Part shown: in pieces, positions 1-64,000 of the stretch
How the letters are laid out: every line of letters begins with the position of its first letter
Position numbering within the stretch: position 1 is the stretch's first letter
Source: Naegleria gruberi
Lineage: Eukaryota
Direction: 5' to 3' (one strand)
Length of the DNA stretch: 64,000 nt
NCBI GenBank assembly: GCA_000004985.1
Contig: GG738866.1
The notes under the pieces: generated by a model
Databases searched by the model: none
What the model was told of the DNA's origin: nothing
Seen by the model: only the letters and a program-made list of their open reading frames with translations
Position numbers and translations under genes: made by a program

Positions 1-2221
1 GAAGTGTGGCTAAATAATCAAGCATTGCTGATTTAAACATGATGATATTTGAGGATTCAAAAACTTCGTCAAAGTTTTTACACTCAAGTGATGCCTTCAA
101 GTCGCTTACAATACTTGCCTTGACACTCTTTATGGATTGCAATCCAGAAAAAACAGTTTGGTAGTCTTCAGAGGAGAGTAATCCCTTATCAAATATTTGA
201 TTTCCAAACGATGAAATACATTCTTGGATAGCTGTTAGTGACTCTTCTTCATCACTTTGAATCTCAGAGAGAAGTTTTCTTATAAACAAAGTATCGGCAT
301 CTTCAGAAATATCTGACTTTGAGGAAGGAGAAAGGGTGACTGACAGAGGAGATTTAATATTTGGAGAGAGGGAGAAATATTCTGGGCTTGATATTGTTTT
401 TTCTTCTTGTTCTTTGAGAGGAGTTTTTGCAAGAGGTAAGTCAAAGTCAACATCGTCTTCTGTCAAAAGTGGAGAAGTTTCATCACCACAATCCTCAGTT
501 GGGTAGTCAATAAGGTACGACTCCTCATCGTCATCTCTCTTGACTTGAAGTGTATTAAGGGAGGGAGATGGCTGTTCGACTTTTTTAGAAGGACTTGGTG
601 AGGTTTCTGATGCATCCAATGATATTTCTGGTACAAATAGAATTGGTTGAGATGCATTAATTGCTTCAATTCTTTCACTTTCCACTTGCTCTTCTATTTC
701 TTCTGATTCTGATTGGATTTTAAAATTATCCTTTGTAGCTACCTCGATATCTTTTGTAGGTGATGGCGTTTTTCTCTTTGAAACAATAGCTGAAGATGTT
801 TTTTTAACCAAGGTTGGCTTTTCTTTGACTGTGTTTGTAGTGCTTGAAGGTTTGTGAACTTTCTTTTCCTCAATTGGTTTGGTAACAGGTTTTGGCCTGT
901 CTTGAGTCCTTGAAATATGGTTTCTTGCTTGGGAAGTTTGTGGCCGGACAGCAGTGACTGGTTTCTTTTCCTTCGTCTGCTCGACAACTTGGGCAGATTG
1001 TGGTCTATCCCTTGGAGTGGAGACTTTAGGATTGTAAACAGGATAAAGAATGTCAACCTTCTTTTTAAGCTTTAACTTTTCTTCCCTAGCCTTTTCAACC
1101 CTTTGCTTATGCAAATCTTCGCCACTAATTTGAGGCCTCTTCTCACTTAGCTTTTTGAAGAGCTTTCTTTTTTCTTCGACTTCCTTTCTACGCTTCTCCT
1201 CTTCCACAGAAGCTTTCTTTTTTTCTTCTTCTAACTTTCGTTGCTTTTCCAATTCTCTTTCTTTCTGCACTTTTTGGGAAGTCTTAGAGACTTCACTAAG
1301 GATTGGCTTTACCACAGTTGAGTTATATTCAAATCTCTTTTTAAAAACTAATTTATCCTCTTCAATTTTCTTTTGAAATTTTGGGGGTGGCACATACTTT
1401 CCTTCTGGCTCATAGGCTGGTTTCTTTAATGCAGTATAAGTTTTTGAGAGAGAATCTTTCATGCTTTTAATTTCATCCACTTTCTTCAGCCTTCCATCAA
1501 CAGAACCATGAACGTCAGTTTTGTACTTGTTCTTTAAACTATTTCTGAATTCAATCTCATCCTTATTTTTCTGTAAGAGATCCTGTCTCCATTTGGGAAG
1601 AGTTAGGAGTGATTGGCTAGTTGTTTTTAAAGCTGTCTTTTTTTTGAATGATGATGGAGATGTAAGGGTTGGTGCTTCAGATTGGATTGGTCTCAGTTCT
1701 TTCCTTGTAAATAAATTTCGTTCTAGAGTATACATACCTTGTTGTGTTTCTTCTGGTTCTGATTTTGGGGATGGACTTTCTTCTTCTCCATTTGATTGTT
1801 GACCATTTGGTGATGAGGTTTCAAATGCGTTTGCTTTCTCTTCGTCAGCAGGTTCTTCCTCTATCATTTGTTCTTCGGAATTTTCTTCATCTTTGGCAAC
1901 TTGAATTTCCTCTTGTTGCTCCACATCTTCTTGAGGTTGTTCATCTTTCGTGAGTAATTCTTCTTGAGTAACTTCCTCCTCTTCAGGTATTCTATCCTCA
2001 CCGGTTACCTCCTCGTTTGTATTCTCATTTGTAGATTCGTTAGATTGTTGATCGTCGTTGTATTCCTTATCCTCTGATTCGTTGAGGGTTTCAGAGACCT
2101 CAATAAATTCTTCCTCTTGTTGTTCATCAGTTTGGGCACTTTCAATGAGTGATTCATTAGGCACTGTACTTTCATCTTCACCACCTGATGGGGCACTTTC
2201 AATTAGTGATTCATATTCCAT
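1..2221 (-). CDS. Acidic (Glu/Asp-rich N-terminus) and Lys-rich hypothetical protein. The ATG is at 2221..2219 and the frame stays open to the window edge, so the 3' end lies outside the window.
   Basis: My hand translation of the minus strand gives one stop-free frame from the ATG at 2221 to position 1. The ORF track misses it because there is no stop in the window. The listed ORFs 463..678(-) and 739..1056(-) are in other frames. Composition is coding-like. No domain recognised. Confidence 0.45.
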   Translation of the reverse strand, partial: MEYESLIESAPSGGEDESTVPNESLIESAQTDEQQEEEFIEVSETLNESEDKEYNDDQQSNESTNENTNEEVTGEDRIPEEEEVTQEELLTKDEQPQEDVEQQEEIQVAKDEENSEEQMIEEEPADEEKANAFETSSPNGQQSNGEEESPSPKSEPEETQQGMYTLERNLFTRKELRPIQSEAPTLTSPSSFKKKTALKTTSQSLLTLPKWRQDLLQKNKDEIEFRNSLKNKYKTDVHGSVDGRLKKVDEIKSMKDSLSKTYTALKKPAYEPEGKYVPPPKFQKKIEEDKLVFKKRFEYNSTVVKPILSEVSKTSQKVQKERELEKQRKLEEEKKKASVEEEKRRKEVEEKRKLFKKLSEKRPQISGEDLHKQRVEKAREEKLKLKKKVDILYPVYNPKVSTPRDRPQSAQVVEQTKEKKPVTAVRPQTSQARNHISRTQDRPKPVTKPIEEKKVHKPSSTTNTVKEKPTLVKKTSSAIVSKRKTPSPTKDIEVATKDNFKIQSESEEIEEQVESERIEAINASQPILFVPEISLDASETSPSPSKKVEQPSPSLNTLQVKRDDDEESYLIDYPTEDCGDETSPLLTEDDVDFDLPLAKTPLKEQEEKTISSPEYFSLSPNIKSPLSVTLSPSSKSDISEDADTLFIRKLLSEIQSDEEESLTAIQECISSFGNQIFDKGLLSSEDYQTVFSGLQSIKSVKASIVSDLKASLECKNFDEVFESSNIIMFKSAMLDYLATL

Positions 2222-2248
2222 TTTTTTAATTTTTTAAAGTTTGTAATT

Positions 2249-2560
2249 ATGAAGGCGGGAACAATCAATGATCTTAATAAAACTCAGCACTTCACTGCCC
2301 ACCATTTTAATGTTGCATCTGAACCACTTCGAATCGATTCAATCATACATGCACAAGATTTTTTCAAATCAATAAGCATAACAGAGATTGAGTCAAATTA
2401 TGGTCATATCATCAGTTTGCTTCTGTTTGACCAATATAAACCAACAATTAGAAAAATTAAAACAAATCTTTATTTTCAAATCGACCGGAAGGCATACCAA
2501 TATAAACCGGAGTTGGCCAATACCGATTTGCAAGCTTTTCCAAATATCAAACTCCAATAA
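2249..2560 (+). CDS. Candidate small ORF (103 aa) in the divergent promoter region. It may be spurious.
   Basis: The ORF has non-low-complexity, coding-like composition (GC higher than the flanking AT-rich spacer 2561..2605). No homology recognised. It would leave only ~45 bp before the V-ATPase G start codon. Confidence 0.2.
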   Translation: MKAGTINDLNKTQHFTAHHFNVASEPLRIDSIIHAQDFFKSISITEIESNYGHIISLLLFDQYKPTIRKIKTNLYFQIDRKAYQYKPELANTDLQAFPNIKLQ

Positions 2561-2605
2561 TTTTTAAAAATAAAATAATATTTTTTTAAAATAAAGAATA
2601 AAAAA

Positions 2606-3103
2606 ATGTCATCCAAGAAATCCGCCAGTATCCAACAATTGCTCGCCGCTGAACAAGAAGCCACAGAAATTGTGAAGGAAGCCAAGAAACGTAAGTAGTA
2701 AATTAAAGATTGTCAATCATCAAGAATGTTCATCGGCGATGTGTCATTATATTTGATGCAAATATTTACTTTGCAATGGAATCGTGATTATCATCAACAA
2801 ACAACAGAAAGATTAATCAAGTTGAGAGAAGCTAAGGAAGAAGCTGAAAAGGAAATTGCCAAGTTCAAAGCTAGCAAGGAACAATACTTCCAAAAATTCA
2901 CAAAGGAACAATTGGAAGTCGGTGGTACTAACAATGAATTACAACAAAAGAAGGTCCAAATCATCTATAACATCAAACAAAAGACTCAACAAAAGAGACC
3001 TGATATTGTTAAATTCGTTGTCGACAACGTTATTAATGTTAACACTGACTTGGAACAAGAACAAGAAGCCTTCATCGAAAAGAAGAAGAAAGGAATTTTC
3101 TAA
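2606..3103 (+). CDS. vatG: V-type ATPase subunit G, two exons (2606..2690, 2808..3103) with a 117-nt GTAAGT..AG intron.
   Basis: Exon 1 encodes MSSKKSASIQQLLAAEQEATEIVKEAKK. Exon 2 encodes (Q)RLIKLREAKEEAEKEIAKFKASKEQYFQKF... This matches the V-ATPase G family signature QQLL.AE..A...V..AR..K..RLKQAKEEA. The intron is phase 1, the frames join cleanly, and a TAA stop follows. Confidence 0.8.
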
Positions 3104-3353
3104 ATTTTGTTATTAATTTTAAACATGTAAACTTCACTCCTCCCTCCACAGCTAGTATTTCCTTGGAAACAACAAGTGGATACTGGTCGTTTTCTTCCAA
3201 ACAACCCACATAAAAATATTATTTTAAAATCAAAACCAGGGAACATTTTGTAAAATGGCAGATGTGCTATTCAAGATATTGAATTCAACTGTTCATGTTT
3301 CAGTAGACAACTGTGGAAAAGATAAGAAAGTTTCAGCTTCTTAAAATCTGGTT

Positions 3354-3485
3354 AGAAAATAAAAAGTATTGAGTGGAGATGCGGGGTATCGATCCCCGTA
3401 CCTCTTCCATGCTAAAGAAGCGCTCTACCATGTGAGCTACATCCCCTTACATTCACGTTGAAAATTTTCTTATCAAGAATAACAA
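3354..3485. repeat. Copy 1 of a duplicated ~130-bp tRNA-Ala cassette (tRNA plus flanks). The second copy is at 24434..24565.
   Basis: Near-identical sequence including ~35 bp 5' and ~20 bp 3' of the tRNA, with a few mismatches only in the distal flanks. Confidence 0.8.
3374..3446 (-). tRNA. tRNA-Ala (anticodon AGC), 73 nt.
   Basis: The reverse complement folds as a cloverleaf: 7-bp acceptor stem with the G3:U70 Ala identity pair, D-arm GCTC/GAGC, anticodon stem CTTCT/GGAAG with loop TTAGCAT (anticodon AGC), T-arm ACGGGGATCGATACCCCGC. A T5 run lies immediately 3' on the tRNA strand (plus-strand aaaaa at 3361-3365). Confidence 0.9.
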
Positions 3486-3602
3486 CAATTGTTCATCTGA
3501 TTATTTAATACTCTTCTTAACAAACTATTGTTGTTAACAATTTCTGTGATTGGTGCTGATTTACTTGATAATAGTTTTTACAACTTGTTCTATTATTAAA
3601 AA

Positions 3603-4883
3603 ATGAAAAGATTTGTTCCTCTTGCAAAACAACACAAAGGTCTTCCAATTCTTCTCAGAAATTCTACCTTCGCATCACCAACATTATTTTCCGAAGGTGG
3701 TAAAAAGAAGTTTTGTTGCAATCTTTATCAACGAGAAGGAAAATTCGATGATGAGAAATATAATGATAAAAAGCTCAAGTATGAACAACAACTTTCTCCT
3801 CTTCAAGTCTTTTTTGATTATAAACAATTCTTGATTGGAGGTACATTTGGTATATTTGGGGATTTATTAAAATATAGAGAAATGAGAAAGGAAATTTCCT
3901 ATAGACCATTTAGAGTTGCTAGTAGAAAGGAAATGTTATTTATGAATGGATTTAGATTTGATTTTGTTAAATTGTTAATACCAGCTTCAGGCATTTTCAT
4001 GTATCCAAAATTATTACTTGTTTATTTGCCTTTATGTTATTATTATCCTAGCATTAGACCTTCCTATTATCAATCTGATTCACTTAAAAAGGCTATCAGA
4101 GAAAATTCTCATCAAATGAGAAAAGAACAAAGAGATCTTATCATTCAAGAAGTTTTGAGATTAACATCAAATATACATACTATGAATTATGGACAACAAG
4201 ATACAAGAGTGAGTGAAGATATTGCATTGCTATTGTCTGTCATTCAAAAAATTAATGCACTTAAAACTCATAATCTCCCTATTCATTTACTACCAAACTT
4301 GGATTCTTTGCTAAAAGATTTGAAACAATTGGATCAATCAGAATTATTTAATAATCACTTGACAATTGAAAAGTTTTCAGACTCTGTTATTGATAGCTTG
4401 TGTAGATTCAGTTTTGTTGCAAGACTTATTTTCAATGGTATCAGTGGTGTCTTTAAATTGACAAGTAGTGGATCTATCGTAGGAAGTAGATCAGGTGGAT
4501 TGGAATCAAACATTCACTCTATCAAGTATATGATCAAGCATTTATTTATGGGTGCCTCTGCCAGCAATACTTCATCTATCAGATCGATGGTTCCTATTAG
4601 TTATAAGAGAAAGATGTTGAAATACTATTTGAATTTAATTAGACAAGATGATCACTTCATACAGCAAGTTATTGATACAATGAGCTTGAAGGAAATGATT
4701 GAAGCAAGTTATGTTCGTGGATTTGTGCACGATTGGAAATTTAAAGAAATTAAGGAGGAAGATATGAAGGTTAACCATAGAGAAATTATTGAAAGATACT
4801 TCAAATTGTGGTGTGAATTTAGCTCTTCAGTCCAAAATGACAATTTATTCTTATTGACAACTGTTTTGTTATTTATTCATTGA
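3603..4883 (+). CDS. Hypothetical 426-aa protein, possibly LETM1-like and mitochondrial (weak).
   Basis: Single ORF. The N-terminus is basic/hydroxylated and presequence-like. The segment ...FVKLLIPASGIFMYPKLLLVYLP... loosely resembles the LETM1 ribosome-binding-domain motif (LVPFS.F.IIPF.E..LP). No firm assignment. Confidence 0.4.
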   Translation: MKRFVPLAKQHKGLPILLRNSTFASPTLFSEGGKKKFCCNLYQREGKFDDEKYNDKKLKYEQQLSPLQVFFDYKQFLIGGTFGIFGDLLKYREMRKEISYRPFRVASRKEMLFMNGFRFDFVKLLIPASGIFMYPKLLLVYLPLCYYYPSIRPSYYQSDSLKKAIRENSHQMRKEQRDLIIQEVLRLTSNIHTMNYGQQDTRVSEDIALLLSVIQKINALKTHNLPIHLLPNLDSLLKDLKQLDQSELFNNHLTIEKFSDSVIDSLCRFSFVARLIFNGISGVFKLTSSGSIVGSRSGGLESNIHSIKYMIKHLFMGASASNTSSIRSMVPISYKRKMLKYYLNLIRQDDHFIQQVIDTMSLKEMIEASYVRGFVHDWKFKEIKEEDMKVNHREIIERYFKLWCEFSSSVQNDNLFLLTTVLLFIH

Positions 4884-4927
4884 GGAATTTAAAATAAATT
4901 AATTTGGTTTTTACAATATATGTACAT

Positions 4928-5758
4928 TTAGTTTGTAATTCTATTAACCCATCCATAAGTAATCAAGGCAAATAAAACAATAATAATTATAATCATTAGA
5001 GCAATACCTCCAACCATGTAATATTTTCTTCTTGTCATGTTATTTAAAAGTCTGTCATTAATTACTAAATCACCTTGCACTCCTCTAAGTTTGTGTTTTG
5101 TGTTTTCCATTTGTTCTCTTTGTGATTTCAACATACCCAAAGATTCAGTTCCCGATGATTCAATTTCATGCATTAATTGCATAGATCGATTGAGACTTTG
5201 ATCACTCGATCTCAACAATCTCTCAGTTTCAAAGAGTGCATTATTATTGGAACTTCTTCCATATTCCAAATCCTCATCCTCATCATCACTCAACGACTGA
5301 TTACTGATAGGCTCATTATTTGATGAAATTACATGTTGATTCAATAAAAATTGTCTCTCCATTACATTATATCTATTTTGATAATATTTCAACTGTTGCT
5401 TGTATTGTTGTGTCTGACTAGTTGATGATGATGACAATTCATAGAGTTGAATATTTTGTCGCAATTTTTGCAACAATTTTTGATATCCATCCAACGATGT
5501 TCTATCATTATTGACTTGATAATTTTGTAGTGAATTAAATTGTTCTTGAATTTCCGTTTCATATTGTGCTCCTTGTTTTTGCAAGGGATCATCGTGATTG
5601 TTGTTGGTTATTATATTTGATGATGCTAAATTATTAGAATGACCAACGAGAAGGGATGGTGACCGAGTATCGGAAATTTCAATATCCTGATCCTCCGGTC
5701 CAAGAGCACTCATAAACAATGAGGAAGCTTGTGAGAGAACACTCTGAGATAAATCCAT
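4928..5758 (-). CDS. Tail-anchored Qb-SNARE, membrin/Bos1 (GOSR2) homolog.
   Basis: The C-terminus ...QLMHEIESSGTESLGMLKSQREQMENTKHKLRGVQGDLVINDRLLNNMTRRKYYMVGGIALMIIIIIVLFALITYGW aligns with the membrin SNARE motif plus TM anchor (RLIDETISIGTATLENLHEQRGMLKGT...AFQDKYFMIGGMLLTCVV). Coiled-coil N-terminal region. Confidence 0.65.
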   Translation of the reverse strand: MDLSQSVLSQASSLFMSALGPEDQDIEISDTRSPSLLVGHSNNLASSNIITNNNHDDPLQKQGAQYETEIQEQFNSLQNYQVNNDRTSLDGYQKLLQKLRQNIQLYELSSSSTSQTQQYKQQLKYYQNRYNVMERQFLLNQHVISSNNEPISNQSLSDDEDEDLEYGRSSNNNALFETERLLRSSDQSLNRSMQLMHEIESSGTESLGMLKSQREQMENTKHKLRGVQGDLVINDRLLNNMTRRKYYMVGGIALMIIIIIVLFALITYGWVNRITN

Positions 5759-5949
5759 TGCTTATTAAAGTGTGATGATGAATTTTTTTTTGATTTTGAA
5801 AATTTAATTTTGCAGTTTTTTTTAATGATCAAAACTTTCTAATAAGTTTCAAATTTGGAAATTGACATGATAATCATTGAGAATGATATTCAAAAAGTTG
5901 TGTTTTTCAATGAAATACTCATATTGCTTGCAAATGGTTCATTCAAAAT

Positions 5950-7282
5950 TTATTGATTCTTTTGAGATTCGGCTGTTTCATTCGAAGAAGTAGTAGAAAC
6001 ATTTTCCAACTTGTTCTTTTCTTCCAATTTGCTTCTCAAATTCTTCACTTCATTCACCAATAATTTCTTATGTTTCGTATATTCCTTAGTTTTTTCCTCC
6101 AATTGCAAATTTTCACTCTTTAAGGCAAGCACCTGTTTCTTCAACTGTTCCACCTCCACATTATTCTCCAATTGTTCCTGCAATTTTCTGTACAATTGTC
6201 TCAGTGTACTACACGATTCCTGTAAGACAAATTCATTCACTGCATTCAATCTCTCAGTAGGATGACTCGAAATGGTAATATTATTCTTTGGAGTGATTGG
6301 TTCGTAGGGAGAATGAGTCTTCTCCTCCTCTGAGTCCTTATTCACAAATTGATTATAGTACAAATAGAGATCGTCAATTGAGGAAATTTCCAATTGATCA
6401 TTTTCAGGTAGGACTAGTTTTTCCAATCGTTTAATTCCTTGAACTAGTTTAATGAGACCTTGCTTTTCGAATTGATCCAAACTTTCATTCCATTTCTCTG
6501 CATCACCAACGATTCGTCTTCGTGATTGGACGATTTTTGAATTATTGCCAGTTGAATTGTTTCGTGGAGATTCCAATGTATTATTATTATTCGAATTAGT
6601 TGTGGATGATGAATTATCGGAACCATCTTGAGATTCTTGTTGTTGATTCGAATAGGCAACTTTAGTTATTTTATCAATCCAATCATTTCTATCATCTTCA
6701 TATTCAGTTGCTAATACGAAACGTCTACTCTGCACAGATAATACAAATCCAAACATATTATCACGTGGCAGATCATTTTCATGACTATTTCCATTGTTAT
6801 TCGAAACATTTTCTGTATTCGAATTACGAGCAGAAACAAATACTTCCCTGCTCGGACGTAAATAAACAGCACCCAGAGGATGATGTGGATCACTCATAAC
6901 CTCAGCTTGTGATTTAAAATACAATAAGAAACCTTCTGAAAGTAGAATAAAGAACCTTCTCTTCCATCCCTTGTTGATTTTAGAGCCTTTCTTTTGGAGC
7001 CATCCACTATAGACACAAGTTGGTGATTCTATCAAGTAACAATAGGAGCTACCACTCACTTCCAACACTTGAATTTGTAGACGAATTATTATTCGAAACA
7101 TTTTCTGTATTCGAATTAGAGGGTGGACTGTTTGAATTCTTATAAGAATTGGATGATGAATTTGTTTGTTGTTGAGTTGTTCGTTTATGATTAGACGAAA
7201 CTTGTTCTAAATCTCCATCATCTTCAAGATTTAAACTCTTTCGACTATTAAATCGGAGAAGAATCGTCTGAGGAAGATGCAT
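5950..7282 (-). CDS. PH-domain, coiled-coil protein. Two exons joined by a short intron near 7040-7100.
   Basis: The classic PH start GWLQKKGSKINKGWKRRFFILLSEGFLLYFKS lies in ORF 5950..7101. The upstream ORF 7049..7282 (Ser/Asn-rich) overlaps it in another frame. A GTGAGT/GTGGTA donor and CTATAG/TTGATAG acceptors would give a 31- or 49-nt intron. The exact splice is unresolved. Confidence 0.55.
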
Positions 7283-7789
7283 TTCGAATAATAATTAACT
7301 GATGTTGTTGATTAGTTTTTTAAAGTGGTGTTTCTGTTTTAATGTCCATCCAGAGAAGTTGATGGGAACAATTTTTGCATGTCACACTCACAAATATCTT
7401 GTCTATTGATTGTTCTGAATTGTTGACATTGTTATTATTCGAAAGTGATGATAATTAATGATAATATTGTTCAAACTTTGAATTTGATTGTTTGCTAAAC
7501 TATGTTACAGCTCTCTATCAGCTGCTAACCAATTACGATTGTCAATTTACAAGCTGTTGTAAATATTCATTCGAAATAGGATAGCTCTGTATGGAGAAAC
7601 AATGAAAAATTAAAAGAAGAATGTGTGTAGTGAAAAAACAAAATGAAAATACCAATGAAGAAGAGAAATACAGGAGTTTCAGTTTTGTAATGTTGTAATT
7701 TTTCAGTTTCAACAATATTTTCACTGATAAGGTTTCGGTAAGATTCGAATGCATTAGTTTTTGCGCCAAGTCAATTCACCAATTAAAAA

Positions 7790-9919
7790 ATGTCAATACA
7801 AAAAGCAACAAGCCTGCTATTCATTTCATCTTGTTTCTTGTTTATTTTCCTACTTTCTAACTGCCATCAATTTGTTGTTGAAGGAAAGTTATTTGGGCGG
7901 GAAGAAAAAGTGGCACACAGTTGGCTATCAATGGATCGATATGTGGAAATTTATTCGAATGGAAAGGAATGGGTCATGAATATGATTAGTTTGATAAAAG
8001 TTTCGTCTATGAATTGTTATCATCAAATAGGAAATTTTATTAGAAATATTTCGTTCCGAGTGTTGATGGACAAGATGACGAATGTAACGGTGCATATTTA
8101 TCATTCAATAGTTTGGTATATTGTATCATTGTTTGATTATATTTATTCGAATTATATTCGAAAGTATCATCAAGTTACTGATAGAAAGAATGAGAAAAAT
8201 TTGGAATATTATTATTGGATTGCCTATTGTGTAATTGTTATTAGCGTGTTATCATCCATTCTTTTTTTCATTCTTTACAAAATCTTTAAAATTCTCAAGA
8301 TGAAATATGATAAGAGAAGAGAAGAAAAAACAAAGGAAGAAAAATTGAGACAACAACGAATTACAACTCTATACGAAATATTGGTGAGCGAGAGACAATA
8401 TTGTGAATATTTAAAGTTTTTGCATGATCAATACTATTTACCTCTGGAAAAGGGAGAAATTTCAAAGCAAATTGAATTGAATAGTACAATAGAACAAGAC
8501 AAGACAAAGAGAAATATTGTAGACTTTGAACCAGTTCACTATTATAAGAGATCTGAATGTTTGCTCATTCCTACAGAATTGGAAAATATTATCATGCTCA
8601 ATAATCGATTTTTGAGAAGTTTGGAATGTGAAATTCTTGGATGGCACACAAAAGACAGACTCATGTACAATATCTACCGATACAGTGTCAAGGTAATTGG
8701 AAATATCTTTAGAAAATCAGAGGTGGAGGGAGTTCAGGATTTATCAGACTCAATTGACCAAGCTCCTCAAACACCAACAATTCTCACTAAAAAACCACTT
8801 CCTACCATACCAGGAGTCTCTGAAAAGATTGATAATTTTGGTTATAATATCAAATCAGTGAGGGAGAAGTGTAATATTTTGGAGAATTGCTTCAAAGAGT
8901 ATACGCAAGCCTTTGTTATTTATGCCATGTTTATTTGTAAATATAATGAATGTAGAACGAATATTAATGAGCTGAGTAAGCAATTTCCATATTTTGCAGA
9001 GCAATTGAAAAAGGCAAGAAGCTTGAAGGGATCAAATTCACTTGATTTAATGTCATTCATTGTCATGGTACCTCAAAGATTACCAAGATATGCCCTATTT
9101 TTGAAACAACTTGGAAAGTTTACAAATTTACAAGATCCACAATTTAAAGAAATTGAAGCAGCAATCAAAGAAATTGAAAGGATTACCTACAAGGTCAATT
9201 CATTTGTTAAGGATTATCAAAATCAAACATTGGTCATTACTGTTAAGGATAGCATCATTAATAAGGTTCCATCATTCAAGAGTATTGAAGATGATTTTGT
9301 TCAACCTCACAGAAGATCTGTTGGATCATTCAAAGTCACTCCAATCAGATCAAAGGAAGAATTGCAAGGTGATGATCAGACACCACGTACTCAACTCCAA
9401 ACTGTTGAGATACATGTCTTTGTTGATTTAACTATAGTGATAACTTCAAAGCCAAGAATTCTTCCAATCAAAACTAAAGAAGAAAAGGGATTCTTTGGAT
9501 TTTTCACTCCAAGAAATAAGGAGAAACGCAATTCTCTTCAAGCAGACCCTACTGTGGAGGAGATGATTTATGAGGTTTATTATTGTGAAAATTCACAAAT
9601 TTCCATGTTTTCTCAATCTTCTGATTGCCTCATTCTGGAATTGAATAAGAGCAAGTACTTTACCAACAACATAACAGAAGAAAAATCCCCACAAAAGGAA
9701 AAAGAAAAGAAGGAGAAAAAGAATTTGCCACTTCCAAACAAGTCAATCTCTAAACTTGTTCATTTAGATAAGAAGGATGAGCACACAGTGAATTTCATTC
9801 AAATATTTGAGAAATTATCTGGACAAAAACATACCGAGTTCTCTGTTGTAGAAGAAGGATTAATGTCCAATTCAAAATTACTTACCTTAATGGCAAGTTA
9901 CATCAATGAGAATAATTAG
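7790..9919 (+). CDS. RhoGEF (Dbl-homology domain) protein with N-terminal transmembrane segments.
   Basis: The DH-domain signature ...MSFIVMVPQRLPRYALFLKQLGKFT (QRLPRY..LL) is present. An upstream helix RITTLYEILVSERQYCEYLKFL fits the DH start. Several hydrophobic segments lie in the first 170 aa. Confidence 0.7.
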   Translation: MSIQKATSLLFISSCFLFIFLLSNCHQFVVEGKLFGREEKVAHSWLSMDRYVEIYSNGKEWVMNMISLIKVSSMNCYHQIGNFIRNISFRVLMDKMTNVTVHIYHSIVWYIVSLFDYIYSNYIRKYHQVTDRKNEKNLEYYYWIAYCVIVISVLSSILFFILYKIFKILKMKYDKRREEKTKEEKLRQQRITTLYEILVSERQYCEYLKFLHDQYYLPLEKGEISKQIELNSTIEQDKTKRNIVDFEPVHYYKRSECLLIPTELENIIMLNNRFLRSLECEILGWHTKDRLMYNIYRYSVKVIGNIFRKSEVEGVQDLSDSIDQAPQTPTILTKKPLPTIPGVSEKIDNFGYNIKSVREKCNILENCFKEYTQAFVIYAMFICKYNECRTNINELSKQFPYFAEQLKKARSLKGSNSLDLMSFIVMVPQRLPRYALFLKQLGKFTNLQDPQFKEIEAAIKEIERITYKVNSFVKDYQNQTLVITVKDSIINKVPSFKSIEDDFVQPHRRSVGSFKVTPIRSKEELQGDDQTPRTQLQTVEIHVFVDLTIVITSKPRILPIKTKEEKGFFGFFTPRNKEKRNSLQADPTVEEMIYEVYYCENSQISMFSQSSDCLILELNKSKYFTNNITEEKSPQKEKEKKEKKNLPLPNKSISKLVHLDKKDEHTVNFIQIFEKLSGQKHTEFSVVEEGLMSNSKLLTLMASYINENN

Positions 9920-9939
9920 AAATTAAAAAGGAAAATAAA

Positions 9940-12324
9940 TTATTTCTTCAGTTTATTTCTGAGAATCTTTGGAACATAGACATTTTCGGAAGCCTTTTGG
10001 GTTTCAATCTTTGTTTCTGGTTTAGATGACTTTTTCAGACGAGACATAAGGTCAGCCTTTGTGAGTGATTTAACTTTAACTGGTTTAGCATCAACTACTG
10101 GCTTGACAATGACTGGTTCTTCAACCATTTCTTCACCATCTTCTTCGGCTTCTTCATCATCTTCATCTTCGTCACCAATGATAATATCTTCACCATCAAT
10201 TTCTTCGTCATCATCTTCACCTTCTTCGGCTTCTTCGTCATCATCCATGATTTCATCATCGTTGAATTGAGCATAGACTTCATCCCAATCGACTGGTTCG
10301 TCGTCATCATCTTCATCTGCAACGACAACATCCTTCTTTGCGTCCTTCAAAAGCTTCTTCTTTTTAGCATTTTGAGATTCAATCTTTTTCATTTGTTCCT
10401 TGGTTGGCTTGGCGAGTTCCTTACTAAGTTCGTCAACCTTGCCATCTGGAATAATACCAACACCCTTCATGTCGTGTTTTGAGTAAACAACAGCCAATTG
10501 ATCATCAGTCTTTAACTTGTAGAACAATTGCTTAATATTGTGATTCAAAAGTGGATTTCTCTTCTTTTGCTCGAATTCACCCTTCAAACTTCTCATTTCA
10601 GTCTTTTCAATATCATCTTCGAAAGGTGGAATGATAAACCATGGAAGTCTACCACGTTGCCAATCGTGAACAATCTTTTTAGCAACAGATTGAACATCTG
10701 GAATACCTCCCTTACCCAATCTACCACTTCTATAAGCAAGTTGAGTGAGGAAATCATGGTGATCCTTCCATGTCAAAATTTGATATGTACGTTGAATATA
10801 TTCTGGTTTCATACGATGGAGAATGACACGAATAACATCTACCAATTCATCAGGAGTAACAGTTTCAACACGAACAACTCCCTTCAATACGTTATCAGCA
10901 ACTCTATTCATATATTGATATTCCTCATCAGCAACAGATGTAGTATATGTATTCTTCAATTTATATTGTTCACCACCATCAGTAGTGTGAACAACACCAG
11001 GACAATCGATCAAGAAAATACGTCTCATCAAAGCAACATATTGCCAAACCTTAGTTTCACCAGGAATTGGAGCAGCTTTACAGACCTTCTTCTTTCTCAA
11101 AGTATTAATAACACTTGATTTACCAACGTTTGGATAACCCAAAAGACCAACACTGATACTTGGCTTATCACGATGGACTTGAGCATATTGTCTAAGTAAT
11201 TGAATCAATGCACCCTTACCGAATGGATTTTCAACACTGGCGTGGAATGCAAGACATGGATATTCTTGTGAGAGAATTTTAACCCATCTGACTGTCACCC
11301 AAGTTGGAACCAAGTCACACTTATTCAAAATGAAAACAACATGTTTGTGTGGCTTTTCCTTCTTAAGATATTGTTCAATATGATAACAACGAGTACCAAT
11401 TGGATCTCTGGCATCAAGAACAATAAGTAAAACGTCACTAGAGTCAACAACCTTGTACAATTCACCCCAAATACGTTTAGAAGTACCACGTTGAGTACAT
11501 GGATCATATAAATGGGATCTAACAAATCCACTTGAAGCCATAACTGAAGAAACATCTTGAGCATTAGTACCTTCCTTATGGAGATAATAATATTCATTAG
11601 GAACGTATAATTGTTTCTTATCCTTAACTGGTTCATAATCTTGTTGTTTCTTACCAGCTTGACCAAGTAATTCCAACAAATCGTTAGATAATAAATTTGG
11701 CCTCTTACGTTGAGCCTTGTTTCCGAAAGTTTCTTGGAAGTTAATTTGTCTCTTAATTTGGAAAGTACTAGATTGATGCAAAGCATGAATATTATCACTT
11801 GTTGGTACTAAAGTTTCACCTCCCACAGAAGGAATTGTTGGTTTTGTTGGTGCTAATATCGAAGAAGAAGTAGCAGTTGGTGTAGTGTTAGCTTGAAGGA
11901 GAGAAACTGGGACTTTTGATCTTTTTAAGAGAATTGTATATGGATCGTGAATTTTCTTTTCCAATGCAGTTCTGAACTTGGACATTTCTTGTTGACCAAT
12001 CACACGAGTATTGTTAAACCATTTACGATCTGGAGCAATTCTAGCCATTTCACCCTTGGCAATTTGTTGTGATTTTGGAGTAACATAACCTTTGATAATT
12101 TCACCATCTTCATTTCTCTTAACTTTAGATGTATACATCAACAAACGTTTAATGGTACCACGAGAACGCAATTGTGTTGGACCTTTACCAATCTTGGTCT
12201 TATCAACTTTACGATTTTGATTTAAAGAGTGACTCTTTTCTTTACGTTTCTGTTTAGTAGTGTTCTTAGAGAGAACATTTGGGACTTTAACTCTCTTGCC
12301 CGATGATGATGATGCTGGAGGCAT
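9940..12324 (-). CDS. nog2: Nucleolar GTP-binding protein 2 (NOG2/GNL2), circularly permuted GTPase.
   Basis: Matches: NGN-like N-domain ([18 protein letters not shown]); [25 protein letters not shown]; KCDLVP (G4); [14 protein letters not shown] (G1); DCPGVV (G3), in permuted order. Acidic DE-rich C-terminal tail. Single exon, TAA stop. Confidence 0.85.
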
Positions 12325-12533
12325 GTTTTAAAAATCGGATTAAAATTTTGAAAAAAGGAAAAAATTTGGGAAGTTAATAAGTGGTGGTTTTTTTTTCAAA
12401 GACAATTTATTTTATTTTTAAAAATGCAACCACCTCAAATATTTACTTGAAAGCAGAATATTCAACAACAGGTAAATTGACAAGGTTGTTGTGAATGTTT
12501 GATCTTGATCATGTTTTTTGAAGTTTGGATTAT

Positions 12534-14272
12534 TTAGTGAGTCAATTGGATACAGGTGGTGTCTGGATTGGAGACGAGGGATGGTATGATGAGTTGATGA
12601 ATCATTTTTAGTGTGGTCTTGTCTGTTTCGATGGTGTGAGAGGATTCCTTGACCATTTCAAAGATTTCCTCTGGATTGAGATGGGAAAAGTAATTGGGAA
12701 TGGAGAGGGATTTGATAGATGTGTTTGGGTTTCCCTTCTCATAGACTTGGACTTGTAGTGTGTAGGTTAAATCAATTTCAAATTCAACTTCAAAGGATGA
12801 TTCGTTATGAATAGGAATTTCAATTGAACCAACTGATTTGTCATGTTTGGAAATGAGTCGTTCTCCTTCCAGAATATTGATAAGTATTTTCTTTTGTTTT
12901 TCAGCACATACTGCAATGGAAACTCTCTTCTTACATGGAATGAATGCATTTCTCTCGATAATTGACTTCATCACACAACCAAATATTTCAATTCCAACAG
13001 AGACTGGATTGATATCTACTGAGGCTTCTTTTTTGGAGAGTGTGGAAAGGTCTCTCTCTGATCCACTCAGAGCAGAACCATATGCAATAACGTGTTCTGG
13101 AGGGATTGAGTTTAGAATAAAATGTGAATTCAATTCACAATTTTCTGCAAAGTAATTTCTCAATAATTCTTGCAACTTGGGTATTGAGAATGATCCTCCC
13201 AACAGCACAATATTTCTAATATCTGATTTGGTAATTTTTGCCTGTTCCATTAATCCTTCCATTGATTTAATACAAGATTCAAAGAGATCCATACTGAGCT
13301 CTTCAAATTTTGATCTATTCAATTTCAATTCGTAAATTTGTTGATCATTTCCTTTCACTGTTATGATTGCCTCATTTTCTGTAGATAATTTAATCTTGGC
13401 TTTTTCACATTCACTTTTCAAAAATCTCAGTCTCATTGGGTTTTCTCTAATGTCTAAATTATACTTTTCCATAAATTCGTTACAACAGTACTTTACAATT
13501 CTATTATCAAAATCATCACCTCCCTAAATTGAAGTTAAAGAGATTATTCAAAGCTCTAAAAACATACCAAATAGACATCTCCATCATGTTCCTTCAATGT
13601 CACATTTCCATCCTTATCAATAAATTCAATACTCAACAAAAATGATGTTCCACCCATACTGAGTGTCATTACATATTCATTTCTCAAACTCTTCTCCAAT
13701 CCATAGGCATAGCAAGCACATTGAGATTCTCTACAAATATCCAATACTGTTAAATTATTAAATTCACATGATTCCTTCAGTGCTTCCTTCTGCTCATCAT
13801 TGAAATAATTTGGAACACTAAGCATTATTATAATATCGAGAGGAGTTTCACATTCTTCCATTCCATAAAACATGTAAACCAACTGTTTCACATATCCAAA
13901 TACAAATGAAGCAACCAACTCTGGTGCAAACATGTCCATTCTACTTTCCACCTTCAAATATGTATCATTATTGGGACCCTCCACAACTCGGAATGGATAA
14001 AAATTGATGTTATTTTGCAAGAGTTCATCATTAAACTTTCTTCCGATAATCTTTTTCACATCAAATACTGTGCACTGTGGAAATGTTATTAATTTTGATG
14101 AATTTCCAATCAGAGGAGCTTCAGCATCCTCTCCAAGGAATGAAACTCTGTTCGGGCTCGTTAAAAATCCATACTCATTCGGAATTATTTTGATTTGATT
14201 TTCTTGATGAGTGGCAATGCAAATATTCGTCGTTCCAAAGTGCAAGCCGATCACTATTGGTTGTTGTGCCAT
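12534..14272 (-). CDS. Divergent Hsp70-family (actin-like ATPase fold) protein. Two exons (13568..14272 and 12534..13523) with a 44-nt intron.
   Basis: Exon 1 carries an Hsp70-like phosphate-1 motif (IVIGLHFGTTNICIA). The junction creates LGGDDFDNRIV, the Hsp70 signature LGGEDFDNR. Later VLLGGSFSIPKLQELL corresponds to VLVGGSTRIPKVQ. The GTATGT..TTTAG intron is phase 0. Confidence 0.7.
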
Positions 14273-14397
14273 TTTTTTCTTTTCTATTGTAAAGATTCAA
14301 TTCAGATTGTTAAGTTTTTACAAGTTTATTTTGTGAGTTCTATTTACAAATTTTCAAAAAGTTATTGATAAGGAATGGTTTCAAAATTGTTTTAAGG

Positions 14398-16489
14398 TTA
14401 TTGTTGGTTTTGATCTTCGTGAGCAGAGTCGTGATGATCATCATCAACCAAGACGTCCATGACTTCTTCAACGTCATTGACTTGTTCTTCAGTGATAACC
14501 ATCTGCCTTTCAGCCAAGTTTCTATAGATACCGTTTGGAATCTTGATGAGTTCACTATGTTTGCCCTTTTCTTTCATGACACCCTTGACCAAGACACAAA
14601 TAACATCTGAATTAATAACAGTTGTCAATCTGTGAGCAATACAAATAGTAGTTCTACCCTTCATCAATTGATCCAAAGCAGCTTGAACCAAACTTTCAGA
14701 TTCAGTATCGAGAGCAGAAGTAGCTTCATCCAAAAGTAAAATCTTTGGATTTTGCAATAAAGCTCTAGCAATAGCAATTCTTTGCTTTTGACCACCAGAT
14801 AAAGAAACACCCTTTTCACCAAGTTGAGTTTCATACTTTTCAGGTAAATCCATAATAAAGTTGTGGGCATTGGCTTGTTTAGCACAATTTTCAATTTGTT
14901 CTTGTGTACAATTTTCTAAACCAAGTGAGTAGGCAATATTATACCTAATAGATCCAGCAAAGAGAACAGGTTCTTGTCCTACAATACCAATAACTTTGTG
15001 CAAATACATTGGATCAATAGTTTCCAAATCAACTCCATCCAAATAAATCTTTCCCTTAACTGGCCTGTAGAATCTTTCCAACAAACCAACAATTGTTGAT
15101 TTACCAGAACCAGATGGACCAACCAAAGCAATTGTTTGACCCTTTTTGATATCCAAACTAAAGTCCTTCATAACAAGAGTGTTTGGTCTGGAAGGATAAG
15201 CAAAATCAACATTGTCAATTACAATGTTACCTTCAATATTTTCTGGTTGAACACCTCCCATGAATGGAATATCTGGCTTTCTCAAAACAACCTTCAAAAA
15301 GGTAGTTTCAGAAACGAAAGCTTTACCATAATGAGGATAGAAAGTTGCTGATCTAGTCAAACTGATAACACCCAAATAGAGCATACCGAAAACTTTGAAA
15401 ATTTGTCCAAGAGTCGACTTTCCTTCAGCCACCTCATCACCACCATACCAAAAGGCCAAAGCAATAGTTCCATAAGTAACCATAGCAGCCCAACCATAAG
15501 CGAAAGAGTGAGCCATTCCCTTGTAAATACCATTTTTGTTAATCTTGAATAAATCCAATTTAAATCTCTCAACTTCCTTTAATTCTCCAGCCATTGAACG
15601 AATTGTCTTGATACAACCTTGTTTTGGTAATTTAATGTTACTAAATATTGAATTTTAAGAAAATACTTACCTGTAATTTCATTGGAAACAGCAGCAGAGT
15701 TTTCAGTTAATCTGTTAATTCTTCTTGTAATGATTGTAGAGATGGTGGACATGAGCATATAGTTGATAAAAGTTAATGGAGATGTACTAACTAGAATCAA
15801 TGCCATTCTCCAATTGACACACATTGCCAAAATGAAACCAACAATAAATTGAATAATTTCTTGTAGGTAGAGAAACAATTCGTTGGTGTAAACATCTTGA
15901 ATTTTTGGAATATCTTCAGACAAGACAACAGTCAAAGCACCCAATTTCTTAATATCAAAGAAACTCATTTCTTGTTTGGCAAGGGATTTCATATAGGCTT
16001 CTCTGAGAGCTGTACCTAAACGAGCATTACTCAATTGCAAGAAGAAATGTTGCATAGCAAAGGCAACCATACCACAAAATGTAATAATTGTCAACTTGAT
16101 AGCTGTTTGAGCAACAGCATCTTTCAATTGATCAACAGTTGCAGTTGCAGCGTTAAGGAAAAAGGCATCGATCAAATCACCCAAAATCCATTGACAACTG
16201 AAAATGTTATTCAGATTATTTACATTCATAAGAAAACTTACATGACAGGAATTAAACCATAAGCCATACATCCAATAGCTCCAATTGCCACTAGAATCAG
16301 ATTCCACCCAAAGATTTGAATAATCTTGAAATGGTGATAAAACTTAATGTCGGGTTCTCTATCATCTTTGATTGCAACTTCATTCTCTTTCTTTGCTTTC
16401 TTATTCTTTCTTCTAAAGACGTGTCTTTCCTCAATTGATTGTTTGGTGTCAACACCAGTTTCTTGTTGTAATTGTACTTCAGTAGGCAT
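14398..16489 (-). CDS. ABC transporter, ABCB-type half transporter (TMD-NBD). Three exons (16242..16489, 15671..16197, 14398..15617) with introns of 44 and 53 nt.
   Basis: The nucleotide-binding domain has Walker A GPSGSGKST, signature LSGGQKQRIAIARA and Walker B ILLLDEATSALD. The splice restores the ABCB TMD motif ...EITGCIKTIRSMAGELKEVERF (IRTV.SF..E). Both introns are GTAAGT..AG. Confidence 0.8.
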
Positions 16490-17500
16490 ATTGATGTAAT
16501 GTTAATTTTTTTGAATTGTTTTCTCTAATTCATTCAAACATTAGCTATTTATATGATTAGTCTGTGATGATCTCATATTTCGTTGCTGATTTCTCTAACT
16601 TGTAGCCACAGTGGTGGATTCTTTCGTTATTCATAATTTTGGAACAGATTACAAATTGAATAATACTCCTCAATCGGATTCCATCCTTGTTGTTCCCTCA
16701 AATATTTTCAACTTAGTCCTGCTGTTAATCAGTACATTTATCACTCGGGGAATTGTCATCATATTGACATCCGAATTCGGAACAATGATAAAAAGAATAT
16801 TCGAAACATATGATGGACTTTTTCAATTGCCACGACGTTGAAATAATCTCCATCCTTAATGTCATTGTGTCATTTAGTATGGATTATTTGGAGAAATGAT
16901 GATTCTTATTGTCTCAATTTAACATTTCTTCAAAATACTCAAATATTATAAAAATAGATGATATGCTGTATGCTTCTAGAAGATTATCAATTCCGAACAC
17001 TTGGTGATGGTAATTTCCTCTAAATTGTTATATTCCGGTAAATTATCATCACATCTAAATATTGTTTTGTTCCTCCATCATGGAACGTTATTTAAATAGC
17101 AGAGAATAATTAAAAAGAAATTATGCTTGCTTTATCCACCAATAATAACATAACTCTCAGTTAATATTATTTTAAATCCTATATGATTGGTAGTATACTG
17201 TAATTGAGTAATGTTACCTTTGAACATCAGTTCTATTTTATTTAAGAGGTTTTCTCAGCTAGCCGAGTGCATCTACTTTTAAGGACCCAAAATATTCATC
17301 TCCGGTTCCGATTTTATTTAATTAAAAAGATTATTAATCATATTCTCATATTATAAAAAATAAGCCTACACCTACTCTTCCGCTTTGTTGTGCGATATAA
17401 AGATTTTTCATCATCAACACACCACCATTTGGAGAGTTAATAATAACAAAACACAATATAACAACATTATTTATTTTAAGCTTTAAATTCCTTTACGAAA

Positions 17501-18505
17501 ATGTCTTCAATTCGTCCACTTGATAATCTTACTCTTTCCCAAATTGTTGCCTCCCTTTCTTCCCGTCAAATTATTTCATTGAACAAGACTCTTTCTTTGA
17601 AGGAAGCATTGTTAGTCCTTGCCAGTAATCATATTCTTAGTGCTCCTGTTTATGATGAACAAACAAATTCATGTATTGGACTTATTGATGTTTTGGATTG
17701 TGCAACATTTACAAGTCAAACATATTTCAACAATACTGACCAGTCACAATTCAAGAATTATTTATTACAATTTTCTTTCGATGTTGAAGAAGTTGGATCA
17801 GTTATGAGTAAGTGTGTTGATAATGTTTATATGGAAAATTAACATTTTAAAGACATGTCTGGTAAAAATCCATACATTCCAATGAACAGCTCCGATTCCT
17901 TCATGAAATTGTTGGCTGAATTTGCTAATGGAATTCACCGTATTCCAATCTTGGAAAATAACAAGGTTGTTGCTGTCTGTTCACAAATGACTCTCTTCCA
18001 ATATTTATTCAAGCTCGATTTGGGTGATAATTCTGCATTGTTTGATGAATTCAAGTCAATGTCTTTGAAAACTGTTCTCTCCTCAAAGCCATTCTCTCAA
18101 GTTATTAATGTTAAAGAATCACAATTGGCCATTGATGCTATCAAGGTTATTAGTGATAAGGGATTGAGTGCTGTTGGTGTTTTGAGTGATAAGGATGATA
18201 AATTAATTGGATGTCTCAGTGCCAGTGATTTGCAAGGTTTCATTGATGAAGATTATCACCATTTGGCTTCTCCTGTTCTTGAATTCCAAAGAATGTCAAG
18301 AGAAAAGAATGGTTCAACATCAGCTCCTTCACTTGTATTTTGTAAAATTGAAAATCACACAATTGGTGACATGATTCAACGTTTATTGCAAGATAGAGTT
18401 CACCGTATTTTCATTATGAATGACGATATGGAAGTTATGGGACTCTTATCTTTAACAGATATTTTCCGTCTTGTTTATGACTATTTGCAACAAAAATTAC
18501 AATAA
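17501..18505 (+). CDS. CBS-domain pair protein (AMPK gamma/SNF4-like). Two exons (17501..17807, 17853..18505) with a 45-nt GTAAGT..AAAG intron.
   Basis: Repeated CBS motifs (..LSAPVYDEQTNSCIGLIDVLD.., ..IHRIPILENNKVVAVCSQMTLFQYL.., ..LSAVGVLSDKDDKLIGCLSASDL.., ..VHRIFIMNDDMEVMGLLSLTDIF). The two track ORFs are in the same frame, separated by a TAA that lies inside the predicted 45-nt intron. Confidence 0.65.
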
Positions 18506-18567
18506 ATTTATTGAAAAAGAGTCAAAATTGTTATTTCTTGTTTTTCTTATTTTACATTTTCAGGTGT

Positions 18568-19188
18568 TTACATTAATAAACAACAACCATTTTCAGATGA
18601 AGCAGCTGAATAGAAAGCTCTACTACTCATTGATAAGTCGTCACTCATATTTACAAGGTCATTTAATTCTCCTTCTCTTTCTACCATCTTTTCCAATACT
18701 TGATTCATGATAGTTTTTGTATCATCCAAATCAGTTATTACTTTTAATAGTTCATCAGCAGATTTAGGATCTTGATATTTTTGTAAGTAATCATTAATTG
18801 ATTCTAATTGCAATCCATAGTCTTCGATTTGATTTGTATTTAATGTATATGTTGACTTTGGATATTTCTTTTCATACTCAACAAGTACTTTATAGAGTAA
18901 TGAAAAAGCAACTCTAGCTGGATAATCACTATCCGTAACAATAACAGCACTTAATTGACTATCCACTCTTGTTTGTACATAACAAGTGTATTCATCCTTG
19001 ACAATTTGTTGTCTTGTTCCTGGAGGATTTTTATCCGATAATAATCTAGTAATAAATACAACATATTCACGAACAGTACCACGTTGAAAGAATCCGAATG
19101 AAGATAATTCATCATAGCCGGCCAAAATAACTGATTTGCTATTTGCTGTTGTTGGCTTGTAGAGAACGTGAATGGCCAATAATTTCAT
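18568..19188 (-). CDS. ykt6: SNARE Ykt6 (longin domain + SNARE motif + CCxxM prenylation box).
   Basis: MKLLAIHVLYK...SSFGFFQRGTVREYVVF...DSDYPARVAFSLLYKVL aligns with the Ykt6 longin domain. The C-terminal CCLLM matches the Ykt6 CCAIM farnesylation/palmitoylation motif. Confidence 0.85.
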   Translation of the reverse strand: MKLLAIHVLYKPTTANSKSVILAGYDELSSFGFFQRGTVREYVVFITRLLSDKNPPGTRQQIVKDEYTCYVQTRVDSQLSAVIVTDSDYPARVAFSLLYKVLVEYEKKYPKSTYTLNTNQIEDYGLQLESINDYLQKYQDPKSADELLKVITDLDDTKTIMNQVLEKMVEREGELNDLVNMSDDLSMSSRAFYSAASSENGCCLLM

Positions 19189-19771
19189 TTTTTATTATTA
19201 GAGTTTTAAATTAATTGAATACCGACAGCATCATCATGCTACAACAATACATATTCTAAGTTTATGTTTGCCTCAAATGGAAAGGACTTGTCTTTCCAAT
19301 AATTAATATCTTTCTTCATCATCATCATGATTATCAATATGAATTAATCTCAAATAATATTTCAATTTCACCCTTAACAAAGAATTCTTACTCAAAGCTA
19401 ACAAGCATTAGAGTTTGAATATCCACATAATAATAATAATTCTCAATACCTCACATTAATCTCTAATGTGAATGCAACTTTCATGTTTGCATCTCATCTC
19501 AATCCAAAAAAATCACTGACGATAAACTATTCAGGAATTTCTAAATCAAAAAAAAAGGCCTCACTTCCTTCACCATCAAACCACATACAGAGAAAATTTA
19601 CAGTAATTTTTAAGGATATTAGGTTGAACCATTCTTGATCGGGCACTTCTTAAGGAAACTCTGAGAGTATATCATTGTGAATTATTGAAGATTGTTTAAA
19701 TTATTAACTACATCCCGAAGAAGGAGTGCAGAAATTGTATCATATTGTATAGATAGCTAAATATAAGAAGG

Positions 19772-21970
19772 ATGAGGAATTTTCGACAATACAAATCATC
19801 GACTGTACAGGTATCTCCACGAAATGGTGGGTACGTTCATCATCCTCATCCTCCATCAACAGTGAAACATTCAGCTGCTGATGGAATGAATGCATCTCCC
19901 AACAAGGGAGAGAAAAAGACATTTTCTGAAACAATGAGTGACAACTCTTCACAGCCCAACACTAGTGCTGTTGAACCATTGTGGCTGTATGGATATGCAT
20001 ACTTTTCATTGGATAAAACTATATGGGGATTGTTATTGGATTTGGAGAAAAAGTTTGATGCTGGTCAAATTGACAAGATTCAATCACTTCCTTCACCTTC
20101 ATCCTCTCTTAATAGTGGTACTTTCACTTTTCAACCTCCAAAACCAAGTGTGAGGATAAAACAATTGAAACCAACAAATATTGAGCTTCTGAATCAATCA
20201 TTTATGGATTATTCTAATGCCAACTTTAAAGAGTGTTTGAAGAGTATTCAAATTTTGATAGAACGAAAGATTTCCATGTTTACCGACACAACAGAGGACA
20301 GATATGAACTGAATTTATCTTTATCTCTATTTTCAATTATCATTCTGAATTATTCAACTGTTTTGTCAACTCAATACCAGAGCTTTCACAACAGCATGGA
20401 ACTATTGAAAGTAGGAGAAATGATGCTGAAACACTTCAAGAGCGACCAATTGAAAGATTATTTCACATCTCTATTCAGCAGTGCCATGTGTAATTATTAC
20501 AAAAAAAGAAAAAAATATAACATGATGTACAAATATTCCAAACAAGCCTATGAAATGTACAGTCAAACAGGAACAAGCATTTATGCTCAATATATTTTGC
20601 AAACGTATGCCACTAGTTGTCTCTTTCGCAAGAAGTATGAGGAAGCAATTGAGTGCTTTGAAAATAACATTTTTTTGTACAAAAACCAAATTCCAAGCAC
20701 TTCTGTACAAACAAGCTTGCTAGATTATTTCAATAGAATTTTGACATTCATTTGTGACAATGAGTATTTCATAATTATTAATAAGTGCTTTAATACCTTC
20801 AATTATGGTGTGGCACTATTTGAGACGAAACAGATGGTTCCTAGTCGATACTACCTCTTTCAAGCTATTGATATAATGAATCACCACCTCAGTTCCCACC
20901 ACGATATAATTATAGAGAAACGATGGCTCAAGTCCATGATTAAGGTGTATAGAATTGTGACCTCTATTTGTGAAAACCAACCATACAATGATTGCAACAT
21001 TTCCATGCATGCAATTTTTAATAAGGGAAAACCAATGGTGGATCCACTCGAGCCAGCATTTAAAAACGAAAGGTACTATATTACCACACTGAACAAGGCA
21101 ATACACTATGTCATTCTAGAAAATGAAAGACAAGAAGTTATGGCAAGAGCAGAGATTGACGCCGAGGAATATAGGAGAGTGAAGAAACTGGTTAGCATAC
21201 TCCCCCTTTTGAAAGTGGATCCATATTTTGGTAAAATTATGAGCATTGAAAAATCAGTTAAGGAGAAGAAGCAAAACATTCCACAGGCCATGTCCTTTGC
21301 TAAGAAAGCACTCAAATCTTCGAAAATATTTCTCACTCCTCTAAAAAGACCTGAAGAAACAACATTGGATGAAAGTAATAATATCCTCAATAATTCATTT
21401 CTACTCGATGATTATGGAGATATTTCAAAGACACCTTCAGAATCACCAAGATCTGCTATCATTAAGCTTTCCCCACTCAATTTCTCGAGACAAGGATCGA
21501 TTGCTAATAGCGAAAGATATAATGTTACACTTTCTAGCAGTGCACTGAGTGATTTTGAAAGTGAACCAACAGAATTGGAACCAAATAGTGAACTATTGAG
21601 AGAAGAGTGTATTTCTCCATCCTCAAAAAAGAACCCAGGTTCTCTCCAAAATGCAAGAAAGGTTGCGGCTGCCATTACTATTCAATTGATGGTAAGAAAG
21701 TTCCTTGCTAGACAAAGATACAAGAGAAAGATGATGGAATGTCATAACAGGTTAATTGAAGAACTCAATAAGGAAAGAGAAGAGTACGCCTCAATGCTTG
21801 AAGATATGAAGATTGAAGTTCAGAATCAAGCAGCAACAAAGATTCAATCAATGATAAGGAGTTTTCTAGCTCTCAAACAAGTTGAAAAAAAGAAGACTCA
21901 GTTCAAGGAGCAATTACTGATGGAGATTGAAGAGGAAAAGCAACAATACTCGAGTATGATCTGCTGTTAA
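19772..21970 (+). CDS. Hypothetical 732-aa protein with two C-terminal IQ calmodulin-binding motifs.
   Basis: Single ORF. IQ motifs AAAITIQLMVRKFLARQRYKRK and AATKIQSMIRSFLALKQVEKKK lie near the C-terminus. No other domain recognised. Confidence 0.5.
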   Translation: MRNFRQYKSSTVQVSPRNGGYVHHPHPPSTVKHSAADGMNASPNKGEKKTFSETMSDNSSQPNTSAVEPLWLYGYAYFSLDKTIWGLLLDLEKKFDAGQIDKIQSLPSPSSSLNSGTFTFQPPKPSVRIKQLKPTNIELLNQSFMDYSNANFKECLKSIQILIERKISMFTDTTEDRYELNLSLSLFSIIILNYSTVLSTQYQSFHNSMELLKVGEMMLKHFKSDQLKDYFTSLFSSAMCNYYKKRKKYNMMYKYSKQAYEMYSQTGTSIYAQYILQTYATSCLFRKKYEEAIECFENNIFLYKNQIPSTSVQTSLLDYFNRILTFICDNEYFIIINKCFNTFNYGVALFETKQMVPSRYYLFQAIDIMNHHLSSHHDIIIEKRWLKSMIKVYRIVTSICENQPYNDCNISMHAIFNKGKPMVDPLEPAFKNERYYITTLNKAIHYVILENERQEVMARAEIDAEEYRRVKKLVSILPLLKVDPYFGKIMSIEKSVKEKKQNIPQAMSFAKKALKSSKIFLTPLKRPEETTLDESNNILNNSFLLDDYGDISKTPSESPRSAIIKLSPLNFSRQGSIANSERYNVTLSSSALSDFESEPTELEPNSELLREECISPSSKKNPGSLQNARKVAAAITIQLMVRKFLARQRYKRKMMECHNRLIEELNKEREEYASMLEDMKIEVQNQAATKIQSMIRSFLALKQVEKKKTQFKEQLLMEIEEEKQQYSSMICC

Positions 21971-22015
21971 TTGTATTAATTGAAGATATAGCTGTAATAT
22001 AATGGCGTTGATTGG

Positions 22016-23552
22016 TTAACACTTGGTATTTATTTGAATATCTGAAAAGTTGTTATTGCCAAGCTTTTGATAAATGGTATGACAAAACTTTTCTAAAATA
22101 ATGTACATAAACTGATGACCGCTAAATAAACGTAGTTTTGAAGTGAAACAACCACATTCACATGAGTGATCATGTTTTGGTTTTCTTACCTCATTGAAAT
22201 CATATCCTTGCTTGGGAATGACTCTGTTTTGATTATATTCCCATGCTGACTCAATTATTCCCTCTGGATTGAGAATATTCACAAATACAGAGGTTTCATT
22301 TTGGGTGAGTAGAACAGTTCTTGAATTGGAGAGTGTGGAAACTGATGCTATTTTGACATTTGGTGAAATTCTACGTACGATTGGTTCTTTACACTTTGCA
22401 CTGGTTATGAGAATCTCAAGTTTGTCCATTGATACCATTACAGTATGATCCTTACCACACTGCACATCAGAAAATGTTCCATTAATCAAGAATGGTTCAG
22501 AAATTTTGTTAATGTTGAAAGAGGCACAACATTGATTCTTCTGGTTCGATCCAAATATGAAGAGCTTTCCATTTTCTAATAAAACAGCACTATGATTACT
22601 TCCACAATCAATCTTCTTGATTGGCTCTTCAAATTTCTTAATTTCCTGAGGTGAGTTCACACAACCTTGCAGCTTACTCAATTGACCCATTGAACTATCT
22701 CCACACCCAAAAAGATAAAACTCCTTTCTACCTTCATTATTATACTTTTCAACAATGAACAGTGAATGATTCATTCCAGTTGCAATATCCACCACTCTAA
22801 ATGTCTTGTTTGGAACATGATAAAGTATTGAATTTCTATTTCCACCAAAGAAACAACTAATTGGATAGCAAACATTAGTCGACATGAAAGATCCAATACC
22901 CAGTTGACCACAGTGATTAACATTTGAACAGGAATACAATCTTCCTTCCCTTGTTAAAAAGATGGAATGATTAAACTTTGAAGAAACCTTCACAATCTCA
23001 TCTCTCAAAGATGATTTTGTAAACTTGTTAACTTCTGACAAGTAAAATTGATCCAGAGCTAACTGACAATAACTATTATCCCCAATTGACAAAACCCTTC
23101 CATTTTCCAATAGCATGATTGCATGTCTCTCCCCACAAGCCATCTCACTCACTCTCGACTCATTTCTACTCAATAATTCTTCAACACTACACAATGGAAA
23201 TAACTCTTCATAATTTCCCCTATTCTTTACTGCCAATTGATCTGTGATTAAATTTCACATCCACACCCACACACACGAACCAAAATTCAATATAATTCAA
23301 TATTATTAAGATAAGACGATGATTATGATTGTAAAAAAACTCACACTTGGAATTATCACCACATCCCAACACAATTGTTGAATAACTCTCAAAGTGATTT
23401 CGTGCTGCCCTTCTTCCTCTCCTCTCATCCAAAGTAAGCAAACAACTCTGTTGATTCATCCATGGTGATAATGATGATGATGATGATGATGAAGGAACAT
23501 TACAATGACTCTCATGTGCAATTCTTCCATCATCTCTCTCCAGCATACTCAC
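22016..23552 (-). CDS. RCC1-repeat (beta-propeller) protein. Two exons (23345..23552, 22016..23241) with a 102-nt GTGAGT..CAG intron.
   Basis: Repeated RCC1-type motifs (LGCGDNSKYQLA across the splice, SIGDNSYCQLALD, CSNVNHCGQLG, GCGDSSMGQLS, GSNQKNQCC). The start may lie further upstream. Confidence 0.6.
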
Positions 23553-24089
23553 AAAAATTCGTGTCGTTATGTTTTTTTAAACTTTTCCGTAATAATCCCA
23601 ACTCTCTTACTGCAATTGTACTGTTGAGTTGTTTGAGATGCTGATTTGAAAAACTACTATGGCTGATAGAGTTCGCAACCAGAGGAAGATTGGGTAAATG
23701 GTAGAGTGAGCGACAAGTTGTGAATTTTCAAAATTGTTGGAATTTTTAACTGTGAAATTTGGCGAATTTGCTGAAAATGGAGCGATTTGGGATAATTGAA
23801 AGAACAATTTTCAGAAAAATTTACTAATTGAATGGTTGTATTGTAATAAGGTGAGTGGTGAACCTTTGGTTTGGTATTTGAATTCAAAAGGTCAACAATG
23901 GAAAATGAGATTATTTTAGATCTTGGTTGTATATTGAAATTTATTGTAAAGTGAGCACACACCAATCAACCTTTCTGACCTGCCATTACAAAATCAATTC
24001 ACTGTCCATATGAACTCTTTCCTTATCAAAAGTTCAAGTTTTCTAAGAAAACAACAACAATAAGAATTTCAAAGTTCATTCCTCAATCT

Positions 24090-24404
24090 TTGAAAAAATC
24101 ATCATCAATAATAACAACAATTGCCCATCAAGACATGACAATAGAACAAAAGAAGATACTTTTATTTGCCAACTCATCAAAGAGACAAAAGTATTTGAAC
24201 AAGTTTTATACGGAGAGGAATATTGCCATTCCAACATGTCCCAAATGTTCATCGAAAGAATTTATCATTCCGTGCTTGAGAGGAGAACCAAATGATGAAA
24301 TGTTTAAAGCTGCCAGTGAAGGATATGTATATTTGAGTGGTTGTTGTCGATCGGCTCGAGGATATTGTGTTGCATGTAAGGAATTAATTGACGTTACAGA
24401 ATAA
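24090..24404 (+). CDS. Small Cys-rich (zinc-ribbon-like) hypothetical protein, ~90-104 aa.
   Basis: CPKCSSKEF..IPCLRGE...GCCRSARGYCVACKEL contains CxxC...C...CC...CxxC spacing. No homolog recognised. It lies in an otherwise AT-rich intergenic context. Confidence 0.3.
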   Translation: MKKSSSIITTIAHQDMTIEQKKILLFANSSKRQKYLNKFYTERNIAIPTCPKCSSKEFIIPCLRGEPNDEMFKAASEGYVYLSGCCRSARGYCVACKELIDVTE

Positions 24405-24433
24405 AAAGAAGCAAGAAAATAATAATTGATGAA

Positions 24434-24565
24434 GAAAATAAAAAAGTATTGAGTGGAGATGCGGGGTATCGATCCCCGTACCTCTTCCATGCTAAAGAAG
24501 CGCTCTACCATGTGAGCTACATCCCCTTCACATTCACTTTGAAAATTTTCCTATCAAGAATAACT
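24434..24565. repeat. Copy 2 of the duplicated ~130-bp tRNA-Ala cassette.
   Basis: Compare 3354..3485. The flanks gaaaataaaaagtattgag...ttgaaaattttcYtatcaagaataac are shared. Confidence 0.8.
24453..24525 (-). tRNA. tRNA-Ala (anticodon AGC), second identical copy.
   Basis: Identical 73-nt sequence to 3374..3446 (G3:U70, anticodon AGC), with a T-run 3' on the tRNA strand. Confidence 0.9.
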
Positions 24566-24853
24566 ATCAATCTCCTATCATACTTACACTTGTTATTAAT
24601 TGTTAATAACAATATTAAAAACGAAAGAGAATGGATATCGTTGTGAAATAGAATCCTCTGCTGCTATGAACATATCGCAGTTCTATTACCCAAAAAAATT
24701 CATCACACTGTTGCGTGGTTTTCATCATCTCCTAAAAACCACACACAAACAACATCATCTTTTTCGACCGAATATTAGAGATTTCTATATTGAAGGTGGA
24801 GGATATATTTAAACTATTAAATAGTAGTAGTAAATTTCGAACGATAAGAAGAA

Positions 24854-27808
24854 ATGGGTATTTGCGGAAGTAAAGAGCCTCATCACAAGAAGAGTATCAA
24901 CGATATCTATGCTGATGCTAATGAGCGCCATGAAACCTCTAAGAATTTAATTTCGAGCTTGACTCTTCGTGCTGTTACCTATCCTGATCAATTGCCAAGT
25001 ATTGGAGCAACTCTTGAAGCTAGGATTAAACAAGATTATCAAAAGGGAAATGAATTGTAAGTTGTTTTAATAATAACAACAACAATAACCTGGCATCAAT
25101 ATTGTTATTATATAATAATATATTTATTTACTTTATTAATAATATTGACTGTCATCAATTGATAATATTATAAATTTATAATAATAACAATAATACGATA
25201 TCAACAAATTGGATTACTTTAGTAACGTTGCCGTTGGATGTGATATATTTTACGAATTGATTAACACCCGATCAGATCTGAGTTATTTCGTAGTGAATGT
25301 TGATAATATTATTACCTTGTTAATTGATGGGAAAAACGCAAAATTAAAGAAGAGAGCTGTCAATTTGCTCACAAGTGCTGTAGATAATGCTTCGGGAGCT
25401 TCTATTAGAACATTTAACAAGTACGAATTGAAACTTATTGACTTGGTAAAGTGTGAGGATTTAGAGTAAGTGTCATATCATCAACTGATTGAAAATTTAA
25501 CAATTATCATAGTCTTAAAGTAATTAGTATTAATGCAATCACTAAAATGATTCCTAAACTTGAATCTCTGGGAGTTGCACCAGTTATACCTGTATTATTA
25601 TTAACAATTAATGGTTATTTGGAAAAATCTACACAAGTATATGATGACACTATGATATTTAGAATTCCTAATGTTGATTTTTCTAAACTCACTGCTGAAA
25701 GTGCTACAAAAGTTTCTATTGAATGTTTGGGTGCTATTGCTAGACAAGCCAACGACAGCACCATTCGTCACGTATTGAAACCTATTTGGGATTTCCTTGA
25801 TGATCAAAATAGATGGGTCTCTAAACCAGAATTAGTGAGATCTATTATGAGAATTATTGTTCAATCATCAAATGAATGGTCCAGTAAGGGATATGTCATT
25901 GTTTCTGCAAATATGCAACATTTTGAAGAAATTCTTGATAGAGCTCAAAAGGCAGGAATGATTCGTGCCAATATTTTCATCATCTCTATACAATCAAAGA
26001 AGGGTGCAACAAGTGGTGCTCGTGCTTTTGAAGCAGTTGCCCAATTGATTAACACTCTCAAGAGCAACTTTGTATCTAGTACTCCAAAAATTTCACCAAC
26101 TCAATATGAAGAAATTCTCAAAACTGACGCCTTGACTTCTTCTGTTTTGGAATGTCTCAACATTATTGCTCAACGTGGTAAATTTACTCAACAAAACGTT
26201 TCATTAATGGATTCTATTCAACAATTAATTCGTCAGCAAGAGGGTAAAATTACAGTATCTGACTTTACTCGTAACGTTCAAGGATTGATTGAATCGGAAC
26301 AATTGTCACCAAATATTATTCAACATTTATTACTTGTTGATTGCTTGTTAAATGTTGCCAAGATTGGTGCTTACATTTTGAGTCAAAATACCAGTAACTC
26401 TTCCAACACTAATCAATCCAACACTGGAAATGTTCCAGCTGGATCCTCAGGTAACAATAATGCTCAATCAAACAATAACGAATTTTTCTTCCCATCCCAT
26501 TTAGTGAATGCTCTTTTGGAATCGAGTGTCAAACCAAATTCCTCTGTCTATGTTAGAGTCAAGTATTTGAATGTATTCCTTGCCATGCTTTCAACCAAAG
26601 AACCTTACCTCCCAGAACAATCTCCAAATATTGGTACATCAGATAAAAAACCAGCCATGTCTCCAGCAATCATTGAAGATATTGATGCCAGCAATAGTGC
26701 TGCAATCAAAACTCGTATTACCATTTCCAAAAGTCAAAGAGCCAAGATATATGTCTACATTTACAAGGGATTGTTTTTAAATGATAATCTTCCAGAAAAT
26801 TTTGCAGCCATCGCCAGAATTTTGAGAAATATGTTAAAGCACTATAGAAATAAGGAAATTGAAAATGCCTTGCCAATGCTCTTCAAACTTCAAGAAGCTG
26901 CTGTACAAACAGCCTCCTCTACCACATCAACTGGTTCATCCAACACTGCTTCAGCTGCCAATGATGAGGAACCAACACCATTAGAAACTGTTGAAAAGCA
27001 ACAAACTATGCACGTCAGACACAAGCTCATGATCCATACTCTCATTGTTACATATTTACTCTGCTTGGCTGAATTGTATAATTCTAAGGAATTGGAACAA
27101 TATATCAAATCTATTATGGATACTAGAATTCAACAAGGATTACTCACCAAGACAGTTCTTAGCACTTTTGAAAAGAGACACAATAGTGGAAATTCTATCG
27201 AAGCAATGAAGGCACAAGCTTCAGAGGAAGAAAAATTGAAGGAATATACTCAATCATTTGCTTCACTGATAGCTATCAGTGATAAGGCAGCTGCTTCTAT
27301 TGACAAGATTGAACTCGTTTCACAAGACAAGGTTTGTGAATTGTTGTGCAAGATTGAAACTTTGAAGGAAACCTATGGTGATGTTGCAGGTGTCACTAAG
27401 GTTGTAAAGAAGGCATTTACTGGAGATTCTATTACCAAGACAACCACTGTAGTAGTAACTGATGAAGAAAATACCAAACCAATTGATGATCCATGGTATG
27501 GACATGCTACTGATGAAAAGTCAGCTCAAGTTGTTCAAGTAATTGAAGGTTTGGATATTGACCAATTGGCAAACAAAACAAAGAATGTTTCAAGAGATTC
27601 TTTACAAATTAATCAAGTGCAACTTGATCTTTCAACCTCTCTTGCTGGAAGTCTTTCTAAGAGAAGAGAAGAAAAGAGCAAGATTTTAGATTCGATATTG
27701 GATGCTGTTCCTTCCGATTTATACGATAGTGACGATGAGGAATTGGAAGAAATTGAACAACAACCAAGGCTCTTCCTTTTCGATTCGGCACAATTTATCA
27801 ATGTTTAA
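24854..27808 (+). CDS. efr3: EFR3 homolog (plasma-membrane PI4-kinase scaffold). Three exons (24854..25056, 25223..25465, ~25513..27808).
   Basis: An N-terminal MGICGSK acylation motif is followed by KKSINDIYADANE...YPDQLPSIGATLEARIKQDYQKG. This resembles the EFR3 N-terminus (C-rich lipidation site, RLVDNIFP...APEKLDRIGSYLAERL). Phase-2 GTAAGT introns of 166 and ~47 nt; the second acceptor is ambiguous (25512 vs 25527). Long helical-repeat body. Confidence 0.6.
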
Positions 27809-27829
27809 ATTAAAGGTTTATTTACATTT

Positions 27830-30244
27830 TTATTTCTTATATTGAGTTGTTCTCTTCTTGTAAGGTACAGTAGATGTCTTTTTCTTCTTTTCTAATAAGA
27901 CATCATTTGGTGTTGTTACAATAATTGGAGCATGTCTGCCTTCTTCATTAATCCTGACACTCTTGAATTCACTCATCACAACATTTTCATTGTTGTTGAC
28001 CTTCTTCATTGTGTAATCGAATAAACTATTTTGAGTAATTCTCTTAAAATTCCATGTAATTAAATAAGGACCAGTTGATGTAACAATCCACAATTCACCA
28101 TCAATACCACTATTGAATTTAGCAGGCTTGAAAGATACTGAACCACCAACTTGTTTGATATCTTCTGGTAAAAGTTGAATCTTTCTTGGAATTGGTTTGT
28201 TCTTACCCATTCTTTCAGTGAATCCAGTAGTATCACTATTAGGCATTGAAGTGTTGATAACCATCAAATAAGTCTTGCATGTAGCAACAACCCATTCACC
28301 ATTATAAGTCACATCAATACCAATGATTTCATCACCCAAACCTGGAAGCAAGGTCTTGGCTGATTTTGGATGGGTTCCCTTCTTTCCAGTCTTGTCAAGG
28401 TTTGGAATACCACTGAACATTCTAATTTCACCCTTTTCACTACCGACAACAAGTCTTCCATCAGAAGTAGTTGCAAAGCAAGAGAATTGTGGTTTAGAAT
28501 TTGAGGTGATGGCAGAAATATTACCAACAACCTTATCAGAACCGTGAATACGAGGATCAAGTGCAAAAACAGCATTATCATTGAGTGCACCAAACACCTG
28601 AGTTGGTAATTGGTCGCCAAACTTTTCGGTTGGCTTAATTTCAGTAATTGGAACATAATCTTGGAAGGTATTCCATGTTTCAACAACTTCACCTCTTGTA
28701 ATATCCATTCTATATACCTTACCACAATGATCTTCATTATCTTGATCCTTGTGAAGGAACAACAAGTCACGATCTTGATTATGAAGCATGGCCTTGTATG
28801 GAACAAAGAGTTCACCTTTTGTGGTGCTAACATTCTTGATTTGAGTATCGAAAACTGGGTGATCAGTATCATCATCTCTCTTGAATACGCCAATATCACT
28901 GCCTCTAATGACAAATGTTCTTTCTCTTTGAGAACTGTCCAACATGAATGAGTTGGTATATTTTGGTAAACCAGGTTGTTTTCCACCAGATGGAACAACC
29001 TCCTCTTCGTCTTCACTTTCTTCTTCTTCTTCAGAATCAGAAATAAAATCTACATAATCTTCATCTTCATAATCCAAATCTTGCAAATATTTTGAGCTGT
29101 TTCCAATAGATTGATCAATTGCAGATGTTTTAACAAGCATTTCTTGATCTTCAATGGCAAGTTTGAAGAAATCATTACAAGTGTTAAATTCATAAATCGA
29201 TCTACTCAAATTAGTCTTGAATTCTGACTCTTCATCCAAATTTTTGAAAATCAAACTCCATGAAGAGAATGGATTTGTAAAGTTCCAAGTAATTGAGTGG
29301 AATTGATTGTAGAATTGAGCATTCATTTCACTGTTAATATCTTGAATGATCAGTCTTTCGTCTCCAATACTAATATCCATAACATAGTCAAAGTTTGAAT
29401 CACCTTCTTCATCTAACACTTCATAAATTGTAGCAGTAACATTTTCTCTCTTCAATTCATAAATGTGAGTCTTTTCATCTAACAAGTATAAATCACATTT
29501 GGCAGAACAAATTTCTTCCAATTTACCACCAATAGATTTTTCATATGATTTCTTTCTTGTTTGCTCATCACCAATTTGCAAAGATGGATACAATGATTGT
29601 GAAGGTTGAGTTGTTGGTTGTGTTGCAACAGGTGGTTTGACAGATGATGTTTCTTTAACAGGGAGTGTAGCAACAGTTTTTGGACTTGGTTTAGATTCAA
29701 CAACTGTTGGCTTATTGACAACAGGACTCGATGCAGTTTTAAACATCACAAGAGTATCCACATCAAATGGCAATTCTGTATCCATCAACAAATCGTCATA
29801 GCTATCCTTTTCCTCATCAAAATCTCTATCTTCTCTATTTTCAAAGATGCATTCATAAGCCAATCTAGAAAGACATTTTGACAATTCGTAATTCTTCTCA
29901 GAGAATTTGAAAACCCAAATAGTATTACCATTCACCCAACAATAGGCAATCACAACAGGTTGATCAACAACTTGACCAAATTCCATTGCTTCCTCCAACA
30001 AGAAACTAATCTTTTCCTTATCAAATTCCTTGTTTTTAATCACCAATTCAATGTCTCTTCCCTTGCTTTCTGATTTATCAATAATTAATTGTGCCTTCAT
30101 AATGGCAGTCTTCGGATTTTTAGATTTGGTTACATATTCGATCAAGGTTCCATCCACAGCAATCTTTTCGTTATAAGAAGATGATGATGATGATTTACCA
30201 CCAGCACTTCCTCCACCTATTAAATTGCTGATGTAGGAAAACAT
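27830..30244 (-). CDS. vid27: VID27 (vacuolar import and degradation 27)-like cytoplasmic protein.
   Basis: The C-terminal half (VIRGSDIGVFKR...AKTLLPGLGDEIIGIDVTYNGEWVVATCKTYLMVI...LWIVTSTGPYLITWNFKRI) matches the VID27 family domain motif by motif. Acidic EEEEE stretch. Single exon. Confidence 0.8.
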   Translation of the reverse strand: MFSYISNLIGGGSAGGKSSSSSSYNEKIAVDGTLIEYVTKSKNPKTAIMKAQLIIDKSESKGRDIELVIKNKEFDKEKISFLLEEAMEFGQVVDQPVVIAYCWVNGNTIWVFKFSEKNYELSKCLSRLAYECIFENREDRDFDEEKDSYDDLLMDTELPFDVDTLVMFKTASSPVVNKPTVVESKPSPKTVATLPVKETSSVKPPVATQPTTQPSQSLYPSLQIGDEQTRKKSYEKSIGGKLEEICSAKCDLYLLDEKTHIYELKRENVTATIYEVLDEEGDSNFDYVMDISIGDERLIIQDINSEMNAQFYNQFHSITWNFTNPFSSWSLIFKNLDEESEFKTNLSRSIYEFNTCNDFFKLAIEDQEMLVKTSAIDQSIGNSSKYLQDLDYEDEDYVDFISDSEEEEESEDEEEVVPSGGKQPGLPKYTNSFMLDSSQRERTFVIRGSDIGVFKRDDDTDHPVFDTQIKNVSTTKGELFVPYKAMLHNQDRDLLFLHKDQDNEDHCGKVYRMDITRGEVVETWNTFQDYVPITEIKPTEKFGDQLPTQVFGALNDNAVFALDPRIHGSDKVVGNISAITSNSKPQFSCFATTSDGRLVVGSEKGEIRMFSGIPNLDKTGKKGTHPKSAKTLLPGLGDEIIGIDVTYNGEWVVATCKTYLMVINTSMPNSDTTGFTERMGKNKPIPRKIQLLPEDIKQVGGSVSFKPAKFNSGIDGELWIVTSTGPYLITWNFKRITQNSLFDYTMKKVNNNENVVMSEFKSVRINEEGRHAPIIVTTPNDVLLEKKKKTSTVPYKKRTTQYKK

Positions 30245-31295
30245 TTTTTTCTTGTTGGAAATTCTAAAAATATTCAGAAATTGATCTATAAAAGCAAAAA
30301 TGAAAAATTCTTGAGGGCGGAATTCTTAGATGCTATTGAATATTGTTTGAACGCAAATAAATTTGTGGATAGAGTATTGAGATGATATTAATATTTCAAC
30401 ATCAAGGTTGTTCAATCTTCTCAATGAATTGTTTGATGGATAGGAAAGTTGTATGGAAAGATTGGAGTTTGGAATGTTAATATCATTGCTGCAATGAATT
30501 GTTTTTTCAATTACAACTTAAAGAACTCATTTTCTTACTCAATAGTTAAAAATCTTGGCTTTGTATATCCAAACAATCCAAAGAGTTGAAGAAATTAACA
30601 TTTGTTCAAACTTCACAATCAATTGTAACTATAATGATTTCATTCCTCAACAGAGAACAATCTAAAAAGGTCTTCTAAGGTTGATTCATTGAACGATTGA
30701 GAGTTTTGAAAAATTGTGGAAGGAGCTCCAATTATTCAAAGACCATTCTTCAATTACTTGGTAATCCTATTTTCGATCAATAAAATACTCACAACAAATT
30801 AAACGCAGATGGTTTTGTATGAAATATTTTTCTCATTTAATACTTTGAATTGGCAGTATTCGGCCTTCATTACTGCACATTTTCTTAATAGAGTTGTGAA
30901 CAAGTAAAAACGCAAACACGAAGTTGTAGTTGGAGGCGGGAAAAAAATTACCAACGGTAAGTGACGAGAAAAAGAAATTCAACCGTTGGTTACAAACAAG
31001 GTTAACTTTTTTAGAAGTGGCGAGCAGTGTTTGGATAGATTGCTTCGTCTACGAGAACGTAATTTTGATGAGCACTCATCTCGTCAAGGTCTCATCACAA
31101 CAATACGTTTCACTTTCTGTTGCCACAAGACAATATTCATTGAAAACAAGAAGAGCTAAATCTACTGGCTTTTTCAACGTTATCTTTCATGATTTATATT
31201 TAGTTTATTTACTTTTGATTCTTGTTCCTTTCTATTGGAGTTTTGAGTAGTGATAGATAACTTGCCCTCTCAAATCAAGGTCGAAAATCAAAAAG

Positions 31296-33395
31296 TTGAG
31301 CACTCGAGAGGAAATATCACTCACTATTTTCCCTCCTAAAAAACAATTGGCCTCTTGTCATCACAAAGTTACTAAGCAAGTTTTCAAAAAAAAACGCATG
31401 CCTTCGCCCCACAATAACGGTGAGGCTGTTATTGGAGCCAACAATACATCAGCAACATCGGCAACTTCATCTGCTCCAAATGACCAATATCATAATTCAT
31501 CATCCAATAATCAACAAACCAATACAATTTTACCACAACAAGAAGTAACCACAACGACCACCACCTCACTCACCACAAAACAAGCTTTAAAATCAAGCGT
31601 GTTAATGACTACTACCACTGCTGTTGTGTTAAACGGAACAAATAATGTTACTCCAACAATTAACACCCACACTTCTGTCTCCTCTACTTCATCCACAAGT
31701 ATTAATCCTGCTTCCGCTTCCTCTGCCATGAAACATCATCAACAACAACAACTTAGTAATTCATCAAATAATGCTCGACCACGTACACATAGTAATCCCC
31801 ATGCTTTTAGCTATAGGACCTCCCATCACCAACAACACTATGGTACAAATTCCCGTGATAACTTTTTCTCAAACCTTTTATCTTCTATATCGACAGACTC
31901 AAATGGTTCTAGTCGAAAGAAGGAATTTAAACAATCTATAACATTACTTCGTAATTTTATTGTTAGAAGTAGAAATGCCATTTTCCTGGTTCTACTTTTA
32001 CTTTGTGTAATTGCTTCCCTTTTATTCGTGTACAATTTACGTTCTGGTGTATTTACAAAGATTCAAAATACTATTACAACTAGTGTTGATGATAGTATGG
32101 ACTCTCTAGAAGAAGCTACAACAATTTACGACCATAGCACTTATGATGGATCTCTAATAGCGAATAGACACCATCAGGAACCTGTATCAAAGTCTACCTG
32201 GGAAAGTCTGCAGTCTTCAGACCCTAGAACAGATAAATTAGTGATGGGTGTAGATGAACAACCACAAGAAAAGAAGAAGAAGAATAAGAAAAAGGTGATA
32301 CAATCACAAACAGAAGAAGAACAAACACCACCAACAACAACAACAATTTCTGAACAAAACCCAAAGTTAATGATGGAAAATAACAAGGCAACAAAAACAA
32401 CCACACCTATTCAACCGGAAGGAGGTGTTAAAACAGAAGACATTAAGCCTTTACCATATATCAAACCTTTAAACCATCACGATATCCCACTTCCAACTAG
32501 AAAACCAACACCACAAGAAGAAAATGAAATTAATACGGATTTTAAGATTGATCATATTTATGTGATTAATTTGAAAATAAGAGAAGATAGAAGACAAAAA
32601 TCTATAAGACGTTTAAACACTTTAGGTGGTATATTTTCGAATTATACATTCTTTGAACCTGTATTTGGTGAAGCATTAACAGACCAAGATATTTTCAATC
32701 ATGTATCTATTACAACTTACAAGGCCATTTTGGAAGGAAGAAGTTTGGATTATCAACTTTCCACAAAGGGTGGTGTTGGTTGTTATCTTACACATACCAA
32801 CATCTGGAAGGATATGATTGAGAAAGGTTATGAGAGAATTTTAATATTTGAGGACGATTTTGAAATTACCAGTCCTTACGATGAAATTATGACCTATTTT
32901 TCACACTTACCAAAGAAATTTGATGTTGCTTTTATGTACTTCAGCTTGTTCCCTGGAAGTGGAGAATTTGAAAGATACAACGATTATTGGATGACAACAA
33001 CAGCCACTAGAGTTTATGGAGCAGCAAGTTACATCATTAATAGGGGTGCTGCAGAAAAATTGTTAGAAAAGGCTTTCCCAATCGATTTGCAATTAGATGC
33101 ATTTATCAATCACTATGTTACATTTACTGGAGGACTCAGATTGTACTCTAGTAAGCTTTTGTTCGGCCACGAGATAACCGAACTCTTCAAGACTAATGTA
33201 CAAGATTATTGTTGGAAATGCATTGCCAATAATTTGATGGATAACTTCCTTTCTGTAGAATTGGTCTTTAACGTATTTCTGATTATGATTGCAGTGGTTG
33301 TAGTTTTAGTGCTGTATGTTAAATTCTTTTCGAAAATTCTTGCTCGTAAACACGGAAAGCAAGATAGACTTGCCGAATGGGCACACGATGAATAA
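31296..33395 (+). CDS. Type II membrane glycosyltransferase, GT25 family, with a Ser/Thr/Asn/Gln-rich stem.
   Basis: TM near residue 225 (AIFLVLLLLCVIASLLFVY). Catalytic region IDHIYVINLKIREDRRQ...GVGCYLTHTNIWKDMIEKGYERILIFEDDFEI matches the GT25 (LPS/collagen galactosyltransferase-type) consensus. The start may be the internal Met at 31399. Confidence 0.65.
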   Translation: MSTREEISLTIFPPKKQLASCHHKVTKQVFKKKRMPSPHNNGEAVIGANNTSATSATSSAPNDQYHNSSSNNQQTNTILPQQEVTTTTTTSLTTKQALKSSVLMTTTTAVVLNGTNNVTPTINTHTSVSSTSSTSINPASASSAMKHHQQQQLSNSSNNARPRTHSNPHAFSYRTSHHQQHYGTNSRDNFFSNLLSSISTDSNGSSRKKEFKQSITLLRNFIVRSRNAIFLVLLLLCVIASLLFVYNLRSGVFTKIQNTITTSVDDSMDSLEEATTIYDHSTYDGSLIANRHHQEPVSKSTWESLQSSDPRTDKLVMGVDEQPQEKKKKNKKKVIQSQTEEEQTPPTTTTISEQNPKLMMENNKATKTTTPIQPEGGVKTEDIKPLPYIKPLNHHDIPLPTRKPTPQEENEINTDFKIDHIYVINLKIREDRRQKSIRRLNTLGGIFSNYTFFEPVFGEALTDQDIFNHVSITTYKAILEGRSLDYQLSTKGGVGCYLTHTNIWKDMIEKGYERILIFEDDFEITSPYDEIMTYFSHLPKKFDVAFMYFSLFPGSGEFERYNDYWMTTTATRVYGAASYIINRGAAEKLLEKAFPIDLQLDAFINHYVTFTGGLRLYSSKLLFGHEITELFKTNVQDYCWKCIANNLMDNFLSVELVFNVFLIMIAVVVVLVLYVKFFSKILARKHGKQDRLAEWAHDE

Positions 33396-33728
33396 TGCAT
33401 CACCACACCTTACCTTTGACTACTACTACTCTAGGATTACTCTGATGTTGTATTATATTGAGACACGATGACGATAATAAATATTGTCCAAATATAATGT
33501 AGATAAATTTATGAGCTATTTGAATTCGAAACACTGAGATTATATTCTCCATTAAGGCATCTCACAAATATCTTCATTCACCTCAAAATCATTGTAAAAT
33601 AGGATAGAAAAAGTACGCACGATCATTAGAAAATTAGAAAAAATACAGTGAAGAGAACACTTTGCATCAGCACTCTTTTCCTCTCCAATTTTAAATTAAT
33701 AATAATATATCAAATTGATATCGAATAG

Positions 33729-34594
33729 ATGATGGATTCACGTAAAACTGTTTTAATTACTGGAGGCTTGAACGGAATTGGTTTGGAAATTTCTCGTGCC
33801 TGTTTACAGAGTAAATTGTATAATATTTGTGTTGCCGATATTGCAATTCCACAAGAAGGTTCATTGCCAATCGATCCTTTCCAAAATATTGAAGAATCAC
33901 AAGGAAGATATCTTTTATTACATTGTGATGTTTCAAAGGAAGATCATGTACAACAAGTTGTCTCGAAAACAGTTGAAACTTTTTCTAGATTGGATGCAGT
34001 GATTAATAATGCAGCCATTTCTCATCCACACTATGGAGCTAAAGATATTACTGGTTTATCTTTGGAAGAATGGAATCGTACAGTTTCTATTAATTTGACA
34101 AGCATTTTCCTCACTACAAAGTATGCAGTCCCACATTTGAAACAATCAAAGGGATGTATCATTAACGTTTCAAGCACAAGAGCTTTGCAAAGTGAGGCCA
34201 ATACAGAAATTTATAGTGCCACTAAGGGTGCAGTATTATCGCTCACTCACTCCTTATCTATTAGTTTAGGACCAGAAATTAATGTAAATGCCATTTCTCC
34301 TGGTTGGATCGATGTTCAAGACCATCAACTTGGAAAGGAAAGAGAATATAATTTGAGAGATTTGGATCATCGTCAACATCCAGTCGGTCGTGTTGGAAGA
34401 GTAAGTATAATTTCACAATAATATTTTAAATAGTTCACAAATGAAAGCCTGAAGATGTCTCAAAATTATGCTTGTACTTGATTCAAGATGGATGTCAAGA
34501 AGGAGGTGGTTTCATCACTGGTCAAAACTTTGTCATTGATGGTGGTATGACAAAGAAGATGATTTATTTGGGTGAACCATGGTGGAATGAATAA
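33729..34594 (+). CDS. Short-chain dehydrogenase/reductase (SDR). Two exons (33729..34400, 34448..34594) with a 47-nt GTAAGT intron.
   Basis: Cofactor-binding motif [15 protein letters not shown], and catalytic Ser...YSATK. The splice restores HPVGRVGR|PEDVSKL (SDR C-terminal motif). TAA stop. Confidence 0.8.
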
Positions 34595-34738
34595 ATATAT
34601 TTATTTTTTGAATTTTGTAATTTTCAAGAATCTTGTTTATGATTTTGTAAGGAGTTTAGGAATAGCCTTATTCTTTGAAGGAATTAGAGAAAATAAGTTA
34701 AATAGTTGCAGATTTCAATTATTGAAATATTTAAAAAT

Positions 34739-46220: not shown

Positions 46221-46457
46221 GATGGATTTATAATCAAATATATTAATACAGAGCTAAAGAAGGATAAGGACATTGCATTTGAAGCTGTCAGTCAAAATGT
46301 CAATGTTTTTCAACATATTGACAAGTCATTAAAGGATGACAAGGAATTTGTGTTGAAATTGGCAAAGAAAAATTCAAAGATTATTCAATTTTTGTCCAAA
46401 GTACTAAGGAAAGATCGTGAATTCATGTCTCAAATCAATAAACTAAACCTCGATTAA
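46221..46457 (+). other. In-frame continuation of the DUF4116 repeat array beyond the internal TAA (readthrough / pseudogenised 3' part).
   Basis: Same frame as 45219..46220. Encodes ...YINTELKKDKDIAFEAVSQNVNVFQHIDKSLKDDKEFVLKLAKKNSKIIQFLSKVLRKDREFMSQINKLNLD. Confidence 0.5.
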
Positions 46458-46485
46458 GAAATTAACATGTTTCCAAACTTTCATT

Positions 46486-47139
46486 TTATTTACAACCAAC
46501 TTGTTTAGTCAAAATAAATCTTGAACTATCAATTCCTTGTTTCCTAAAAGCAACCATAATATTACTCAAAGTTTGTTGTGGTAATTGACGTTGTCTTCCC
46601 AAAATCCATGAAATTTCATAATGATAAACACCCAAAACACTGAAACAACTGAAAACCATTGCATAATTATTGTAATCTGTGTCAATAACCCAATATGGAG
46701 CATAGAATGGGTTTCCACCAACTGAAACAAGTAATTTTGCTGGTTCTTTATCATCTGGACAATATCCAACACCAGTAACAGTTGTCAAATTTCCATCATA
46801 TATTTCAGAATTGGAAACTAATACTTGTGAAGGTTCCTTTGGATTAATGGTATAGTTTGCTTGAATACAGACACCACCACGTTCCATGATATTATCAAAA
46901 CGAGCAATTTCATACCAAAGTCCCATGTATTTAGCTAAATTGAATTCTTGCATGGTTGAAACTTTTTGACATTTTCCCCAATCAGCAGAGACGAATGTTG
47001 TGTAAAGAAGTGAAATGACAATGACAGCAATGAGGAGGGTTTGTTTGAACATTTTTTGAGTTTTTGATGGTGTTGTTTCTTTCTGGTTTTGTGGTTGTTT
47101 TATTGGTTGGATAAAGGATTCTCTCTTGTTCAAGTCCAC
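46486..47139 (-). CDS. Lipocalin (bacterial Blc / apolipoprotein D-like) with a signal peptide. The likely start is the internal Met at 47052.
   Basis: FNLAKYMGLWYEIARFDNIMERGG.C..ANYT...VLVSN..........G..Y.PDDKEPAKLLVSVGGNPFYAPYWVIDTDYNNYAMVFSC matches lipocalin SCR1-3 (G.WYEIA, TDY..YA.VYSC). Signal peptide MFKQTLLIAVIVISLLYTTFVSA. Confidence 0.75.
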   Translation of the reverse strand: MDLNKRESFIQPIKQPQNQKETTPSKTQKMFKQTLLIAVIVISLLYTTFVSADWGKCQKVSTMQEFNLAKYMGLWYEIARFDNIMERGGVCIQANYTINPKEPSQVLVSNSEIYDGNLTTVTGVGYCPDDKEPAKLLVSVGGNPFYAPYWVIDTDYNNYAMVFSCFSVLGVYHYEISWILGRQRQLPQQTLSNIMVAFRKQGIDSSRFILTKQVGCK

Positions 47140-47344
47140 TTTATTCGAAACTTTCTGAGCTTGAAGTGGAGGTCACTATCTCAGCTGGTTGAGATTTAAA
47201 GTTGATCATACACTAATCAAACTTCCCGTACTGGAACTAGTATTGATTACAATCATTAGCTGTAGTTCCAAATTTTACAAATTTCATTAAAATATTTTTA
47301 CAAATTTAGAAATTTTACATTTTTACATTTTTTAACTTTTTTAT

Positions 47345-48184
47345 TTAACGTTCAACAAATTTGTAATAAGTTTGATTTGGATTACGAATTTTAAACATTT
47401 TCTCTTCATACTCATTATTGCAGAGAACGATTTTGTGTTTTTTCTTATTTACATTTTTTTTGGTTTTTTGTGTTTTTTGAATTTTTACAGAATTGGAAGG
47501 CAAAGTGTTGAAATTATTTGAGGAGGAGGAAGAGGAATATGAGCTGGTGGATGATTCACAATTTACAATATTATTACAATTCGAATAGGCAAATTGACTG
47601 TTAACATTCGAATAGTTTTCAGGAAACGAGTTTTGGAAATAAGCAGAGTTGTGGAAAGTGTTGTTAGCAAAGGTAGCAATTGGTGGTTGGAAGTAATTAG
47701 TTTGAAAGTTGGTCAATTCGAATTGATTAAATATGGAAGGATTCTGGCAGGTGTGAAAAATTACTTGTTGTGGTTGATAAAATTGGTGTTGCATTGAAGG
47801 TGCAGGTTGTGGAGGTGCTTGCATATTGGTACAGAGTTGGTTATTAGAAACTGAACATTGCAGACCTTTAAACAAACTTTCGAATAAAGGGAAAAATTGA
47901 GAAACCAAGTTAAACTGCACAATAGTGGATGACATATCATTCAATGCACAAGAATCGTTCGAAGAGTTACAAGTCTCGGTGCTGATGATTTCAGCCGGCT
48001 GTGTTTCTTGATTTGGAGAAATGTGTTCATCACCATGTTGTGTCATGGTTTCTGATAAATTAGACGAATTATAATTCACAATTTCTGAAAACGAAAGGAA
48101 GGAATTACTAGTCTTTAAACCAGCAGCATTACTTTCATCACAATTATCAATAAATTGTTCAAGGAAGGTGTCAAGTGATTGCAT
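47345..48184 (-). CDS. Hypothetical Gln/Asn/Ser-rich protein (279 aa) with a basic C-terminus.
   Basis: Single ORF, low-complexity Q/N/S runs, C-terminal KKNVNKKKHK. No domain recognised. Confidence 0.35.
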   Translation of the reverse strand: MQSLDTFLEQFIDNCDESNAAGLKTSNSFLSFSEIVNYNSSNLSETMTQHGDEHISPNQETQPAEIISTETCNSSNDSCALNDMSSTIVQFNLVSQFFPLFESLFKGLQCSVSNNQLCTNMQAPPQPAPSMQHQFYQPQQVIFHTCQNPSIFNQFELTNFQTNYFQPPIATFANNTFHNSAYFQNSFPENYSNVNSQFAYSNCNNIVNCESSTSSYSSSSSSNNFNTLPSNSVKIQKTQKTKKNVNKKKHKIVLCNNEYEEKMFKIRNPNQTYYKFVER

Positions 48185-49046
48185 TCTTTTTTTAAACCTT
48201 TCTGGTCAACTTGAGAAGTGCCATAAAATTTAAGGCAAATTAAATTTGTTCTAATTTGTAATTTTGTGTTAATGTGCGAACTATTCTATTCGATTATTCT
48301 TTCGAATGGATCAAGAATGGTAATATTATTGAATGCCTCCAGTTATGGTCATTGAATTGATTGAAAGTGCCATGGAAAGTTTTGAATGTGTGCAGATCCA
48401 AAGTCCATTGTCGGGAAGGACGGCATGAGGAGAAAAGCACAGAATCATAATAACATGCATATGGATCTTCCTGTGTGTGTAATAATATTCAAATTAATTC
48501 GTTGGACAAGTAGCATAAATTATGCTTGTTGCCCAGTTGACATATTTGGCTTTTTTTAAAACCCAATGTGTCGCCAAATTTTCTAATATGGTCATATTTT
48601 GTGCTGGTCAAAGTCCAGAATAAGTGAGATCTGTATTGTGAGAAACAAACTGTGATCTTTTCTGGTATGTTAAATTAACAATGGCGAGATGCAAGGAATG
48701 CAATTAATACGAATCCTTTAGGATTCGATTGGATTCAATGAGAAACAGTTTTGAGAATTATTTGTAAATGAGTATACACTAACATGAAAGAATCAACCAA
48801 GAACTCATGATAAGTTCTTTAGATTAGAAAAGAATTGATAGCTACTTTGATTAGAATCAATTCAAGATGCAATGTTTATTACATTTACTTTGGAACTCTT
48901 GAAAGGTCTGCTGGACCGGCATAACTAAACGAGAGCAATGATAATAATTTGATAATATTAAAAAGGGCAGTGTCGATTAAATAAAATAATTTGAACAGAA
49001 AAATAATTCATGTTATCAGAATTATTGAGTAAAATTTAAAAAACTT

Positions 49047-50298
49047 ACACATCATCTTCAATGCCACATTCGTTGTGTCCTCTCAAAATTTTGAAAGTTC
49101 CTGTTTAATAATTAAAATAAAAATAAATTTTAAAAATTATTTAAAATTAAAAAAATTAAAAATATTAAATTAAAAATGTCATGAAGAAATACTTACCGTC
49201 AATACCCCAATCAGTTGACCAAGAGTTGGCAACCAACCAGTAATCAACACCACCTTCAACACCCCAACCAATAATCTTGATGGCGTGACCACCCAAGAAA
49301 GAACCAGTCTTGTGTGAGTAAACTCCAGACTTGTAGTTCATGAAATCTCTGTAATTATAATTATTTTAGACTCGAGTCAATTAGTCTTTAAAACTTACTG
49401 GTAAACACTGAAACCACCTTGGACTGGACCGTTAGTGTAAATTTCTTGTTGGATATCAGCAACTCTTTCCCAGAACATCCATGGAGAAATGTGAGAGAAT
49501 GACTTGGCATAGTAAAGTTGGGAGGAAATTGGAATGTTAGTACCATTACAGCTAAAAATCATGTTAAAAAGAGCTAATTAAAATGAAATGACTTACTTTG
49601 ATGGACAAGCTGGGACGTTACCACCACCAGAGACGTATGGCATACATGAGTCTGGGACGATACCCTTGTTCTTCATCCACCACCAAGCATTATCCAAATT
49701 ACCACCATCACATCCCATATCATTGTAGTCGCAAGAGACCATATCTTGAGGGGACAAAATGACGTCAACCTTTCCGTTAGAAGCAATACAGAATCTATCA
49801 GAGAGAGATTCAGAAGCAGAGACTATTGATCATGATATTTCACAAAATTTCACAAAATTACAACTTACAAGCCCAACAAGAACCACATTGTTCTTGATTT
49901 CTAATTGGGTGAATACACTTGCCCCATTGTTGTCTAGAATCAAAGTTAGTTGGGAGACCAAGAGTCTTGAATTGCTTGGAAGCTTCTTCAACACCAACAG
50001 ACTTGACAGCGGAAGCCTTAGCTTCATTGTAGTGCTTGATAGTAGTCATTTGTTCTTCAGAGTATCTAACTTGACCTTCCTTCTTGGCAAAACCCAACAA
50101 TCTCTTCATTTCAGCAACGGTCTTACCAGCCAAATTTCTATTGACACCAGCCTTCCAAGTAGAAGATGGATCACTATTAATTTCGTTAATCATCTTAAAG
50201 TTAATAGCCATGGTTTCATGGTCTTCAGCAGTGATTGGAGCGCAATAAACTGCGGCAGCCAAACACAACAAGAGTGTAGCGATAAACAAGCTCTTCAT
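49047..50298 (-). CDS. Cathepsin B-like cysteine protease, six exons (first 49869..50298, last 49047..49100), with introns of 46-95 nt.
   Basis: Signal peptide plus propeptide. Spliced product ...[21 protein letters not shown]...[17 protein letters not shown] (occluding-loop region) ...[84 protein letters not shown], collinear with human cathepsin B. All introns are GTAAGT..AG with consistent phases. Confidence 0.9.
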
Positions 50299-50708
50299 TT
50301 TTTTTTTAAATTTTATTATTTTTTGAGCGCGGGATGAGGTTTTTATTAGGAACTGGAGGTTGAAAACTCCAACTTGACTCCGTCCTTCAACTAGTAGTTC
50401 ATTTCATTGATTAGTGGAGATGAAAATCAATCCTAGGAGTTGTTATTTCACATAATTCTACCCTTAGTTAAACTCAATTTTGACCCTATCCATATCTTTC
50501 ACTCTTCAGGAATAACATTATTTGTGGGAGTTTAAGTTGTGAGTTCATTGAGGGAGCTCTTCTTTACACAAAGAAATATTCGAAACATTTGTTTCCTCAA
50601 TTTATCAGGAATTCCACATACTGACTTGTATCTTCAAGGCGTTTCCACAGTTCGTTTCTTTTTGGCAATGAGTACATTAACCTTCAATTAACAGACAACT
50701 CAGGAGTA

Positions 50709-52807
50709 CTACCGGTATTTCTTTTTAAAAACAAATTTAATGTACTTGTGGGTAGAAAAGATAGTGGAAAGAGTACCATTTTCGACACATCGTTCTGTCA
50801 GTTCAAAGATATTACCACTTGATGGATGTATGTATTGATATGAATGAGGTTTTTTCATTACCTCAATTGGAATAAGTGCTGTCAATATCTTCATCAATGC
50901 TGAATAGTCGATCAGAGTACTTCTGTCAACTATTTCCAAATAGCATTTATCATGGAAGCATAATTCAATATCCACTCTATCTAAAACAGTTATCTCATCC
51001 ATGCAGGAGTCGATGGCACATCTGTCTTGCTCTCATTCCAAGATCTATTGCAAGTCCCTATTTTTGCAATAAAGGAATTTTGAATATTGCTCCTCACCTC
51101 TTCATTTGGACATCTAAGAAAGAAAGGATTTTTCAAGGTATATGTTATTTGAGAGCAACTTTCCCTCACATTACTGGTTTGAGAAGTTTTAGATCCAGTT
51201 AGATACCCAGAATAAAACATTAATTTCCAGAATAGTTCGTGTTTTCTCTTAATTTGTCCACAAGTAAATATTGTAACATCCACATCCAAACTCATGTCAA
51301 TTTCTATTTCTCCTCCGTTCTTCAAGGTTTCTAAATCATCAATCATTTCAATATCATCTGAAGATTCAATGTTTAATATCTGAACTAGCTCTCCAGTTGT
51401 ACCTGTTGAAATCCAATAATCAGAAATCTTTCCTAAAGCAAAATATGAGCATAATGACCACATGTTGAACACTAACTTGGAATTGCCATCAACATTGTAA
51501 CCGTTGTACCAATGATTGAGCTCTTTGAACTCAGTATCCAATCCTGGATAATCTTTACCTCTGATTCTTTTTAATGCTGAAGACAGTTCTGGTTGGGTAA
51601 TTCCAAACTCTGTCGTAAAAATCTCATCACTTTGTGTTGAATAATAACACAAGTTATTGAGTCCCGAAAGGTATCCCATATCTGTAAGTAGTACAATACC
51701 CATGAACAAGCTAAACTCAATAGACTCATTCCTTTTTAAAAAGGAAAATATATTTGCAAATATTTCAAAAATCTCTTTTCTAAAGCTCATATAAACACTT
51801 CCCATAAGAGGTGAGTCATATTCATCTATCAGTAAAACGACCTTAGATTGGTGATGCTTGTGTAGACATTCTATCAGGTGTTCCAAAGCGAATGTATCTG
51901 TTTGTTTTTGATATTCTAATAATTTCTGCTTGTCAGAATCTGTTAAGGTTTCACTATTCAATAAATAGCCAAACTCGTTGACTAGTTTAGTCAACAAATG
52001 GAGAATATTGCATCTAGTTTCTTCCAAGGAGTTAGATACTACACCATTAAATGAAATAAGGACTACAGGATATTTGTTCATGTGCAGTTTGCACAAGTCT
52101 TCCCTTTGCATAATCTTTAAATCTTTAAACAATTTCTCTGAAGTGGCAGTTTGGTTTATATCAAGGAAATATGATAACATGTTCAAATTGAATGATTTTC
52201 CAAACCTTCTTGGCCTCAATATTAGTGAGTGTTGTGACTTTCTCTTTTCTAATACATGCTCAATGAACAGTGACTTATCAAAAAGAAGCATTTCTTTGTC
52301 ACATGTATTGGAGAATGTAATTCCAGGATAACAACTAACAAGGGCAGAAAATGCAACAATTGAAATCTCATCACCCCATAGTAGTTCTTGTATAAGCAAT
52401 TCTTGCAATGAATCATCTCCCCTAATCGGCTTATTTTCATAACAATAACTCCATTGTTGGGATCTCTTATTCTGTTGGTATGCTACTTGTTCAAACAATG
52501 CAAAAGCAGCACCGAGTGGTCTTTTGGAACTCATCTTTGTAGTTATGGAAGTAGTTTTGTTGTTTGTTATTATTTTCACAATCACCACATCATCACAAGC
52601 AGTGGCGCTAACAATTATTTGTGTTTCACCAAAACTGTGCCAAGTGTCTTCATAATTCAACAAATGGCCACAAGTAAATTCGAAACCTGAGTATTCATCT
52701 AGAAGAGATCCGATCAAGCTATCTTCAGACATAGCCTTAACTGTGCTTTCTTGTTTGTCGAACAAAATGTGTACACGAACAGAGAGAGACATTTTTTTGT
52801 TGTACAA
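50709..52807 (-). CDS. Predicted AAA-ATPase_like (PF09820-type) plus PD-(D/E)XK nuclease-like C-terminus (DUF1703 family, common in Bacteroidetes). There is a frame break at 50990..51002.
   Basis: LILRPRRFGKSFNLNMLSYFL, YNGYNV...LVFNMWSLCSYFALGKISDYWISTGTTGEL (family motif yNPwSvlnyl...yWvnTG) and SGYLTGS...LRCPNEEVR (start of the PDDEXK module). The C-terminal remainder (ORF 50709..51002, LDRVDIELCF...) is in another frame. The only GT..AG candidate, a 68-nt GTGAGG..GAGAG intron, would delete the conserved EVR. Confidence 0.55.
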
Positions 52808-53053
52808 TCATGAAAGGAATTCGAATATGTGTAAGTATCAACACATTGACCTCTTCCAGAACATGCTAGTAATGTATTCATAATTGTTCAAATATGTTTC
52901 AATTTCATTAATGATACTAAGGTGAGTTATCAATATCTTAATAATCAAGTAACACTTCTGTTGATAATTGGATTCTATTCGGGAGGATGGAGTTAGAAAT
53001 ATGCAATGACAATAAAATATTTTATTGTATTGAATGAAAAGCAACAAATCTAA

Positions 53054-54013
53054 TTATTCCTCATTTTCTTCTTCCTCTTCATTCTCGTCATTCTCTTCAT
53101 CACTGTCATTTGTTATTTTCACTTGTTTCAATAATGCAACAATATTATCGAATTTCTTACTCTCTGCAATTGTTATTGGTTTTTCATTATTGACTTTAGT
53201 ATAACCATATCCATCCCAATAACCTGAGTAGGTGTGCTTTCCCTTATTTACCTTAATTTTTGAATTTTCCAATAATAATTTGACAATTTCCTCATGTCCA
53301 TTCATACAAGCTCCATATAGTGGTGTAATATATCCCAAATTAATTTCAATTTCTTGTTTTGATAGCAATAATTTCACAATATCAACAAATCCATTCAAAC
53401 ATGCAATAAAGAGTGGTGTTACTCCACTGAAACAACTCTCAAACTCTGCATGATCTTCGCCAACCGATTCTTCAAGTCTTCCCTTTGAAATATCAAACTT
53501 TTTACTCTCTGAAAGCAATAGTTCAACAATTTCCAAATCACCCTTTTCACATGCTACAAACAATGGTGTAGTTGTTCCCAAATCAATTTTCACACCCTTT
53601 GAAAGAAGCAATTTCACCATCTCTCCATTGCCCAATTCACATGCCATACACAATGTTGTTCTCTTATCAATCAATCTATTAGTGGAGTAATCTATTTCAT
53701 ACTCTTCTTCATCATCAATACTCTTTTCATTCTCATCTGCAACAAACAACCAATCGAGAAGATATAAATCAGCAGCATCAACCAAAACATTCATCATTTC
53801 AGGATTCTTTTCTGATGCAACAATCTTGCCAAACTTGTCTTGGTTTTCAATGATCCATTCTTTGAATACTCCCTTATCTGCTTTCAACAAATCGGAAGCA
53901 TTGCTATGTGCAATCAAGTAGTCAAAATCTACATCTTCTTCTTGATTGGATGGTTTAGTTTTCTTCCTTGGTGGTGAAAGATTTTCGTCCTTGCTGTGAT
54001 CAGATGAAGACAT
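53054..54013 (-). CDS. Ankyrin-repeat protein with an acidic C-terminal tail.
   Basis: At least four ankyrin repeats (TTLCMACELGNGEMVKLLLSKG, TTPLFVACEKGDLEIVELLLS, VTPLFIACLNGFVDIVKLLLSK, ITPLYGACMNGHEEIVKLLLEN). C-terminus DSDEENDENEEEEENEE. Confidence 0.7.
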   Translation of the reverse strand: MSSSDHSKDENLSPPRKKTKPSNQEEDVDFDYLIAHSNASDLLKADKGVFKEWIIENQDKFGKIVASEKNPEMMNVLVDAADLYLLDWLFVADENEKSIDDEEEYEIDYSTNRLIDKRTTLCMACELGNGEMVKLLLSKGVKIDLGTTTPLFVACEKGDLEIVELLLSESKKFDISKGRLEESVGEDHAEFESCFSGVTPLFIACLNGFVDIVKLLLSKQEIEINLGYITPLYGACMNGHEEIVKLLLENSKIKVNKGKHTYSGYWDGYGYTKVNNEKPITIAESKKFDNIVALLKQVKITNDSDEENDENEEEEENEE

Positions 54014-54339
54014 TTTTATTTTAATAAGTTTTTATAAACACAATCCCCTATTCAATAAAATCATTTTTTACTCAATTGACTTCGATCACCAACTCGAAGT
54101 GTTAAAATATCAACATCAATAATATTGTAATCATGATTATTAATTAACTACCAACCAATAGCCTTTATTTTACTCCCAAATGAAGTTTCAAAAGGGAAAA
54201 TTTCTTCAATGCAACATCATGAAAACCAATGGTTCCTTGTGTGAATGAAAAAAACTAGAGAACCTTCAACGGAGGATAAAGAGAGCGGTCTTTGCTTCTC
54301 TTGGTGATTTTTGCTTTTTGAAAAATTTGATTAAAAAAA

Positions 54340-56008
54340 TTGCAAAAGAATCTCTTCATTAAGATGCCATCATCATCAGAGCAGAATAATAACCAACAAG
54401 AATTGGTTGACAATGATCAACAAGAACAAGAACAACACACAGAAAATTCGGAACAAGCTGCTGCTGTTTCTACCAATTCGTCATCGGCAGTGATATCATC
54501 ACCTAATAGCAATGTCGGAAAGACACTTCCTCCTGTGTATGATGACGTTAATGCCAAGCCTAGTGAGTTGCAAAATTTAATTGGATACAAATCGAATGGT
54601 GTTGATGATTCTCTATTGAGAAAATATATTTTAAATCCATATATTTACGAGACTAGTATCAAATTATTTCCAAAGTGGATTGCTCCAAATATGATAACGT
54701 TGACTGGGTTTTCTTTTATTTGCATCAGTTTGATTTTCTCTTATATTTATGCTTGGGGAGGTTTTTCAATGTACTATTGTCAACATGTACATTTTCTTGC
54801 AGAAGTTGGTGGAATGAAATCAGTAATTCCAAATGCTACTTATCATTCAATCACTGATTTTTGTGTTTCCGAACAAACACAATTCTTTTTAGAGAGAAAT
54901 CAAACCTCTCCATTTAATGAATCTTTGAACAGTACAAGCAACTTTTCTCAAAACTTTGTCACAGATACTTTCCTGATGGGTTATCTCCCTCGTTGGGTGT
55001 TTTTCATTAATGCATTGTGCATCTTTTTATATCAAACCTTTGATAATTTGGACGGAAAGCAAGCTAGAAATATGAAACAAAGCTCTCCTCTTGGAGAAAT
55101 GTTTGATCACGGTGTTGATGCCTTAACTTGTACATTGGGTGGTATGGCTTTTTTAGCTACTGCAGCAGCTGGAAATTATGGAGTATGGCAATTATCAGGT
55201 ATGTAATATTCGAGAATTGTGGATTTTAAAACTCAATTTAGACACATTCAGTATCGATGTTAAATGGTTTTATTTCTTACTACTTGTAGTTTCCGGAGAT
55301 TTGCCTTTCATTACTGCTACATGGGAAGAATTTCATATTGGATATTTGTATTTGGGTTTCGTCAATGGACCAATTGAAGGAGTATTGTCAATTGTTTTTT
55401 CACAACTTATTGGATTGTGTTTAGGAGCAGCTGTTTTCCAATGGCAACCATTAGGATTCGTATGGGAAAGTTGTCCACCTTTCCATCTTATTTGTATTGG
55501 AGGATCTGCTGCATTGGCTGTTGTTTCTGCTTTAATGAATATGAAGAAAGTTCTCATGCTCAACAAATCTATCAAACCACTCATTGAACTCTTCCCATTC
55601 ATTTGTTATATTGCATTCATGGTCTTGGCCTTCTTAATCAACACCAAAGCATTGAATACTATTCCTCTTGTTGCAATTCTTGGATATTGTTTCCAATTCG
55701 GATATTTGGCATCAAATGTTACTCTTGCTCACTTACTGAAACGAAAGATTCCAAACATTTTGGATATTAGATATATTATCATCTTCTTCCTTCAATTGTG
55801 TGGTGTTTTTGCTGGAGTTTGGGGATTGGCCTTCTACAGTTTCACAATGGCATTAATTTACTTTAATTTTGCATTGAGTGTTTGTCATTCCATTGCTGGT
55901 TTCTTAAAGATTAATGTGCTTACCATTACACCTCCAAAGGAAGATAAAAAGATTGAATCCAACACCACCAACCAAAATACCACCACTGCAGCTGCAGCTG
56001 TCCAATAA
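54340..56008 (+). CDS. Choline/ethanolamine phosphotransferase (CDP-alcohol phosphatidyltransferase class I). Two exons (54340..55198, 55290..56008) with a 91-nt intron.
   Basis: CDP-alcohol phosphotransferase motif [28 protein letters not shown] (D-G-x2-A-R-x8-G-x3-D-x3-D) and [12 protein letters not shown] as in CEPT1/EPT1. The GTATGT..TTGTAG intron is phase 1. A ~65-aa sequon-rich loop insertion lies between TM1 and TM2. Confidence 0.8.
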
Positions 56009-56345
56009 AGGCTTGCATCTATTTCCTAAAAAGCTCAGTAGGAGATATCCATTTATTCTTATTCAGTTTATTCCTTGCATCCAAAGTAAGGACAAATGGT
56101 ACTGTAACAATTGTTTGGATGTTGTGGCCTCCCTTTTCTTCCAAACCACTGACCTGAACCAACAATTATTCAAAAAAACAAATCATTGCTTTCTCTTAGA
56201 GACAATTTACCCATCCAGTTCCGATAAGAAAAAAGGCTTGTTTTTTCCGACCTAATATTCCAAGGCTTTCCGTTTGAATAGTCTTCCGAGTAGTAACAAA
56301 TAACATCAAACAAACCTTGTCAGGACAACAACAACATTCAACATT

Positions 56346-58422
56346 ATGGTTAATAAGACCAAACATTTATCGAATAGTATTCTTCCCAATAATAATAACA
56401 ACAATAACCATGGAAATAATCATGGAAGTGGTCAAGAAGAACCACCATCACTACATCCCATCTCATGTAATCGGTGCCGATCTAGACACACCAAATGTGA
56501 TAAACTACTTCCAACATGTTCATATTGCATGGAGAATAACCTTCCATGCATTTACGAAACTCCCAAAAAGTTGAGGAAAAACTACATGGCAGAATTTGTT
56601 GATTTGAATCAGAATGTAGTTTCTTCTGCATTGACTCACTTGCAAAATCCCCAATCGAAATATAAGGTCTACAAATTCAGTGTAGGAGAAAAGAAAAAGA
56701 AGAAGAGGAGAGAAAGACCAAGTAGAAATGAACATCTTCAACAACATGTTGTTGCATCTTCAAATTCCACTTTGGAAAATATGGATAGTAATAGTCCTGC
56801 TAGGATCAAATGCACAATCTATTAATTTGCATGCCACTCAACAAGAATTTGAACGATCACAACAACAACAACATAAAACATATAGAGCATTCATGTACAA
56901 ATTAATGACAAATCACTTGGATGAGAAGCTATTGTTAAAAACATTCCGAACCGATGCTTACACCTACTACACACAGTATATTGCGTAAGTTTACTGTTTA
57001 TACCCATCTATTTACCTTAATAGTTTTGGAACGACATTGCTGAGTGAAAAAACAATTGAGAGAGTTTATGAATTTGTGGATGAGGACCAAATGACTCAAA
57101 TATATCCTGAGGATGTTCTCTCACTCATCTATGCAATACATGCAGTGAATTTGTTTGTTTTTGAACAACGAGATGTATCTTTTAAGAGTTTTGAGAAGTC
57201 ACTTCGATTATTGCAGTACGATCCATCAAATATTGAGAATTTAATTTTATGTTTGGATGTTGCTGCAAATGGATCAGAAGGTTCTAGCGTTTTATGTTTA
57301 TCGAGCGATGGAAGCAGTTCAGATGTCTACTTTTCTAGTAATAGAGATCACAATTCATTATTTTTAATTAGTGCAAGACTGATGCTTTCACAATATTGTT
57401 TATGTTTGGGATTTATTCCTACAGCAAGCCATTTTCTTAATGAGGCAGATATCATGCTGAAGAATAGATTTCCTACTTACAGAAATCAGAGCTACTTGCC
57501 ATCAAGCATTCTAGGAGCAATGGTGGATCCTATTGCCTCTCTTTATCAAGGACTAACACCAGACGAAATCTTTGTTTTGAAATACAGATTAGTATGTGGT
57601 GTTAAATTAGACGATATTAGATTTTTCCAAGAGAGATTGCCTCAATATATTGGATATTCAACACCTCAAACTTTTGAACCCTATACGAGAACGTCATCTG
57701 TGCTATTAGATGACCCTAAATATTTATTTTCTTCCTATGTTAACAAGTATATATTTGGTACAGCACTGTTTATTATTGGAATGGGAAAGAAGGATTTGCT
57801 GAACTTACTTCTTTCACCAAATATTGTACTGAAAGATCAGCCAAATATACCATTCATGATCATTGGAGTATTGGATTTTAATGGAAAATTATTGAAAAAA
57901 CTCACAATTGATAGATTCAAAATGACTGAATCAGAGGTAAGCTCTCTTACCATCCCAACTGAGATTACCCATAGATATGCAGACTTGGTTTTCACATTCC
58001 AGAAAATATTCACGACAAGCTATAGCTTCCTGGTATTGCATGAAGTTGTTATCAATTATTCTAGTCCTCTCACCTTGATGAACATTGGCAGAAATGATAT
58101 TGATATTGAAAATGTTAGAAAATGTTTGAATTTTAGAAATGAATTTGCTGATGAGTTGAGTGATCTGTATGCTGTTTTACCTGATTACACCATTCATTTC
58201 ATAAGTTTAGTAGTAATTACAGTATTTCAAGTTGCAAAAATTCACTATGACAAGATATTAGATAGTGGAATGAACTTTGAACGAAAATTATTAACAAGAT
58301 TGAAAAATGATTTTAGAATGTTGCATATATTAAGAAAGAAATTCCCACAATTATTTGAACATGACCATCTCATTACTTTCTACAATGCAATTGAGGATAA
58401 AATAAACCAAATATCTAATTAG
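56346..58422 (+). CDS. Zn(2)-Cys(6) binuclear-cluster (GAL4-type) transcription factor with a fungal-TF-like middle region. Probably three exons (introns ~56784..56841 and 56978..57016).
   Basis: CNRCRSRHTKCDKLLPTCSYCMENNLPC = C-x2-C-x6-C-x6-C-x2-C-x6-C, followed by the basic region KKKKRRERPSR. The second splice (GTAAGT..TAATAG, phase 2) is clean (..TQYIA|FGTTLLSEKTIERV..). The first splice is inferred from a frame change. Confidence 0.6.

Positions 58423-64000: not shown

What the first reader, a model, noticed from the sequence alone, without database searches (positions are those of the whole stretch)
50709..52807. Bacterial-type AAA-ATPase_like / PD-(D/E)XK (DUF1703) gene in a eukaryotic chromosome, with a frame break in the nuclease module
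The protein carries the diagnostic motifs of the AAA-ATPase_like family (RPRRFGKS; YN.W..........YWISTG) and the start of the PDDEXK_9 module (SGYLT...CPNEEVR). This family is mainly found in Bacteroidetes/Firmicutes and only sporadically in protists. It suggests horizontal acquisition or a domesticated selfish element. The C-terminal nuclease part continues in a different frame (50709..51002), so the gene is either pseudogenised, mis-assembled, or uses an unusual 68-nt intron that removes conserved residues.
Basis: partly seen in the sequence, partly recalled or inferred. Interest (0 to 1): 0.55.

Follow-up and report, generated by a model that had tools for sequence, protein, structure and literature searches.

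The report
Bacterial-type ATPase gene in Naegleria
An amoeba (Naegleria gruberi) gene descends from a bacterial ATPase-plus-nuclease family: it kept the ATPase, has no detectable nuclease, shares this remodelled form with its relative Willaertia, and its last ~100 codons sit in a shifted reading frame. It is a tidy but fairly ordinary old gene transfer.

Summary
The window is Naegleria gruberi. The ORF is the annotated protein NAEGRDRAFT_48898 (XP_002677624.1, 600 aa).

**Confirmed**
- A strong PF09820 AAA-ATPase_like match (E=2e-31), with Walker A RPRRFGKS and Walker B DEYD.
- A 107-codon open frame (50709..51032) in the -1 frame that overlaps the stop of the main ORF.

**Not confirmed**
- No nuclease is detectable. 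PF08011 does not match.
- 'SGYLT...CPNEEVR' lies about 50 residues upstream of where PF08011 starts in bacterial relatives.
- The downstream ORF scores no better than shuffled sequence against the bacterial nuclease profile.
- It found no DUF1703 protein among 1.84 billion representatives.

**What it is**
- The downstream ORF and a ~160-aa N-terminal extension are weakly but colinearly similar to Willaertia magna KAL9654521.1.
- That protein is the reciprocal best hit and forms a 100/100 bootstrap clade with this gene.
- All other relatives are prokaryotic, at 27-35% identity across many phyla.
- I read this as an old horizontal transfer that predates the Naegleria/Willaertia split, followed by loss of the nuclease.

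**The frame break**
- An intron is unlikely: candidate donors are GTGAGG and acceptors GAG, whereas local introns use GTAAGT...YAG.
- No slippery site is present.
- A real frameshift and a consensus error cannot be told apart here.

Interest is modest.

The parts
50990..52792 (-). Annotated single-exon CDS NAEGRDRAFT_48898 (XP_002677624.1, D2VEH6), 600 aa including its TAA stop
   Evidence: 100% identity to P0001 over residues 1-600; accessions
52319..52792 (-). N-terminal extension (residues 1-158), absent from all prokaryotic relatives and shared weakly with Willaertia
   Evidence: Prokaryotic matches start at about residue 142-189. Smith-Waterman score 48 against Willaertia residues 1-130, reached by 16 of 5000 shuffles. 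No Pfam hit. AlphaFold2 pLDDT below 50.
51683..52318 (-). AAA-ATPase_like domain (PF09820), AAA+ module
52193..52216 (-). Deviant Walker A motif RPRRFGKS
   Evidence: Invariant in 53 prokaryotic representatives. Family motif described in PMC1913061.
51815..51835 (-). Walker B motif LLIDEYD
51095..51682 (-). Conserved middle region (residues 371-566) with the motifs SGLNN, WYNGY, FNMWS, YWISTG, SGYLTG and PNEEV. It is not covered by any Pfam model.
   Evidence: Alignments; conserved columns; AlphaFold2 pLDDT mostly 50-85
50993..51032 (-). Frame-break zone, the only stretch where both frames are open. A -1 (or +2) change of frame here would join the body to the tail.
   Evidence: No run of three identical bases, so no X XXY YYZ slippery heptamer and no homopolymer (read from the sequence).
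50709..51032 (-). Tail ORF, 107 codons plus stop (first ATG at 51002). It is lineage-specific, homologous to the in-frame C-terminus of the Willaertia protein, and not a detectable PD-(D/E)XK domain.
   Evidence: Smith-Waterman score 50 against the Willaertia tail, reached by 17 of 5000 shuffles, and BLASTP E=0.006 at the colinear position. Negative nuclease tests.
51030..51097 (-).
   Evidence: Restores the frame. Donor and acceptor do not fit the local GTAAGT...YAG introns.

Best explanation
The locus is a Heterolobosea-specific derivative of the prokaryotic DUF1703 family, whose members pair an AAA-ATPase_like domain with a PDDEXK_9 nuclease.

**History (inferred).** One ancestral gene entered the lineage by horizontal transfer before Naegleria and Willaertia diverged. 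Its composition then drifted fully to that of the host. It kept the AAA+ nucleotide-switch module and the helical middle region. It lost the C-terminal nuclease as a recognisable, catalytically competent domain. It gained an N-terminal extension of about 160 aa and a lineage-specific tail of about 110-130 aa.

**State in the N. gruberi reference (shown and inferred).** The tail is uncoupled from the body by a -1 change of frame inside 50993..51032. The break is not an intron and not a programmed frameshift. Most likely it is a recent one-base indel. As assembled, the locus then encodes a 600-aa tail-less ATPase, or it is a gene at the very start of decay.

**Mechanism (inferred from the fold class only).** The protein would act as an ATP-bound/ADP-bound oligomerising switch of the Arch_ATPase, ORC or STAND kind. 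It would work through partners or through its new termini rather than by cutting nucleic acid itself.
For: **Identity and family**
- PF09820 matches at E=2e-31.
- Walker A RPRRFGKS and Walker B DEYD are intact. 50 of the 64 alignable columns that are at least 85% conserved in prokaryotes are retained.

**Bacterial origin**
- 5719 hits have E<=0.001. Apart from the query's own record and Willaertia, the top 120 are PF09820-bearing proteins, nearly all with PF08011, and the named ones are bacterial.
- 80 GTDB loci from many phyla match at 27-35% identity. Nearly all cover only about residues 142-600, that is the AAA+ module and the middle region, not the N-terminal extension.

**Single origin with Willaertia**
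- The two are reciprocal best hits: 225 against 186 bits one way, 231 against 131 bits the other.
- A neighbour-joining tree gives the pair 100/100 bootstrap support, with distance 0.92 between them against at least 1.33 to any prokaryote.
- Both share the N-terminal extension and the tail (p about 0.003 each, colinear).
- Both share substitutions at positions conserved in prokaryotes: K249N, R368L, E372M/T and P444M/V.

**Genuine chromosomal gene**
- It lies on a 469-kb scaffold next to intron-bearing neighbours.
- GC is 0.346 and GC3 is 0.318, within the neighbours' range of 0.258-0.371.

**Nuclease not detectable**
-.

**Not an intron or a programmed frameshift**
-.

**Tail is, or recently was, coding**
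- A 107-codon open frame of this kind occurred 1 time in 9367 in shuffled sequence.
Against: - No transcript or read-level data could be consulted. A consensus error in the assembly would make the gene intact at about 695 aa.
- The Ng-Willaertia similarity of the tail and of the N-terminal extension is weak (23-25% identity, p about 0.003 each).
- The tree is unrooted neighbour-joining on 55 taxa. It shows Ng+Wm monophyly but does not formally show nesting inside bacteria, and no donor lineage emerges.
- AlphaFold2 gives no usable model for the extension or the tail (pLDDT below 50). A structurally degenerate PD-(D/E)XK remnant is therefore not excluded.
- The Willaertia gene also carries a frame disruption, at a different site. 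Two independent recent frameshifts are a coincidence this account does not explain.
- Absence from other Naegleria species was judged only from protein databases, not from their genome sequences.
Confidence: 0.6

Rival explanations
1. The frame break is an error in the reference consensus, or one allele of a heterozygous indel. The real gene would be an intact, uninterrupted ORF of about 695 aa, with body and tail joined as in the ancestral Naegleria/Willaertia gene.
For: - The tail frame is still open for 107 codons and still resembles the Willaertia tail. That fits no real disruption, or only a very recent one.
- All family-invariant ATPase residues are intact.
- The only other member also shows a frame problem in an assembly built from Nanopore reads and polished with Illumina (PMC11702301, if GCA_041937235.1 is that paper's assembly, which was not verified). 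This hints that assembly artefacts do occur at such loci.
Against: - The break zone has no homopolymer longer than 2 nt, which is the usual site of indel errors.
- The N. gruberi reference is, from my own knowledge and not checked here, a Sanger assembly with a low indel error rate.
- No read data could be inspected.
Confidence: 0.25
2. A short spliceosomal intron joins the two frames, for example the first reader's 68-nt GTGAGG...GAG at 51097..51030, or the 104-nt candidate at 51097..50994.
For: Several GT...AG combinations restore an open frame without stops. Short introns of 39-60 nt are typical in this window.
Against: - No GTAAGT or GTATGT donor occurs between 51260 and 50993. All five cathepsin B introns next door use GTAAGT, and GTAAGT is the hexamer with the highest exon-intron-exon hallmark rate, 8 of 32 sites.
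- The acceptors of the 68-nt and 104-nt candidates are GAG, with a purine at -3.
- The 68-nt candidate removes V566 and the helix that aligns with the bacterial proteins.
- The official gene model is a single exon.
Confidence: 0.05
3. The tail is a highly degenerate remnant of the PD-(D/E)XK domain, so the first reader's 'nuclease module in another frame' would be right in origin though not in activity.
For: - It occupies the same position as the nuclease in bacterial relatives.
- By eye, 'DRVDIELCF..CYLEIVD + helix' resembles 'GRYDxxLIP..hhhExK + helix', and the low-confidence AlphaFold2 model has a beta-beta-alpha...beta-beta-alpha pattern.
- MAFFT places 'IKFVFKKK' under the bacterial 'IGIAFKGK'.
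Against: - HMM scores are about 0 bits and no better than 1000 shuffles.
- hhalign gives 0.2%.
- A full HMMER search of 1.84 billion proteins found no DUF1703 protein.
- In the alignment the tails have gaps at the bacterial SNxESGxGRxD block and no E or K at the ExK columns.
- By eye, the motif III lysine is missing (EIV in Ng, EKF in Wm). The region that would carry motif I is much shorter: about 45 residues in Ng and about 28 in Wm between PNxEV and the putative motif II, against about 85 in bacteria (sequences).
- Several mutually exclusive weak mappings are possible.
Confidence: 0.15
4. Naegleria and Willaertia acquired their copies independently from bacteria, or the sequence is bacterial contamination.
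For: Ng-Wm identity (33-37%) is hardly higher than Ng-bacteria identity (27-35%). There is no synteny between the two loci.
Against: - The Ng+Wm clade has 100/100 bootstrap support.
- Both share the non-bacterial N-terminal extension and the tail.
- Both share derived substitutions.
- The gene is embedded in large eukaryotic scaffolds between eukaryotic genes: 469 kb in Ng and 410 kb in Wm.
- Its composition is that of the host.
Confidence: 0.03

Closest known systems
Prokaryotic DUF1703 proteins (PF09820 AAA-ATPase_like + PF08011 PDDEXK_9), for example the Fusobacterium 'AAA family ATPase' P0035 and the Gammaproteobacteria MAG protein MCK4608302.1. The family is described in Knizewski et al. 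2007 (PMC1913061).
   Same: The AAA+ module has the same deviant Walker A RPRRFGK[ST] and Walker B DEYD. The helical middle region is the same up to IPNxE[VI]. Identity is 27-35% over Ng residues about 160-570.
   Different: There is no detectable PD-(D/E)XK domain or catalytic motifs. There is an extra N-terminal extension of about 160 aa and an unrelated tail. Several prokaryote-conserved positions are substituted: K249N, R368L, E372M and P444M. The host is a eukaryote.
Willaertia magna KAL9654521.1 (ABK040_006586)
   Same: It is the reciprocal best hit and forms a 100/100 clade with this gene. The architecture is the same: extension, AAA+ module, middle region and non-nuclease tail.
   Different: Identity is only 33-37%. 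The tail is in frame there. Its own disruption lies elsewhere: the annotated 52-nt 'intron' removes the conserved GYDINGQRKILFNVWSLS block and bridges a frameshift. There is no synteny.
Archaeal Arch_ATPase-type AAA+ proteins SSO1545 (PDB 2fna) and PABY2304 (2qen), and the wider ORC/Cdc6, STAND (Avs, NLR), BrxC and TnsC group
   Different: Sequence identity is 7-16%. There was no sequence-level PDB match. The Walker A motif is different. No sensor or effector domains are shared.
DUF1703 expansions in intracellular and amoeba-associated bacteria such as Cardinium, Simkania and Rickettsia (PMC6387759)
   Same: They belong to the same family. They show that the family circulates by horizontal transfer among bacteria that live inside eukaryotic cells, which gives a plausible route into amoebae. 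A Babeliaceae MAG and a Legionellales MAG are among the hits.
   Different: Those proteins keep the nuclease and are bacterial. No specific affinity of the Naegleria gene to them was shown.

Membership tests
DUF1703 family (PF09820 + PF08011) | AAA-ATPase_like domain above Pfam's gathering score | tested here: met
   109.8 bits against a cut-off of 26.1, E=2e-31
DUF1703 family (PF09820 + PF08011) | Deviant Walker A RPRRFGK[ST] and Walker B DEYD (PMC1913061) | tested here: met
   RPRRFGKS at residues 193-200 and DEYD at residues 323-326
DUF1703 family (PF09820 + PF08011) | Conserved helical middle region between the AAA+ module and the nuclease | tested here: met
   Alignable through IPNxE[VI]. 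Invariant G365, S376, G377, N379, N380, Y429, W522, G529, Y530, L531, N563 and E565.
DUF1703 family (PF09820 + PF08011) | C-terminal PD-(D/E)XK domain (PF08011) with motifs I-IV (E; D; ExK; Q) | tested here: not met
   No PF08011 hit at E<=0.01 in either ORF. Custom HMMs give about 0 bits, equal to shuffles. hhalign gives 0.2%. The tails have gaps at the bacterial SNxESGxGRxD block and no E or K at the ExK columns.
PD-(D/E)XK fold (tail ORF taken alone) | [quoted passage not shown] | tested here: inconclusive
   AlphaFold2 models of the tail have pLDDT 46.9 alone and below 50 in context, which is too low to compare folds.
Arch_ATPase / ORC / STAND-like AAA+ ATPases | AAA+ alpha/beta core plus helical lid, similar to solved members | tested here: met
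Arch_ATPase / ORC / STAND-like AAA+ ATPases | ATP hydrolysis and nucleotide-dependent oligomerisation | not testable with these tools
   This needs biochemistry. R368 and E372, conserved in prokaryotes, are replaced in both Ng and Wm.
Horizontally acquired gene in a eukaryote | Closest relatives outside the immediate clade are prokaryotic, and the family is overwhelmingly prokaryotic | tested here: met
   Formal nesting in a rooted tree was not tested.
Horizontally acquired gene in a eukaryote | Physically integrated in the host chromosome, not contamination | tested here: met
   469-kb scaffold. Intron-bearing cathepsin B and an ankyrin gene lie within 250-410 nt. GC and GC3 match the host.
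Spliceosomal intron (as the explanation of the frame break) | GT...AG boundaries that restore the frame | tested here: met
   Several candidates do so, including the 68-nt one at 51097..51030.
Spliceosomal intron (as the explanation of the frame break) | Local splice-site consensus (GTAAGT or GTATGT donor, YAG acceptor) | tested here: not met
   Donors are GTGAGG, GTAATG, GTATCT and similar. The acceptors of the 68-nt and 104-nt candidates are GAG.
Spliceosomal intron (as the explanation of the frame break) | Spliced transcripts | not testable with these tools
   No RNA-seq access. An exact-protein look-up of the tail ORF found nothing.
Programmed -1 ribosomal frameshift | Slippery heptamer X XXY YYZ in the overlap zone | tested here: not met
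   The zone GAGCAAGACAGATGTGCCATCGACTCCTGCATGGATGAGATAA has no run of three identical bases.

The most novel reading that the evidence does not exclude
Heterolobosean amoebae domesticated a bacterial DUF1703 ATPase-nuclease and swapped its effector. The AAA+ switch would now be coupled to a new N-terminal domain and a new tail. That tail may contain a small Ig-like beta piece, given its only database hit, to Big_7 repeats. The protein would then act as a eukaryotic STAND-like sensor, for example against the bacteria or giant viruses that infect these amoebae. On this reading the frame disruptions seen in both long-cultured axenic strains would reflect relaxed selection on such a defence gene.
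Probability: 0.12. Interest if true: 0.5.

Novelty: new member of a known kind. Interest (0 to 1): 0.3.

Why it matters
The finding adds one cleanly documented case of a prokaryotic conflict-type ATPase family becoming fixed in a free-living protist lineage and then remodelled. The nuclease was lost, new termini were gained, and the ATP-binding motifs were conserved over the Naegleria-Willaertia divergence.

It also corrects two gene models:
- The N. gruberi model probably lacks about 100 C-terminal codons.
- The W. magna model contains a spurious 52-nt intron.

It does not open a major question. The function of DUF1703 proteins is unknown even in bacteria, and the family's presence in Naegleria is already recorded by the PF09820 assignment this protein carries in the database searched.

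Tried and rejected
- **Search with the termini alone.** I searched with an alignment of only the N-terminal extension and the tail. It returned nothing, not even P0001 itself. This is a failed positive control, so the result is uninformative rather than negative.
- **Exact-sequence look-up of the tail ORF in public assemblies.** Nothing was on record.
- **Metagenome scan with Ng+Wm-specific peptide patterns.** It found one bacterial-like locus (27% identity) and no further heterolobosean copy.
- **PADLOC, NCBIfam and PDB sequence searches.** No hits. There is no link to a named defence system at sequence level.
- **AlphaFold2 of the merged protein and of the tail alone.** The extension and the tail came out below pLDDT 50, so no fold inference is possible for them.
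- **AFDB50 fold library.** It was unavailable.
- **Synteny with the Willaertia locus and a second copy in the window.** Neither was found.
- **Flanking terminal or direct repeats that would indicate a mobile element.** None were found.
- **Global hexamer enrichment of GTAAGT.** This was uninformative. I replaced it with an exon-intron-exon hallmark survey.
- **First neighbour-joining script.** It timed out and was rerun with a lighter distance calculation.
- **Codon-usage sub-analysis.** The row 'AAA_core' was out of frame by one base and should be ignored. The whole-ORF values are valid.
Full report
**Identity of the window and the gene.** The 605-aa ORF at 50990..52807 (-) is 100% identical, from its first ATG at 52792, to the 600-aa 'predicted protein' of Naegleria gruberi. 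Its accessions are XP_002677624.1, EFC44880.1, D2VEH6 and NAEGRDRAFT_48898, and it lies on a 469-kb scaffold. The window has 30-38% GC throughout.

The flanking genes are ordinary eukaryotic genes:
- an ankyrin-repeat protein at 53054..54013 (-);
- a cathepsin B-like protease starting at 50298 (-), interrupted by five short introns that all begin with GTAAGT;
- further out, an inosine-uridine nucleoside hydrolase, a DUF4116 repeat protein, a CDP-alcohol phosphatidyltransferase and a Zn(2)Cys(6) protein.

The gene has GC 0.346 and GC3 0.318, inside the neighbours' GC3 range of 0.258-0.371. Its synonymous-codon fit to the neighbours is at the low end of their range. It is a resident chromosomal gene, not contamination.

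**The observation.** PF09820 (AAA-ATPase_like) matches at E=2e-31. The quoted motifs are present, with one small correction: the gene reads FNMW where the family has YNPW.

A second open frame on the same strand runs from 51032 to a stop at 50709, in the -1 frame relative to the main ORF. It overlaps the main ORF's TAA at 50990. An open frame this long is rare by chance here, 1 in 9367 in the shuffled window.

The claim that SGYLT...CPNEEVR begins the PDDEXK_9 module is wrong. In four bacterial relatives PF08011 starts at residue 437-455, about 50 residues after the IPNxEV motif. Those motifs belong to the conserved middle region, which no Pfam model covers.

**Is the downstream ORF the nuclease?** Every test was negative.
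- PF08011 matches neither ORF.
- An HMM of 13 bacterial C-terminal regions gives about 0 bits on all three minus-strand frames of 50500..51400 and on the Willaertia C-terminus.
- A 53-sequence HMM scores the two tails no better than 1000 shuffles of each.
- hhalign of the Ng+Wm tail profile against the bacterial profile gives a probability of 0.2%.
- A full HMMER scan of the tail against 1.84 billion representative proteins found no DUF1703 protein.
- That scan's only hit (E=1.7e-4) is the start of the Big_7 Ig-like repeats of a 5135-aa Bdellovibrionales protein.
- In the multiple alignment the two eukaryotic proteins have gaps at the bacterial SNxESGxGRxD block and lack the ExK residues.
- AlphaFold2 gives no confident fold for the tail, so a structurally degenerate remnant cannot be excluded. 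Nothing positive supports one.

**What the downstream ORF is.** It aligns colinearly with the in-frame C-terminus of the one eukaryotic relative, Willaertia magna KAL9654521.1. BLASTP gives E=0.006, and a Smith-Waterman score of 50 was reached by 17 of 5000 shuffles.

The N-terminal extension of about 160 aa, which no prokaryotic relative has, is also weakly similar between the two (16 of 5000 shuffles).

Ng and Wm are linked in three further ways:
- They are reciprocal best hits by wide margins.
- They form a clade in 100 of 100 neighbour-joining bootstraps on 380 columns of the shared ATPase and middle region.
- They share substitutions at positions that at least 91% of prokaryotic representatives conserve: K249N, R368L, E372M/T and P444M/V.

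They therefore descend from one ancestral heterolobosean gene that already had the extension and the non-nuclease tail. The two loci are not syntenic.

**Origin.** Apart from the query's own record and Willaertia, every hit in the top 120 of both searches is a PF09820-bearing protein, nearly all with PF08011, and the ones that carry a name are bacterial.

The 80 best GTDB loci come from many groups: Gammaproteobacteria and Alphaproteobacteria MAGs, Lachnospiraceae, Fusobacteriia, Bacteroidota, Methanosarcinales, Polyangiaceae and Babeliaceae. All match at 27-35% identity, and nearly all cover only about residues 142-600, that is the AAA+ module and the middle region rather than the N-terminal extension.

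No donor lineage stands out. The literature shows the family moving horizontally among intracellular and amoeba-associated bacteria (PMC6387759). An old prokaryote-to-Heterolobosea transfer is the simplest reading. Rooted nesting was not formally tested.

No other Naegleria protein appeared in the searches. That suggests loss or non-annotation elsewhere in the genus, but genome sequences were not searched.

**Functional state.**
- Walker A (RPRRFGKS), Walker B (DEYD) and 50 of the 64 alignable highly conserved prokaryotic columns are retained. This indicates long-term purifying selection on the ATPase and middle region.
- By inference, the protein is a nucleotide-dependent switch or oligomeriser that no longer carries its own nuclease.

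**The frame break.** The change of frame must lie within 50993..51032.
- No GTAAGT or GTATGT donor exists upstream of it.
- The frame-restoring candidates use GTGAGG or worse donors, and the 68-nt and 104-nt ones use GAG acceptors.
- Real introns in this window use GTAAGT (8 of 32 sites show the exon-intron-exon hallmark) or GTATGT, and YAG.
- The 68-nt candidate would delete V566 and the helix that aligns with the bacterial proteins.
- There is no slippery heptamer and no homopolymer in the zone.

An intron or a programmed frameshift is therefore unlikely. A recent one-base indel, or a consensus or allelic artefact, remains possible, and the tools here cannot separate the two.

The Willaertia model also hides a frame problem. 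Its annotated 52-nt intron (GTTATG...CTAAG) removes the conserved GYDINGQRKILFNVWSLS block and bridges a one-base shift near TTTTTCATTTAAAC. A W. magna assembly described in PMC11702301 was built from Nanopore reads, polished with Illumina and annotated with BRAKER2. I assume, but did not verify, that it is the assembly used here.

**Verdict.** This is an already-annotated, horizontally derived, nuclease-less member of the DUF1703 and AAA-ATPase_like family. It is shared with Willaertia, and its lineage-specific tail is out of frame in the reference. Interest is modest.

Noticed in passing
L001 about 11180-11340 (Willaertia magna JBEGDK010000040.1; gene at 10001-11930): The annotated 52-nt intron of KAL9654521.1 (GTTATG...CTAAG) deletes the family-conserved GYDINGQRKILFNVWSLS block. 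Unspliced, frame 0 reads through that block and then hits stops, and the rest of the protein continues in frame +1. The model therefore masks a one-base frameshift near TTTTTCATTTAAAC.
   Followed up: partly
window 50757..50876 (tail ORF residues 53-92): The only hit of the tail among 1.84 billion proteins is the start of about 103-aa Big_7 Ig-like tandem repeats in a 5135-aa Bdellovibrionales protein, MCB0420814.1. The shared pattern is Y-I-H..N..F..[ST]..C.ENG, which is also the part conserved with the Willaertia tail. This could be chance boosted by the repeats.
   Followed up: partly
window 48900..50298 (-): A cathepsin B-like cysteine protease gene (Propeptide_C1 plus Peptidase_C1) with five short introns, all starting GTAAGT and ending YAG. 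I used it as the local splice-site reference.
   Followed up: partly
window 56346..56825 (+): An ORF with a 'fungal' Zn(2)-Cys(6) binuclear cluster domain (PF00172, E=3e-10) in a heterolobosean genome. A GTAAGT intron candidate at 56985..57023 may join it to the ORF at 57037..58422.
   Followed up: no
window 45219..46220 (+): An ORF made of seven DUF4116 repeats (PF13475, E=5e-76).
   Followed up: no
window 51686..51700 (residues 365-369) and 51461..51463 (residue 444): Ng and Wm share replacements of residues that are 91-96% conserved in prokaryotic DUF1703 proteins: R368L and E372M/T in the TGIxRVAKE block, K249N and P444M/V. These may reflect altered ATPase regulation after the nuclease was lost.
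   Followed up: no
tool behaviour: The word-indexed protein search with a two-sequence alignment returned no hit at E<=10, not even the query's own database entry. Negative results from that call should not be trusted.
   Followed up: no
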